Below, piece by piece: positions 1 to 64,000 of a stretch of 64,000 bases of DNA (the first letter of the stretch is position 1; the number at the start of each line of letters is the position of its first letter). The position numbers were made by a program, and so were the translations under genes. The notes under the pieces were generated by a model. The model saw only the letters and a list, made by a program, of their open reading frames with translations, had not been told where the DNA came from and did no database searches. Location: assembly GCA_965222835.1 (NCBI GenBank), contig CBDCUQ010000001.1, positions 195,925 to 259,924 of the forward strand, read 5' to 3'. Source of the DNA: Hyphomicrobium sp. (GTDB taxonomy: Bacteria; Pseudomonadota; Alphaproteobacteria; Rhizobiales; Hyphomicrobiaceae).

Positions 1-867
1 GAGCCGTTGCTGCCCGGCCGCCCGTATATCGTGAAATGCGGAACGCAAACCGCGACAGGCACGATCAGCACGTTGAAGCACAAGATCAATGTTGACAATT
101 TTGATCACGTGGCTGGCAAACAGCTCGAACTCAACGAAATCGGCCTCTGCAACCTGTCCTTCTCGCGCCCGCTCGTCTACGAGCCCTACGAAACATCGCG
201 GGCCATGGGCAGCTTTGTTCTCATTGACAAGCTATCGAATGCGACGGTCGGCGCCGGCCTCATTCGCTTCGGTCTAAGACGGGCCGAAAACGTCCACTGG
301 CAAGCCCTTGCCATCAACAAGAAGGCACGGGCCGCTGCCAAACATCAGAAACCATGCTGTCTGTGGTTCACGGGCCTGTCTGGGTCCGGCAAGTCGACGC
401 TTGCCAACCTGCTCGAAAAGCGCCTCCACGCGGATGGGCGCCATACTTACATTCTCGACGGCGATAACGTACGCCACGGGCTCAACAGAGATCTCGGGTT
501 CGCAGACGTTGACCGCGTCGAGAACATCCGCCGCGTGGCGGAAGTGGCAAAGCTCATGGTCGACGCCGGTCTCATTGTCGTTGTCTCGTTCATCTCGCCT
601 TTCCGGGCCGAACGGCGCATGGCACGTGAGCTCTTTGGCGAAGGCGAGTTCTTGGAGGTCTTTGTCGACACACCACTGGAAGAATGCGAGCGCCGCGACC
701 CGAAGGGCCTCTACAAGAAGGCGCGCCAGGGTCTCATCAAGAATTTCACGGGGATCGACTCAGACTACGAAACGCCGAGCGCCCCCGAACTGCATCTCAA
801 GACCAAGGGAACGAACCCAGAGAAGCTGATCGAGCAGCTGGTCGAGCTTCTGATGCAAGGGGAATGA
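1..867 (+). CDS. cysNC: Bifunctional sulfate adenylyltransferase subunit 1 (C-terminal part) / adenylylsulfate (APS) kinase, 5' end truncated by the window edge
   Basis: The reading frame is open from base 1. The C-terminal half has the APS-kinase P-loop '[23 protein letters not shown]' and '[13 protein letters not shown]'. The N-terminal part resembles the CysN/NodQ beta-barrel domain. Confidence 0.85.
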
Positions 868-881
868 GCGGATGGACCCGC

Positions 882-1940
882 TTAGTGCGTCGTCGGTTTG
901 AGCTGAAGCCGGCTTGAGGCGGGTTTCACAGCCGGTTTCGCCGGTACCCGCGCGGCAGGAGATGAGGCACGCTTTTGCCAAGGCAACTTCTCCGCCTTGG
1001 GCTCGGACGAGGCAACACGCGTCGACCAACGTGCCACCGCCGGCGCCGGCTTCGCAGCTTTCAACACCGCCGGCTTAAACTGGGGCGCCTTCGCAGCAGC
1101 AACCGCAACCGGCGCCGTAACAGCCGTCTTCGGCATAGCTTTCGGCTCGAGCTTTACGATCTTGCGGAGCAGCGCCGTGTTCGAAGACGCCATCGCCGGT
1201 GGCAAAACGGCAGATGCGATCTTCGTCGATTCCTCATACTTGCCTTGCAGGCTCAGAACCAACGCCAAGTTTTGCCGCACTTTGGGATTGACCTTGCCCT
1301 TCGCGGCTGTCGTGCGAAGAAGCCCTTCAGCGCGTTGCGCATCGCCGTTCATGGCGTGGGCAAGCGCCAGATTGTTCATCACCGAAGGCCGGCCCGACGA
1401 AAGCGTGTTGGCCCGCTCAAAGAACTTAATCGCGTCGGCATATTTTCCCTGCTTCGCCAACACCGTTCCACGCGCGGAGATAACCCGCCAGTCAGGCGAT
1501 GTCGGATCGTCCGCAAGCCTGAGAAGCTTATCGGCAACCGTAACCTGATCGAGTTGCAGCGCGAGACGGCCGTATTCCGAGGCAAGTCTCCGGTCCGTGC
1601 TGTGGTAGAGCGCGGCCTGCTGCAGCACGCCCAAAGCCTGTCCCTTTTCGCCCAAGGCCTTGAGATTTTTTGCGTAAGACAGCGCTGCATCGAGATCCTG
1701 AGGCTTCTTCTGGTATTCCTTCCGCCAGTATTCGGTCGCCTTCAAGAGATCACTACGAGCATCAGCACCCTCAGGCGCCACTGCATGCGATTTGGCAGGC
1801 ATATTCGAGGCAACAAGCTCCGGCATTGCATCGCCAAGGCTCGAGCAGCCCCCAGCCAGAAGACCGGCAAGGGCTAGGGAGACGAGACGAGCTATCCCCG
1901 TGTTGTGTGGTACCGTACGAAACGCTGTTGCGCCGGACAT
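882..1940 (-). CDS. TPR-repeat lipoprotein
   Basis: Signal peptide with lipobox 'LLAGGC'. TPR-like repeats (e.g. 'AIKFFERANTLSS..NNLALAHAMNGD'). Pro/Ala/Lys-rich tail. Confidence 0.7.
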   Translation of the reverse strand: MSGATAFRTVPHNTGIARLVSLALAGLLAGGCSSLGDAMPELVASNMPAKSHAVAPEGADARSDLLKATEYWRKEYQKKPQDLDAALSYAKNLKALGEKGQALGVLQQAALYHSTDRRLASEYGRLALQLDQVTVADKLLRLADDPTSPDWRVISARGTVLAKQGKYADAIKFFERANTLSSGRPSVMNNLALAHAMNGDAQRAEGLLRTTAAKGKVNPKVRQNLALVLSLQGKYEESTKIASAVLPPAMASSNTALLRKIVKLEPKAMPKTAVTAPVAVAAAKAPQFKPAVLKAAKPAPAVARWSTRVASSEPKAEKLPWQKRASSPAARVPAKPAVKPASSRLQLKPTTH

Positions 1941-2046
1941 ATCGCTCTCCCGTGAACGGACAAATCGTGGCGCGAATCACGCCGCTACCGTCAGTTTCTG
2001 GGACGGGCGTCAACAAAGGTTTAACCGGTGACGAGGCCGCTGGCCC

Positions 2047-2724
2047 CTAAGATGCGGCCCCGCACGTCTCGGCCTCGGCGGCGGCACCAGCCATCCACTC
2101 AGCCATCTCGGGAAGCGCAAATGTGGCCGCGATGTAATCGGCCGCCGTCCCATCATCGCCGTAAAGGCAAAGGTCCGGCACATAGGTTTTGAACCGTGAC
2201 GCGACCGGAGCGTACATGGCGTCAGCCGCCGAAAACGAGCCGAATAGGAAGGGACCGCCAGCCCCATACTCACGCCGGCAGTGCTGCCAAACCGCGATAA
2301 CCCGGCGAATATTGTGCCCCAACGCCTCCGTCTCCTCCGGCATCGGCCTGGTGGCCAGAATGTCCATCGGACAAAGCTCCCTCAACGCCTGGAATCCGGC
2401 GTGCATTTCCGCCGAAGCCGATCGGGCAACAGCCCGCGTCTCAGGATCAGCAGGCCAAATCTCAAGATCGGGGTATCGGTCCACCAAATACTCGATAATG
2501 GCGAGACTATCCCAGACCAAAAGGTCACCATCGATCAACAGCGGAACTTTACCCGAGGGCGAGTGTGCGAGAATCTTTGCCTTGCTGTCGGCCTGGCGTA
2601 GGCGCACGCTCACTTCCTCGAACGGAATACCGAATCGCTTCATCACCAACCATGGCCTGAGGCTCCAGCTCGACCAAACCTTATTGCCAATGACGAGGCG
2701 CGTTGATGGCTTAGAAACCGGCAT
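2047..2724 (-). CDS. Glutathione S-transferase family protein
   Basis: GST N-terminal thioredoxin-like pattern 'LVIGNKVWSSWSLRPWLVMKRFGIPFEEV...GKVPLLIDGD..VWDSLAIIEYL'. Start re-picked at the internal Met (ATG 2722-2724), because the longer ORF would overlap the divergent neighbour. Confidence 0.8.
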   Translation of the reverse strand: MPVSKPSTRLVIGNKVWSSWSLRPWLVMKRFGIPFEEVSVRLRQADSKAKILAHSPSGKVPLLIDGDLLVWDSLAIIEYLVDRYPDLEIWPADPETRAVARSASAEMHAGFQALRELCPMDILATRPMPEETEALGHNIRRVIAVWQHCRREYGAGGPFLFGSFSAADAMYAPVASRFKTYVPDLCLYGDDGTAADYIAATFALPEMAEWMAGAAAEAETCGAAS

Positions 2725-2814
2725 ACTTTGGCGATCCCCCTGCAATTGTGCTACGTGCCGCTCCCGACGATAATAGAGGCAACGACAGGGCTCCACGGAA
2801 CCTGCAAATCGAGC

Positions 2815-4263
2815 ATGAAAAACACCGAAACGACCGAGTCGACAACCGACGTTTCCCACATTTTTGCACCGGAGGGCTCAGAAGAAGCCCGCCTCCCCCT
2901 TTGGCTGGCAAGCGAAGCCCGGCCCATCAACCGGGCAGATGGTCTCAGCGCCGAACAGCTCAAATGGCTGGATGCGGCACAATTTTCTTCCGCCGCCAAG
3001 AAACTGGCCTTGATCCCGGGATCGGACGGCAGCTTAGCGGGTGCCGCATTCGGGCTGGGAAGCGGACATGACGGCGAACCGTGCGGTCCATCCGACCTTC
3101 TCATCGGTCAATTGCCCCAGTCCCTCCCTCCGGGTGATTACCTCTTTGAAAGTCCACCGGACAACCCGGAACTCGCCGCTACGGCCTGGGGCCTCGGGGC
3201 CTACCGATTTCGCCGTTACAAGACGGGCAACAGCGGCGCGCATCCCCGCCTTGTCATGCCAGCCGACGCCGATCGCGCGTCCGTCATCAACGCGGTCGAA
3301 GCCGTCTGGCTGGGCCGCGACCTCATCAATACGCCGGCGTCTGACATGGGGCCGGATGAAATCGAAAAGGCAGCCCGCACACTCGCCGGCCGCCACGATG
3401 CGAATGTGTCGGTGATCACTGGCAACGATCTTCTGAAGCAGAACTTCCCGATGATCCATGCCGTCGGTCGCGCCAGCGCCACACCCCCGCGCCTCATCGA
3501 CATCACCTGGAAGAAATCCGGCGGACGGCCCGACGCCCCACGCATAACGCTGGTGGGGAAGGGCATCACCTTCGACACCGGCGGCCTCGACATCAAGCCA
3601 GCCTCAGCCATGAGGCATATGAAAAAGGACATGGGCGGCGCTGCGACAGCATTGACCCTCGGCCACTTGATCATGGGTCAAGCCCTCGATGTGCGCTTGC
3701 GCATCCTTATCGCCACCGCCGAAAATGCAATCTCGGGAAACGCATTCCGGCCGGGCGATATTCTGACGAGCCGGTCCAGGCAAACAGTGGAAATCGGCAA
3801 TACCGACGCCGAAGGCCGCCTTGTGCTCGCCGACGCGCTCGACCTCGCAGACGAAGAGGCACCCGACACATTGCTGACATTCGCCACCCTCACAGGCGCG
3901 GCGCGGGCCGCACTCGGGCCCGATCTTCCCGCCATGTTTTCCACCGACGACGGACTTGCCGTAAGTCTCGTCGAAGCCGGCGAACGAGTGGGCGATCCCA
4001 TGTGGCGCATGCCATTTTGGGCGGGCTACAATCGCAACCTCATAAGTGAAGCGGCGGATATGAACAACATTTCGGATAGCCCATTTGCCGGCGCCATCAT
4101 TGCCGCACTGTTCCTGAAACGCTACGTCAAGAACGCTCGGCGTTTTGCCCATTTTGATCTATACGGTTGGCGCACGACGACGCGACCGCTCGGCCCGAAG
4201 GGTGGCGAACCGCATACCGCTCGCGCGGTCTTCGAAACGCTGAAGCAGGAGGTGCTCTCTTGA
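2815..4263 (+). CDS. M17 leucyl aminopeptidase family protein
   Basis: M17 signature 'NTDAEGRLVLADAL' plus 'GKGITFDTGGLDIKP'. Start chosen at ATG 2815; the 2728 start would overlap the GST promoter region. Confidence 0.85.
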   Translation: MKNTETTESTTDVSHIFAPEGSEEARLPLWLASEARPINRADGLSAEQLKWLDAAQFSSAAKKLALIPGSDGSLAGAAFGLGSGHDGEPCGPSDLLIGQLPQSLPPGDYLFESPPDNPELAATAWGLGAYRFRRYKTGNSGAHPRLVMPADADRASVINAVEAVWLGRDLINTPASDMGPDEIEKAARTLAGRHDANVSVITGNDLLKQNFPMIHAVGRASATPPRLIDITWKKSGGRPDAPRITLVGKGITFDTGGLDIKPASAMRHMKKDMGGAATALTLGHLIMGQALDVRLRILIATAENAISGNAFRPGDILTSRSRQTVEIGNTDAEGRLVLADALDLADEEAPDTLLTFATLTGAARAALGPDLPAMFSTDDGLAVSLVEAGERVGDPMWRMPFWAGYNRNLISEAADMNNISDSPFAGAIIAALFLKRYVKNARRFAHFDLYGWRTTTRPLGPKGGEPHTARAVFETLKQEVLS

Positions 4264-5156
4264 GCGCGAGCGACACCAAGGCAGAGACCCGGCTGGATCC
4301 GCGCCGCAATCCGTTCCGCCCGGACCTGGCCGCCAAACACCTCAAAGGCCAAGTCACAGCAGACAAATTTGTCGAAGGCACCCGGCGCCAAGTCCTGCGC
4401 GCCGCCGCGCCCTTAAGACGGACCCCGATCGGCAACGCGGGTCTCGATACCGAGGTCCTGTTCGGCGAAACCGTTCTGGTATTCGAGGAATCCGAAGGAT
4501 GGGCTTGGATTCAGAGCGAAGCCGACAGCTACACTGGATACATACCGGCCGACGCTGTCACCGATCGGATTATCGAGCCGACACATCGTGTGCGCGCATC
4601 GGGAACATTCATCTACCCAAAGCCCGACATCAAAACCCCACCTCTCCTGCATCTTAGTCTCAACGCGCGCGTTGCCGTCGCTGAGAACGGTGAAACCTTC
4701 AGCGCGCTTGCCACCGGCGGGTTTGTCGTCACCCGGCACCTGATCGAGCAAGAGCGCTACGCCAGGGATTTTGTAACGGTGGCGGAGGGATTCATTGGCG
4801 TCCCGTATTTGTGGGGCGGCAAGACACGCATCGGCCTCGACTGTTCAGCCCTCGTCCAACTCTCTCTCTATGCGGCGGGCATCAACGCACCAAGAGACAC
4901 CGATATGCAGCAGGATGAAGTCGGCGAGAGCGTGCTTATACCCGAGTCTCTCGAAGGCCTGGAACGCGGCGATCTCATATTCTGGAAAGGCCACGTCGGC
5001 ATAATGTCGGACAGCGTGCTCATGGTTCACGCCAACGCCCATCATATGTCGGTCGCCGTGGAGACGCTGCCGGAAGCTGCCAGCCGCATCGCAAAATCCG
5101 GTACGGACATTCTCGCAATCAAACGATTGCCTAAGCTGAGCAGCCGGCCCTCATGA
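4260..5156 (+). CDS. NlpC/P60 (C40) peptidase with N-terminal SH3-like domain
   Basis: 'GVPYLWGGKTRIGLDCSALVQ' (catalytic Cys) and 'GDLIFWKGHVGIM' (His). A TTG at 4260 overlaps the stop of the upstream gene. The start is uncertain (4167-4260). Confidence 0.8.
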   Translation: MSASDTKAETRLDPRRNPFRPDLAAKHLKGQVTADKFVEGTRRQVLRAAAPLRRTPIGNAGLDTEVLFGETVLVFEESEGWAWIQSEADSYTGYIPADAVTDRIIEPTHRVRASGTFIYPKPDIKTPPLLHLSLNARVAVAENGETFSALATGGFVVTRHLIEQERYARDFVTVAEGFIGVPYLWGGKTRIGLDCSALVQLSLYAAGINAPRDTDMQQDEVGESVLIPESLEGLERGDLIFWKGHVGIMSDSVLMVHANAHHMSVAVETLPEAASRIAKSGTDILAIKRLPKLSSRPS

Positions 5157-6325
5157 ACACCCCCACGCAAGATCCCGTCTCCTCAGCATCCGCGTTGCTC
5201 GCCCGTCTCGTCTCCTTCGACACGACGAGCCACAAGAGCAACATGGCCATTGTCCAATTTGTCGAATCCTGCCTCGCCGGACACGGTATCACGAGCCAAC
5301 TCGTCCCAACTGAGGATGGCGAAAAAGCCGGGTTATTTGCCACAATCGGCCCGGAAGGCGTTCCCGGCGTGGGATTGTCGGGACACACCGACGTCGTGCC
5401 CATCGAAGGGCAAACCTGGAAGAGCGATCCGTTCACGGTGACCGAGCGCAACGGCCGACTGTATGGGCGCGGCACAGCGGACATGAAAGGCTTCCTCGCC
5501 TGCGTCCTCGCCGCCGTCCCGGACATCAAGCGGCGCAAACTCAAGGTTCCCATACACATTGTCTTTTCTTACGACGAGGAGACCGGTTGCCTTGGCGTCC
5601 GGCCCATGATCGACGAAATGGGAGACCGTCTCATACGTCCCCGCATGGTCATTGTCGGAGAGCCGACGTCGATGCGCGTCGTCGACGCCCACAAAGGACC
5701 CGTCAGATGGCAGATCGAGGTGAAGGGCCGCGCCGCACACTCGAGCATGGCCCATCTCGGCGTCAATGCGATCACCTATGCCAGCCGGCTCATCGCGGAA
5801 CTCGACGCGATCGAACAAGAACTGAAAGCGCGGCCACCAAACCCCCGTTTTGAGCCCCCGTACCCAACTGTCCAGGTCACCATGATCGATGGAGGCACAG
5901 CTACAAACATCGTGCCCATATCGACCACATTCGACTGCGAAGTGCGCACCCTTCCGGGCTTCGACCCAAATGAGATCGAACAAAGGCTCCGCGCCGTAGC
6001 TGAGACCAAGTGCCTGCCCGAAATGCAAGCCATCGCACCCGAAGCCGCCGTCACGATCGAACAAACCAATGCCGTGCCGCCATTTGGCGCCGACCCCAAT
6101 TCGGAGGTCGTGGCAATGGCGCTGAAGCTGACCGATCAGAACGAAACTTTCGCCGTATCTTACGCCACCGAAGCCGGCCTGTTTCAGAATGCCGGAGCAC
6201 CGTCCGTTGTCATCGGACCGGGCGATATTGCTCAGGCCCACACCGCCAACGAGTGGATCGCCAAAGACGAGCTCGGCAAATGCATGAGCTTCCTGACGCG
6301 CCTCGCCGACTGGGCAGAAGCGTAG
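5153..6325 (+). CDS. argE: M20 family acetylornithine deacetylase-like hydrolase
   Basis: 'LSGHTDVVP', 'GRGTADMKG' and 'DEETG' M20 metal-binding motifs. ATGA overlap with the upstream gene. Confidence 0.7.
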   Translation: MNTPTQDPVSSASALLARLVSFDTTSHKSNMAIVQFVESCLAGHGITSQLVPTEDGEKAGLFATIGPEGVPGVGLSGHTDVVPIEGQTWKSDPFTVTERNGRLYGRGTADMKGFLACVLAAVPDIKRRKLKVPIHIVFSYDEETGCLGVRPMIDEMGDRLIRPRMVIVGEPTSMRVVDAHKGPVRWQIEVKGRAAHSSMAHLGVNAITYASRLIAELDAIEQELKARPPNPRFEPPYPTVQVTMIDGGTATNIVPISTTFDCEVRTLPGFDPNEIEQRLRAVAETKCLPEMQAIAPEAAVTIEQTNAVPPFGADPNSEVVAMALKLTDQNETFAVSYATEAGLFQNAGAPSVVIGPGDIAQAHTANEWIAKDELGKCMSFLTRLADWAEA

Positions 6326-6377
6326 GTCAGTCTCCGATCGTCGGTAGAAGAGAAGACCGGCGCTTCAGCTTAGACCC

Positions 6378-6412
6378 AAAAAAACATCACCCCCGCCGAA
6401 GCAGGGGTGATG
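6378..6412 (-). terminator. Rho-independent terminator downstream of the DUF2147 gene
   Basis: 9-bp stem catcacccc/ggggtgatg with a run of 7 A on the plus strand, which is a T-run on the minus strand after the hairpin. Confidence 0.7.
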
Positions 6413-6450
6413 CCGCTCTCGAACAGACCACCAAAGTTTGGTCGCTCAAC

Positions 6451-7287
6451 TCAATCCGGGCAATCCAGCGTGATCGTGACAAAGGGCACGTTCAACCGGC
6501 ATTTGCCGTTGCCGACTTCCTTGAAGCCATACTTGCCCATCAGGCCATCCAGATCGCCAAGATCTGGTCCATCGCTGCCAGCCTCGTCATCGTAGGGCTC
6601 TGCGTCGGCAACCTTCGGCTCTTTCACCGGCTCGTCGACAACCTCCGGAGCTGTATCCGTCTTCTCTGTTGTCTTTGTTGTCTTCGCAGCAACATCCTTA
6701 TCGGACGTCTTGGGGTCATCTGAGCCCGCGGCCGTCGCCTTTACAGGCTTCTTAGCGCGCCGGGGCACCGGAACTGGCTCGGGCGCCGGCTTAACTTTGG
6801 CAACGGAAGGCTTCTTGGCCGGCTTGGCGTCACCGGTTGACGTCTCGGGCTCAGCCTTCGCCTCAATCGGTTCATCGCCACAGCGCGCAAGATCGGCGGG
6901 CGCTGGCGTCCAGATCATGGTCTTGGAAAAGAGCTTAGTTCCGGCATAGCCCTTCACACGAAGATTGCCATTTGAAAGCGGCTTCAGCTCGACGTCATAC
7001 CGGCGCTTACGCTCGGGGCTATAGATCCATCCGTCATCCCACAGGTTTGATCTAACCTGCCGTGCATTGCCGATAATCTGCTTGCCGCAGCCCTTGGCGT
7101 CGGTCGTATCCTTGGTCCAGACGACATGGCCACAAAGCTTGTCGCCGCAGTCTGCGATCTCGATTGCGCCCCGGCCCGTGTCATTGATCCAGACACCGCG
7201 CGGATCGGACGCCGCCGATGCTGCCGTCGCACTGAGCGTGGTACCTGCTAGAAGCGTCGCTCCAACAATTCCAACCCTGAAACGCAT
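6451..7287 (-). CDS. Secreted DUF2147-like protein with a long Pro/Lys/Ala-rich extension and a small Cys-bracketed C-terminus
   Basis: Signal peptide. 'GVWINDTGRGAIEIADCGDKLCGHVVW...WDDGWIYSPERKRRYDVELKPLSNGNLRVKGY' matches my recollection of DUF2147. Confidence 0.7.
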   Translation of the reverse strand: MRFRVGIVGATLLAGTTLSATAASAASDPRGVWINDTGRGAIEIADCGDKLCGHVVWTKDTTDAKGCGKQIIGNARQVRSNLWDDGWIYSPERKRRYDVELKPLSNGNLRVKGYAGTKLFSKTMIWTPAPADLARCGDEPIEAKAEPETSTGDAKPAKKPSVAKVKPAPEPVPVPRRAKKPVKATAAGSDDPKTSDKDVAAKTTKTTEKTDTAPEVVDEPVKEPKVADAEPYDDEAGSDGPDLGDLDGLMGKYGFKEVGNGKCRLNVPFVTITLDCPD

Positions 7288-7461
7288 AGCGGTCTCCTCG
7301 GTTTGCCGGCCAACTCATGGCGCCGGAGGCGCCTCCGGCCAAAGCCAGACGCCTGATCCCTAATTTCATCCGGACCCAATGTTACCCAAAACGGCTTCTC
7401 AAGCTGTTCCGTGAGGAACATGCATCTCTCGCGGCAAATATATGGCGCAGTTTATCACAAC

Positions 7462-7499
7462 AGAAGGCCGGTTACCTTCCCCAAGGTAACCGGCCTTCT
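7462..7499 (-). terminator. Perfect 17-bp stem hairpin downstream of gcrA
   Basis: agaaggccggttacctt-cccc-aaggtaaccggccttct. The T tract on the minus strand is weak (TGTTGTGAT). Confidence 0.5.
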
Positions 7500-7550
7500 C
7501 CCCCGACAAGCCACAAACAACGGAAAAACGTTGCCGCGGCTGAAGTTATC

Positions 7551-8102
7551 CTAAGCGTCCGACGTCTCCTTATCGGCAGCAGGGGCTGCGACAGCAGGTA
7601 CCTTCGGCTCAACAACCTCCGGAGCACGGCGCTTGACCTGCGGCGGCTGGAAGGCCCGTCGCGCGTGAAATTCGCAATAAGGAAGGCCGTTGACCTTGGA
7701 TTTCCCGCAAAAGTGGAAATCAGGCAGCTGGGGATCCCCAATCGGCCAACGACAGCTGGATTCGACCAGTGTTTGGATAGACTTCCGCTCGGCCACGGGG
7801 ATGACAAGCTCCTCCACGGCAGGCGTGAAGGGTTCCGCGTCCGGATGGTAAAGGGCGCGAACAGCGGGGTTTCCTATGGTCGCATACCGCGACTTGGCCA
7901 TGCGCTTCGCAGCCGCACGCGGACGCGGTCGGTGGCTTTTCATGCGCGACGTCGTCGCCCGCCCAGAAAGGCCAAGCCGATGCACTTTGCCGATGACGGC
8001 ATTACGCGTAACGCCCCCCAATCGGCCAGCGATCTGACTTGCGCTAAGTCCTTCGGCCCAAAGCTTCTTCAGAAGCTCCACGCGTTCGTCATTCCAGGGC
8101 AT
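7551..8102 (-). CDS. gcrA: Cell-cycle transcriptional regulator GcrA
   Basis: Canonical N-terminus 'MPWNDERVELLKKLWAEGLSASQIAGRLGGVTRNAVIGKVHRLGL' and C-terminal 'CRWPIGDP...FCG'. Confidence 0.9.
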   Translation of the reverse strand: MPWNDERVELLKKLWAEGLSASQIAGRLGGVTRNAVIGKVHRLGLSGRATTSRMKSHRPRPRAAAKRMAKSRYATIGNPAVRALYHPDAEPFTPAVEELVIPVAERKSIQTLVESSCRWPIGDPQLPDFHFCGKSKVNGLPYCEFHARRAFQPPQVKRRAPEVVEPKVPAVAAPAADKETSDA

Positions 8103-8805
8103 CCCGGTTGCTCCTCAAACAAAAAATTGCCCTCAGGAGCAGCGGCGCAGACAGAGTCGCGCATGCGCTCCAGCACGATCGGGCAAAGAGCAAGGGTCCC
8201 TGGGCACACGCGGATTAAGGCCGCGCACGCAAACCAGCTGGGCCCCGGACTTTACCCGGAACTGAAACTCGACGGATTGACGCTGAACTGAGCGACGCGC
8301 ACTGATGGCGGGTGCGAACGAACTGAGACCCGCGACGCGCGTCCGGAACGGAACCGACTAAAAAAATCGCGATACACCGCGACATCTCGTATCCGGACAC
8401 AGCAACCCTACAACAACTAGTTTTTCGTCTACAAGCCGGACGCGCGCGATCGCAGGGTCTTGTCAAAGGACACGTGGCAAGGGTGCCACAACACGATTCG
8501 CGAAGCCCCATTTCGCGGGCGTCACATCGTGTTGTCCCCGCAATTCACCCGTTGGGAAAGACATGAAAATGTCGAACTCCCGGGGCGAGCGACGTGTCGA
8601 AAAACGGCCAAAGCATGGCCAGGCCGGCATGGCCTGTTTCCCATGGAACAGTCTGACAAATCGCAATTCATGCTAGTCAACGCATTCAGAGGCCAAGAAA
8701 ATTGCATCGACCGCCCAAGGTTCAAGGCGAGTAGGTGTTGTGCGAGACGCCCCGGGCCGCCATTATCGGCCCGAACAGCTCCGCCGTCATGTCCAGGTGA
8801 ATAGG

Positions 8806-9081
8806 ATGATCGACAAAATCCATGATGCGCGCGTCAAGAAGGAATACGAAGCCATCAAAGGCTTTTACGTTCACTTCCTCGTCTACGTCGGCGTCTGCCT
8901 TCTCCTCGTCCTTATCGACGTGTTTTTCGGCGAACCGATGTGGTCGCACTGGGTGGTGCTCGGATGGGGCATCGGCATCGCCTTCCATGCCTACGCAGCC
9001 TTCATCAAGACACCGCAAGTCATGGCCGCGTGGGAAGCCGAGCAAATGGCGCGCTACGCAAAGAAGAAGGCGCAATCGTAG
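8806..9081 (+). CDS. 2TM-domain membrane protein
   Basis: Two hydrophobic helices, 'HFLVYVGVCLLLVLIDVFF' and 'WVVLGWGIGIAFHAYAAF'. ATG 8806 is preceded by aggtga. Confidence 0.6.
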   Translation: MIDKIHDARVKKEYEAIKGFYVHFLVYVGVCLLLVLIDVFFGEPMWSHWVVLGWGIGIAFHAYAAFIKTPQVMAAWEAEQMARYAKKKAQS

Positions 9082-9186
9082 GCCGGACCTACATGGTCCC
9101 CGGTCTCAGCCTGACGCAATCCGTTCCGGTCCCGCCCCGAGCCCAGTAAAACAAACGCAACCCTTGTGACGGGGCGGAGCAACGGT

Positions 9187-12100
9187 TCATACCTCAGCCA
9201 CCGGATCGTCAGCGGGCCGGCCATCGTCCCTCAACACAATATAAATTGCGGGGATTACGAGCACCGTCAGCAGCGTCGATGAGGCAAGACCGAACAACAG
9301 CGAAATTGCAAGCCCCTGAAAGATCGGATCCGCCAAAATGACGGCGGCACCGACCATGGCAGCGAGCGCGGTCAAGAGAATGGGTTTGAAACGAATCGAA
9401 CCCGCCTCAAGCAAGACGGACCGCAACGAGGCACCCGTGTTCCTCCGCTCCGAAATAAAATCGACGAGCAGAATAGAGTTGCGCACGATAATGCCCGCAA
9501 GCGCTATGAAACCGATCATCGATGTCGCTGTAAAAGGCGCACCGAACAGCCAATGCCCCAGCATAATGCCGATCAGCGTCAACGGAACTGGTGTCAGAAT
9601 AACGAGCGGGACCGTGAACGAACCGAACTGCGCAACCACCAGGACATAAATTCCAAGCAAAGCAATTGCGAACGCCGCGCCCATGTCACGGAAGGTAATG
9701 TACGTCACTTCCCATTCGCCGTCCCATAAGAGAACCGGCCTGCTCTCGTCCTCGGGTTGACCGTGAAAACGGATCTCCGGTTTAGGAAGCGCACCCCAAT
9801 CTTTGGATTCGATGAGGTCAGCAACCGCAAGCATACCGTAAACCGGGGCTTCATAGGCACCAGCCAGCTCAGCCAATACCATTTCTGCACCACGCCCGTT
9901 GTGGCGGAAAATGGGATAGGACGCCTCTTCGCGCTTGAGCCGCACGACATCACCAAGCTCGACGATATCCCGACCACCAGGCAACGCATTAGCCGGTACG
10001 GGCGTCGATAGCGTCTCTTGCGTCAGGGCACGCTGAGATTTCGGCAACTCAACAGCGATCTCCACTGGGCGGCGGCCGCCCCCCTTGTGTGAGTAACCAA
10101 CGGGAACACCGCCGAGATAGGCTTTGATCGTGTTGTAGACGTCGCGCTCCTCCGCCTTGTGGTACTCGAGGTTGTCCTGGTCAATCACAAGCCGAAGGCG
10201 CGGTGCGCGCTCACGAAAGCTGACGTCATCGTCCACGATAAAGGGCACCTCACGAAAAATCTCCCGCACCTTCTCCGCAACAGCCCGGCGGGTTTCGGGA
10301 TCTCCACCGTAAACCTCGGCAAGCAGCGTCGCGATCACAGGCGGGCCCGGCGGCACTTCAACCACCTTAAGCGTGGTGCCGTCAGGAGCGTCTAATCCCT
10401 TCAGCCGTTCGCGGACATCAAGCGCAATCACATGGCTCGTGCGCAATCGCTCGGCCCTCGGCGCAAGATTGATTTGTAAATCGCCCTGATGCGGATCGCG
10501 CCGCAAGTAATAGTGGCGCACAAGACCATTGAAATTAAAGGGCGCGGCCGTCCCCGCATAGGCTTGTATGGAATGAAGTTCAGGAAGCGCGTTGAGGCGT
10601 TGTACTGCCGCGCCCAGCACACGATCCGTCTCCTCCAGAGATGCACCACGCGGAAGGTCAACAACCACCTGAAGTTCCGATTTGTCATCGAAGGGCAGCA
10701 GCTTCACCGTGACGGCCTTAAAGGCGATGAGCGCCATCGAGCCGAGCGTGGCAACGCCAACAAGAACGAGAAAGGTCCAGGAAGACCAACGGGCGGCAAT
10801 AATCGGGCGAGCGGCAGTGCGGTAGGCACGGCCCAACATCCCACCGTCGTGGTGCGCAACGCCATGACCAGCGCCAGTCTTGCCGAAACGCATCATCAGC
10901 CACGGCGTGATGATGACAGCAACGAAGAACGACAGCACCATCGCGGCCGACGCATTTGCAGGGATCGGGCTCATATAGGGCCCCATTAGTCCCGAGACGA
11001 ACAGCATCGGCAGAAGCGCGGCCACCACGGTCAGCGTTGCAACAATGGTCGGGTTTCCAACTTCCGCGACCGCATCGATGGCAGCCTGGGCGCGGCTTCT
11101 GCCATCTTGCATGCCCCAATGGCGCGCGATGTTCTCAATCACAACAATGGCATCGTCAACGAAAATGCCAATTGAAAAAATCAATGCGAAGAGACTGACC
11201 CGATTGATCGTATAACCCATAAGCCAGGAGGCAAAGAGCGTCAGCAGAATGGTAACCGGAATGACGACCAGAACCACAATGCCCTCGCGCCAGCCGATCG
11301 CAAGCGCCACCAAAAGAACAATCGACAGCGTCGCCAGGCCAAGATGAAACAGAAGCTCGTTCGCCTTATCGTTTGCCGTCTCTCCGTAGTTGCGAGTAAC
11401 CGTCACCGCAACATCGTCGGGGATCAGACGGCCCTTGAGATCCGCGAGCCGCTCCAGGATTTGCTCCGAAATTACGACCGCATTGGCGCCTGCCCGTTTT
11501 GCGATCGCTAATGTTACAGCCGGTACACGCTCGATCATGCCTCCACTGTTCTTCGTGTAGTGCCAGACACGACGCTCGAGTGGCTTTGCACCGACGGTCA
11601 CGCTTGCGACGTCGCGCACATAGACCGGCCGCCCATCCCGCGAGGACAGCACGAGGAGACCGATATCAGGAATACCCGAAAGCGTTTGGCCTGCAGCAAC
11701 AGTGTTGCTGCGCCCATCCTGGCGCACACGGCCTGCAACAAACGAACGGTTTGCCCCTTCTATCTTAGCGACGAGCTGAGAAAGCGTGATACCGAACAGA
11801 GACAGGCGCTCCGGATCGGGTTCGACGCGAATTTGATCAGGCCGGCCGCCGACAATGTAAGACAGGCCGACATTTTCCAGCTTGGCGAGCTCCGTCTGCA
11901 GGTCCTCGGCCATGTGATAGAGCGCGTTGTCTTTGTAGCGCGCCACACCCGTCTTGGGCGCCAGCGTTAAGGTGACGATCGCAACGTCGTCGATACCCCG
12001 GCCAACAATCAGAGGTTCAGGTATCCCAATGGGAATGCGGTCGTAGTTCGCACGGACCTTCTCGTGAACGCGAAGGATCGCTTCATCTGAAGTGGTCCCG

Positions 12101-12417
12101 ACGAAAAAGCGCGCGGTAACCACCACGCGATCATCCTCCGTGTTGGAGTAGACGTGCTCCACACCGTTGATGGCCTTCACGATGGTCTCAAGCGGCTCGG
12201 TAACAAGCTTGACCGCATCTTCCGCCTTGAGCCCATCGGCCGTCACGAAGATATCGACCATCGGCACCGAGATTTGCGGCTCCTCTTCACGCGGCAACGC
12301 GAAAAGCGCGATAAGGCCCAGCGCCAACCCCGTAATGAGCATGAGTGGCGTCAGCGGCGATGATATGAACTGCCGCGTGAGATAGCCCGACAATCCGAGA
12401 CGAGGTCCCTTGCTCAT
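9187..12417 (-). CDS. RND efflux transporter permease (AcrB family)
   Basis: 1076 aa with the 12-TM RND architecture and typical 'FIVDDAIVVIENI' and 'AGIIVRNSILLVDF' segments. Confidence 0.95.
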   Translation of the reverse strand: MSKGPRLGLSGYLTRQFISSPLTPLMLITGLALGLIALFALPREEEPQISVPMVDIFVTADGLKAEDAVKLVTEPLETIVKAINGVEHVYSNTEDDRVVVTARFFVGTTSDEAILRVHEKVRANYDRIPIGIPEPLIVGRGIDDVAIVTLTLAPKTGVARYKDNALYHMAEDLQTELAKLENVGLSYIVGGRPDQIRVEPDPERLSLFGITLSQLVAKIEGANRSFVAGRVRQDGRSNTVAAGQTLSGIPDIGLLVLSSRDGRPVYVRDVASVTVGAKPLERRVWHYTKNSGGMIERVPAVTLAIAKRAGANAVVISEQILERLADLKGRLIPDDVAVTVTRNYGETANDKANELLFHLGLATLSIVLLVALAIGWREGIVVLVVIPVTILLTLFASWLMGYTINRVSLFALIFSIGIFVDDAIVVIENIARHWGMQDGRSRAQAAIDAVAEVGNPTIVATLTVVAALLPMLFVSGLMGPYMSPIPANASAAMVLSFFVAVIITPWLMMRFGKTGAGHGVAHHDGGMLGRAYRTAARPIIAARWSSWTFLVLVGVATLGSMALIAFKAVTVKLLPFDDKSELQVVVDLPRGASLEETDRVLGAAVQRLNALPELHSIQAYAGTAAPFNFNGLVRHYYLRRDPHQGDLQINLAPRAERLRTSHVIALDVRERLKGLDAPDGTTLKVVEVPPGPPVIATLLAEVYGGDPETRRAVAEKVREIFREVPFIVDDDVSFRERAPRLRLVIDQDNLEYHKAEERDVYNTIKAYLGGVPVGYSHKGGGRRPVEIAVELPKSQRALTQETLSTPVPANALPGGRDIVELGDVVRLKREEASYPIFRHNGRGAEMVLAELAGAYEAPVYGMLAVADLIESKDWGALPKPEIRFHGQPEDESRPVLLWDGEWEVTYITFRDMGAAFAIALLGIYVLVVAQFGSFTVPLVILTPVPLTLIGIMLGHWLFGAPFTATSMIGFIALAGIIVRNSILLVDFISERRNTGASLRSVLLEAGSIRFKPILLTALAAMVGAAVILADPIFQGLAISLLFGLASSTLLTVLVIPAIYIVLRDDGRPADDPVAEV

Positions 12418-13430
12418 GGCTTCACCAGCCGGTCACCGGCCGCAATTCCGGAAAGAACCTCCACAGTACCGCTCCTGACACCCTCCGAGCGCCCCGTCTG
12501 CACCACAATATCGGCCGTCTCACCCCCACGATTAATAAGGCGCACGTAATCGAGACCAAATCTTTGAAACAGAAACGCGCGAGGAACGAGATAGCTCTTG
12601 CGCTTTCCAGCCGAAATCCGGACCAGCACCCGTTCGCCAACGAAATAGTTTCCGAGGCCGGAGACCTCGGCATCGGCCAATACACGGCCATTCACAAGCT
12701 CAGGATAGACCTGAACAATACGGCCTTCTGCCAGTGCTTCTCCAACGTTCTCAAGACCGCGCCCTCCGAGCTGTATCGCATCGCCCTTCTGTATCGAGCC
12801 CGCATGCCGTTCCGGCAGCTCGAGCCTCAAGAGAAACTCGTTTGCCGCAATCGTGGCGACACTCTCTCCGGCCAACACAACGCTGCCCTCGGTCACCGGC
12901 ACCTTCAAGACGCGCCCTGCCGCAGGCGCCAAAACCTGACCCTCCTCGATCTGCGTTTCAACGACCGATCGCTCAGCACGGGCAGCCTTGAGATCATTCG
13001 CAGCGACATCAAACGCCGTCTGCGCCTGATCGACGCGCGACTGCGGCGCGACACCTTTGGCAAGAAGGGCTCTTGAGCGACTGAGCTCGGTCTTGGCGGT
13101 TTCCAACCGCGACTGGATGGCCACGATCTGGGCGTCCAGCGCCTTGATCTTGAGCGCAATCTTGGGATCCGCGACAAGGGCCAACAGCTGACCCGGTTCA
13201 ACGACCGCGCCTTCGTCGACCGAAAGGGCCGTTATCGTACCGGGAGTACGGACCCTTGCCTCAGTGACGTCCTTGCTTTGCACGGTGGCATAGACGGATT
13301 TCAAGTCGTCGATTTCTTCGAGGGCAACCGTATATGTCTCCTGAGATGCGGTCGTCTCTGCTCCAGCCGCGATCGAACAACCGGCAAGCGCCAACATCGC
13401 GCCAAATGCTAATTTTCGCGGGGTCGTCAT
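12414..13430 (-). CDS. RND efflux periplasmic adaptor (MFP/HlyD family)
   Basis: Lipoprotein-like signal 'LALAGCS', coiled-coil region and beta-barrel. 4-nt overlap with the permease gene. Confidence 0.9.
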   Translation of the reverse strand: MTTPRKLAFGAMLALAGCSIAAGAETTASQETYTVALEEIDDLKSVYATVQSKDVTEARVRTPGTITALSVDEGAVVEPGQLLALVADPKIALKIKALDAQIVAIQSRLETAKTELSRSRALLAKGVAPQSRVDQAQTAFDVAANDLKAARAERSVVETQIEEGQVLAPAAGRVLKVPVTEGSVVLAGESVATIAANEFLLRLELPERHAGSIQKGDAIQLGGRGLENVGEALAEGRIVQVYPELVNGRVLADAEVSGLGNYFVGERVLVRISAGKRKSYLVPRAFLFQRFGLDYVRLINRGGETADIVVQTGRSEGVRSGTVEVLSGIAAGDRLVKP

Positions 13431-13480
13431 CTTGATACCTCCTGCCGCAAGGAGAGCCGCCGCGGCGGCTCAGGACATCC

Positions 13481-13509
13481 TTGACAAATATATTAGATAT
13501 ATCTAAATT
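13481..13509 (+). promoter_or_regulatory. Sigma70-like promoter (TTGACA-17-TAAATT) with an embedded perfect 14-bp palindrome TTAGATATATCTAA, a likely ArsR operator
   Basis: Read directly: -35 at 13481-13486, palindrome at 13493-13506, -10 at 13504-13509. The arsR ATG lies at 13517. Confidence 0.6.
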
Positions 13510-13516
13510 AGCCATC

Positions 13517-13846
13517 ATGAATATGCAAGACCTAAGTCGACGCAGCAAAGAGGTGGCTGAGCTTCTGAAGGCCATGGCCAATAGCAAACGGCTGCTCATT
13601 CTGTGCGAACTCAACAAGGGCGAGCAATCTGTCGGCGCCCTTGAAGATGTCGTCCCGCTCAGTCAGTCGGCACTCTCCCAGCATTTGGCAAAACTGCGAG
13701 AAAACGGTCTCGTAAAAACCCGCCGAGAAGCTCAAACAATCTACTACGCAATCTCCGATCCGCGCCTGACCCGTCTCATGAGCACGCTTTACGAGCTTTT
13801 TTGCGCGCCGGAAAAGCCACAATCAAGGAAAGGAAAAAGGAAATGA
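13517..13846 (+). CDS. ArsR/SmtB family transcriptional regulator (YgaV/BigR-like)
   Basis: '[25 protein letters not shown]......[18 protein letters not shown]' winged-HTH signature. Confidence 0.9.
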
Positions 13847-14043
13847 CCATCGATCGCGCTGTAATGGCATTTGCCGGGATCGTCGTCCTCGTCTCGCTTG
13901 CCCTTGGCTACTACGTCAGTCCCTACTGGTTCCTGTTGACGGCCTTTGTGGGGCTCAACCTTTTCCAGGCCTCGTTCACGGGCTTTTGCCCGATGGCGAT
14001 GCTCTTGAAGAAGCTTGGCGTCCGTCCTGGCGCTGCATTTTAA
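13843..14043 (+). CDS. DUF2892 (YgaP C-terminal-like) small membrane protein
   Basis: Two TM helices ending '[19 protein letters not shown]'. ATGA overlap with the arsR stop. Confidence 0.7.
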
Positions 14044-14130
14044 GCCGCCACTCGGACCGAAAGAATGCAAAAGACCGGAGTGGTGTGTGCCACTCCGATC
14101 TCACAATGTCTGATGTAGGTTGGTCCGAGC

Positions 14131-14583
14131 TTATTGCGTGGTCTCGCACTCAACTTCGATCGTCGTGCCAGTTGCAGCGATGAACTTCGAGCAGGTCTCA
14201 GCAACCGCAGCAACCTTCTGCTCGTCGACGGTCGCCTCGGCAGCCTCAGCCGGCTCGCCAGCAACATCAGCCGTCTCGACCTTTTCGGCAGCAGCCTTCT
14301 CGGCTTCAGCCTTGGCGATCGCCTCAGCCTTGGCCTTAGCAGCGGCGCGCGCCTTGGCAGCCTTGCGAGCCTTGGCAAGCTGAAGCTTCTTCTTACGCTT
14401 CGCAGCAGCAAGCTTGCGGGCCTTCGCGGCCTTCTTGGCGCGAAGCTTCTGAGAGTATGAAACCGAGTGTGCATTGTGGAAGCCGTGTCCGCCACGCTTG
14501 CAGCCCGCGTTGGCAACGCCTGCGAACGAAATCACGGCAACAGCAACAACAGTTGCAATCTTGATGAGGGTCTTCCAGAACAT
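14131..14583 (-). CDS. Exported Lys/Ala-rich low-complexity protein
   Basis: Signal peptide 'MFWKTLIKIATVVAVAVISFAGVANA', then AK(A/K) repeats, an acidic stretch and a C-x14-C tail. Start taken at the internal Met (14581-14583). Confidence 0.5.
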   Translation of the reverse strand: MFWKTLIKIATVVAVAVISFAGVANAGCKRGGHGFHNAHSVSYSQKLRAKKAAKARKLAAAKRKKKLQLAKARKAAKARAAAKAKAEAIAKAEAEKAAAEKVETADVAGEPAEAAEATVDEQKVAAVAETCSKFIAATGTTIEVECETTQ

Positions 14584-14777
14584 TGGTCTGATCCTTTGAG
14601 TTTGGTCTGCTGGATTGGACCATCCAAACGTCTTGTCCGGCCCGATTGAGCGGACTTTCTCACAGGCGCACACCGCCCGCTGTCCCTCGCGGGACATCCG
14701 GAAAAAATTCTATTTTTTCGAAGATTGGCGCGGTTTTCTTAGAGTCTACGGGAATACGATAGCACCCACACCCAGCG

Positions 14778-15863
14778 TTAGGCGGCCGAGCCCTCCATCG
14801 CGGCCAACTGATTGGCCTGATTTTCGGTTATCAGCTGATCGATAATCTCGTCTAACCCTGTTCCCTCCATGACACGCTCGACCGAGTGCACAGTGACGTT
14901 GATCCGGTGATCCGTGACGCGTCCTTGAGGATAGTTATATGTGCGGATTCTCTGCGACCGGTCGCCTGATCCGACTTGAGTCTTGCGCGCCTCGCTACGC
15001 GCGCTCTCCGTCCGATCGCGCTCCGCTTCAAACAGACGGGACCGCAAAACCTGCATTGCCAGACGGCGGTTTTGATGCTGCGACTTCTCGGCCGATACAA
15101 CAACAATTCCCGTTGGAATATGCGTAATACGCACCGCCGAATCCGTCTTGTTGACGTGCTGACCACCCGCTCCGCTGGCCCGCATCGTATCGACGCGAAT
15201 GTCCTCTTGCCGAATATCGACATCGACATCCTCAGCTTCAGGCAAAACGGCAACCGTGGCCGCCGACGTATGAATGCGCCCACTCGCCTCCGTTTCAGGC
15301 ACCCGCTGCACGCGATGCACGCCACTTTCGAACTTCATGCGCGCGAACACGCCATGCCCAGAGATCGACGCGATCACCTCGCGATACCCGCCAAGATCGT
15401 TCTCCGACACAGAAATGATATCGACCTTCCAGCCTTTGAGATCCGCATACCGCGAATACATACGAAAAAGATCGGCTGCAAAGAGAGCGGCTTCGTCGCC
15501 CCCCGTACCCGCACGCACCTCGAGAATGGCACTGCGCTCATCCGCGGCGTCTTTGGGCAGAAGGAGAATCTTGAGTTTGGTTTCAAGCTCAGCAAGACGC
15601 GGCTTCAAAGAGCCGAGCTCTTCCTCCGCCATCTCGGCCATATCTTCATCCGTCGCGGGATCAGCAAGAAGTGCTTTGAGATCGGCAAGCTCCTTTTCCG
15701 CACCGGCATGTTCGCGGATCGCATTCACCACCGGCGTCAGATCGGCGTACTCTTTCGTCAACCTCGCATACGCGGCTTGCCCCACGCCTTCGTTGAGTTC
15801 CGCCTGGATACTCTCCCAGCGGTCGACAAGTTTCTCGAGTTTTTCTGCAGGTAGGCTGCTCAT
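14778..15863 (-). CDS. prfA: Peptide chain release factor 1
   Basis: '[22 protein letters not shown]' GGQ motif and the RF1-type 'PEAEDVD' region. Start at '[12 protein letters not shown]'. Confidence 0.95.
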
Positions 15864-15938
15864 CTGGAATCGGCGGTCGCGGTATGGGGTGCATCCCGGC
15901 CCCCTCACGGGGCCGACGGTTTCAACGGGGCATCTACC

Positions 15939-16745
15939 CTAACGCCGTCCGGTCTGCAATTTGTCGCCCTTGCGCGAGCGAGGATCGTCCACGTCAATCC
16001 AAATGAGGCCCTCGTGAACACTGGCTCCCATGCGAAGGAGGGCGTCATCCACGGAACGGGCCGCGCTGGCCAAAGGGGCCGGCAGATGAGCTGCCGCCGA
16101 CCGCAGCGCGCCCGTGTCCCCAATCAGAACCGCTAGGGCCAGAGGCAAAATAAGAGCGAAGCCAAGCACACGGCGTCGAGACTGCGTGGCAAACCTGAGC
16201 CCAGTCAGAACCCAACGGCGCGCCCTATGCGCAAAGCCATCGTCATCAAAATCGGCAGAATCCGGATGCATATGGACAAAGGCCTGGTTGAACAAGGATC
16301 GCAGCTGCTGTCGCAGGCTGAAAAGGTAACCCCCGCTCTCATGCGCGCTCGGATCGGAATTGGGTTCAAGATCGAGTGTATGGGCTTCGTCCTCAAGCTC
16401 GCGCCGAATGACGTTCAGGACGGGGCCAGCGTCGATCCCCGCAAGGGCGGTATACGCGACGACAACGCGCTCTGTCTCCGGCCAGGGCGGAAGAATGCGA
16501 ACGTCGCCGCGCTCGAGAGCGTCGACGACATCGACACGCGTTCTGGCACGGGCCGCGGCCTCAGGCAGCGACAGGTGTAACGCCTTCCTCAAATCAAGAA
16601 AAAGTCTGCCGACCACGGCCGAGCGGGTCAGCTGCTCCGGTCCCGCACCACCGCGCCGAGCCGAGGCGCGCGATTGCCTGCGCCGCCCACCGGCCATAAA
16701 GGCTGAGTCAGCTGTAAAGGTTGCCCCACGCATCACTTGCCGCAT
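15939..16745 (-). CDS. Hypothetical membrane-anchored protein with N-terminal HTH-like (RodZ-like) region
   Basis: 'LRKALHLSLPEAAARARTRVDVVDALERGD' resembles an XRE/RodZ HTH. One TM helix, 'VLGFALILPLALAVLIG'. No stronger signature was recognised. Confidence 0.45.
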   Translation of the reverse strand: MRQVMRGATFTADSAFMAGGRRRQSRASARRGGAGPEQLTRSAVVGRLFLDLRKALHLSLPEAAARARTRVDVVDALERGDVRILPPWPETERVVVAYTALAGIDAGPVLNVIRRELEDEAHTLDLEPNSDPSAHESGGYLFSLRQQLRSLFNQAFVHMHPDSADFDDDGFAHRARRWVLTGLRFATQSRRRVLGFALILPLALAVLIGDTGALRSAAAHLPAPLASAARSVDDALLRMGASVHEGLIWIDVDDPRSRKGDKLQTGRR

Positions 16746-16829
16746 TCAAACGCGATCGGCCCGCACGAGCCGTCGTTCACAAAAAAGCGCTAAATGCCAT
16801 CATTGTCAAAGGTTGGGCAGGGTAAGGCA

Positions 16830-19121
16830 CTAAATCTTGATACCCTCAGCTTTTGCATACTTTTCCAATGCGCTGCGAACAGAACCCGTTTCCTCTTTGA
16901 GAATCCTGGCAAGAAACGCCGTGATCTTTTTCGCATCGAGCGACAAAATCATCGATTTGACGGGTCCCACGGAGGCCGGCGCCATCGAAAACGACCGGTA
17001 TCCGAGCCCGATCAGCGCCATGGCCTCGACCGGACGCCCGGCCATCTCTCCGCATAGGGTGAGACCGACCTTGTATTTCTTGCACGCCCTGGCGATCGAT
17101 TGAAGCACGCGCAGCGGCGCCACCGAAAGGGAATCGTAGCGCGAACCAACCGCCGCATTCGTACGATCCGCCGCGAACAGGAATTGCAACAAGTCGTTGC
17201 TGCCGATCGAAACAAATTCGAGCTGCGGAAGGAGTGCGTCGAGCTCAAATAACAAGCTCGGAACCTCGACCATGGCCCCAATATGCAGCTTTGATGGAAG
17301 CTTATGTTTGAAGCGCCTCTGAAACCGCACTTCCTTGTCGATCAGCTTCCGAATTTTCTTCATCTCATCGGCCGATGAGACCATGGGAATCATGATCGAC
17401 AGTTCGCGGCCCTCAGCGGCCCGCAACAGTGCACGCACCTGCACGCGAAACAATGCCGGCCGGTCGAGCGACATGCGAATGGCCCGCCAACCAATTGCGG
17501 GGTTTTCTTCTTTGCCTTGCCGTAGATACGGCACGACCTTGTCACCGCCGATATCAAGCGTCCGAAAGACAACAGGCTTGCCGTGCGCCTCGTCGAGCAC
17601 GGACTTATAAGTCTCCCATTGCCGGTCCATACGCGGCATGGTGCTGGAAAGCATGAACAGAATCTCTGTACGGAACAGCCCAATACCGTCAGCACCCGAC
17701 TCGGCTAGATGAGGCATATCCACCGACAAACCGGCGTTGATGTTAAGCGAAATGCGAACACGGTCTTTCGTGATGGCCGGCTTGCCACGCAGCGCCTCAT
17801 ACTGCTTTTGCTTCCGGGCCCGGAATCGCACCTTGTCGGAGTAGGCAGAAACCAAGTCAGCCGATGGACGCAGGTGAACCTCGCCTTTGACCGCGTCCAG
17901 AATAACGGCGTCTCCTGCGCTCACCCGTTCGACCACGCCCATCGCCTGACCGACAGCGGAGATCCCCAGTGCCTTGGCAACAATGGCAACATGACTTTGT
18001 GGGCTACCCTCCTCAAGCACCAGCCCGCGAAGTCTTGTGCGGTCATAGTCCAAAAGCTCAGCTGGGCCCATGGCGCGCGCAATGAGAATCGTATCTGGCG
18101 GCATATCCCCGGTCTGAAGCGGACCACTCGGGCGGCCCGCAAGAATGCGCAACAACCGGTCTGAGAGATCGTCGAGGTCACGCTGACGCTCGCGCCAAAA
18201 TGGATCCGGCTGGCGTAGCATACGCGAACGTGTGCTGTTTTGAACGCGTTCGACAGCGGCATCGGCCGTTAGCCCCGCTTGAACTGCCTCGTGCAGCCGT
18301 CTTTCCCAGCCCCGGTCATGCGCGAACATACGATAGGCCTCGAGAACATCGCGATGCTCGCCGGCGGCCGACAGATGCTCGTGTTTCATCATTTCATCGA
18401 GCGACGCCCGTAGCCCTGACAGCGCCGTGTCGAGGCGCGTCATCTCATGCGCCGGATCTTCAGCCATGAGCTTCTTCACCACAATACGCGGCTCATGGAT
18501 GACAGCATGACCAAGCGCGATGCCCTCGGACATGGGCACGCCGTCGATAACCGTCACCAGCGGCTTGGACAACTCGAGCGCAGCACTGGTACCGGCCACA
18601 GCGCCCGAAACCAGATTTTCCCCGACGACAAGCGCGGTCGCCTGCATCACTTCAATATCTTCGTCGGAGTATTCCCGCGTCGCACGGTTCTGCACGACCA
18701 GAACACCAAGCACCTGTCCACTACGCTGAATAGGAACGGCGAGCAGCGAATGATAGATTTCTTCGCCCGTCTCCGGCCTGAAAGAGAATGATGGATGCTT
18801 CGGTGCGTCTTTTTCGTTGATAGTGACGTTGAGCTCCGCGCAACGGCCAACGAGCCCTTCACCCTTCTTCATTCGGGTCCTATGGACCGCGCCCGGCTTC
18901 AGGCCCTCGGAGGCGAACAACTCAAGCGATCCGTCTTGGCGCTTGAGATAGAGCGAGCAGACGTCAGCCACCATCACGCCGGCGATCTGGCGCACAATAC
19001 TGTCGAGCTTTTTCTGACCGCTGGCCGTTTCGGCCATGATATCGCGCAGCCGCCGCATGATGATGCGCAGCGCCGGCTCCGACGGTATGACAGTCAGCTC
19101 TTCGCCTCGTTTGGACGGCAT
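16830..19121 (-). CDS. ptsP: Phosphoenolpyruvate-protein phosphotransferase EI-Ntr (GAF + EI domains)
   Basis: N-terminal GAF region, then EI motifs 'GGxxSHVAIVAKALGI' and 'FVSIGSNDLLQF'. Confidence 0.9.
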   Translation of the reverse strand: MPSKRGEELTVIPSEPALRIIMRRLRDIMAETASGQKKLDSIVRQIAGVMVADVCSLYLKRQDGSLELFASEGLKPGAVHRTRMKKGEGLVGRCAELNVTINEKDAPKHPSFSFRPETGEEIYHSLLAVPIQRSGQVLGVLVVQNRATREYSDEDIEVMQATALVVGENLVSGAVAGTSAALELSKPLVTVIDGVPMSEGIALGHAVIHEPRIVVKKLMAEDPAHEMTRLDTALSGLRASLDEMMKHEHLSAAGEHRDVLEAYRMFAHDRGWERRLHEAVQAGLTADAAVERVQNSTRSRMLRQPDPFWRERQRDLDDLSDRLLRILAGRPSGPLQTGDMPPDTILIARAMGPAELLDYDRTRLRGLVLEEGSPQSHVAIVAKALGISAVGQAMGVVERVSAGDAVILDAVKGEVHLRPSADLVSAYSDKVRFRARKQKQYEALRGKPAITKDRVRISLNINAGLSVDMPHLAESGADGIGLFRTEILFMLSSTMPRMDRQWETYKSVLDEAHGKPVVFRTLDIGGDKVVPYLRQGKEENPAIGWRAIRMSLDRPALFRVQVRALLRAAEGRELSIMIPMVSSADEMKKIRKLIDKEVRFQRRFKHKLPSKLHIGAMVEVPSLLFELDALLPQLEFVSIGSNDLLQFLFAADRTNAAVGSRYDSLSVAPLRVLQSIARACKKYKVGLTLCGEMAGRPVEAMALIGLGYRSFSMAPASVGPVKSMILSLDAKKITAFLARILKEETGSVRSALEKYAKAEGIKI

Positions 19122-19292
19122 AACCCAATGCCATTCGAATTGGCTGCACGACCTGCAACCGTGAACATCTCATTCCCACCCGGGACCACAAGGGCACCGG
19201 AACCATGTCGACGTAAGGAGCTTTGGCCACAGGCCGGTCACCTGCCCCTCAGTTCAACTCTCGTCCCATACGCGGAAACGGAACCGCATGCA

Positions 19293-20555
19293 CTACGCCG
19301 CGTCGAGACCAAATAGTGTATGCAGCGCCCGAACTGCAAGCTCAGCATACGCTGCATCGATTAAAACACTGATTTTGATCTCAGACGTTGTAATCGCAAG
19401 AATGTTGATGCCTTTTTCGCTGAGCGCCTTGAACATTTGCGCTGCAACACCGGCATGGCTCCGCATACCGATCCCAATCACCGATATTTTGGCAACATCT
19501 GCTGAACTGCTAAGATCGAAATAGCCGATATCCTTTTTGGCCTTTTTGATGACCTCCAGAGCCCGCGGCAGCTCTGAGGCCTGTACGGTAAACGTCATAT
19601 TGGCGTGCTTGCCATCGTTCGAAACGTTTTGCACGATCATGTCGACGTTAATCGAGGCATCCGCAAGCGGGCCAAAGATCCGCGCGGCAACGCCGGGCTT
19701 ATCCGCCACCTTGTGAATGGTGATCTTCGCCTCGTCCTTAGCGTAGGCGATACCGCTGACGACCTGCTGTTCCACGATCTCATCCTCGTCGCAAACAATC
19801 GTTCCGTTCTCTTCAAGATGATCGAGACGCACCGGCGCCATGTCCTCTGGTGCTGCAAAACTCGACAGGACACGCGTTCTGATGCGATGCACCATCGCCA
19901 GTTCGACCGAACGCGTTTGCAGGATTTTGGATCCTGCAGACGCCATCTCCAGCATTTCCTCGTAGGAAACGCGAGATAGACGCTTGGCTTTGTGTACGAT
20001 GCGCGGATCGGTCGTATAAACACCGTCAACATCAGTATAGATGTCACAAACATCAGCGTTCAAGGCCACCGCAATCGCCACCGCGCTCGTATCCGAGCCT
20101 CCCCGCCCAAGCGTTGCGATCCGATTGCTACGCGGCTCGATGCCCTGAAAACCCGTGACGACGGCCACTTCGCCCGACTCGATGGAGGCCCTCAAAGCGT
20201 CGCCGGACACATCGAGAATGCGTGCTGAACCGTGGGCCGCACTCGTCTCGAGCGGGATTTGCCAACCCTGCCAAGAGCGCGCCTTGACCCCCATCGCCTG
20301 CAATGCGATCGCCAAGAGCCCTGCCGAAACCTGTTCGCCCGAAGCCACAACCGCATCATACTCACGTTTGTCGTGGAGCTCCGAAGCATCATTGACCCAG
20401 GCGACCAGTTGATTGGTCGCGCCTGCCATGGCCGATACGACAACAGCAACCTTGTTGCCGGCATCCGCCTCGCGTTTCACGTGACGCGCGACATTCCGTA
20501 TGTGATCAAGATCTGCGACGGAGGTTCCGCCGAATTTCATCACGACAACAGCCAT
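19293..20555 (-). CDS. lysC: Aspartate kinase
   Basis: 'MAVVVMKFGGTSV' N-terminus and C-terminal ACT domains. The start was moved to this Met; the upstream 49 codons of the ORF look non-coding. Confidence 0.95.
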   Translation of the reverse strand: MAVVVMKFGGTSVADLDHIRNVARHVKREADAGNKVAVVVSAMAGATNQLVAWVNDASELHDKREYDAVVASGEQVSAGLLAIALQAMGVKARSWQGWQIPLETSAAHGSARILDVSGDALRASIESGEVAVVTGFQGIEPRSNRIATLGRGGSDTSAVAIAVALNADVCDIYTDVDGVYTTDPRIVHKAKRLSRVSYEEMLEMASAGSKILQTRSVELAMVHRIRTRVLSSFAAPEDMAPVRLDHLEENGTIVCDEDEIVEQQVVSGIAYAKDEAKITIHKVADKPGVAARIFGPLADASINVDMIVQNVSNDGKHANMTFTVQASELPRALEVIKKAKKDIGYFDLSSSADVAKISVIGIGMRSHAGVAAQMFKALSEKGINILAITTSEIKISVLIDAAYAELAVRALHTLFGLDAA

Positions 20556-20839
20556 CGCGTCTCTCGCTGGGGCGCACTTTGTCCGAAAAAGCGATCCGAG
20601 GGCCGCTGCAGCAATCCAACCCAGACCTCCACGACAACGACACTCAAGATCCAGACCACCGAGCCAACCGTATGAGAGGCTGGTCAGGTCCAAGACCCGC
20701 ATGTATCGCGCTGGAGACTTAAATCAGACGCTTCAACGCCCTATAGGCCTGATGGCGCTCTCATAACGGGAACACTCCATAACCGCAACAGTGCAGTGCC
20801 CAATTGACAAAAGAACCCCTGACAGGTCCCTATGATGCA

Positions 20840-21589
20840 ATGACCAACACGGCGCAAACACTGGACGACGAGGAAGTCGCGCGATTCGAGCGAATGGCGA
20901 CCGAATGGTGGGACCCAAAGGGTAAATTCCGCCCCCTCCACCAGATTGGTCCCGCTCGTTTGACGTTCATCCGGGACCAGGCGCTGGCCCATTTCAACCG
21001 GCCCGCTGGGGGACTGAGGCCACTCGAAGGCCTGTCGATTCTCGATATCGGGTGCGGCGGCGGCCTTGTCTCAGAACCCCTCGCCCGCATGGGAGCCACC
21101 GTCACCGGACTGGATCCCGGCGAGAAGAATATCCGAATTGCGAAGTCCCACGCTGAGCCCCAGGGGCTCGAAATCAACTACCGGGTCGGCACTGCGGAGG
21201 ACCTGGCAAACGACGGTCATGACTTCAACGTCGTGGCCTGCCTCGAAGTCGTCGAGCATGTACCGGACCCTGCCGCGTTTGTCGCCACATGCGCAGAACT
21301 TGTGCGCCCTGGCGGCTTGATGATCGCCTCTACAATCAATCGCAATCTGAAGTCCTACGCTCTCGCAATCGTTGCCGCGGAACACATTCTCGGATGGTTG
21401 CCGCGTGGCACCCACCAATGGGATCGCTTCATCACGCCTGATGAACTTGCAGACCACATGACAGAAGCCGGCCTCACCAGACCGTGCTTCATGGGCTACG
21501 TCTATCATCCGCTGGCCGACGAATGGCGGCTCTCTTCGGATACGGATGTCAACTATCTTGCGGCCGCAGCCAAGCCGAAGACAGCGTAG
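20840..21589 (+). CDS. ubiG: Ubiquinone biosynthesis O-methyltransferase UbiG
   Basis: 'WWDPKGKFRPLHQIGPARLTFIRD' and 'ILDIGCGGGLVSEPLAR'. Confidence 0.9.
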   Translation: MTNTAQTLDDEEVARFERMATEWWDPKGKFRPLHQIGPARLTFIRDQALAHFNRPAGGLRPLEGLSILDIGCGGGLVSEPLARMGATVTGLDPGEKNIRIAKSHAEPQGLEINYRVGTAEDLANDGHDFNVVACLEVVEHVPDPAAFVATCAELVRPGGLMIASTINRNLKSYALAIVAAEHILGWLPRGTHQWDRFITPDELADHMTEAGLTRPCFMGYVYHPLADEWRLSSDTDVNYLAAAAKPKTA

Positions 21590-21607
21590 AGTTTTGAGGT
21601 TTTGGTC

Positions 21608-21706
21608 GAACCACCCGCTCCCCCACCTGGCCACCCAAAACGATGATGGATTGGGTGGCCGGGTGGGGGACCGGGCCGGCCAGGCGCGTCAACGTAAGTT
21701 GAACAT
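21608..21706. repeat. 99-bp structured intergenic repeat, copy A
   Basis: About 90% or more identical by eye to 25830-25928. It contains the long inverted repeat ccacccgctccccca...tgggggaNcgggc, with inner ggccaccc...gggtggcc. Confidence 0.85.
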
Positions 21707-21719
21707 GCGCTTCCCCGCG

Positions 21720-22271
21720 TCACGACTCCTTGGAGATCACCTGACGGAGCGGCGGATCGAGCGTGAGCGACAGCCTGAGCGCGGACGCCCGGGCAAAACG
21801 TAAGGTCATCGACTTTCGTCGCGCCGGCGCAAGCCGGTGCTCGGGCGCGTCGCGAACAACTTCACCACCGAATCTGTCCGTCAGCACCAGCCCAGTCTCC
21901 TCAGGCAGGATGTCGACAGGAAAGTCCGGCTTCACCGCAAAAAACAGACGGTCGCAAAAATCTTTATACTCTGGCCACTTCTGATCGGAGCGGAAGTCTT
22001 CGACGCTGGATTTGATCTCAAGAATCCAAATTTCGCCTTTTGGAGAAAGGACAACCAGATCTGCCCGCCGCCCATTTGGCAACGGTAACTCGGCAACAGA
22101 CGCCATCCCCAGCCGCGCCATAAGCCGCACGGCCCCCCGCCCGATCTCAGCTGCCGCAGGCGACTGCCTGCCGTCCGCAAACTGGGAAAGCGCCAGATCG
22201 TCCCCTTTTTCCTCGGTCGTCGTCATGGAACTGCCATCACCGGATGGAACGAGCATATCTGCGGATTGCAA
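21720..22271 (-). CDS. MmcB-family PD-(D/E)XK nuclease-like DNA repair protein
   Basis: 'RRADLVVLSPKGEIWILEIKSSVEDFRSDQKWPEYKDFCDRLFFAV' (D...E-x-K core). The family name is from memory and the start is uncertain. Confidence 0.65.
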   Translation of the reverse strand: MQSADMLVPSGDGSSMTTTEEKGDDLALSQFADGRQSPAAAEIGRGAVRLMARLGMASVAELPLPNGRRADLVVLSPKGEIWILEIKSSVEDFRSDQKWPEYKDFCDRLFFAVKPDFPVDILPEETGLVLTDRFGGEVVRDAPEHRLAPARRKSMTLRFARASALRLSLTLDPPLRQVISKES

Positions 22272-22424
22272 GCGACCCCATTGGGTGTAGGGATGGGGTC
22301 GGAATGGGGAACTCCTGTAGCGTCACCAATCTGAGTGTCCCCTGATCCGGCCATCGCGGCTCAAGGAGCGAAGGCCGTTCGCAATCTCCAAGCCGACGCG
22401 GAAACAATTGAGACCACACGCCCT

Positions 22425-24947
22425 ATGTTCTTCAAACGCACCAACAAAAACAAGCCTGACGAACTGTCCGAAAAACAAAGCGTTAAGTCGGCACATCCCA
22501 TGGAACCCGCGCGTGCAGCACCAGCTCCCCTGGAGGCTTCCGCCCTGCGGCGCACTGCCGATCCCAAAAAACTTGGCTTCAAGTCTACCGAAGAACTCGA
22601 ACCGTCGGCCGGATTGATCGGACAGGATCGCGCCCTCGGCGCGATCGATTTTGGAGCAAACATTGAAGCACATGATTTCAATATCTTCGTACTCGGCCCC
22701 CCCGCTTCCGGCAAGAGCACCGCGGTCCGCACTTTTCTCGAAACGTTAGCCGCCGAAGCTCCACCACCGCCGGACTGGGTCTACGTCAACAACTTCGAGG
22801 ATGCGAACAAGCCCAGAGCCCTGGAGCTTCCTGCAGGCCGGGCACGACCCTTTGCAAAGGCCGTTGTCGGTGCGCTCGACGAATTACGTGCGACGTTGCC
22901 GCAAAACTTCGAAGGCGAAGACTATCAGGCGCGTCGCCGCGCCATAGATGAGGAATTTCGCTTGGGGCAAGAGAACGCGCTCGAAACTCTGAACAAGAAA
23001 GCCAACAGCCAAAACATTGCACTTCTGCGCACACCTATGGGCTTCACCATGGCCCCGATGCACGAAGGAAAGGTGGTGAAGCCGGACGTCTTCAACCAGC
23101 TTCCCAAAAAAATGCGCGAAGAGGTGCAGCAACGGATCGAGGATCTCCAAAAAGAGCTGGAAAAAATCCTGTCAGAAGCGCCGAAAGCGGACAAGAAGCG
23201 GCGCACCCGCATCGCTGCATTGAACGAGGAAGTGTCCCGCTACGTCGTCGCCTATGCTTTGGCCGACGTGAAGAAAGAATTTGACGATATCCCTGCTGTT
23301 CTCGATTATCTGGCGGCCGCCGAAGCCGATCTGGTGCGGAACACGGCGTTGTTCCTTACCCCTAGCGGCGACGACAGCGAGATTGTCAAACAGCCTGTCG
23401 ATACGTCCCGCGACCCGCGCTTCCGCCGTTACATGGTGAATGTCGCCGTCGCCAATGGCGAGGAATTGAAAGGCGCACCGATCTACGAGGAGGACAACCC
23501 AAGTTATGGCAACCTGATTGGGCGCGTGGAGCACGTGGCCCAAATGGGCGCGCTGGTCACCGACTTTCTTCTCATAAAGTCCGGCGCATTACACAAAGCG
23601 AACGGCGGTTACCTTTTGATCGACGCGCACAAGCTTCTCTTATCGCCTTTCGCATACGAGGCCTTGAAGCGTGCTGTAAAAGCCAGACAAATCAAGATCG
23701 AACAGCCCGCCGAAACCATGGGGCTCATCTCCACCCAAACGCTCGAGCCCGAGCCAATCCCGCTCAATACCAAAGTCGTCCTCTTCGGGAACCGCGAACT
23801 CTACTATTTACTGACCGCGCACGATCCGGATTTCTCTGGTCTTTTTAAAGTGCAAGCAGACTTCGACGACACCATCAAACGGACCAGCGACAACGATGCC
23901 GCCTATGCGCGCCTGATCGCCTCCGTCGTTGCGAGGCACAGCCTCCGCCACATGGACGCCGCGGGCGTCGCCCGCGTCATCGACGAAGGCGCGCGCAGAG
24001 CCCAAGATCGTGAGAAACTGTCCATCGAGGTCGGCCGCATCGCCGACCTCGTTCGCGAATCTGATTATTGGGCTGGAAAGGCCAAACATCGCCTAATCAC
24101 ACACGAGGACGTGACGCGTGCCGTAGAGGAGCGCGTGCAGCGCGCAGACCGATTACGCGACCGCGCCCAGGAAACGTTTGAACGCGGCATCGTCCTCGTC
24201 GATACGGAGAGCAAGAAGATCGGACAGATCAACGGTCTCTCTCTCCTGCAACTCGGCGAATTCGCATTCGGGCGGCCAAGCCGGATAACCGCCCGTGTGA
24301 GAATGGGCGCAGGACGTGTTACGGATATCGAGCGTGAGGCAAAGCTTGGCGGCCCCTTGCATTCCAAAGGTGTCATGATCCTGTGGGGCTTTCTCGCCGG
24401 CCGTTTCGCCCAGGACGTCCCACTCGCTCTCGCGGCCTCACTTGTATTCGAGCAATCCTACAGCGGTGTCGAGGGTGACAGCGCATCGTCGGCCGAATTG
24501 TACACCTTGCTCTCGGCTCTGTCAGAAGTACCAATCAAACAAGGTCTTGCGGTAACGGGCTCCGTCAACCAATGGGGCGAAGTGCAAGCCATCGGCGGCG
24601 TCAATGAGAAGATTGAAGGCTTCTTCGACATTTGCAGCCAACGCGGGCTGACGGGCAAACAAGGCGTACTCATCCCAAAATCGAACGTCCAGCACCTCAT
24701 GCTGCACGAAGATGTTGTCGAGGCCGTCCGCGAAGGCACATTCTCGATCTATGCCGTTGCGACCATCGACGAGGGATTGGAAATCTTGACCGGCGTAGCA
24801 GCCGGAAGCCGGGACTCGAAAGGCCAATTTCCACCCGGCACCGTGAACCGGCGGGTCGAGGACAAGCTCAAGAACTTTGCCCAGCGCGCCAAATCATTCA
24901 GCGCGGCATCAAGTGTCAACGCGGAGATCGAACGAGAATCAGCATGA
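22425..24947 (+). CDS. Lon-like AAA+ protease (S16 C-terminal domain)
   Basis: Walker A 'VLGPPASGKST' after 'LIGQDRALGAIDFG'. C-terminal Lon protease domain 'GVEGDSASSAELYTLLSAL...GSVNQWGEVQAIGGVNEKIEGFF'. Confidence 0.85.
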   Translation: MFFKRTNKNKPDELSEKQSVKSAHPMEPARAAPAPLEASALRRTADPKKLGFKSTEELEPSAGLIGQDRALGAIDFGANIEAHDFNIFVLGPPASGKSTAVRTFLETLAAEAPPPPDWVYVNNFEDANKPRALELPAGRARPFAKAVVGALDELRATLPQNFEGEDYQARRRAIDEEFRLGQENALETLNKKANSQNIALLRTPMGFTMAPMHEGKVVKPDVFNQLPKKMREEVQQRIEDLQKELEKILSEAPKADKKRRTRIAALNEEVSRYVVAYALADVKKEFDDIPAVLDYLAAAEADLVRNTALFLTPSGDDSEIVKQPVDTSRDPRFRRYMVNVAVANGEELKGAPIYEEDNPSYGNLIGRVEHVAQMGALVTDFLLIKSGALHKANGGYLLIDAHKLLLSPFAYEALKRAVKARQIKIEQPAETMGLISTQTLEPEPIPLNTKVVLFGNRELYYLLTAHDPDFSGLFKVQADFDDTIKRTSDNDAAYARLIASVVARHSLRHMDAAGVARVIDEGARRAQDREKLSIEVGRIADLVRESDYWAGKAKHRLITHEDVTRAVEERVQRADRLRDRAQETFERGIVLVDTESKKIGQINGLSLLQLGEFAFGRPSRITARVRMGAGRVTDIEREAKLGGPLHSKGVMILWGFLAGRFAQDVPLALAASLVFEQSYSGVEGDSASSAELYTLLSALSEVPIKQGLAVTGSVNQWGEVQAIGGVNEKIEGFFDICSQRGLTGKQGVLIPKSNVQHLMLHEDVVEAVREGTFSIYAVATIDEGLEILTGVAAGSRDSKGQFPPGTVNRRVEDKLKNFAQRAKSFSAASSVNAEIERESA

Positions 24948-25810
24948 TTGCACACGTCGCAGAAGCCGGCGAAGGGCGCGGGCGCGTAGTACTCCAACTT
25001 GGCCCCACCGATCGTGTGAGCGAAGCCGCCGTATCGGCCGCGCTCTTCATTGCACGCGCATTCCAATCCGAAATGGAAGCTCTGTTCCTCGAAGATAGCC
25101 AGCTCTACGACATCGCCGGCCTGCCATTCGCGCGTGAGATCTCACTCTCTGGCCGTCGCGTACGCCCGCTTTCGGCAACCGACATCGCCCGTGAAATGCG
25201 CCATGTGTCGTCGGCCGTCGGACGCAAGGTAACGGCCCTCGCGCAAGAGGCAGAGGTCGCCTGCCGTTGCCGCGTTATCCGGGATGAGATTGTGCACGGC
25301 CTTGCCGCGGCCTGCGCGGAAAACGGACCCTGGAATCTGGTCACGCTTGCCGGCCCCCTGATGGGCACGGAGGCGCCGCTCATCGCCAGACTGTTCGAGG
25401 AGGTCCACGGCACGACTGGATTTGTCATCACCGGCCCAAAGACCCAGCGGTGCGACGGTCCCGTGGTTGCGCTGATCGAGGACGCGGAACACGTGCCCCC
25501 CATGCTGCGCGCCGCCGAACGCCTCGCCACACCGGGTCGCCAAAGCATTCATCTTCTGCTTGCGGCGGGAGACGCGGGAACACTCGAGTGGCTCGAAGGC
25601 CAGACGCGACTCATTCTCGGCGACGATACGGGCCCAGAAATCCATACGGCCATGCTTCACGAGCGTGATATCGATGCGGCCGCCGATAAGATTCGAACGC
25701 TCACGGCCGGATTCACAATCGCGCGATGGGGAGGCCGGCTGGCCCCGCGTGAAGGCGACCTCACAGCGCTCGTCGATCTGTTAGAAGGCCCGTTGCTGCT
25801 GGTACGCTAG
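24944..25810 (+). CDS. Hypothetical protein translationally coupled to the Lon-like protease
   Basis: ATGA overlap with the Lon-like stop. 288 aa with no motif I recognise. Two repeated alpha/beta-looking halves, possibly USP-like. Confidence 0.5.
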   Translation: MIAHVAEAGEGRGRVVLQLGPTDRVSEAAVSAALFIARAFQSEMEALFLEDSQLYDIAGLPFAREISLSGRRVRPLSATDIAREMRHVSSAVGRKVTALAQEAEVACRCRVIRDEIVHGLAAACAENGPWNLVTLAGPLMGTEAPLIARLFEEVHGTTGFVITGPKTQRCDGPVVALIEDAEHVPPMLRAAERLATPGRQSIHLLLAAGDAGTLEWLEGQTRLILGDDTGPEIHTAMLHERDIDAAADKIRTLTAGFTIARWGGRLAPREGDLTALVDLLEGPLLLVR

Positions 25811-25829
25811 AGCCGGTTATGTTCAAGCA

Positions 25830-25928
25830 GAACCACCCGCTCCCCCATCCGGCCACCCAAAACGATGATGGATTGGGCGGCCGGGTGGGGGAGCGGGCCG
25901 GCCAGGCGCGTCAACGTAAGTTGAGCAT
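25830..25928. repeat. 99-bp structured intergenic repeat, copy B
   Basis: Matches 21608-21706. Like copy A, it sits between convergent genes. Confidence 0.85.
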
Positions 25929-25931
25929 ATA

Positions 25932-26624
25932 TTAGTTGGAAGTTCGCGCCTCAAAAATCGCAACCGCCCCATGGCGTTCAATGCGGACCCCGGAAAAGCG
26001 CTTTTCGAGTTCGCGTCGAAGCACCTCCGCCGTGTCCTCGGCGTTAGAAAAGATTCCCTTGCGGTTATAGAAATTCATCAAAGCCTGCGCCGCCGGCGAC
26101 CGCGGCGCGTCACCTTGCACGATCGTTGCGCCGAACACGGTTGCCCCTGGCAAAAGGATGGCATTGACGTGATCAAACACCACGGCCTTCTCATCGATTG
26201 AGCCCGGCAAACAATGCAGCAGATAACAAAGGCCGGCTGAATCGAACCGCTCGTCGATGCTGAGCGGTTCAAGAACATTGGCAACTCGGGTGCTTGGCGA
26301 ATACCGCCCGATACGCGTGGCGGCAGCCTTGAGGCTGTGCGGGTTAAGATCGACAAGCAGGATCTTCGGTCGAGCCCCCGGCCACCGAACCTTGTCGAGG
26401 AAATAGCCCGTGCCCACGCCCAGATCGACGTGCTTGTTCGAAACATTCCGCGCATACATGTCTTCGAGCAAATGCGTCGGGCACCGCCACAGAAAGCGAT
26501 TGGAAAAGCCCAGCACCACGGCGTCATACGCCTTGAGAGTCCACGGCGTATAAACCTTTTGTCCGGCCTCGACGCGCTGATCAATGCCCATAGCCGCACT
26601 CCCGCATGCAACACGGTCAGTCAA
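25932..26624 (-). CDS. Class I SAM-dependent methyltransferase
   Basis: Motif I 'VDLGVGTGYFL'. Post-I 'LLVDLN'. Confidence 0.75.
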   Translation of the reverse strand: MTDRVACGSAAMGIDQRVEAGQKVYTPWTLKAYDAVVLGFSNRFLWRCPTHLLEDMYARNVSNKHVDLGVGTGYFLDKVRWPGARPKILLVDLNPHSLKAAATRIGRYSPSTRVANVLEPLSIDERFDSAGLCYLLHCLPGSIDEKAVVFDHVNAILLPGATVFGATIVQGDAPRSPAAQALMNFYNRKGIFSNAEDTAEVLRRELEKRFSGVRIERHGAVAIFEARTSN

Positions 26625-26690
26625 ACAAAGGACCTAGTGCCAATCGGGAGAAGACGCAATCCTGAGAGAAGAAGGCAGGGCCTCAGGCGG

Positions 26691-27170
26691 TTAGGGTGCC
26701 AGACGATAGCTCGCGTGACAGCTAATGCAGTTCCCCATGATGTCACGCAACGCCGTCAGAACTTCGGAGCGCGATCCCCCCTTTGCTGCGAGCTCGGCAA
26801 GCTTATCGAACTTGTCATGCGTATCGAAGCTCATCGATGCGAACGGAACCGGCAATTTGAGGCCCGTGAAGGGATTGACGCCGTGTAACAACTTGGCACC
26901 TGACTTCGGGGCGATAGAGGAGACACGCTCTGTGTCGTTCTCCGCGATGGCGGTAACAATCCCTTGTATTGTCTCAAGATACGTCCGCATGCCGGCCAGA
27001 AGCTCTTCAGTCTCCTTTGGCGAAAGCGAAACGGCCTCCCGCGGATCGCCCGCGGCCTGGGGCGGCGGCTGGGCAAATGCGACACCACCGGAAGCGAGAG
27101 AGGTGGCGATGAGCACAGCGAGCAGATTTCCAGCTCTGAGAACATATCTTGTTCGCGTCACGTGCAGCAT
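26691..27170 (-). CDS. Secreted class II cytochrome c-like (cytochrome c'/c556-like) protein
   Basis: Signal peptide 'LLAVLIATSLASGGVAFA'. Helical protein with a single C-terminal haem motif 'CISCH'. The short start (27168-27170) avoids overlap with btaB. Confidence 0.5.
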   Translation of the reverse strand: MLHVTRTRYVLRAGNLLAVLIATSLASGGVAFAQPPPQAAGDPREAVSLSPKETEELLAGMRTYLETIQGIVTAIAENDTERVSSIAPKSGAKLLHGVNPFTGLKLPVPFASMSFDTHDKFDKLAELAAKGGSRSEVLTALRDIMGNCISCHASYRLAP

Positions 27171-27280
27171 CTCCTGTTCAGACAGACGAATCGTTTTTGT
27201 TTCAGGGGACACCGGCGCTTGATACACCGCCTTGATCCACATCACAGGACCGCCAGAGATCGCGAAAAAGTCAGTGCCGT

Positions 27281-27937
27281 CTACGCTCTGCGCAACACCG
27301 CGTACTCCGTATAACCACGATGCAGCCGCCGAAACTCGTACGTCAGCCCGTGTCTGCGAGCCGCCTCTTCGACCACCGCCTCCAGATCTGCACGCGGATA
27401 GACCGTGTAGTGCGCAAGAAAAGCGAAGAGCGCCCGTTTGAATAATACCGGCAGTCCACCGCATTGTCCGAAATCGACAATATGCAGCGACCCGCCCTTG
27501 GCAACCGAAACCGCGCCTCGATCCAGCGCGTCGCGCCAGCCCGGTATCATGGAAAGTGCATAGGAAAAGAACACCCGATCGAAAGAGTGAACGCCAAACG
27601 TTTCATTTGAATCGAAGCGTGTTGCATCTCCCTGACGCAGCACAACCCGGCCCGCCAAGCCGCGCCGCGCAAGCGAACCACGCGCTGTATCGAGCATCGC
27701 ATTTGAGACATCGGTGCCAAAGAACCGCGCATCAGGGTACCGGCGGGCGGCATGGGCGAGATTCCACGCCGTTCCACACCCGATTTCAAGAACCGTCTCG
27801 CCCTCGGCGGGCTGCAACGTCTCGACCAGATGCCGCCTTCCAATCAAGTAATGGGTGCGGGTCGCATCGTAGATATAGCGCTGGTACCGGTAATGCCGGT
27901 CCATACGTTCCGCGTCGCTGGCAAGAACCGTATTCAC
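27281..27937 (-). CDS. btaB: BtaB-like SAM-dependent N-methyltransferase (betaine-lipid DGTS synthesis)
   Basis: 'DRHYRYQRYIYDATRTHYLIGR' and 'VLEIGCGTAWNL'. ATGA overlap with the btaA-like gene. The assignment rests on context plus recollection. Confidence 0.65.
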   Translation of the reverse strand: MNTVLASDAERMDRHYRYQRYIYDATRTHYLIGRRHLVETLQPAEGETVLEIGCGTAWNLAHAARRYPDARFFGTDVSNAMLDTARGSLARRGLAGRVVLRQGDATRFDSNETFGVHSFDRVFFSYALSMIPGWRDALDRGAVSVAKGGSLHIVDFGQCGGLPVLFKRALFAFLAHYTVYPRADLEAVVEEAARRHGLTYEFRRLHRGYTEYAVLRRA

Positions 27938-29196
27938 TGCGTCTCTCCGCCAAATTCATAAAGATGGAATCCACCGTAGATCGCTGAGCGATCACGCCGC
28001 GTCAGATCCGCAGACTGTTCGGCCCGATACTGCCATTGACCGAGCAAGGCATCGGGTATGCGTCCGGGAAGAATCGTCTTCGTTCCTGCCGTGCGGAAGA
28101 TGACGCGAGCACCCGGCCGCGCCGTACGCGTGATCTCCGTCCACAAATCTGAAAGCTCCTGATCATTCATCCAATCCTGAGCGTCGAGGAGAACGTACCG
28201 ATCGAAGCTTTGCGCCGGTTGTGCCGCCAGATGCGTCGTAAACGAAATGTTCCGCAAGTTCAGGCGGTCCAGCCCATCTCGAAGCTTGGTGTAGTTTTGC
28301 TCCTCCAGATAAGGCGGCACGGGTCCCAGGCCCCTGGCCGCGTACCCCCGGTGGAAGGCCTGCCAAGCGAAATAGTTGACCTTGAGATCGTAGTCACATG
28401 CAAGCCGGCGCAAGCGCTCCTCGATCACCTCGTGCATCGGGCGGCCCTCGGAAAGCGCATCGTATTGAGCCGGCGGAATGCCGAGGCCAAACAACGAGGA
28501 CCGCTGATCAAGCATCAGCTTGATCAGCGGTTTTTGAAACAGGGGGGCCAACTCGCGTTCATATATTGCCTTTTGCTCCGCAGGCGTCGTTGCCTCAAGC
28601 ATCCGCCGGGGATTGCGGCCATAGAGGCGCGCCATCAAATGCCCCAAGGCAATGAATTGACCAAGAAGACCATACCGATAAAATCCGCGTGCAAACCGTT
28701 CAATCCGCCGCCGGCCTTTGAGATCGCGCCCGTTCCAGTAATCCACCGTCTCGGGATCGAGGTGAGGCGCGATGTGTGTGTCGAAGGACTTGACGTTCTC
28801 CGGCGAGTTGGCTTCACCGAAAAACCGGAAGAACTCCGGATATCCAGGCAGATACCGCGCAGCTGCAATCTTGAGACGATTGAGCGCGATGTGCGCAGTG
28901 TTGAGATCGAGCGCCGTAATCTCACTTGGACCAGCCGCGAGATAGGAGAGCGCATTGCACCCGCCCGATGCGATGGTGATGATACGGTGATCAGCGCCGA
29001 CCTCCATAGCTTCCAAGTCCACCGCCGGATCTTCCCAGATCTGCGGATAAACCAGACTGGAGAAGGCCAACGTAAACGCGCGTTCGTTGAGCCCTGCCTT
29101 CGAGAACAGCTTGTTCCGGTGCACAGCCGCACCGACAAGCTCACTGCTGCGTCGGCGTGAAACCTCGCCTGTTTCCGCAATATCAAACGGCTTCAT
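27934..29196 (-). CDS. btaA: BtaA-like (DUF3419) S-adenosylmethionine:diacylglycerol 3-amino-3-carboxypropyl transferase
   Basis: 'YPQIWEDPAVDLEAM', 'ITIASGGCNALSYL' and 'YVLLDAQDWM', as I recall for DUF3419/BtaA. ATGA overlap with the upstream glycosyltransferase gene. Confidence 0.7.
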   Translation of the reverse strand: MKPFDIAETGEVSRRRSSELVGAAVHRNKLFSKAGLNERAFTLAFSSLVYPQIWEDPAVDLEAMEVGADHRIITIASGGCNALSYLAAGPSEITALDLNTAHIALNRLKIAAARYLPGYPEFFRFFGEANSPENVKSFDTHIAPHLDPETVDYWNGRDLKGRRRIERFARGFYRYGLLGQFIALGHLMARLYGRNPRRMLEATTPAEQKAIYERELAPLFQKPLIKLMLDQRSSLFGLGIPPAQYDALSEGRPMHEVIEERLRRLACDYDLKVNYFAWQAFHRGYAARGLGPVPPYLEEQNYTKLRDGLDRLNLRNISFTTHLAAQPAQSFDRYVLLDAQDWMNDQELSDLWTEITRTARPGARVIFRTAGTKTILPGRIPDALLGQWQYRAEQSADLTRRDRSAIYGGFHLYEFGGETQ

Positions 29197-30302
29197 ATTG
29201 AGACCTTTCGTGTTAAGAGCGCCCGAGAAAGGCTGGACGTATCCGGAGCCGGCCGCCGGGAGCGATCCGCACAAGCGCACACTACGCTCTGCGTATCGGC
29301 CCGTTCGTGAGCCCGGCGGATGTTGTCGAGAAAGAGCCGCGCGGCGTTTTCCCATGTGAAGGTGAGCCCATGCGCACGCGCATCGGCTTTCTTGAGCTCA
29401 AGTGCCGCGCGTGCCGCCACCGCAAGATTCCAATCGAGAACACCACTCCGGCCGTTGGCGACAACGTCGATCGGCCCCGTGACAGGATAGGCCGCAATGG
29501 GAAGCCCGCAGGCCATGGCCTCGAGCAACACCAGGCCAAAGGTGTCGGTTTGACTTGGAAAGACGAAGACGTCGGCCGACGCATAATGGCGCGCTAAATC
29601 CTCTCCGGTTTTCTTGCCGGTGAAAATCACATCAGGATAGCGGCGCTTCAGAAATTCCAGATGCGGCCCACCACCGACAACCGCCTTGACGCCAGGCAAA
29701 TCCACATCGAGAAAGGCCTCGATATTTTTCTCGCGAGAGACACGGCCGGCATAAAGGAACACCGGAGCCTGACGACCGAAAATCCGATCCTTGCGCGGAC
29801 GAAAGAGGTCGTGATCGACACCACGGCTCCACGGCATCAGACGCTGGAAGCCGCGCTCAGACAGGTCCACCGCAAGCGAAGCTGTCGCCACCATGATCCC
29901 CAAGCTCGGAGCATGAAACCGCGACAAAACGCTGTACGTCCACGATTTGGGAACCCGCAACCAGGCGGACGCATACTCCGGAAATTTCGTGTGATAGCTG
30001 GTCGTAAACGACCGCCGGTTTCTGAGGCAGTAGCCCCGCGCCATCCAACCGACCGGCCCTTCCGTCGCGATGTGAATAAAGTCCGGCGCCAATTCGTCAA
30101 TACGGGCGACAGCCCTGCGACGCGATGGAAGTGCGAATTGGATTTCGGGATAACCAGGACACGTGACGCGGCGGAAATCATCCGGCGTGAGGAAGAGGAG
30201 CTCCGCGCCAAAGGCCGCAACTTCGTCTCGAAGCCGCCGATATGTCTGCACGACGCCATTCACCTGAGGAGGCCAGGCGTCGGTGGCGACCAATATCCGC
30301 AT
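29193..30302 (-). CDS. GT4 (family 1) glycosyltransferase, Agt/Pgt-like glycolipid synthase candidate
   Basis: 'MRILVATDAWPPQVNGVV' and the E-x7-E region 'FPSQTDTFGLVLLEAMACGLP'. Starts 1 nt after the stop of the upstream gene. Confidence 0.8.
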   Translation of the reverse strand: MRILVATDAWPPQVNGVVQTYRRLRDEVAAFGAELLFLTPDDFRRVTCPGYPEIQFALPSRRRAVARIDELAPDFIHIATEGPVGWMARGYCLRNRRSFTTSYHTKFPEYASAWLRVPKSWTYSVLSRFHAPSLGIMVATASLAVDLSERGFQRLMPWSRGVDHDLFRPRKDRIFGRQAPVFLYAGRVSREKNIEAFLDVDLPGVKAVVGGGPHLEFLKRRYPDVIFTGKKTGEDLARHYASADVFVFPSQTDTFGLVLLEAMACGLPIAAYPVTGPIDVVANGRSGVLDWNLAVAARAALELKKADARAHGLTFTWENAARLFLDNIRRAHERADTQSVVCACADRSRRPAPDTSSLSRALLTRKVSI

Positions 30303-30303
30303 G

Positions 30304-31140
30304 CTAAGCCGCTGCTGGCAAAGCGGGCTCGCGGCTCGACTCCTGCGCGTCCGAAGACTCGAAGTCTCCCCAGCGTAGAATCGAGAACTCACCCGTAGCG
30401 TTTTCCACAATTGCGGTCCGGCTTTCCACCCAATCACCGCAGTTCAAGTAGTGCACGCCGCCAATCATGCGGCTCGCGGCGTGGTGTATGTGCCCGCAGA
30501 TGATGCCGTCTACCTCACGCCGCCTTGCCGCCTCGGCGAGATTCTCCTCAAATTCACCGATGAAATTGACGGCAGTTTTGACGCGGTGTTTCAGAAACGT
30601 CGAAAGCGACCAGTAGCCATAACCCAGCCGGCGCCGGATCCAATTGAGCGGCGCGTTCGTCCAGAGCGCCAACTCATATGAGCGGTCGCCCAGGAACGCC
30701 AGCCAGCGCGCATATCGGACGACAACATCAAACTCATCTCCATGCATCACGATATAGCGGCGGCCATCGGCTGTCGTGTGCAGCGTGTCCCGCACGATTT
30801 CGATGCCGCCGAATGCATGCCCACAGAAGTCGCGCAGCGCCTCATCGTGGTTGCCTGGGATGAAAATAATACGAGTGCCCTTTCGCGCCTTGCGCAAGAG
30901 CTTCTGCAACACATCGTTATGGGCTTGCGGCCAGTGCGGCCCCCGCCTAACCCTCCAGAAATCGACGATATCACCAACCAGATAGATGATGTCGGCATCA
31001 ACGTGTTTCAGAAAATCGAGGAGTGCAATGGCTTGGGAGGCTCGAGCCCCAAGATGGACGTCGGATATGAACACCGACCGATACTGCCTTGCCGGCTCGC
31101 CCGCGTCACTCACCGCGTGCCCTTTCCCCTGACCTATCAT
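30304..31140 (-). CDS. LpxH-like metallophosphoesterase, PlcP-type phospholipase C candidate
   Basis: Calcineurin-like motifs 'ISDVHLG', 'VGDIVD', 'PGNHDE', 'MHGDEFD' and 'CGHIHH'. An alternative GTG start lies at 31113. The PlcP role is inferred from context. Confidence 0.8.
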   Translation of the reverse strand: MIGQGKGHAVSDAGEPARQYRSVFISDVHLGARASQAIALLDFLKHVDADIIYLVGDIVDFWRVRRGPHWPQAHNDVLQKLLRKARKGTRIIFIPGNHDEALRDFCGHAFGGIEIVRDTLHTTADGRRYIVMHGDEFDVVVRYARWLAFLGDRSYELALWTNAPLNWIRRRLGYGYWSLSTFLKHRVKTAVNFIGEFEENLAEAARRREVDGIICGHIHHAASRMIGGVHYLNCGDWVESRTAIVENATGEFSILRWGDFESSDAQESSREPALPAAA

Positions 31141-31164
31141 TTGCCGGGAGAGAACAGGAGTCGT

Positions 31165-31182
31165 ATTTCAGCCGTGTGACAG
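31165..31182 (-). promoter_or_regulatory. Candidate Pho box (PhoB site) upstream of the lipid-remodelling operon
   Basis: The minus strand reads CTGTCAC-ACGG-CTGAAAT, against the alphaproteobacterial consensus CTGTCAT-N4-CTGTCAT. It lies 24 nt upstream of ATG 31140. Confidence 0.35.
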
Positions 31183-31267
31183 GTATGGAGAAACGTTGCC
31201 GCAGGCACCATAAATTTGGGGCCCGGCTACAGCCGGGCCCCGAACTAGCGATGCAGCTCTGTTTGGT

Positions 31268-32476
31268 CTACTCCGCGATATAGACCTCGCCGTCCGTTGC
31301 GGTAGGGCTCTTGGTCACAACCGTGATCTTCTCATCAGCAGGCGAAAGATCGACATCGAGCTCGTTGAGCGACAGCTGGTTGACGACCAACGTCAACTGA
31401 TGGCCATCGATGCCAGATTTCGCATTGAGTGTCAGATTGCGGCTTGGCAGGTAGATCAGGCCGGAAACCGTCGAACCGCTACCGTACGTGTCGTTCCATG
31501 AGAAGTTGGATTTACCGAGGCCCGCCGCCTCGAACATCAGAATCCCGGTGTAGTCGCCGCTTGTCGGCGGGGACAGGTCTAGTGAAACGCCGCTGTTGAA
31601 TTCGATATTCGAGTCATCAGCAAAGAAGAACGTCACGCCTTCACCGTCCCAAGTACCACCGCTCACATTCCAGCCGCCGTTTTTGATGACGTACGTGCCT
31701 GGAGCGAAATTGACCTTCGGCGAGCTGTTGAAGTTGAACAGTCCGCAGTAAACGCCGGGCTTCAGATTAACGGTGCCGCCCTTGTAGCTCTTTGCGTTGT
31801 AGTCGCAGGTCGCAGACGCCGGCTCGGTGAACGCGCCGGCGTACGGATCGTCTGCGGTATCGCAGCCCAACTCAAGATTGTCATGCGTACCGCCGTTATC
31901 CGAGATCTTGGTGCTCTCGATACAAATCCTCGAACTCTCGACATAAGACCCGTTGCTAAACTTGGCTGCGGGATTTGCCGTCGACTTCACGTGAATTTCG
32001 CAATCCGGCGCAACCACGTCGGTCTTGCCGGTAACTGAAAACGTGTTTTTGGCCGTCTCGTCCAGAACCAGAACGCAAACGTCGCCGTATGCCAACAAGC
32101 CCGTCGACGCATACGCCTCGACCGGTAGCGTCTTATAACCCATAAGCGCGGTCAAAGTCGCCGGAACGGTTGCCGTCGCCGTCCCCGTTACGACTTTGTT
32201 GCCCGTCGCCGTGATATCAACTGAGACGTTTTCGGCAATGCCGCTCGCAAAGTTTGCATTGAAGAACTTCTTGCCAGCTTCTTTCTGCTCATCTGCGGTG
32301 GCGTCAAGGTTGGCCGCGGCCAACACGGCCGCATCCAGCGACTGTTGCAGCGCTGTTTGAACATTCTTGGCTCGCGAAAAGTCGATACCCAGTCCTGCAG
32401 CAACGGCCACACCAAGAAGCACGAGACCGAACGTCATTGCGACAGCGCCGTCCACATCGCGACGCAACGATTTCAT
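31268..32476 (-). CDS. TadE/TadG-family (Flp pilus-associated) protein
   Basis: N-terminus 'MKSLRRDVDGAVAMTFGLVLLGVAVAAGLGIDFSR' is the typical TadG-like pseudopilin leader. The start was re-picked; the ORF extends to 32584. Confidence 0.65.
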   Translation of the reverse strand: MKSLRRDVDGAVAMTFGLVLLGVAVAAGLGIDFSRAKNVQTALQQSLDAAVLAAANLDATADEQKEAGKKFFNANFASGIAENVSVDITATGNKVVTGTATATVPATLTALMGYKTLPVEAYASTGLLAYGDVCVLVLDETAKNTFSVTGKTDVVAPDCEIHVKSTANPAAKFSNGSYVESSRICIESTKISDNGGTHDNLELGCDTADDPYAGAFTEPASATCDYNAKSYKGGTVNLKPGVYCGLFNFNSSPKVNFAPGTYVIKNGGWNVSGGTWDGEGVTFFFADDSNIEFNSGVSLDLSPPTSGDYTGILMFEAAGLGKSNFSWNDTYGSGSTVSGLIYLPSRNLTLNAKSGIDGHQLTLVVNQLSLNELDVDLSPADEKITVVTKSPTATDGEVYIAE

Positions 32477-32826
32477 GCTGCGCAGGCCAACACCGAAAGT
32501 GCGCACCAATGAACTGCCAGAAGACCACATAAACATTGCACCAATTTCCGATCGCTTTTGCGGGATATGACAGCCCAAAATCACACGCGAGTGGATAACA
32601 ACCGATTTATGCGACGGGTGCAGAATGATAGTTCTAATTTACTGGTAAATCGCGAGAAAACGAGATTCTTACAATCTGATTAGAATTCGTCGAGAACTCT
32701 ACGCGTGTGTCCCGGCAACACGTCTAGCTACCAATCCTTAGAACGTAAGCGCAGCCCCGCGCCGCACCAGCGGCGTGCAAATTTCGATTGTCTATTTTTG
32801 TGTGCCGATAACGAACACAGTCCCGG

Positions 32827-33813
32827 TCAGCAGCAGCCACCACCATCGTAGAAATACGTCGAATCCGACACGTAAATGTCGTCCCGGCCAAGTCCAAGCA
32901 ACGCCTTGGCTGTCTTATCGCAAACCGCTAACGGCTGGTTCTGCGCCAGTGTGTGCCCCTTCCTGTCGTCGAAGAGGTCGTCGCTGCCGTAGTAGATGGC
33001 GGTCCGCCCGGTAAAGACGCACGGGCCATCAGCCGGCATCGGGTCCTTGATGGCCGCGATCTCCACGCTTTCAATCGGAATAAGGCTGTCGACATCGAAG
33101 TGGCGCGGGGACAGCAATCGGTATGGGCGCTTGGCCCGCACTTCGATAGTGCCAAATCCAATGTCCGCCAGACGCTTGACGTAGTCTGCAAGCGGGATCG
33201 CGCCCGTCAAACACATCGCACGCAGCCGTTCGTCATTTCTGACGTTCTCCGGCATCGGCACGTCGCACACCGGATCCGAAAGTACGAGCTTTCCACGTGG
33301 CTTCAGCACCCGGTACATTTCTGACAGCGCGCGCTTCAGATCGTCGTCGTGGAAGATGTTAAACAAGCAATTCTGCGCGGCAATATCGACGGTGTCGTTG
33401 TCGATCGGCAAGTTTAGGGCATCACCCTTGCGAAGATCGACAAAGTCGCGGCGAAACCAGTCATTCTTGCGCTCCGCTTCGACAAGGTTCTCGTCGCAAG
33501 CAACAAGCATCTCGTCAACGACATCAAGTCCAATGACACCGCCCGCACGCCGACTGAAATAGGAGAATTGAAGAACCTCCATGCCACCGCCAACGCCGAC
33601 GTAGAGGATTGTCGGAGAACTGACGAGGTCGCGCGGGTTCACAGTCGAACCGCAGCCATAGTTCATCTCCAGCATACGCGGCGGAAGTGTCAGCGCGGGA
33701 AGTTGCCAGATCGGCGTCGTCGTACAGCACAGGCCTTCCTGCGGAGAGAGAGCGGCCTCCTTGTAAACGTCGCGAGTAACCGAATGATAGTGCTGCGTCA
33801 TACTAGGAACCAA
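32827..33813 (-). CDS. ArsM-like (arsenite S-adenosylmethionine methyltransferase family) protein
   Basis: 'LCCTT', 'NYGCGS', 'LYVGVGGGMEV', 'VIGLDVVDEML', 'RVLKPRGKLVLSD' and 'MCLTGA' line up with the ArsM Cys and SAM motifs. It has an unusual 'GGGCC' C-terminus. An alternative start lies at 33801. Confidence 0.7.
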   Translation of the reverse strand: MVPSMTQHYHSVTRDVYKEAALSPQEGLCCTTTPIWQLPALTLPPRMLEMNYGCGSTVNPRDLVSSPTILYVGVGGGMEVLQFSYFSRRAGGVIGLDVVDEMLVACDENLVEAERKNDWFRRDFVDLRKGDALNLPIDNDTVDIAAQNCLFNIFHDDDLKRALSEMYRVLKPRGKLVLSDPVCDVPMPENVRNDERLRAMCLTGAIPLADYVKRLADIGFGTIEVRAKRPYRLLSPRHFDVDSLIPIESVEIAAIKDPMPADGPCVFTGRTAIYYGSDDLFDDRKGHTLAQNQPLAVCDKTAKALLGLGRDDIYVSDSTYFYDGGGCC

Positions 33814-34936
33814 GGTTTGCAGAGATCGTATATGTCAGCGCTGCGACCATAGCGGCAATCGGGAGCGTCAGCACCCAGGAAAGTAGAATATTCCCGATCA
33901 CGCCAAGCCGTGCCGTGCCGTTGATGAGGCCGATTCCTGTTATAGTCCCGACGGTTACATGGGTGGTTGACACCGGCAGCCCGAGCTTGCTGGCGCCGAT
34001 AATATAAGCTGAAGCGACAAGATTGGCCACCAGGGCCTGTCCCTCGTTCATTGTGGTAATCTCTTTGCTCATCTTCTCGGCGACCTTTCGTGCCGCAACA
34101 ATACCGCCAGCCGCCATCACGCCTGCAATTAGTACGAGAGATAAATGCACGTCGAGCAGGCTTGCGGCAAACAGAAGCGCAAAGATTTTGGGCGTATCAT
34201 TGAGCCCACGTGCAAAGCAAAGCGAAAACGCACTGAGATAATGCAGCCTATCGACAAGTCCCTGGACCGGAACACCGAGTAGGTGCCCCTGGTAACTCTC
34301 GTAGCGCCCGCAGCTTTCGGTCGTTCCGGTCGAAACGACCGGAACGAAGCCCGAGACCGACCTCGAAACCAGACCATTGGGATCGGCAAGAACACCATCG
34401 GCCGGAACCGCATCTATGCAAACGCACGAGTCTTTTGTGAGATTATTCTTCACGACGAAACGATGCGCAATCGCATAGAGAGGCATTGCGCTGATACCCG
34501 CCAGCACGGGGCTCATAACCAAGGGAGCAAAAAATGACTGACCGAGCACGGAAATATCGAGGCCCCCTGCATTTGCTATTAATGCGGCACCAATGAGCGC
34601 CCCGGTTAGGGCGTGCGTCGTCGAGATCGGGAATCCAAGTGTTGTCGCAAGCATGACCGTCGCACTCGCGCCCAAGCCAACGGACATCAGAAATGGAACA
34701 GACGCCGAAATCTCGGGCGGCACCAATCCCTTGCCCGAAAAAGCCTTGATCAAAGCATCAGCCAGGAGCACCGACATGGCCGAGCCGGCGATCTGACCAG
34801 CTGTCGCCAAGATAAGCGCTGAACTGTAAGACAGCGTGCCACTTCCATAGAGCGTCGCCACACCTTTGAAGTTGTCATTAGCCCCATTCGCATACGCGAG
34901 AAATAGCGCAACTGTCAGAAGTAGAAAGAACAGCAA
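33803..34936 (-). CDS. PiT-family inorganic phosphate (or anion) transporter
   Basis: 'AYANGANDNFKGVATLYGSG' and the second 'FARGLNDTPKI' PHO4 repeat. TTG start at 34934-34936 preceded by GAAGGGG; the ORF is open to 35041. Confidence 0.8.
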   Translation of the reverse strand: MLFFLLLTVALFLAYANGANDNFKGVATLYGSGTLSYSSALILATAGQIAGSAMSVLLADALIKAFSGKGLVPPEISASVPFLMSVGLGASATVMLATTLGFPISTTHALTGALIGAALIANAGGLDISVLGQSFFAPLVMSPVLAGISAMPLYAIAHRFVVKNNLTKDSCVCIDAVPADGVLADPNGLVSRSVSGFVPVVSTGTTESCGRYESYQGHLLGVPVQGLVDRLHYLSAFSLCFARGLNDTPKIFALLFAASLLDVHLSLVLIAGVMAAGGIVAARKVAEKMSKEITTMNEGQALVANLVASAYIIGASKLGLPVSTTHVTVGTITGIGLINGTARLGVIGNILLSWVLTLPIAAMVAALTYTISANLGS

Positions 34937-35256
34937 GACATTCCCCTTCTCAGTGCAACTTGGCTGCAATCCTGCGAGAAGTCTTCCCCTGACCGCTCGC
35001 CTCACGCTCTGCCGGGCGGAATCGGCTAACAGCCCTGACAATTGGAAGAAATACGACCTTGGATCCGCAGAACCCGCACAGTATCGTTGCGCACTTCATT
35101 CCATTGCCGGAAGCCACTGTGACGGATCAAACCTCACACTGGCCAGCCCATTTCGTCATACGGGCGAGAGGACGTTTGAGTTTCAAAGGGAATGCTCAAT
35201 GAGAAGCACTTCGTTCTCACGCCCCCGATCCATCCGTCGAAAAAAGGCGCTCGCAA

Positions 35257-36432
35257 CTAGGTCGCATCGTGATTGACCGCCTCGAACAAGGCAGCGCATC
35301 CCAGACCGCCGAGCGTCCCGAGTGCAGCAAGTCCGTACCGGGGACGAGTCTCGCTCACGTTTCGCAGCAACCGGCTGAACAGACGCACGACAAGAACGGC
35401 ACCCGCCGCCCCAAACGGATGCCCGCGTGCTACGGCGCCGCCATCGGCATTAAGCTGGCCGTCGGCAAGGGCCAACGCACGGGAAAAAGCGATCGCCTGC
35501 GCCGCACTGCTCTCGCTGATCTCAACGGTCCCTATATCACCAATCGACGGACAGCCGGGCCGGCCGAGAAGACGTTGCACGGCCGCAATCGGGGCTTGAG
35601 CCTCTGCGCCTCCTGTCACACCAATGGCAACAGACGAAATGAGCCGAACAGCAGGTGGAGACCCCATAGCCTCCCACGTTGCACCCGAAACACCCGCCAC
35701 GAATGCCGCGCCGTCATGCATCGCGCTGGTATTTCCCGGAGTGAGCGTACCATCTGGTGGCAGAAACGGCGTGACGTCCGCGATGTCCTCCAAGCTGGTA
35801 TCGATGGCACTTTGATCGCGCATTTCTTCGGCGTTGCCGCGCAAAGGGACGATTTCCCCGACAAACCTGTTGGCCTCCCGGGCCGCCGTGGCCTTGGTGT
35901 ACTCGGACCAGGCGAAGTCGTCCTGCTCTTTACGCGAAATGCCGTTCGACGCTGCTAGGCGCTCGCCAGGCTCGTGCAAGGTTGAACTCTCAAGATTGCC
36001 TTCATCGCCGGGCTCGATACGCATGAAACGCGGCAGCTGATAGATGCTCCGCGGTTTCGCGATACGCCAAGGCGCAGTGGACAAGCTTTCTGCACCGCCG
36101 GCAACGATCACGTCGGCTTCGCCGGCTTCGATGGCGCGTAACCCGGCAACGATCGCGTCGAGTCCCGACGCGCACTGCCGGTCCAGACTAAGCGCGGCGC
36201 AGCTGTCCGGAAGTCCGGCGCCAAGTGAGATAACGCGTGCCGGGTTGCCGCCCTCAGTGGCGTTGCCGACGAAAATCGCACCGACGTCCTGCGAAGTAAG
36301 CTGCGCATCAGTGATGACAGCGCCGACCACGGGCGCCGCCAGATCCGTGAGCCGCCTTGATCTGTGCAAGCCACCAGGACGGCCCAACGCCGTGCGGCGG
36401 GCGGCAATGATGTAGGATGTCTTGTCTGTCAT
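35257..36432 (-). CDS. Thiolase (acetyl-CoA C-acyltransferase)
   Basis: 'IIAARRTALGR', active-site 'LDRQCASGLDAI' and C-terminal 'GHPFGAAGA' and 'GGLGCAALFE'. Start at MTDKTS; the upstream 194 codons of the ORF were rejected. Confidence 0.9.
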   Translation of the reverse strand: MTDKTSYIIAARRTALGRPGGLHRSRRLTDLAAPVVGAVITDAQLTSQDVGAIFVGNATEGGNPARVISLGAGLPDSCAALSLDRQCASGLDAIVAGLRAIEAGEADVIVAGGAESLSTAPWRIAKPRSIYQLPRFMRIEPGDEGNLESSTLHEPGERLAASNGISRKEQDDFAWSEYTKATAAREANRFVGEIVPLRGNAEEMRDQSAIDTSLEDIADVTPFLPPDGTLTPGNTSAMHDGAAFVAGVSGATWEAMGSPPAVRLISSVAIGVTGGAEAQAPIAAVQRLLGRPGCPSIGDIGTVEISESSAAQAIAFSRALALADGQLNADGGAVARGHPFGAAGAVLVVRLFSRLLRNVSETRPRYGLAALGTLGGLGCAALFEAVNHDAT

Positions 36433-36690
36433 TGCCGCAAGAAATGGCGCGCTGGCACGTGGATGGTGTGTTGACCCTCCGAGAGACCTGAGCCCCAGAA
36501 AGCGACAAGAGCGTGGCCACCCGCCCGCTTGTGTAACAATATAACAAAACGGCAAGCAACCCGTATTGTCGGGGTTCCACATACATCGTCGGAACACGGA
36601 AAGATGTAGCGACGGTACGGGCGCGGCGCAAAATTTATATGGTATAATGTTCCGAAATCCACCGTAACGGCGCGAGGTCCGAAGGCGACG

Positions 36691-37197
36691 ATGGCCGAAA
36701 CAACCGTGAGAAACCCCTTTCCGGGGCCCGAGCAGCAAACAGCAAAAAAGCTCGCGCAAATTGTCGAGCGCGCCGCCAAGGCATTTGAGGACAAGCAGCT
36801 CCGCTTCACCGCCTTGCGCAAAAAAGTGTTCGAGGAAATCGCAGCAACGCATTCTTCGATCGGTGCCTATGAGATTCTCGCCCGGCTCACCGAAAAGGGC
36901 ACCCGCGTCGCCCCCATCTCTGTCTACCGAGCCATCGACGCTCTGCTGGATGCCGGCGTCATTCACAGGCTGGAAAGCAAGAATGCGTTCTTCGCCTGCC
37001 GCCGCGCCGACCACACCACCGGTCGCCGGCCTTTGTTTCTATCGTGCGAAAAATGCGGCGCCGTCGGCGAAGTCGACGGCCAGGACATCTTCGATCTGAT
37101 CGGCGAGCGGGCCAAGAGTGCGAAATTCACGCCGCGCGTGAAATTCGTTGAGGTCCAGGGCATATGCCCACGATGTGCGACCAAGGACGGCAGTTGA
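36691..37197 (+). CDS. zur: Fur-family zinc uptake regulator
   Basis: Fur-family winged helix, plus 'CEKCG' and 'CPRC' metal sites. Lies directly upstream of znuCB. Confidence 0.8.
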   Translation: MAETTVRNPFPGPEQQTAKKLAQIVERAAKAFEDKQLRFTALRKKVFEEIAATHSSIGAYEILARLTEKGTRVAPISVYRAIDALLDAGVIHRLESKNAFFACRRADHTTGRRPLFLSCEKCGAVGEVDGQDIFDLIGERAKSAKFTPRVKFVEVQGICPRCATKDGS

Positions 37198-37339
37198 GAT
37201 CGCCAAATGCGAAGAACGCACAACCGCCCGTTCGTATCATTCACCGCATCCCCGCTCGAAACCCGGCCCGAATTGAAAGCGCGCCTTGATCCATCGAACG
37301 ACGCCGGGCGCATAGCCTAGCGTGCCAATACGGTTGGCC

Positions 37340-38182
37340 ATGTCAGACGTACACCACCCGGAAAATGACGATCATGCGTGCGGCCACCACCATGCCACAC
37401 CAGCCGAACCGGCGCCTGCGGACGCAATCGTAAGCCTGCGCGGGCTGAAGGTCCGCGCCGGTCGGCGCATCCTCATCGAGAACATCAATTTGGATCTCGC
37501 CCCGCGCGAAATCGTCACTATTGTCGGCCCCAACGGCTCGGGAAAAACAACACTCGTCCGCGCGCTCCTTGGCCTCATCGAACCCGACGAAGGCAAGATC
37601 CATCGTAAGCCTGGCTTGCGCGTCGGCTACGTGCCCCAAAGGTTCGACCTCAACCGCGCCCTGCCCATGACAGTGCGCAGGTTTCTCTCCTTAGGTGGCA
37701 CTGATCGTACGGCCGAGATCTCAAAGGTGCTTGCCGAAGCCGGCGCCGCCCATGTCGAAGGCCAACAAATGACCAGCCTGTCGGGCGGTGAGCTTCAACG
37801 CGTGGCGCTCGCCCGCGCCCTTCTCGGCAAACCGGATCTTCTCGTCCTCGACGAACCCGTGCAGGGCGTCGACTATGCCGGCGAGGCCGAACTCTATATG
37901 CTCATCACAAAACTCCGCGATAGCCGCGACATGAGCGTGTTGATGGTAAGCCACGACCTCCACGTCGTCATGGCCTCGAGCGACCGCGTCATCTGCTTGA
38001 ACCGCCATATCTGTTGTTCGGGCGTGCCCGAAACAGTCGCGCAGCATCCCGAATACGCCCGGCTGTTTGGAAAAGAGACCGGACGGGCTTTTGCGCTCTA
38101 TCATCATCACCACGACCACCGTCACGATTTGACTGGCGAATTGACCGATGCCTCTGGCCCTGCACCGGAGGACCCCTCGTGA
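37340..38182 (+). CDS. znuC: Zinc ABC transporter ATP-binding protein
   Basis: Walker A 'GPNGSGKTT', signature 'LSGGELQR' and Walker B 'LLVLDEP'. His-rich N- and C-termini ('HHPENDDHACGHHH', 'YHHHHDHRHD'). Confidence 0.85.
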   Translation: MSDVHHPENDDHACGHHHATPAEPAPADAIVSLRGLKVRAGRRILIENINLDLAPREIVTIVGPNGSGKTTLVRALLGLIEPDEGKIHRKPGLRVGYVPQRFDLNRALPMTVRRFLSLGGTDRTAEISKVLAEAGAAHVEGQQMTSLSGGELQRVALARALLGKPDLLVLDEPVQGVDYAGEAELYMLITKLRDSRDMSVLMVSHDLHVVMASSDRVICLNRHICCSGVPETVAQHPEYARLFGKETGRAFALYHHHHDHRHDLTGELTDASGPAPEDPS

Positions 38183-38976
38183 TCGATCCGTTCCTCGGCC
38201 GGGCCTTGGCCGCGTGCCTTGCGCTCGCGATTGTGGCCGCCCCGCTGGGGGCTGTGATCGTTTGGAGCCGCATGGCCTATTTCGGCGAAACAATCGCGCA
38301 CGCGTCTCTCATTGGTGTCGCACTCGCTCTTGCGCTTCAAGTGGACGTCACGGTTGGCGTCCTCATCGCGGCCCTCGCAGCCGCAGGTCTCATCATCCTC
38401 ATGTCCCGCCAAAACGCCGTTCCCCTCGATTCTATCTTGGGCCTGATGCACTACGGCGCATTGGCTTTGGGCGTTATTGCGGCCGCGATGCTCAAAGGCC
38501 CATCCGTCGACCTCATGGGCTATTTGTTCGGCGATGTCCTGGCCATCACCATGCGCGATCTCGTTTGGATTTATGCCGGCGGTGGTGGCGTTCTCGTCGC
38601 GGTCTATATCTTATGGGACAAACTCTTGCGCCTTGCCGTCCACGACGAACTTGCCGCGGCCGAAGGCGTGCCGTCCACCGTCATACGCGGATTGTTCGTC
38701 GCACTGCTCGCGATTGCCATCGCCTTCGCCATAAAGATCGTGGGAATACTCCTCGCCATCGCCTTCTTAATTGTCCCGGCCGTTGCCGCGCGCCCGTTAG
38801 TCTCGACTCCTGAAGGCATGGTCCTGACGGCGGCGGCCGCCGGCAGCGCAAGTACACTCGCGGGCCTCTGGTTGTCCGCAGCCTACGATGTGCCCGCAGG
38901 GCCCGCCATTGTCGTCGTCATGGCGGCCCTCGCCGCCGCCTCGCTCACTTGGACGGCCCTTGGAACCCGACGCTAA
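38179..38976 (+). CDS. znuB: Zinc ABC transporter permease
   Basis: ABC-3 family polytopic permease. GTGA overlap with the znuC stop. Confidence 0.85.
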   Translation: MIDPFLGRALAACLALAIVAAPLGAVIVWSRMAYFGETIAHASLIGVALALALQVDVTVGVLIAALAAAGLIILMSRQNAVPLDSILGLMHYGALALGVIAAAMLKGPSVDLMGYLFGDVLAITMRDLVWIYAGGGGVLVAVYILWDKLLRLAVHDELAAAEGVPSTVIRGLFVALLAIAIAFAIKIVGILLAIAFLIVPAVAARPLVSTPEGMVLTAAAAGSASTLAGLWLSAAYDVPAGPAIVVVMAALAAASLTWTALGTRR

Positions 38977-39117
38977 CGCTACATCGAATCTGTATCGCGG
39001 CTTGGAGGTTTCCATCTGCGAGAGGAAAAGGGTTAGAGTAAGGAAGAATAGCGCAAGCTGTCCCGCGCATCCGCGCAACAGGGAAAGAAGAGTTCTTAGG
39101 CAATAGGTCAAAGACCC

Positions 39118-40359
39118 GTGAATGTAATGAGCCCAAGAATACGCCGTACCTCCATCGCCGTTGATATTTCCGGTGTCTACGTCGGTGGCGGACACCCCGT
39201 CGTGGTGCAGTCAATGACCAATACCGACACGGCAGACGTCGACAAGACCGTCACGCAGGTGGCGGACCTTGCACGCGCCGGTTCGGAACTTGTGCGCATC
39301 ACCATCGATCGCGACGAGGCGGCAAAAGCCGTTCCCCACATTCGCGACAAACTTCTCGCGCGCGGTATCAACGTCCCGTTGGTCGGCGACTTTCACTACA
39401 TCGGCCACAAGCTCTTGAGCGAGAACCCCGCCTGCGCCGAAGCCTTGGACAAGTACCGCATCAATCCAGGCAACGTCGGCTTCAAGGACAAGAAGGACCG
39501 GCAATTCTCATCCATCATCGAGCTTGCGCTCCAATACGCCAAACCGGTGCGCATCGGCGTCAATTGGGGGTCCCTCGATCAGGAACTCCTGACCTACCTG
39601 ATGGACGAAAACGCAAAAGCAAAAGTGCCCAAAGACGCACGCGAGGTGATGCATGAAGCGATTGTGCAGTCGGCACTGTTGTCGGCCGCACGCGCTGAAG
39701 AGTTAGGGCTCGGTGCGGACAAGATCGTCATCTCCGCAAAAGTCTCGGCGGTACAAGACTTAATCGCCGTCTACACCCTGCTCGCGGAACGCTGCCGCTA
39801 CGCCCTCCACCTCGGTCTCACCGAAGCCGGCATGGGCTCCAAAGGCATCGTCGCCTCGTCCGCAGCAATGGGTATCCTCCTGCAACATGGTATCGGCGAC
39901 ACCATCCGCTTTTCCCTGACCCCAGAGCCCGGCGGTGATCGCACACTCGAAGTCCGCGCCGCACAGGAACTGTTGCAAACCATGGGGCTTCGCTCATTTG
40001 TCCCCATCGTTGCGGCGTGCCCGGGATGCGGACGTACGACGTCGACCGTCTTCCAAGAGCTGGCCCGCGATGTCCAAGAGATGATCCGCGACCGCATGCC
40101 AGAGTGGAAAAGCCGTTATCCCGGTGTCGAAGGGCTCAACCTCGCGGTCATGGGCTGCATCGTCAACGGCCCTGGAGAATCCAAGCATGCCGACATCGGC
40201 ATATCCTTGCCCGGCACCGGCGAAGCCCCCGCCGCCCCGGTGTTCATCGATGGCCAAAAGGCCATGACGCTGCGCGGCCCTAACATCGCCGCCGAGTTCA
40301 AGGCTATCGTCGAGGACTACATCGAGAAGCGGTACGGGAAGGGCACCCGGGGCAGCTGA
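39118..40359 (+). CDS. ispG: 4-hydroxy-3-methylbut-2-en-1-yl diphosphate synthase
   Basis: '[14 protein letters not shown]', 'RINPGN' and 'ACPGCGRT'. Confidence 0.95.
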
Positions 40360-40616
40360 CCGCACGCCAGAACCCAGTAAGGGGGCTAACGGAAAATGCA
40401 GTCTGTCAGACAGAAAGTTCGCAAAACAACACCACCATGCACTATGGATTGCGAAGCACGGCTTTTCAGACGCTGCCTTATGACCCGCACCAGCTACGAA
40501 TGTGAATACGACGAGCACACGCCTTGACACTCGTCCTCGCTGCTAACAATGCTTAATTGCGCGAAGGATCAATCCAGGAGACTTCATTGGCGACGCGTCC
40601 TTTACGCCCCAACCGG

Positions 40617-41258
40617 ATGCAAGAGCTTATCAATCAGGACGCCGCGCGCATTTTTCGCATCGTCCATCGAGACAATATAGATTGGCTCTTAAGAAACGGC
40701 ATTCACTGCCGTAACTCCAATTGCTTCTGTGAGAACTACATAAACATTGGTGACCCTGACCTCATTGCCAAACGCAACGTCCGCAGTGTCGAAAAGCCAC
40801 CGGGGGGAACTCTGAACGACTACGTACCGTTCTATTTCACACCATTCTCACCAATGGCGTACAATATCAGAACAGGATTTCGAGGTATCAAAAGGCGCGC
40901 AAATTCTGAAATTGTTTTTCTTCAATCTTCGGTGGAACGTGTGGCTGAAGCGGGGCCGCAATTTCTTTTCACCAATGGACACGCTTATATGCAAACCACA
41001 AAATACTTCGCGAATATAACAAGTCTCAAATACATAGACTGGCCGCTTCTGCAGTCACGCGACTTTCGACATGATCCAAATGACCTCGGAAAGTCAGACC
41101 GGTATCAAGCCGAATTTCTTGTTTACCGTCATCTTCCAGTAGACGCCTTGGATCAAGTCGTGTGCTATGATTCGCAAACAAGGTGTGCGGTTAGCACCAT
41201 TGTAGATACGATCGGATTGAACTTGGATGTGGTGACCAAGCCGGAGCTTTATTTCTGA
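40617..41258 (+). CDS. darT: DarT (DUF4433) ssDNA ADP-ribosyltransferase toxin
   Basis: 'IFRIVHRDNIDWLLRNGI', 'DYVPFYFTPFSPMAY' and 'DRYQAEFLVYRHLP' (catalytic Glu region), followed by a macrodomain gene. Confidence 0.85.
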   Translation: MQELINQDAARIFRIVHRDNIDWLLRNGIHCRNSNCFCENYINIGDPDLIAKRNVRSVEKPPGGTLNDYVPFYFTPFSPMAYNIRTGFRGIKRRANSEIVFLQSSVERVAEAGPQFLFTNGHAYMQTTKYFANITSLKYIDWPLLQSRDFRHDPNDLGKSDRYQAEFLVYRHLPVDALDQVVCYDSQTRCAVSTIVDTIGLNLDVVTKPELYF

Positions 41259-42337
41259 TGCTAAAGTTCACACAAGGGAATCTTCTCGAAGCTGATGTCG
41301 AGGCCGTAGTAAACACCGTAAATACGGTGGGCGTCATGGGCAAAGGAATTGCCTTAATGTTCAAAGAGGCGTTTCCAGAGAATTTCCGAGAATATGAAAC
41401 AGCTTGCAAGCGCAAGCAGCTGAGCGCCGGCCATATATTCGTTACCGAGCGCCAGCAGCTCTTAGGTCCAAGGTGGATAATAAACTTCGCAACCAAGGGG
41501 CACTGGCGTTATCCTTCGCGTATCGAGTGGATCGATACAGGGCTTGATGAGCTTCTTGACTTCATTCACTCTAAGCAGATCAGATCAATCGCGATACCAC
41601 CCCTTGGCAGCGGCAACGGTGGTCTGCCTTGGAGAGAGGTGCGCAACCTAATCGAAAAGAAACTAGGCAAATTGAATGACGTCAGTGTTATCGTTTACGA
41701 GCCAACTAGTCAGTACCAAAACGTGGCTAAGAGGCACGGCGTGCAAGCACTTACTCCAGCTCGTGCGCTTATTGCAGAGGCCGTGCGCCGCTATTGCATA
41801 CTAGGCATGGATTGCACGCTTCTGGAAGTTCAGAAGATCGCTTACTTCATCGAAACGGCATTAGAAGAACGTAGAATTCAAAACCCGCTAAAACTAAAGT
41901 TCGAGGCAAACAAATTTGGTCCATTCTCTCCTGCGCTCAATCACTTATTGAACAACTTGGATGGAAGCTACCTTCATTGCGAAAAACGGCTTGCCGATGC
42001 AGATCCGCTAGATCTCATTTGGTTCGAAGATAGCAAGAAGGACAAAGTATCGGCCTACTTGGGCTCGGAAGGCAAAGCATACCTTCCGGCTCTAGGAGAC
42101 GCCACCGCCATGATGGATGGGTTTGAATCGCCGCTGGGTTTAGAATTGTTAGCGACCGTCGATTGGCTTGTGCGCCATATGGACGTATGCCCAACAACTG
42201 CAGCCGTTAAGTCCAATCTCAGGAGCTGGCCCGGCGGACATCATGCTGGAAAACGCAAAATCGGCATGTTCAGCAGTCGGATGATAGGGCTGGCACTCGA
42301 TCGAATCGTGGAGCGCACAGAGAGCAGAGCACTCTAG
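41258..42337 (+). CDS. darG: DarG macrodomain antitoxin
   Basis: 'GNLLEADVEAVVNTVNTVGVMGKGIALMFKEAFPENF' macrodomain, plus a roughly 200-aa C-terminal domain. 1-nt overlap (TGATG) with darT. Confidence 0.85.
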   Translation: MLKFTQGNLLEADVEAVVNTVNTVGVMGKGIALMFKEAFPENFREYETACKRKQLSAGHIFVTERQQLLGPRWIINFATKGHWRYPSRIEWIDTGLDELLDFIHSKQIRSIAIPPLGSGNGGLPWREVRNLIEKKLGKLNDVSVIVYEPTSQYQNVAKRHGVQALTPARALIAEAVRRYCILGMDCTLLEVQKIAYFIETALEERRIQNPLKLKFEANKFGPFSPALNHLLNNLDGSYLHCEKRLADADPLDLIWFEDSKKDKVSAYLGSEGKAYLPALGDATAMMDGFESPLGLELLATVDWLVRHMDVCPTTAAVKSNLRSWPGGHHAGKRKIGMFSSRMIGLALDRIVERTESRAL

Positions 42338-42400
42338 TCGTCCAACTCTCAGCATAGGTTAGAAATACCCTTCGCCAGTACTATTTGGCGTCAGCCCCAT

Positions 42401-42429
42401 TTGACTTCCGCCCGGTCCTCCAGCATAAC
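42401..42429 (+). promoter_or_regulatory. Candidate sigma70 promoter of the rplU-rpmA operon
   Basis: TTGACT, 17 nt, CATAAC, about 190 nt upstream of rplU. Confidence 0.3.
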
Positions 42430-42617
42430 CCGGCTCAACGCGCGGGGCTCAGCCCGGCGCGGAAACAGCGCTGCCCGAGGCTCTGGTTGGTCATGAAACC
42501 CGGAATTTGTCCGTGGGGCGAGCCAACCCCTTGAAAGTCCGCTGATTTTCAGCGGCGCCACAGGGCGCGACGAGACCCAGAAAGCGCGGACCCCCCGCGC
42601 GGAAAGAGGCAAGATCC

Positions 42618-42929
42618 ATGTACGCTGTCATCAAGACGGGCGGCAAACAGTACCGTGTCGCCAAAGACGACGTCCTGAATGTCGAGCGCCTTCCCGGAGA
42701 GGCCGGCGCGAAAGTCGAATTCACCGAAGTTCTGATGGTGGGCGAGGGCGCCTCCGTAAAGGTCGGCACACCGACCGTCTCGGGTGCCAAAGTCACCGCC
42801 GAGCTTGTCGAGCAGGCCCGCGGCCCCAAGCTCATCGCCTTCAAAAAGCGCCGCCGCAAGAACTCGCGCCGCAAGAAGGGACACCGCCAGGACCTTTCGA
42901 AGGTCCGCATCACCAAGATTTCCGGCTAA
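42618..42929 (+). CDS. rplU: 50S ribosomal protein L21
   Basis: '[14 protein letters not shown]'. Confidence 0.97.
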
Positions 42930-42959
42930 CAGGCCGAGCCCCAATCGGAGGACTATTCC

Positions 42960-43229
42960 ATGGCACAAAAGAAAGCCGGCGGCTCGACCAAGAACGGCCG
43001 CGAATCTGAAAGCAAACGCCTTGGCATCAAGCGCTACGGCGGTGAGCACGTGATCCCGGGCAACATTCTCTGCCGCCAGCGCGGCACCAAGTGGCATCCG
43101 GGCACCGGCGTTGGCATGGGCACCGATCACACCATCTTTGCCACCGAGGAAGGCAAGGTCGAGTTCAAGACAAGGGCGAAAGGCCGGGTGTACATCTCGG
43201 TCCTGCCCGAGAAGGCGGTGGCGGAATAG
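42960..43229 (+). CDS. rpmA: 50S ribosomal protein L27
   Basis: '[28 protein letters not shown]...QRGTKWHPG'. Confidence 0.97.
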
Positions 43230-43260
43230 CGGAAATCAGCCGAGGCTCAATCTTCAACGC

Positions 43261-43296
43261 GGGGGAGGTGGATTGCCACCTCCCCTTTTGTCTTTC
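43261..43296 (+). terminator. Rho-independent terminator after rpmA
   Basis: ggggaggtgg-attg-ccacctcccc followed by TTTTGTCTTTC. Confidence 0.8.
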
Positions 43297-43354
43297 ACAC
43301 TAGGGCCATCCATCCCTCGGAGTGTGAACAGACTCAGCAAGCGTCATCGAGTTT

Positions 43355-45233
<1,879 letters not shown>

Positions 45234-45899
45234 AGGCAACCTCGTCCCGGTTTGCGAACTTGATCTTGGACAGGTCATGACGTTCGCCGAATAACCGCTT
45301 GCGGAGCTGGCGCACGCTGACCGGCCCATTGCCATGATCAGCCAGCGGTGGCTCGTACGCGTCTTCAGGCGTTACCGCCGCCATTGGATACACGTGCTCA
45401 AGCAGCGGAGCCACGGCCGCGCGATTGGTGAATCGCAAACCGATTCCATAAGGCCCCGAGTGAAGAATGTCACACCGCGCATCGACACCCATCGATTCAA
45501 TGATGAGGTGGAGCGATTTAGCACCGCATATGTCACCGATATAATCGACCAACGCGCCCTTTTCCGAAACATTGAGAATGATGCACGGAACCGGCGCCTC
45601 ATGATGAACGCTGACGTGAGCACGGATATAGGCATCGCGACGTCCAAACTCGCGACGCTCGTGCCCAGTATCTCGTCCCGTCTCTACGGTCATAAAGTCG
45701 TTCCCACCCCCAGAAGATAGCTAGTCCCTGTTAACCTCTGCTTCCAGTCGGGTAAAAAAGTCATAGATAAATGTTTCCTAATCTGCCGTTCGGCAGTTGC
45801 GATCCCGCACGGAAACGGGCAAATGCACCCGATGCCAGGAAGCGGCCCACGCGAGCACGTCTCCTCTCGCCCGGCGTCACGGAAAGTGCCACAGAAAGA

Positions 45900-47054
45900 A
45901 TGTCTTCACCTTTGACCACATCAGCCACCAAGGTCCGCCCCGAATGGGCCAAGGCCCGCCGGGTTGTCGTGAAGATCGGCTCCGGTCTTTTGGCAGACCG
46001 CGCCACCGGAAAGCTGAAGGCCGACTGGCTGGCGTCCCTCATGCAGGATGTGGCCGCTCTCAAGAAGGCCGGCAAAGACGTGGTCCTCGTCTCCTCGGGC
46101 GCCGTGGCGCTCGGCCGTCACAAGCTCGGCATGCCCAAGGGGCCGCTGGAGCTCGAGCAATCACAAGCCGCCGCCGCCGTCGGACAGATCGGCCTAGCAC
46201 ACGCGTATGAGGAACAGGCCGCCAAGCACGGGTTAATAACGGCCCAAGTGCTGCTCACCCTGGGCGATACAGAAGAGCGCCGGCGCTATCTCAACGCGCG
46301 CCACACCATCGAGACGCTGCTCCACTACAAAGCGATCCCCGTCGTCAACGAAAACGATACGGTTGCCACTGCTGAAATCCGCTACGGCGACAACGACCGG
46401 CTGTCGGCGCGCGTCGCCTCGATGGTATCAGCCGACTGCCTCGTCCTCCTCTCCGATGTCGACGGGCTTTACACGGCACCGCCAAGCGAAGACCCGAAGG
46501 CCAGTCACATCCCCCTCGTCACCGAGATCACACCGGAAATCGAAGCTGTGGCCGGAGATGCCGGCACCGAGCTCTCCAGAGGTGGCATGAAAACCAAAGT
46601 CGAAGCCGGCAGAATTGCCTTGGCCGCCGGCACCAACATGGTGATTACGTCCGGACGGATTTTGCATCCCTTGCGAGCCATCCGTGACGGCGCGCGCGTG
46701 AGCTGGTTCCTCGCCAAGCAAGACCCAATCACCGCCAAGAAGCGTTGGATTGCCGGTCAGCTTGAGCCAAGGGGTGCGCTCTACATCGATGCCGGCGCGG
46801 AAAAAGCGCTTCTATCCGGCAAGAGCCTGCTGCCGGCTGGTGTCAGAAAGGTCGAAGGCACATTTGACCGGGGCGATTCCGTCATCATTCGCGCGGCAGA
46901 CGGACGCGAGTTGGGACGTGGCCTTGCCGCCTATACAATGAGCGAGGCCGAACGCATCATCGGCCACAAGTCGAGCGAGATCGAAAACATCTTGGGGTTT
47001 GCCTTCGGCGACGTCCTCGTACATCGGGACGACATGGCCTTGAATCGGAAGTAA
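45900..47054 (+). CDS. proB: Glutamate 5-kinase
   Basis: '[11 protein letters not shown]', '[11 protein letters not shown]', '[17 protein letters not shown]' and a C-terminal PUA domain. Confidence 0.95.
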
Positions 47055-47059
47055 CGCAT

Positions 47060-48346
47060 ATGGGCAGCAAAGCCACAGCCGAGCGTACGACAGCCGCACT
47101 CATGCAAGACCTGGGGCAGGCAGCGCGCGAAGCCGCGCACCAGCTGGTCCTTGCTCCGACGGATCAAAAGAACGCGGCCCTCGTCGCAGCCGCAAAATCC
47201 TTGCGTGCCCGTTCAGCCAAAATCCTCGCCGCCAACGCCAAGGACATCGCGGCCGCCAAAGCCGCCGGACGTCCCGCCGCCTTCGTCGACCGCCTGGCAC
47301 TCGACGAGAAGCGCGTTGAAGGCATCGCCAAAGGATTAGAAGACATCGCAAAGCTCGCCGATCCGATCGGCACCGTTCTCTCGGAGTGGACCCGCCCAAA
47401 CGGCCTCAAAATTGCACGCGTGCGCGTGCCCCTGGGCGTCGTCGGCATCATTTACGAAAGCCGGCCCAACGTGACCGCCGATGCCGGCGGACTTTGCCTC
47501 AAATCCGGCAATGCCGCGATCTTGCGCGGCGGCTCGGAAAGCCATCATTCGAGCCTGGCCATTCACCGCTGTCTGGTCGAGGGCCTGCGGGCAGCCAATC
47601 TACCCGAAACGGCCGTCCAACTTGTCCCGACGACAGACCGGGAAGCGGTTGGCGAAATGTTGAAAGGGCTCGGCGGCACCATCGACGTCATCGTACCCCG
47701 GGGCGGCCGAAGCTTGGTCGAGCGCGTGCAAACGGAAGCACGCGTTCCCGTGTTCGCTCATCTCGAAGGTATTTGTCACACGTACGTCGACCGCGCCGCG
47801 GACCTTGAGATGGCCAAGCAAATCGTCGTCAACGCCAAAATGCGGCGCACCGGCATCTGCGGCGCAACCGAATGCATGCTTGTCGACAGGGCCTGCAACG
47901 CTGGCGTCCTGCCCGCCCTTGTGAACGCACTCCTCGAAACGGGATGCGAGGTCCGCGGTGACGAAGCGGCGCAAAAGGCTGAGCCGCGCGTCAAACCCGC
48001 CACCGCCGAGGACTACGGCAAGGAATTTCTCGATGCCATTATCGCCGTCAAGGTCGTCGACGGCATCGATGGAGCCATCACCCACATTACGCGCTACGGC
48101 TCGCAGCACACCGACGCCATCGTGACCAATGACGCGGCAACAGCCGAACGCTTCCTGGAACGCGTCGATTCAGCCATCGTCCTTCACAACGCCTCGACCC
48201 AATTCGCCGACGGTGGCGAGTTCGGCTTCGGCGCCGAAATCGGCATCGCCACCGGCAAGATGCATGCGCGTGGACCCGTTGGCGTCGAGCAGCTGACAAG
48301 CTTCAAGTACGCAGTCCACGGGCAGGGCCAGACCCGTCCGGGCTAG
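47060..48346 (+). CDS. proA: Glutamate-5-semialdehyde dehydrogenase
   Basis: '[12 protein letters not shown]' and '[21 protein letters not shown]'. Confidence 0.95.
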
Positions 48347-48407
48347 AGTCGGTTCAGATCAGGCCGAACCACCAGCTCCCGCATTCTAGCCGTCGAGATT
48401 GAGGCAC

Positions 48408-48553
48408 CCTGGATCCCGGCATTGAATGCCGGGATGACATGTGAGGCGTGAGAGAACAAAAGGGTGCGAGAAGTGAGGTGCCGGAGGACGCCCTATTCGT
48501 GGCGGCATTCGCGATAAACACAACTGTCATCCCGGGACTTGATCCCGGGAGCC
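48408..48553. repeat. Two copies of the 'GGATCCCGG-N-CCGGGATGAC' palindromic REP family
   Basis: cctggatcccggcattgaatgccgggatgacat (48408-48440) and gtcatcccgggacttgatcccggga (48525-48553). The family recurs at 58306-58378. Confidence 0.8.
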
Positions 48554-48619
48554 AGCGTTCAACTGACCCCATCATTTCGCTCAAAACGAAGACGAGCGGG
48601 GGAGCGGGCCGGCCAGGCA

Positions 48620-48660
48620 AGCCAAAAAGTAAGAGGCGCGGGAGGAGGGGCCCGCGCCTC
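48620..48660 (-). terminator. Rho-independent (possibly bidirectional) terminator after Cys-rich gene copy 1
   Basis: 10-bp stem gaggcgcggg/cccgcgcctc. T-rich tracts follow on both strands. Confidence 0.7.
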
Positions 48661-48730
48661 ATGTTTTGGGTTTTTCAGTCTCGGCAAGGCGATCCGAGCC
48701 TGCCGGGGTGTGGTCCCGGATGATCCGGGT

Positions 48731-49018
48731 TTAGCGCAGAGCAGCCTGCTTGCGGCGCGCAACCTCAGCGGCCGAAACCTCACCAGCTGCAACCAGAGCG
48801 TTGACGCAGCGCTTCGAGAGGTTGTTGCCGTTGGCGCGCATGCACTTGCGGACGCCGGGGCTGCCCGGAGAGTGTGCGCTGCAGTAGCTGAAGTAATCCG
48901 ACATGCAGGCCATCTTCACGCGGGCGCTGACAGCCGAAGCATTAGAAACTTGCATCGAGAGGGCCCCGAGAGCGATGAGAGCGGTGAGGGCCGTGCGGGT
49001 GGTGGACTTGATGGTCAT
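48731..49018 (-). CDS. Small secreted 'cysteine-rich repeat' protein, copy 1
   Basis: Signal peptide, then 'C-MSD-YFSY-C...G...C-MRANGNN-LS-KR-C' (C-x2-D-x4-C...C-x7-LS-x2-C pattern). Confidence 0.7.
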   Translation of the reverse strand: MTIKSTTRTALTALIALGALSMQVSNASAVSARVKMACMSDYFSYCSAHSPGSPGVRKCMRANGNNLSKRCVNALVAAGEVSAAEVARRKQAALR

Positions 49019-49381
49019 TGGTGATCTCCTTTCGCCTTGATGAGCTCACCCTAAGCGACCCACTAAGACCCGGCAGTTCCGCCGGAGACATGACCGAAAA
49101 AAGTTTCAAAACGTCCGGGACGGTATGGCAGGTTAAGGTTAACGTTTTGATAGGCCACACAAAAAGAAAGAGGCGCACGAGGAGAGCCCGCTCCCTCGCC
49201 TGGGCATCCATGCCGACAAAGCATGGGGTGGCCGGGCGGGGAACGGATGATTCAGCCTGTACGCAAGCGCGAAGCAGGCCGCGAGCGCGGCCCGGCGCCA
49301 GTGCGCCGCCCCCGCGGAGGCAGTGAGCGCAAGCGAACTTGCCGTGAGCGAAAAGGAACAAGGAGCGGGCCGGCCAGACAA

Positions 49382-49420
49382 GCCAAAAAGAAAGAGGCGC
49401 GGGAGGAGGGCCCGCGCCTC
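49382..49420 (-). terminator. Rho-independent terminator after Cys-rich gene copy 2
   Basis: Same 10-bp stem as at 48633-48660, and part of the duplicated unit. Confidence 0.7.
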
Positions 49421-49490
49421 GTGCTTTGGGTTTTCAGTCTCGGCAAGGCGTCCGAGCCTGCCGGGGGGTGTCCCGGATGAACCGGGGTGT

Positions 49491-49778
49491 TTAGCGCAGA
49501 GCGGCCTGGCGGCGGCGTGCAACCTCAGAAGCCGAAACCTCACCAGCAGCAACCAGAGCGTTGACGCAACGCTTGGAGAGGTTGTTGCCGTTGGCGCGCA
49601 TGCACTTACGGACGCCGGGGCTGCCCGGAGAGTGTGCGCTGCAGTAGCTGAAGTAATCCGACATGCAGGCCATCTTCACGCGGGCGCTGACGGCCGAGGC
49701 CTGAGAAACTTGCATCGAGAGGGCCCCGAGAGCGATGAGAGCGGTGAGGGCCGTGCGGGTGGTGGACTTGATGGTCAT
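49491..49778 (-). CDS. Small secreted 'cysteine-rich repeat' protein, copy 2
   Basis: 95 aa, differing from copy 1 at 4 residues. Identical 5' leader. Confidence 0.7.
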   Translation of the reverse strand: MTIKSTTRTALTALIALGALSMQVSQASAVSARVKMACMSDYFSYCSAHSPGSPGVRKCMRANGNNLSKRCVNALVAAGEVSASEVARRRQAALR

Positions 49779-49943
49779 TGGTGATCTCCTTTCGCCTTGA
49801 TGAGCTCACCCTAAGCGACCCCCAGGGGCCCGGCAGTTCCGCCGGGTACAAGCCCAAGAAAAGTTTGCCTAAATCGCAAAAAATAATTGGACGATGTTCA
49901 GAGTAAAGCGCACCAAACCCGCCAACACGCAACCCAATCCGCC

Positions 49944-50825
49944 TCAGGTCTGCGCGTCCAGAAACGCAAGCAACCGTTCGGCCGTCTCAGCTGGAAAAGC
50001 GTCGGGAAAGAAATGACCGCCCGGCAACGTGGCGCACGTGAGCTTGGCGCAACGCTTCCGCCATTCGGCCTCCATGTCGAACAGCCCATGCATCACGCCC
50101 GCGCTCCCCCAGAACGCGAGCGTGGGACATTGGACCTTGCGATCGATATCCGCCGCATCGTGTTCGAGATCGATCGTGGTCGCCGCCCAGTAATCGTTGG
50201 TCATGCCGTGTATGGTCCCGGGATCTCGCCAGCACCGGCGGTACTCAGCAAGTTGCTGCGGATCGAAATCCTCTAGCCGCGTCTTCCCCCAACCGACGAG
50301 CGACGTCTCATAAAAGTAGTCGGGATCGCTTGAAATAAACCGCTCAGGAAACGGCGCCGGCAGCGACAGGAAATACCAATGCCAATAAGCACCCGCCACG
50401 CGGCGGTTGGTATCCATCAACATGGCATAGGTCGGAACGATGTCGAGAACCGCAAGTGAGAGTACGCGTTGGGGATGATCGAGCGCCATGCGATGCCCCG
50501 TGCGCCCGCCACGGTCATGACCGATCATGTGAAAACGATCGAAACCGAAATGCGCCATGAGCGCCACGTTGTCATTGGCAAACGCACGAAACGCATAATT
50601 CGCATGATCCGGGAGAAGCGCCGGCTTTGAGCTATCGCCATAGCCCCGGAGATCCGCAGCCACGACCGTATAGCGCTGAGCAAGTATTGGTGCGATCTTG
50701 GCCCACATCGCATGCGTTTGCGGAAACCCGTGGAGGAGCAGAACCGGCGGCCCGGACCCGCAAATGACGCAATTGATGACCGCGTCTCCAGTCTCGACCT
50801 TTTCGTTCCGAAAACCTTGGAACAC
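49944..50825 (-). CDS. Alpha/beta hydrolase (haloacetate dehalogenase / epoxide hydrolase-like, Asp nucleophile)
   Basis: '[13 protein letters not shown]', '[11 protein letters not shown]' and 'IGHDRGG'. Confidence 0.85.
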
Positions 50826-50856
50826 CGTCTAGCCTCTGCTCCCGGTATGTAACGGC

Positions 50857-51627
50857 TTAAAGCTTCCAGCCCCAGTGTATGGCCGCAATCCCGCCGGTAA
50901 GGTTGCGATAGCCGACGCGCTCGAAGCCCGCATCACGAATAAGCCCGGCGAACACCTCCTGATTGGGAAACTTGCGAATGCTTTCGACGAGGTACTGATA
51001 AGGTTCCTCTGAACCGGCAGCCAACTTGCCAAGCCGCGGAATCACCTCAAACGAATGGAAGTCATAAAGCCGGTCCAACAGCGGCACCTGGCACTCGGAG
51101 AATTCCAGACACAGGAATCGCCCGCCGATTTTCAGAACCCGAAACGCTTCCGCCAGCGCACGATCGATATGCGTGACGTTGCGAATGCCGAACGAGATTG
51201 TATAGGCGTCGAACGACCGGTCCTCGAACGGCAGGGCCTCGGCGTTCGCTTCGACAAACCGGATGCGATCCTCAAGCCCCGCCTCACGCACGCGCCGGCG
51301 GCCGACCTCCAGCATCTCCGGACTGATATCCACGATCGTCGCTTTGCAGTCTGGCCCACCGGCCGCAGCGTAGCGAAGCGCAACATCACCAGTCCCGCCG
51401 GCCACATCGAGAAGCTCGAAAGCCCGCCCCGCACCCGGCGGCGCCAACATAGCAATCAGATCGCCCTTCCAGAGCCGGTGCAGACCACCCGACATCAGAT
51501 CGTTCATCAGGTCGTAGCGCTCGGCGACGTCGGAAAACACCTTGTTGACCAGCCCCTGCCGCTCGTCCTCGCGAACCGTGCGGTAGCCAAATGTGGTGTC
51601 TTGCGTTGTCTGGTCGTTGTCGCTCAT
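50857..51627 (-). CDS. ubiE: Ubiquinone/menaquinone biosynthesis C-methyltransferase UbiE
   Basis: 'FGYRTV...[25 protein letters not shown]' and '[10 protein letters not shown]'. Confidence 0.95.
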
Positions 51628-51985
51628 ACACCAAGCTTACCGGGCTTGCCCCAGATGCGCCACTGGGTGCTTTTGCCCCGAGACCTTGACCACGCAACCG
51701 CTCAATCGGGCGCCAAAACAGACACGGTTATTCCGGCCGGAGGAGCTTCAACGGCCAATTCTTGACGCACTCAGAAGCGCAGAAGGAAGGCCGCTCAAGA
51801 ATGACGAAGATCGTCACATACATTCTGGCCATGGCCGGGCACAAGAAAACAGCGCACACAAAAATAGCGACGAGAGTGCAGGGGAAACCTGACTATTTGG
51901 ACGGAAGTGACCTTGTACGCAAAGTAGGCGATCCGATGGATAGGAAATGACAGCATACTGCTATAATAAGGCTTATCAGTTATGA

Positions 51986-52693
51986 TTAGGATGGCTGTAC
52001 TAGAGCCTCAATATCTACGTCGACAAAGTTGGGATTGGCGAAGAACGCACACGGCATCATGACCGGGGCAGGGTTCCCGCCTGGATAATTACAGGGGTTC
52101 CTGTCCTGAAATACTTCGTCGAATACGACGAACGCAAAGTCGCTACAGACCAACCCCCTCGCTTCGTCTTGTGTCGCCGATCTAAATGCGCTTATGTAGC
52201 GGCTGACACGCAACCATAGTCTCGAAACACCGACACAACGGGCAATAGCGTGATAGTCGTACGGGATACCAATACGGCTCTTTGCCGCCTCGACCAAAGA
52301 TTCGTACAGCTCCCCGGTGAGACCAGGAAATCTGATGGCCGAAAACGTCATGCCTTCTTCTAGGAAATCGTTAAGGCCATCTTGTCGCACGCCGCCCGAA
52401 AATTGAGAATCTAACGATGGTTCCGGCGTCGAGTGAACGACGGCGCTCGACCCAACGTAAATGGCAACGTGCGTGAATTTTTTGGATGCCGCCGGAAATT
52501 CTGAGAACTTATTCTGATAACCGACGATAGCGTTTACGGCCTTGTCGCCGCGAGCTGTCAGTATCAGGTCACCTGGCAGCAGCTTCGCATTGAGCCATGC
52601 AAGTGTGGGATTTTCTGAATAGTCCTGTATTTTTCTATTTTTGACAAACACATCGTCGGACATTCCCTTCCCCCGTCGGAAGGGAGACGTCAA
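51986..52693 (-). CDS. Permuted papain-like (YiiX/C92-like NlpC/P60 superfamily) peptidase
   Basis: Order 'LLPGDLIL' ... 'THVAIYVGSSAVVHS' ... 'LVCSDFAFVVF' (His before Cys). About 50% GC, below the flanks. Confidence 0.55.
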   Translation of the reverse strand: MTSPFRRGKGMSDDVFVKNRKIQDYSENPTLAWLNAKLLPGDLILTARGDKAVNAIVGYQNKFSEFPAASKKFTHVAIYVGSSAVVHSTPEPSLDSQFSGGVRQDGLNDFLEEGMTFSAIRFPGLTGELYESLVEAAKSRIGIPYDYHAIARCVGVSRLWLRVSRYISAFRSATQDEARGLVCSDFAFVVFDEVFQDRNPCNYPGGNPAPVMMPCAFFANPNFVDVDIEALVQPS

Positions 52694-52708
52694 TCAATAT
52701 CCGTGCCA

Positions 52709-52999
52709 CTAGCCAACCTGATGATGCTTGTAGTCAGCATCGCAATCACTTGGCGAAACCGTCGCGCGGAGACCCCGACCGCCTCCCTCGTCTCTTTTAA
52801 TTTCGACGATCACAGTGTCGGTTGAGTCTGTCACAAAATAGACTCTCTCCCCGACTCGAAACTTGTCGTTTCCAGCCCTGTAAAATGGATATGCTCGATT
52901 AGCGGAATCGTCCCAGATTATCACTGTGCCATGGGCAAGATTTCTAATAACCTCGCCCATCCTTCCACTGTTCGCTGACGGGGTTGTCACGTGTATCAT
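52709..52999 (-). CDS. Hypothetical small protein upstream of the permuted peptidase
   Basis: 96-aa ORF, 15-nt gap to the downstream gene, same reduced GC. No motif recognised. Confidence 0.4.
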   Translation of the reverse strand: MIHVTTPSANSGRMGEVIRNLAHGTVIIWDDSANRAYPFYRAGNDKFRVGERVYFVTDSTDTVIVEIKRDEGGGRGLRATVSPSDCDADYKHHQVG

Positions 53000-53321
53000 C
53001 CTTTAGCGACGCCAAGCCCAGCAACTACGGTGAAGTGCGCCGGGCCTTAACGCTATCCTTCCTGTAAAATATAATGAAAGTGGGGTCAGTTGGCCACACG
53101 CCGACCTATTCACACTTCCGAGAGATTCTGCGAACAAAACGCTAACACGGTGTTAACTCCCTAACTTGCCTGATACTTTATGCCTTGGCCAGTACCAGCG
53201 GAAGTCCGCCGACGGCTTTCAGCCAACCGCCGGCTCCGCTCCCCTTCTCCCCAAATCTTGACCGCCCGACCGCACCACGCCACGGTCCCGGCCGGAAAAA
53301 ACCGCCAAGGCCGACACCACG

Positions 53322-54248
53322 ATGACCCCGCAACGCGTCGTTTCCCTGATTGCCAGCGCCACAGAAACATTGCACGCCCTCGGATCGGGCGACATGCAAG
53401 TCGGCCGCTCACACGAATGCGATTGGCCCGCCAAGGTTCTCGACCTTCCCGACCTGACGCGCGCCAAGTTCAAGGTCCACGGCGCCACCAGTGCGGAAAT
53501 CGATCGGTCTGTTGAGGAACTCGTCGAGGAGGGCCTCGCCGTCTACGAAGTCGATGCCGCACAATTGAAGGCCCTCGCCCCGGACATCATTCTCACCCAG
53601 GATCAATGCGAGGTCTGCGCCGTGTCCCTCGCCGACGTCGAACGTGCCGTGTGCTCTTGGACCGACAGCCAGGCCGCCATCGTGTCCTTACGCCCGCACA
53701 CCATGCACGACATCTACCAGGACATTGCGCGCATCGCCGACGCCATCGGCAAACCAGAACAAGGCGACACCCTGACAGACAAAATACAGGATCGCCTTCA
53801 GCAAATAGCCAGCATGACAGAAGGACGGCAAAAACCCCGCCTCGCCTTTATCGAATGGGTCGAGCCGCCCATGTCCGGCGGCCATTGGATGCCGGAGCTG
53901 ATTGAAATCGCCGGCGGCGAAAATCTGTTTGGGAAGACGGGCGCCAACTCGCCGTGGATTCAGTGGGACGAGGTCGCAGCAGCCGATCCCGAAGTCATAC
54001 TAGTAGCCCCCTGCGGCTACGACGTCGCCACCACTCTCCGCGAAATGGAGCAACTTCGAACCAATACGGTCTGGAATAACTTAAGAGCCGTGCGCGAAGG
54101 ACACGTGTTCGCCGCCGATGGCAATGCCTACTTCAACCGCCCAGGCCCGCGCCTCGTGGAAAGCGCAGAAATCCTCGCCGAGATCTTGCATCCCGACATG
54201 TGTGCGTTCGATCACAAGGGAACGGCCTACGTACCCTGGACGGCATGA
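53322..54248 (+). CDS. Fe/B12 periplasmic-binding-protein fold (BtuF-like 'cobalamin-binding') protein without a signal peptide
   Basis: 'RVVSLIASATETLHALG', 'PDIILTQDQC' and 'NRPGPRLVESAEILAEILHP'. Confidence 0.7.
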   Translation: MTPQRVVSLIASATETLHALGSGDMQVGRSHECDWPAKVLDLPDLTRAKFKVHGATSAEIDRSVEELVEEGLAVYEVDAAQLKALAPDIILTQDQCEVCAVSLADVERAVCSWTDSQAAIVSLRPHTMHDIYQDIARIADAIGKPEQGDTLTDKIQDRLQQIASMTEGRQKPRLAFIEWVEPPMSGGHWMPELIEIAGGENLFGKTGANSPWIQWDEVAAADPEVILVAPCGYDVATTLREMEQLRTNTVWNNLRAVREGHVFAADGNAYFNRPGPRLVESAEILAEILHPDMCAFDHKGTAYVPWTA

Positions 54249-55099
54249 CGGCTGCGGGCTATGCCCCACCCATGACCCAACGTTCGATTCTCATAACCGG
54301 CTGTTCATCCGGCATCGGCCTGGCGTCAGCAAAGGTTCTCAAAGACCGCGGCTGGCGTGTTCTGGCAACCGCCCGGCAGCCGGAAGATCTCGCCACGCTG
54401 GAACGCGACATCGGCGTTGAGGCCATACACTTGGAACTCGCGGACCCACAATCCATTGCCGCCTGTACCGAAGAGGCGCTCACACGAACGGACGGCCGTC
54501 TCAACGCCCTTTTCAACAATGCGGCGTTTGGACAAGTCGGCGCCGTTGAAGATCTCACCGCCGATGTTCTGCGCCGGCAAATCGAAGTCAACCTCATCGC
54601 CCAACACGACCTCACCCAACGCATCATCCCTGCGATGCGTCGGAACGGTGGCGGCCGAATCGTCCAATGCTCCTCTGTCCTGGGCCTCGTTTCCGTGCCG
54701 TTTCGTGGCGCCTATTGCGCCTCGAAGTTCGCGCTCGAAGCCTTGAGCGATTCGCTCCACCACGAACTCGACGGAACTGGCATACACATTTCTATTATCG
54801 AGCCCGGACCCATCCGCACGCGGTTCGTCGAACATGCGCTCGCCAACCTCAAGGCCACAGTCGACTTCGACCACTCGCCCCATGGCGAAACCTATCGTGC
54901 GCGGCTTGCGGCGATGGAGCAGGGGGGTAAATCGCTTTTCAAGCTCGAACCGGAATCCGTGGCCTGGAAGTTGGTGCACGCGGTGGAAAGCAAGCGCCCC
55001 AAACGCCGGTACTACGTCACCGTACCGACCTATATTGCAGCTTGGGCGAAAAGACTTCTGCCGCCCACCGCCGCCGACTGGATCGTCAAACGCATCTGA
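54245..55099 (+). CDS. SDR family oxidoreductase
   Basis: 'ILITGCSSGIG', 'NNAA' and 'YCASKFAL'. ATGA overlap with the upstream gene. Confidence 0.9.
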   Translation: MTAAGYAPPMTQRSILITGCSSGIGLASAKVLKDRGWRVLATARQPEDLATLERDIGVEAIHLELADPQSIAACTEEALTRTDGRLNALFNNAAFGQVGAVEDLTADVLRRQIEVNLIAQHDLTQRIIPAMRRNGGGRIVQCSSVLGLVSVPFRGAYCASKFALEALSDSLHHELDGTGIHISIIEPGPIRTRFVEHALANLKATVDFDHSPHGETYRARLAAMEQGGKSLFKLEPESVAWKLVHAVESKRPKRRYYVTVPTYIAAWAKRLLPPTAADWIVKRI

Positions 55100-55133
55100 G
55101 CCAATCAATTTCAGGCAGCTTAGGCTTTCCCGT

Positions 55134-55342
55134 GCACATCCCCCTCCCCTTGATGGGGAGGGGCGAGGGGTGGGGTGAAGAGACCGGGGGTGGGGCGAAG
55201 AGACAAACGAATTGCTTACGAGAAAAGGGCGTGAAGTTCGGGGCACCGTAGCGACACTGCATCCGATTGCGAACTTAGCCCCGCACCGACAACGCGTGGC
55301 GCACTCCCCCCACCCCAACCCCTCCCCACCAGGGGGAGGGGC
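55134..55342. repeat. Inverted REP doublet (REPIN-like), left copy
   Basis: 55140-55162 is cccctcccc-ttgat-ggggagggg, followed by ...ggggtggggtga. 55298-55342 is the inverted version, ccccccaccccaacccctcccc-accag-ggggagggg. Confidence 0.8.
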
Positions 55343-55704
55343 TTTTGAGGATGCAGCGCCCACTGCCTACTGCCGATGGCCCATTGCCTACCGCCTACGA
55401 CTTGCGGTCCACAGCCATCGTTTGCTGTCAGGGGTAAAGCGGAATTGAAGCGGACGTCGCCGCGAGGCTCGCTTCTGACTCGATTCGGAAATCGCCTTCT
55501 CGTGACACATTGCGGCGCATCAAAAACACGATCAACATGAAATGCCCCTGGCGGGCTATAATGGGCCGTCGGCCTTTTGCAGGCTTCTACAGATTTGCGG
55601 TTCCGTTTTTTAAATGTTAGACGGTTCGTACTTGTACACTTCAGGTGTCCCTCGTCAGCAATAGTGAGGCAGTTTGAGACGAATCAGGCTTGGAGGTTTT
55701 AATA

Positions 55705-56367
55705 ATGCGCAAGATGGTTTTTGGGTTTCTATTATTGGTAATTTCAATTTACTTTCCACAAATCGCTAAAAGTCAATCCAGATGCGAATGCACGTCAAGC
55801 AATTGGGTAGGTGATTGCAATGCAAGAATTTCTCTCAAGGGAAACTGGATCAAGCTAAGATCCAGTACAAATCAATGCTCTCGAATTCACTGGTATGCAA
55901 ATGAGGACCCGCAAATTACAATAGTAACTGATGGCAGTGAGTTGGTCGAATGGCTTGGTCAAGATAAGAACCCCAACTTATCAATATCGGATTGCAAAAT
56001 ATGTAAGGATCGCAAATATACAGAGAGTAGGTCCAAGCAAGACGGTCAAGAATCTAATCTAGAACAACTATTTTCCGGAACGTGGCATCACAGTAGCAAA
56101 AACGCCGGAAATCTTACGATAGATATTACTGGCGGAAAGCAGTTTCAGCACTCTGCGAGTTATGGAAACAACGGCTCATGCAAGGACTCTGGAAGCGGCT
56201 CTATTCAGAATGGATCCTTTATTGTCAAGACTACCGGAAGCTGCAGGTTCAATATCGGGGCCGGTTCGAGCATTTCGCGAAATTGGACTTGGAAGTGTTG
56301 GTTAGAAGGCCAGAATGTCTTGTTATGCAGTCCGGGCTCCGCCAAACCGATTCGTTACAACAAGTAA
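55705..56367 (+). CDS. Secreted Cys-rich hypothetical protein (about 40% GC)
   Basis: GGAGG SD 7 nt upstream. Signal peptide 'MRKMVFGFLLLVISIYFPQIAKS'. Roughly 10 Cys. No recognised domain. Confidence 0.55.
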   Translation: MRKMVFGFLLLVISIYFPQIAKSQSRCECTSSNWVGDCNARISLKGNWIKLRSSTNQCSRIHWYANEDPQITIVTDGSELVEWLGQDKNPNLSISDCKICKDRKYTESRSKQDGQESNLEQLFSGTWHHSSKNAGNLTIDITGGKQFQHSASYGNNGSCKDSGSGSIQNGSFIVKTTGSCRFNIGAGSSISRNWTWKCWLEGQNVLLCSPGSAKPIRYNK

Positions 56368-56399
56368 AAGGACAGGACGTTCTCACCTGACCGCTCATG

Positions 56400-57930
56400 A
56401 GATGAGAGGGTGTATCTTAAATTGCAGCCCATCAACCCCCAACTGGACGGATTTTGTAGATATTGCTGATTGAAATGGCATGGGTTGCTGCGTGCAGCCT
56501 GCTTATTTTTCGATACTCTTTGGGTGCCTGCCCACAATGTAATTATCCAGTTTACATGCGAAAATAAAAAATGGCCCATTTGCTCTTGAATTGAGCGTCG
56601 CCATGCTGGCCAAGCAATGTGATGGCTTCGGTGCAGACATTGAACAAACTTCCGCTCTTGATGCTGTGGACGGCTCCTCCACCGGCATCATTGAGTGCCA
56701 AGATGGTTGCTGTTGAAGTCACCATCGAAAGAGGATCCGTCCATGAAAGAGGTTACAACAATTGGGCTGGATACGGCCAAGTCTGTTTTTCAGGTTCATG
56801 GCGTTGATGCCGCGGGCAACGTCATCTTGCGCAAGCAGTTGAAACGGCGCCAGGTTCTATCTTTTTTCAGTAAACTTCATCCTTGCTTGATTGGTCTGGA
56901 AGCCTGTTCGGCGGCGCATCACTGGTCCCGTGAACTGTCCCGGCTGGGGCATGCGGTTCGCCTCATTCCACCGCGCTATGTCAAGCCGTACGTGAAGAGC
57001 CAGAAGAACGATGCAACCGATGCGGAAGCCATCTGTGAAGCGGTGACCCGCCCTAACATGCGCTTTGTGGCGACAAAGTCGTGTGAACAACAAGCCTTGT
57101 TGATGCTCCATCGTACGCGACACCTGCTCATCCGGCAAAGAACAGCAACCATTAATGCCTTGCGCTGTCATCTTGCCGAGTTCGGTATCGTAGCCGGTGT
57201 CGGCCGCAACGGCGTCGAGGCCTTACTCAAAGTGATTACTGATAAGACTGACGCACGCATTCCTGACGTCGCGCGCGATTGCTTATTCGGCCTTGGAGAG
57301 CAACTTGAAAGTATCAAACACCAGGTCCGTGTTCTTGATGCCAAGATCATGGCGGCTCACAGGACCAATGAGCTCAGTCGCCGACTGGAAGCGATCCCGG
57401 GTGTTGGACCGCGCGTCGCAACAGCCCTTGTTGCCAGCATTGCTGATCCCAAAGCGTTCCGGTCTGGGCGGCAGATGGCGGCCTGGATCGGGCTTGTTCC
57501 CAAACAGAATTCGTCTGGCGGGAAAGACAAGCTCGGTGGTGTTACCAAGGCCGGTGACCGATACTTGCGCTCTATGCTCATGATAGGTGCGCTGTCGGTC
57601 ATCAAGCGCGTCAAACAATTAGGATACACACACCGACCATGGCTCGCGGAGCTGATGGCCCGGCGCCCCATCAAGGTCGCTGCAATTGCTCTCGCCAACA
57701 AAATCATCCGCATGGTTTGGGCGATGATGGTGCGTGGTGAAACTTATCGTGAGCCACGGGCTTTGACTGCTTAGAGAATACAGCAGAGTTCAGGCTCTGT
57801 TGTGCAAATTGGGAAGGACAACTGCTTGTAATGCGAAAGCCGGTCGTCTCGGCGATCAGGACACCCCAAATGGGCCAGAGCATCTTTGAATGCGTGCTTT
57901 TGACCGGGACCTGATCTCAGCGGAGAGCAT
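56400..57930 (+). mobile_element. IS110-family insertion sequence (ends not determined)
   Basis: Transposase ORF with about 340 nt of upstream and about 150 nt of downstream non-coding sequence. IS110 elements lack classical inverted repeats, so the coordinates are approximate. Confidence 0.45.
56743..57774 (+). CDS. IS110-family transposase (DEDD/RuvC-like + Tnp domain)
   Basis: 'IGLDTAKSVFQVHGVD', 'IGLEACSAAHHW', 'KNDATDAEAICEA' and 'IPGVGPRVATALV...GLVPKQNSSGGK'. Confidence 0.9.
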   Translation: MKEVTTIGLDTAKSVFQVHGVDAAGNVILRKQLKRRQVLSFFSKLHPCLIGLEACSAAHHWSRELSRLGHAVRLIPPRYVKPYVKSQKNDATDAEAICEAVTRPNMRFVATKSCEQQALLMLHRTRHLLIRQRTATINALRCHLAEFGIVAGVGRNGVEALLKVITDKTDARIPDVARDCLFGLGEQLESIKHQVRVLDAKIMAAHRTNELSRRLEAIPGVGPRVATALVASIADPKAFRSGRQMAAWIGLVPKQNSSGGKDKLGGVTKAGDRYLRSMLMIGALSVIKRVKQLGYTHRPWLAELMARRPIKVAAIALANKIIRMVWAMMVRGETYREPRALTA

Positions 57931-58188
57931 TATGGCCAGCGGCCTCGCTGATATGCCGCATCAACAGGCCGGATACATGGCTGCACCGACCAGCTGAGCA
58001 GACAAAAAAGAAAGTCCTTGCCAAACCGGAGCCGTCCATACATGGCCCATCGCTGACCTTTCGTTCCATCGTGCAGAACGTCCGCTTTAAAGTTTCGAGC
58101 CGGCACCAAGAATCTAATCCCGGCCTCCAAAACCTCCCCCATACCTCCTCGATCCCGCCGCACGTAGTTGCGCCTATGGTGCCGCACT

Positions 58189-58506
58189 CTGCACATTCCC
58201 CTCCCCTCGATGGGGAGGGGTGCGGGGTGGGGTGATGAGACAGGCGGTCGATCGAAGATGCGAGATGGTGCGTGCCTTGTCCCGTCGAATCCTGGGCCCG
58301 TTGAACCCTGGATCCCGGGGTCAAGCCCCGGGATGACAAATACTAATGTCATCCCGGCATTCAATGCCGGGATCCAAGGTACCTCCACCGCGACAATCAG
58401 AATGCGGGCACGACGCTTACCGCAGTGCTGATTTGAGCGCGGACCCAAGACAGCAACGCGTGACGCACTCCCCCCACCCCAACCCCTCCCCGCCAGGGGG
58501 AGGGGC
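58189..58506. repeat. Inverted REP doublet (REPIN-like), right copy, with nested 'ATCCCGG' palindromes
   Basis: 58189-58240 matches 55134-55203. 58463-58506 matches 55298-55342. 58306-58337 and 58348-58378 are an inverted pair of the 48408-type palindrome. Confidence 0.8.
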
Positions 58507-59063
58507 TTAACGCTCTATTCCAAGAATCTTATCCCCGCTCCCAAAACCCACTTCATACTTCCCCGATCCCGCCGCACACGACCAGGGCCCAGGCTCGAGC
58601 TGGGAGTTTGGGAGCAGCGGGAGCGTGCCAGATACGCCATGCCCCTTCAGTGGTCATGGGGGCCGCTGCCGGTTGTGAGGCAACTCACAATCCAACTGCC
58701 GTAACGATGCGCGGCAGGGATGGTATGCCAACGGTCCGAAAAGGGGGCCCACCCCCGTTGCACGCGATAGAGCGGTGAAGGCCGCATCTATCTTTTCTTG
58801 TACGAGGCGTCACCGCTCTATCCCCTGTGAGGGGATGCTCTTTGACAATCAGAATTGAGATTGCTCCAGCGCATAACGAACTTTGGAGCCAATTGCGCAT
58901 GCCATATCCGCGAAGCGGGCCGCAGGCCCGAGCGCACGCGCGGACTTGCCGTGAGCAAAATAGAAACGCGCGCAGGGTTGGCGTGGCGGCTGCGCGCAAG
59001 AAGAAATGGCGCCGCCCCCACGCAGGCCCGAGCGCAAGCGAGGAACAGCCGTGACCGAAAAAA

Positions 59064-59639
59064 CTAATCCGAGCGTGCTTCAGCAACGACCACGGACCAC
59101 CACGGGCCTTCGCCCGAGCCGAACAGCGACTCCCAATACCACGCGGACACATCGGACCAACTTTTCCCAGCATCGGCATGAATGCCTTCGCAAACCGTCA
59201 ACGTCTCGCCGGCACGCCGGGCACGAAAGCAGCCCATATGCCGACCCAGAGCATCCGTCTGCAGCGGAATGGGATCGATGGTGTAACCCAAACCCCGGAA
59301 GCAGTCGCTGGCCGGATGCAACTTGCGCGTCGGCGCGGCGACCCACCGCAAAACAATCTCGCGCTTGCCATCGCTAAACCTTCCGATCCGTCCCGGAAAG
59401 CCTTCGACAAACGCAACCTCACGCGCTGAAAGCGGCAGCTCTTTAAGTGGCGCACCTTCATACATTGCGGGCCAACCCGGAAAGTCATCGTGTCCACTAT
59501 TCGAACCGCTACCTCCCGGCCGCGCGGCAAGCGGCGCAACAGCAGCGGCGAACGCGGCTGCAGCAAACGCGAGACGAGACCAGAGGGAATACGGCATTGT
59601 TCGGACACGCACCGGTTGATATCTCGGATATAGACTCAT
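59064..59639 (-). CDS. EpsI-like exosortase-associated protein
   Basis: N-terminal hydrophobic anchor. 'KLHPASDCFRGLGYTI' resembles the EpsI 'H-(S)P-x2-C-x-x-G-x-G-W/Y' motif as I recall it. ATGA overlap with the exosortase gene. Confidence 0.55.
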   Translation of the reverse strand: MSLYPRYQPVRVRTMPYSLWSRLAFAAAAFAAAVAPLAARPGGSGSNSGHDDFPGWPAMYEGAPLKELPLSAREVAFVEGFPGRIGRFSDGKREIVLRWVAAPTRKLHPASDCFRGLGYTIDPIPLQTDALGRHMGCFRARRAGETLTVCEGIHADAGKSWSDVSAWYWESLFGSGEGPWWSVVVAEARSD

Positions 59640-60427
59640 GCCACGGCCCCGCGCGACGCCCGCGGCGTCAATGACCAGAGGAGAACGCCGGCCGCCAGCA
59701 CGAACGACACAACACCGATCGTTTCGTGAAGCTGCTCGCTCGACCCACCCGGCGACATCGCATTAAGATGAAGAAGGCAGGAAACTCGAAGCACATTCCC
59801 GGCGACGGCAAGACCGGTGGCAATCACAGCGGCCCGCACAGTAGCAACAACGTCCGCATGCCGCACCGTCGAGATCATGAAGGACAATAACAGCAGCGCC
59901 CATAACGCCGTCACACCGCTGCACGGCGCATCGAATTGCGCCATCTCTCCGTTCTGCATCACGTACGTGCCCTGGCGTACAACGCTCATTCCCTGAAGAT
60001 TGAGAAGCCCGACGGTCAGCGTGGCCGCGACAAGACGCATCGGATAGCCGAGAACAAATTGCAGCGATGGCAGCACCGGCAACGCAAGCACAACAAGCCC
60101 ATAGAAACCCAGCGGTGGCTGTCGCCCGAACACAGCCAAGTAGAGCGTCAGGAGCACGGTAAGCACGGCCACAGCCGCGCGGACAATAGGCGGCAGGAAG
60201 AACGCCGCCACGGCATACGCAAGAAACAGAACAACAATCGGCGCGAGCGGCACCTGATGCAGTCGCCCTCCTGTCTTCAACCGCGGCAACGCCAGCGCGA
60301 ATAGAAACGCAACAGCGAGCACAAGAGACAACGCCTCTTCCGGCGTCGCCGAAACACGCACGCCATACCAGCGCCAGCTGTCCCAAAAAGCCGCAGCTAC
60401 AAGCAAGCAAAGAACCAGAGGATGCAT
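59636..60427 (-). CDS. Exosortase/archaeosortase-family transpeptidase
   Basis: About 8 TM helices. Conserved-triad candidates 'FDAPCSGVTALW' (Cys), 'GNVLRVS' (Arg) and 'LHETIG' (His). Confidence 0.75.
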   Translation of the reverse strand: MHPLVLCLLVAAAFWDSWRWYGVRVSATPEEALSLVLAVAFLFALALPRLKTGGRLHQVPLAPIVVLFLAYAVAAFFLPPIVRAAVAVLTVLLTLYLAVFGRQPPLGFYGLVVLALPVLPSLQFVLGYPMRLVAATLTVGLLNLQGMSVVRQGTYVMQNGEMAQFDAPCSGVTALWALLLLSFMISTVRHADVVATVRAAVIATGLAVAGNVLRVSCLLHLNAMSPGGSSEQLHETIGVVSFVLAAGVLLWSLTPRASRGAVA

Positions 60428-62943
60428 TAGATGCGGAACCTCGACATCTCAGAATGTCGCCAAAGAACCCAGAGGGCACTGAGGGCGAGAAGCACGATCA
60501 TCAGCCACTCATGCGGCTCCGGAACCGTTGGCACGGTACCTTTGGCCACGGGCTTGAGATTGTGCGTCTCATACTGGGCTTTGGTCTCGAGCACCACGGC
60601 CCCGCTCACCGGTGTCACCAGCTGATGGCCGGTAGCAAGTGCTATGGCCTCTGCTCGGTGTACATCTCCTGATTGAAGAATCATGTCCTGCACACGCTCG
60701 GCAGCCCAGAGACGCGCAATGTGAGGCGAGCCTTTGTCGGCGGCTCCATCTCCGGAAGTCTCGTTCCGTTCGATGATGGGCATCATGCGGCCCGCGCGTT
60801 GTGACTCGAAGAATTGCGCGAGATCGCCACGAACCGAGCCACGCGAAGGAATAGGGCGCGCCGCCCAAGCCCACGGCACATCCGGCAGAAGCGCAAGCGG
60901 TCCATGTTCGGGTGCATAAAGCGCGATCTTTGGAAATCGGGAAAGCCGGCTCGACACCTGCTCAAGAAGCGCGGCCGTGCGCCGGAACGTAATCGGCTGC
61001 GGCCCGTGCACCCAAAGGAGCGTCGCGTCGATGTCGCCTTCCAACACCGTAAGCGCCTCGGCAAGCGCCGCCGAATTGTCTTGACCGCCCACAAAATCCC
61101 AATCGTCAAGCGCCTCACGAACTGTCTTGACCTGACCAGCCTCCCAAGGTGCTGCAGGCACATGCACGAGCGGTACACCAGCAATAATGAGACCCACACG
61201 CTGCCCTGTCGGAATGGCATCCAACGCGCGAGAGAGATCTGCACGATGCTTCCCGAGGCCTACCGATCCATCGACGACGATCATCAGCGTTCCGGGATCG
61301 GGCACCGGCTTCACTGCAATTATTTGCAGGATTTTTTGCTCTCCGGTCTGAGCAATCAACCTATTTGCCCCCGCCGCCCGCGTCGCGACGATCTGGGGCC
61401 GCTTCTCGGAAAGGTCGCCATTCTTCACCATGCCGCCGATACGATAGCCACCAGCAGCCGTTTGCGACGAAACAAGAGGCGTATGATTTGCGCTAAGCGC
61501 TTGCTTGCTCTCGATCCAGATGGCGTGTGCCTCATCATCCGGAATGTCGAAGTTGTGCTCAAGAAGTGCCGGAAGCGTCAGCCGGCCTAGAGTCAAGGTG
61601 TCCAACGCAAGCGGTGCGGTCATACCGATCTTGAACTTCAGCGTGCCGCCGTTGCGCGGAACGGGAAAGGCCTGCGCTAGAACGCGGCCGGCACCCTTGG
61701 TGGTGACCAGAAGAGGATCGCGGCGCTGGCGGACCGCCACATCGGTGTAGGCTTTGCGCACCGCACCCCGGCCGCCGAACGCCGCCTCTTGTTCCACGCC
61801 ATCGATCCAAAGCGTCGCCCGCGAAACAACGGCACCGGTAGGCAGAGCAAACACAAACCGCGCTTCCCGGTCGAGCGGATCCTTGTTGCGCACGGCGATG
61901 GTCCACTCGAGATAAGCGAGCGCCGCATCTGCCGAAACCGAAGCGTCCATGCGCGATGACACGAGGCCAAGACCCGCGATCTGTCCGCCAACCTGCGTAC
62001 CGCCGTGATCGCCATCCCAAGAAAAGTCACCAGCCCGTGTCACACGCACACGGGCTTGCGGACGCGGCAATGCGTTGAAGGGCACGCCATAAGCGCGGAA
62101 GAAGACCTCGCGAACGTCAGCCGTCGATCGCGCAAAGCGGCGTTCGGGCGCGTCGAGAAGCGCCGCCCCGCCAAACGTTACAAGCAGGCTCAGAAGCCCG
62201 CCCGGCTTACCATTGACGTTGTAACAGAGACGAAGAAGCGTTGGCTGATCGCCCAACGTCCGCAAGAGTGTCAGACCGCGCTCGCGCTGCGCAATATCCG
62301 AGCTGACAGCCCACTGCACGCCGAGCCGCGTCGCGGCCTGAGGAACGTCAAGCGCAATGAGCGCTGCAAACCCAGCCACGGCCCCAATCAAAACACGCCG
62401 GTTGAAGCGAGGAACGGCCGATTGAACCGCAAGCCTAGTCTTTAAAGCCCACGCGACAAGAAAAGAGGCAAGCGGCCCCATCGGCAGCAGTCCGAGTCCA
62501 TAAAAGAGCACGGCAATGAGGGCCACAGGAAGCAGGGGCAAAAAGAGAAGGGCATAAAACGCGGAAATAGCGAGCGTTGCCCCACTGATATAGGAATACC
62601 AGAAGGGAATGGTGGAGGACTTTGCGCGGAGCTTGAGAGAGAAGAGGAGGTTGGCAGCCGGCACACTTGCGACGAGAAGCGTGTGCCATGGTGTTGGCAT
62701 CGGATCAAAGAACGCCTCCGCACACATGCGGGTCGCAAGCTCCGTCGCAATGACCGCAAACGGTAAGACGATCCCGAATAGAACGGTCAGAATGCCAGGC
62801 GGCGGCCGCTCTGGCCGGTCCGGCTCCCCACGCAAAGGCGCCGCACCTCCAGCAGGTTTCAAAACCCATTCAATGAGTGTGCTGCGATCGTCTGACTCGC
62901 GCGTACGCTGGCTCATTGCCCCTCCCGTGTCGTACTGGACCAC
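60427..62943 (-). CDS. Polytopic membrane protein with VIT and vWA-like domains and a C-terminal PEP-CTERM-like sorting signal
   Basis: About 6-8 N-terminal TM helices. VIT-like 'AVVSRATLWIDGVEQEAAFGGRGAVRKAYTD...VLAQAFPVPRNGGTLKFKIG'. vWA-like 'LMIVVDGSVGLG'. The tail is 'VPEPHEWLMIVLLALSALWVLWRHSEMSRFRI'. Confidence 0.8.
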   Translation of the reverse strand: MVQYDTGGAMSQRTRESDDRSTLIEWVLKPAGGAAPLRGEPDRPERPPPGILTVLFGIVLPFAVIATELATRMCAEAFFDPMPTPWHTLLVASVPAANLLFSLKLRAKSSTIPFWYSYISGATLAISAFYALLFLPLLPVALIAVLFYGLGLLPMGPLASFLVAWALKTRLAVQSAVPRFNRRVLIGAVAGFAALIALDVPQAATRLGVQWAVSSDIAQRERGLTLLRTLGDQPTLLRLCYNVNGKPGGLLSLLVTFGGAALLDAPERRFARSTADVREVFFRAYGVPFNALPRPQARVRVTRAGDFSWDGDHGGTQVGGQIAGLGLVSSRMDASVSADAALAYLEWTIAVRNKDPLDREARFVFALPTGAVVSRATLWIDGVEQEAAFGGRGAVRKAYTDVAVRQRRDPLLVTTKGAGRVLAQAFPVPRNGGTLKFKIGMTAPLALDTLTLGRLTLPALLEHNFDIPDDEAHAIWIESKQALSANHTPLVSSQTAAGGYRIGGMVKNGDLSEKRPQIVATRAAGANRLIAQTGEQKILQIIAVKPVPDPGTLMIVVDGSVGLGKHRADLSRALDAIPTGQRVGLIIAGVPLVHVPAAPWEAGQVKTVREALDDWDFVGGQDNSAALAEALTVLEGDIDATLLWVHGPQPITFRRTAALLEQVSSRLSRFPKIALYAPEHGPLALLPDVPWAWAARPIPSRGSVRGDLAQFFESQRAGRMMPIIERNETSGDGAADKGSPHIARLWAAERVQDMILQSGDVHRAEAIALATGHQLVTPVSGAVVLETKAQYETHNLKPVAKGTVPTVPEPHEWLMIVLLALSALWVLWRHSEMSRFRI

Positions 62944-63104
62944 CGGCCAAGTTCGATACCACCTGGTCTGACGAGCCGAATGTCGCGTATTGCGAGGCGC
63001 GCGAGGAGAGACCAGAGGTGGCCTTTTCCAGCAATGGTCAGCAGAGAGCTGGGGCGCCTCGGCGCGGGCGTGCGGGAAGGTACGGGTTTGTACGGCTGAA
63101 ACGC

Positions 63105-63587
63105 CTAAACGCGATGATAGGGGTGCCCGGCGATGATCGTCGCCGCACGGTAGATTTGCTCGACAAGCACAACGCGCGCAAGACCGTGTGGAAGTGTCAT
63201 CACGCCCAGTGAAAGCTTGAGGTCCGCCGACTGAATTGCTTCGTCCCCGTGCCCGTCCGGCCCACCGATAAGTAGCCCCGCAAGCTTTGCTCCCCCATCA
63301 CGGCGCTCACGTAGAAAATTCGCGAACGCGTCGCTTGAGAGCGCTTTTCCCCGTTCGTCGAGAACAATACGGAGGTCTGCCCCCTGGCACGACTTCAAGA
63401 GACGTTGCGCTTCATCGGCCTTGCGCAGTTCCGCGGTCGCCGCGCGTCCCTCAGAAAGTTCCGAGATCAAAAGTGGACCGAGCCCCAAACTCCGCCCGTT
63501 AGAATCAAAACGGGCTTTGTACTTTTCAACGAGATCGCGCTCTGCCTCATCCTTCAGTTTACCAACCGCGGCAAGGATGAGACGCAT
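63105..63587 (-). CDS. rlmH: 23S rRNA (pseudouridine1915-N3)-methyltransferase
   Basis: 'LLIGGPDGH' and 'LSLGVMTLPHGLARVVLVEQIYRA..I..GHPYHR'. Confidence 0.9.
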   Translation of the reverse strand: MRLILAAVGKLKDEAERDLVEKYKARFDSNGRSLGLGPLLISELSEGRAATAELRKADEAQRLLKSCQGADLRIVLDERGKALSSDAFANFLRERRDGGAKLAGLLIGGPDGHGDEAIQSADLKLSLGVMTLPHGLARVVLVEQIYRAATIIAGHPYHRV

Positions 63588-63610
63588 GGTCCAACCAATA
63601 AATGAGCCAA

Positions 63611-63967
63611 CTAATGCGCGGCTTCAGCGGGGCGTTCTGCAGACCACATTTTTTCGAGATTGTAGAACGCGCGCACCTCGGGCCTGAAAATATGGATGAT
63701 GACGTCAACGGCATCAACCAACACCCAGTCACAGGTCTCCATGCCTTCGACCCGTACGGTTGTAAGCCCGGCCTCTTTCAAATTCTTCTTGATCCTGTCC
63801 GCAATGGCGCCGACGTGCCGGTCGGTGCGCCCGCTTGCAACGATCATAAAGTCACCGATCGAAGACTTGCCCTTGATGTCGATGCTCACGATCTCTTCCG
63901 CTTTGGCTTCGTCGAGCCAATGCAGAATTTCAGAAAGGAGAGGCTTTGAGTTGCCGTCTTTGGACAA
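63611..63967 (-). CDS. rsfS: Ribosomal silencing factor
   Basis: 'DFMIVASGRTDRHVGAIADRI' and 'WVLVD..DVIIHIFRPEVRAFYNLEKMW'. Confidence 0.9.
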   Translation of the reverse strand: MSKDGNSKPLLSEILHWLDEAKAEEIVSIDIKGKSSIGDFMIVASGRTDRHVGAIADRIKKNLKEAGLTTVRVEGMETCDWVLVDAVDVIIHIFRPEVRAFYNLEKMWSAERPAEAAH

Positions 63968-64000
63968 CAGCTCGGCAGAAGGCGCACCCTTCCGGGCGCC

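Follow-up and report, generated by a model that had tools for sequence, protein, structure and literature searches.

The question raised by this locus is whether three overlapping minus-strand ORFs (60427..62943, 59636..60427 and 59064..59639; Table 1) make up a sorting system of their own, in which one exosortase serves the one membrane protein encoded beside it, or belong to some larger system. "The window" below is the whole 64-kb stretch of DNA that was analysed.

Organization of the cassette

The genes for the target protein and the exosortase overlap by 1 nt (TAATG at 60425-60429), and those for the exosortase and the accessory protein by 4 nt (ATGA at 59636-59639), just as an earlier note on this DNA had read the coupling of the three genes. 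Their products are an 829-aa membrane protein, a 263-aa exosortase and a 191-aa accessory protein. The cassette is flanked by rsfS-rlmH on one side and by an IS/repeat region on the other, and no further PEP-CTERM-like tail besides that of the target has been detected within the window.

Table 1. Positions of the genes, domains and candidate catalytic codons of the cassette within the window.
Feature	Position	Strand	Basis or remark
Target gene, polytopic VIT/vWA-like protein with PEP-CTERM-type tail	60427..62916	-	Stop TAA 60427-60429; ORF extendable to GTG 62943
N-terminal 5-TM bundle, aa 42-203	62308..62793	-	AF2 helices, hydropathy
VIT-type beta domain, aa ~316-540	61297..61971	-	PF08487, TIGR04477 VIT region, AF2 strands, ITIH1 6fpy match
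vWA-like alpha/beta domain, aa ~544-775	60592..61287	-	Foldseek, ITIH4 profile alignment, invariant columns
C-terminal sorting signal, aa 794-829	60430..60537	-	Sequence, homologue alignment, AF2 helix 801-828
Core exosortase, 263 aa, XrtQ-like unnamed clade	59636..60427	-	PF09721, TIGR04178, XrtQ model
Candidate catalytic codon, Cys169	59921-59923	-	
Candidate catalytic codon, Arg214	59786-59788	-	
Candidate catalytic codon, His234	59726-59728	-	
Accessory protein gene, 191 aa (177 aa from Met15 at 59597)	59064..59639	-	ORF, alignment, AF2

The exosortase

The 263-aa protein, earlier taken for a member of the exosortase family, proves to be one: it passes the cut-offs of both PF09721 (70.1 bits vs 25.7) and TIGR04178 (41.8 bits vs 23), and an alignment of 26 sequences keeps C169 (in FDAPCSG), N211-x-x-R214 and H234-x-x-x-G238 without exception. 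The best named subfamily is XrtQ (NF012182), to which the protein aligns over its full length (253 of 256 model positions), with a score of 115.7 bits that does not reach the cut-off of 270. XrtQ is also the top named subfamily for all 20 of its relatives examined; none of the exosortases tested is an XrtQ by NCBI's rule, since all score 99-198 bits where 270 are needed. A placement with XrtT (NF033770) was rejected, the core scoring 48.7 bits vs 250. In the literature, no relevant paper was found that names members of this system, XrtN or XrtQ.

The target protein

For the target gene, ATG 62916 is the most probable start and the GTG at 62943 a less likely one, because a GGGAGG ribosome-binding site lies 5 nt upstream of the ATG and a database copy of the protein (P0121) is also 829 aa long; the first estimates of 838 aa and of 6-8 N-terminal membrane helices thus both come down somewhat, the AF2 model (pLDDT 87.6) having five helices at the N-terminus (42-62, 76-98, 106-139, 141-165 and 171-203) and one at the C-terminus. 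The N-terminal bundle matches two models, MSEP-CTERM and TIGR04477, weakly in their membrane regions. The topology was drawn from the AF2 helix limits and the charge distribution: the odd number of N-terminal helices and the positive-inside pattern of charges suggest that the VIT and vWA-like module is periplasmic, which would put the basic tail in the cytoplasm.

Both domains of that module had been proposed from the sequence, along with a degenerate MIDAS, and the VIT domain is confirmed by Pfam (PF08487, 32 bits vs a cut-off of 26.5) as well as by the VIT region of TIGR04477, which matches at E 2.6e-20. The vWA-like domain stands by its fold and not by Pfam, in which no vWA family matches at E<=0.1; it is visible only by structure and profile comparison. 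The best Foldseek match of the VIT and vWA-like module is human inter-alpha-inhibitor heavy chain 1 (ITIH1, 6fpy; E 1.3e-20 over 587 columns), isolated vWA domains match at E ~1e-6 (among them 4fx5, E 3.7e-6, and the vWA domain of ANTXR2), and profile alignment matches the region to the vWA domain of ITIH4. The MIDAS is indeed degenerate: D549 and S551 are kept, while the DxSxS loop is shortened, GGT has become GGQD and TDG has become HGP.

The protein ends in TVPTVPEPHEW-LMIVLLALSALWVLW-RHSEMSRFRI (60430-60537) -- that is, a VPEP-HEW motif abutting a hydrophobic span of ~15 residues, followed by a basic end. This is the tripartite PEP-CTERM layout, Pro-Glu-Pro directly against a membrane helix and then a basic cluster, which had been recognised here from the outset, and it is strongly conserved: P-T-x-P-E-P-x-x-W is invariant in 120 of 120 target homologues that share ~50% overall identity, and the tail is found in loci of several phyla. 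The motif is much tighter than generic PEP-CTERM. Two PEP-CTERM protein family models match the tail weakly (E 0.004); TIGR02595, the model of the generic PEP-CTERM domain, is absent from the matches at E<=0.1, short-domain models often being lost to filters.

The accessory protein

The third gene lies downstream of the exosortase gene in all loci, with the 4-nt overlap in the window. It may start at Met15, as the resulting 177 aa fits the ~175-aa homologues. The protein (AF2 pLDDT 90) has an N-terminal membrane helix at aa 19-38 and an alpha/beta domain placed in the periplasm, with R98, R105, H108, C113, E151 and six Trp invariant. All 38 accessory-protein homologues examined match only the C-terminal region of XrtT, at about positions 278-445 of 472 (best E 4e-12), which makes this the domain that is built into XrtT, though here it is encoded by a separate gene. 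In a family of 969 representatives gathered at E<=0.001, roughly half of the best 150 have the domain fused to XrtQ-like exosortases, fusions being present in P0003 and L029 too, and it usually adjoins or is fused to the C-terminus of such an enzyme.

EpsI, in PEP-CTERM/EPS loci, is likewise encoded immediately downstream of the exosortase or fused to it (Haft 2006, PMC1569441). The earlier description of the third gene as EpsI-like thus holds for position and fusion behaviour but finds no support in sequence models, neither Pfam nor NCBIfam giving a match to EpsI (TIGR02914 / PF11984) at E<=10 for any of the 38 family members. No solved structural relative was found either, the best Foldseek match having an E of 0.17, and with neither of these to go by, any role given to the protein is a guess.

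Conservation and distribution of the triad

Among 45 species genomes, the order and strand of the three genes are identical in every locus that is long enough, which is the outcome of the gene-neighbourhood survey that the earlier note had called for; adjacency of enzyme and target genes across genomes, Haft's criterion for a dedicated system (PMC3237569), was likewise found in all of these. The flanks vary, except in the nearest relative, and comparison of the 45 loci shows no conserved gene beyond the three. Over 31 loci, the three proteins diverge in step with one another (Spearman 0.62-0.76). In 497 kb of ~14-kb loci, each proteobacterial locus has a single PEP-CTERM-like tail, so that the statement of a single target covers the window and these loci. 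The hosts include Alpha-, Gamma- and Betaproteobacteria together with Magnetococcales, Poribacteria and Planctomycetaceae bins, a spread which may be overstated since it rests partly on MAG bins, where contamination is possible; the alphaproteobacterial setting once thought distinctive is not, the triad extending beyond that class. In Verrucomicrobiota there is a variant of the triad (L044) in which the target is without the polytopic N-terminus.

The triad is thus probably a dedicated one-enzyme/one-target exosortase operon. The picture of a self-contained cassette with one polytopic VIT/vWA-like target, with which the study of this locus began, has been strengthened by the conserved triad, the variable flanks and the lone tail in the window.

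Relationship to known systems

The closest parallel lies in the XrtN system, consisting of exosortase N (TIGR04476) and an adjacent VIT target (TIGR04477, "sorted_by_XrtN"), which is defined only as NCBIfam/TIGRFAMs models. The XrtN family has one enzyme beside one target, and its hosts belong to the Bacteroidetes lineage. A resemblance to XrtN and MSEP-CTERM systems had been suspected, and the best NCBIfam matches of the target are indeed TIGR04477 and the MSEP-CTERM protein (TIGR04286), the latter over the membrane region only and at 39.8 bits vs a cut-off of 150. The target is of nearly the same length (829 aa) as the 822-position TIGR04477 model and is collinear with it over three segments, 91-178, 335-448 and 708-818, for the membrane region, the VIT domain and the C-terminal region in that order, sharing the polytopic N-terminus, the VIT domain, the vWA-like region and the C-terminal sorting helix. 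Given the collinear layout of the XrtN-system protein, anchorage at both ends, which had seemed an oddity of the target, is not unique to it. There are clear differences as well. The target scores 129.6 bits against TIGR04477, where the cut-off is 250; the adjoining enzyme is XrtQ-like and was rejected as an XrtN, matching only the core of that 406-position model (50.5 bits vs 200); and the accessory domain has its own gene here instead of lying within the enzyme model. Most XrtN targets are not known to carry the canonical P-E-P, whereas the signal here keeps it, and the hosts here are Proteobacteria and other phyla. Our reading is that the triad is a proteobacterial variant, without a name so far, of a type of dedicated sorting system that is known but uncharacterised.

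Sorted VIT/vWA proteins are known to recur, homologues with LPXTG, GlyGly-CTERM or PEP-CTERM signals having been documented (PMC3237569). In the Gram-negative pairing of a dedicated sortase with a VIT/vWA LPXTG target (TIGR03784/TIGR03788), as with the GlyGly-CTERM VIT/vWA proteins, a C-terminal sorting enzyme has, as here, one VIT/vWA protein encoded beside it as its single target, but the enzyme belongs to another family, the signal is a different one, and those targets have a canonical vWA domain and no polytopic N-terminus. The likeness to the ITIH chains (ITIH1 6fpy, ITIH4 9c4f) is one of collinear domains, with three profile matches covering the VIT domain, the start of the vWA domain and the region after it, at a sequence identity of only ~11%. 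A C-terminal pro-domain is removed from the ITIH heavy chains as they become ester-linked by their C-termini to chondroitin sulfate (PMC7170535), and the bacterial target would similarly lose its C-terminal segment; on the other hand, its MIDAS is degenerate where that of HC1 is functional, it has a polytopic bacterial N-terminus, the enzyme that would process it is unrelated, and transfer is here only proposed.

Proposed processing of the target

By analogy with archaeosortase ArtA, in which Cys173, Arg214 and Arg253 are critical for activity and lipid attachment comes after cleavage (PMC9263693), we infer cleavage, an acyl-enzyme intermediate and an acceptor for the system described here. 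On the outer side of the membrane, the exosortase would recognise the PEP motif and, by way of an acyl-Cys169 intermediate, sever the C-terminal helix, the new C-terminus then being handed to an acceptor, perhaps an envelope glycan or lipid. The accessory protein might be a partner on the periplasmic side that handles substrate or acceptor, a role so far only proposed for EpsI. The N-terminal bundle would keep the processed target in the inner membrane, with the ITIH-like module either free at its C-terminus or covalently tethered by it.

Another possibility is that operon and recognition are as described and the enzyme is a protease only, clipping off the C-terminal helix in maturation or regulated release, with nothing attached and the N-terminal bundle as sole anchor. 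We regard this as unlikely. It is not yet settled whether exosortases and archaeosortases act as one-step transpeptidases (Haft, preprint 10.1101/2023.06.07.544157), genes for glycan or lipid synthesis are not conserved beside the cassette, and a target already anchored at its N-terminus has no need of re-anchoring; yet the Cys/Arg/His set mirrors that of the sortase transpeptidases, ArtA couples processing to lipid attachment, the ITIH heavy chains -- structurally the closest characterised proteins -- are transferred by their C-termini, and simple clipping would hardly account for a conserved, Trp-rich accessory domain in the periplasm.

A good deal less probable is that the cassette is one ordinary component of a larger PEP-CTERM/EPS system with many substrates, having other targets and polysaccharide genes elsewhere in the genome. 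The window is part of a contig of 485,673 bp, and the Verrucomicrobiota locus L044 does have a second, classic PEP-CTERM protein 3 kb away. Like the triad, the XrtA/EpsH-EpsI system has an enzyme of the exosortase fold family, a tripartite PEP signal and, directly downstream of the enzyme or fused to it, a small protein, but it differs in having many targets rather than one, and no EPS genes have been seen adjoining the cassette. As candidates for the enzyme, XrtA (TIGR03109; 36.2 bits vs 208) and 8TM_EpsH (TIGR02602; 37.4 bits vs 105.55) were both rejected. The absence of any conserved non-triad gene from the 45 loci, the tightness of a tail that occurs once per proteobacterial locus, and the movement of the triad as a unit through varied contexts likewise argue against a larger system.

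It is very improbable that the C-terminal helix is a plain anchor and the exosortase homologue acts on another molecule or is a non-catalytic partner, adjacency reflecting complex formation: cleavage of the target is, admittedly, deduced, and the polar residues E59, C65, H78, N89 and D190 of its membrane bundle are invariant, so that an independent activity is conceivable, but a plain anchor would not hold the P-T-x-P-E-P-x-x-W motif unchanged in every homologue at that level of identity, and the catalytic Cys, Arg and His of the exosortase are invariant as well.

Gene arrangement and coding limits

The three minus-strand genes of the cassette overlap at both junctions, as the earlier note had read them and as the ORF calls bear out: the target stop and the exosortase start have one base in common (TAATG), and the exosortase stop and the accessory start have four (ATGA). 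The target gene most probably starts at the ATG at 62916, since GGGAGG lies 5 nt upstream of it and the database copy (P0121) is exactly 829 aa long; this shortens the 838-aa protein originally proposed to 829 aa. The accessory gene may start at Met15 (59597), its homologues being ~175 aa long. The public call of this gene, P0243, has 133 aa, from Met59 on, and carries neither the TM helix nor the FPGWP motif; as both are present in the aligned ~175-aa homologues, the deposited annotation is probably truncated.

No sigma-70-like promoter has been found in the region 58300-63300, every terminator-like site listed for that region lies within coding sequence, and no Rfam family was found in the window. 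Directly past the end of the accessory gene, a 40-nt sequence is present in two copies 100 nt apart, with 83% identity, and may serve as a terminator or be REP-like.

Features of the cassette and its surroundings (window positions)
Feature	Position	Strand	Basis
Target ORF	60427..62943	-	ORF call
Target TM bundle (residues 42-203)	62308-62793	-	
Exosortase ORF	59636..60427	-	ORF call
Accessory ORF	59064..59639	-	ORF call
40-nt duplicate, first copy	58921-58960		
40-nt duplicate, second copy	59021-59060		
C/G-rich palindromic repeat, first copy	55133-55344		
C/G-rich palindromic repeat, second copy	58190-58508		
Orphan Cys-rich ORF	55690-56367		
IS110-family transposase	56695-57774		

The exosortase

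The 263-aa product of the second gene passes both Pfam PF09721 (70 bits) and the TIGR04178 signature (41.8 bits, cut-off 23), in keeping with its earlier description as an exosortase with Cys, Arg and His candidates. Residues C169 (in FDAPCSG), N211, R214, H234 and G238 are invariant between it and 25 homologues of 41-78% identity, and agree with the Cys/Arg/His set described for the family; in ArtA, Cys173 and Arg214 have been shown to be critical (PMC9263693). The nearest named subfamily is XrtQ, which aligns over the full length but at 115.7 bits against a cut-off of 270, while the XrtN, XrtT, XrtO and XrtA models give 36-51 bits. Against the same XrtQ model, twenty relatives, ten of them from other genomes and ten fused, reach 99-198 bits, which places the whole clade, on model scores, as an unnamed neighbour of XrtQ; the sole label it carries in public records is "exosortase/archaeosortase family protein". 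No plasmid matches to the exosortase were obtained with tblastn, no solved structure of the exosortase family was found, and none of the three cassette proteins matches the PADLOC anti-phage defence models.

The target protein and its sorting tail

Pfam detects the VIT domain alone in the target (32 bits). The VIT domain and degenerate MIDAS reported earlier both stand, the vWA-like fold being seen by structure and profile comparison and not by Pfam. The resemblance to the XrtN and MSEP-CTERM systems drawn in the earlier note is also found in the models: the best NCBIfam match is TIGR04477, "XrtN system VIT domain-containing protein" (129.6 bits against 250), followed by MSEP-CTERM (39.8 bits against 150), both under their cut-offs. 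When the target was scanned in three pieces, the N-terminal TM, VIT and C-terminal regions matched TIGR04477 at positions 91-178, 335-448 and 708-818 of 822, in corresponding order, so that by sequence the protein is collinear with this family yet under its cut-off.

The AlphaFold2 model of the target (58 sequences, pLDDT 87.6, pTM 0.83) has five long helices within residues 42-203, where the earlier note had put about 6-8 N-terminal TM helices, then a helical linker, a beta-rich domain (316-540), an alpha/beta domain (544-775) and a terminal helix (801-828). The N-terminal tail and loops 2-3 and 4-5 are basic; together with the five TM helices, this charge pattern suggests that the N-terminus and the basic C-terminal tail are cytoplasmic and that the VIT/vWA-like module is periplasmic. 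The TM bundle contains invariant E59, C65, H78, N89 and D190, along with several invariant Pro and Gly residues, and by the AF2 helix limits most of the invariant polar residues lie near the periplasmic face. Such residues are unusual in a mere anchor and suggest that the bundle is a binding or catalytic site.

In a Foldseek search of the PDB, inter-alpha-inhibitor heavy chain 1 (6fpy) is the first match to the target (E 1.3e-20 over 587 columns), with isolated vWA domains next (E about 1e-6), and the profile of the target family matches ITIH4 in three collinear stretches. From the ITIH4 alignment and the invariant columns, D549 and S551 of the MIDAS are kept, the DxSxS loop is shortened, and GGQD and HGP are found in place of GGT and TDG, respectively.

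The target ends in TVPTVPEPHEW, LMIVLLALSALWVLW and RHSEMSRFRI -- a PEP motif abutting a hydrophobic helix, then a basic tail. The identical design, the tripartite arrangement pointed out earlier, ends all 120 homologues listed (~47-55% identity overall). Among these 120, Pro-3, Thr-2, Pro0, Glu1, Pro2 and Trp5 are invariant, while Val-4 (118), His3 (106) and Glu4 (110) are less strict; a 14-17-residue hydrophobic span follows the motif in 117, and the last 18 positions hold 2.9 basic residues on average. On this pattern of conservation the tail is a conserved signal of the exosortase type. A simple PEP-TM-basic pattern finds one such tail within the 64-kb window, consistent with the single visible substrate of the earlier note, and likewise one per proteobacterial locus (497 kb of loci).

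The accessory protein

The third protein has no Pfam family and had been taken to be EpsI-like, an identity which is rejected at the HMM level: none of 38 members matches the EpsI models at E<=10, while all 38 match the C-terminal region of the XrtT model, at about 278-445 of 472 (best E 4e-12). An N-terminal TM helix followed by the FPGWP motif is conserved, as are R98, R105, H108, C113, E151 and six Trp residues, all invariant. The AF2 model has a pLDDT of 90; Foldseek found no solved structure resembling it, the top matches, PsbP/DUF1795-like, being too weak to indicate kinship (E 0.17, TM 0.3-0.4).

At E<=0.001 an exhaustive profile search recovered the accessory domain in 969 representative clusters. 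Of the best 150 listed, about half are proteins of 440-520 aa that carry the domain C-terminally, and each of the ten long proteins scanned is an XrtQ-like exosortase fused to it; further fusions are P0003, a database protein, and one in a Poribacteria locus (L029). The domain is a regular partner of this exosortase clade. EpsI is encoded immediately downstream of an exosortase or fused to it, and its function is unknown (Haft, PMC1569441); the accessory domain behaves in exactly the same way. Judging by the models, it is distinct from EpsI, or at least any kinship is undetectable.

Distribution and genomic context

When a single genome of each species was scanned, 45 loci were recovered, the best match being 57-58% identical. 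Their hosts are Hyphomicrobium, Hyphomicrobiaceae, Xanthobacteraceae, Devosia, Sphingomonas deserti, Dongiaceae, Woeseiaceae, Steroidobacteraceae, Exilibacterium tricleocarpae, Thiodiazotropha, Burkholderiales and Magnetococcales, and also Poribacteria, Planctomycetaceae and Verrucomicrobiota bins. The order target-enzyme-accessory on one strand is found in every sufficiently long locus of the 45, the stop and start codons within the triad usually overlap, and over 31 loci the three proteins correlate in their identity to the window copies (Spearman 0.62-0.76). The three genes are inherited together and translationally coupled as one unit. Beyond the triad, no gene is common to more than nine loci, the nine including those of Xanthobacteraceae (L006, L007 and L011).

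The genes rsfS-rlmH lie beside the cassette in the window and in its nearest metagenomic relative (L047) only. The spacer between rlmH and the VIT gene is 188 nt in both, and aligning the two revealed no extended conserved block. In L047 (693-7377) the target gene likewise follows rsfS-rlmH, and the exosortase, with the accessory domain fused to it (P0003, 458 aa), is encoded 2.8 kb off on the opposite strand, past nadD-like and PNPOx genes; the pairing of target and exosortase survives there without adjacency. A version of the trio is also present in the verrucomicrobial Oceaniferula spumae (L044, 4896-8266 and 11020-11613), with a 673-aa target that has canonical VIT and vWA domains and no polytopic N-terminus, an exosortase of the XrtQ-like kind (144 bits) and an accessory homologue of 38% identity; a second, classic PEP-CTERM protein is encoded 3 kb downstream.

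The metagenomic protein P0424 (937 aa) appears to combine all three parts of the trio in a single polypeptide: a canonical VIT-vWA protein (249 bits to the marine sortase-target model), an exosortase that is XrtQ-like (198 bits) and the accessory domain. It is rejected as a triple fusion: residues ~420-490 are Arg/Gly/Pro-rich and look out of frame, so that a frameshift or an artefact of gene calling is the probable origin of P0424, which shows adjacency and gene order alone, the vWA of its target part being canonical.

Horizontal acquisition of the cassette is rejected, its GC content (0.60-0.63) equalling that of the surroundings; the sole GC anomaly beside it is the neighbouring IS segment. 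This low-GC segment (45-52% against ~60%) holds an orphan Cys-rich ORF with no Pfam match and an IS110-family transposase. It is bracketed by a composite C/G-rich palindromic repeat, whose two copies lie ~3.1 kb apart and match over 69 nt (86%) and 55 nt (96%). The segment appears to have been inserted into a repeated intergenic element.

Relation to known sorting systems

VIT/vWA homologues ending in GlyGly-CTERM, PEP-CTERM or LPXTG have already been illustrated, those with LPXTG having a dedicated sortase adjacent, by Haft and Varghese (PMC3237569), who also defined "dedicated" one-to-one sorting systems. Polytopic targets of the present sort are covered by the curated TIGR04477/XrtN and MSEP-CTERM models. 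A target anchored at both ends, the oddity of the earlier note, occurs in catalogued families too, and the VIT/vWA theme is known.

The cassette fits the definition of the exosortase superfamily and, at the locus level, that of a dedicated system, while lying under the curated cut-offs of XrtQ, XrtN, XrtA, XrtT, TIGR04477, MSEP-CTERM and EpsI. The most apt description is that of a variant without a name, found mostly in Proteobacteria. Its target is homologous to the protein of the XrtN system, its enzyme comes from the XrtQ-like branch, its signal is a canonical but extended PEP motif, and its accessory protein is an XrtT-C-type domain present as a separate protein. No experimental or descriptive literature on the cassette was found, and searches for XrtQ, XrtN and MSEP-CTERM returned unrelated papers alone. 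The original observation is confirmed and its interpretation supported, with three corrections: where the target starts, how many TM helices it has and what the third protein is.

Proposed mechanism and significance

The exosortase would cleave the target signal at the outer face of the inner membrane via an acyl-Cys169 intermediate, and the new C-terminus would be released or transferred; the accessory domain would act in the periplasm, and the processed target would stay anchored through its N-terminal bundle. Transfer is favoured over simple clipping, because the catalytic residue set is sortase-like, because in the ArtA precedent cleavage is coupled to lipid attachment, and because the closest characterised structural relatives, the ITIH heavy chains, have ester-linked C-termini. 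These chains lose a C-terminal pro-domain as their C-termini become ester-linked to chondroitin sulfate (PMC7170535). One rather improbable extension is a bacterial chemistry of the ITIH type, in which VPEP would be cut and the new carboxyl passed to an envelope glycan or lipid presented by the Trp-rich accessory domain while the 5-TM bundle keeps the other end in the inner membrane, giving a covalent tether or sensor between inner membrane and envelope; if true, it would imply that C-terminal covalent transfer is ancestral for VIT-vWA modules from bacteria to mammals.

Three families that are generic or unnamed in curated models -- the XrtQ-like enzyme clade, the VPTVPEPHEW-tailed target and the accessory domain -- are now defined and deserve names, and sorted bacterial VIT/vWA proteins are now linked structurally to the mammalian ITIH heavy chains. 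Exosortases are widespread, and where they serve many substrates from within EPS loci their systems are difficult to take apart. The present unit of three genes, whose single target is large and easy to detect, is simpler to test and offers a clean and minimal model for exosortase chemistry, which could address transfer versus cleavage, the identity of the acceptor and the role of EpsI-type partners. Two cultured hosts carry the cassette, Exilibacterium tricleocarpae R142 and Sphingomonas deserti GL-C-18.
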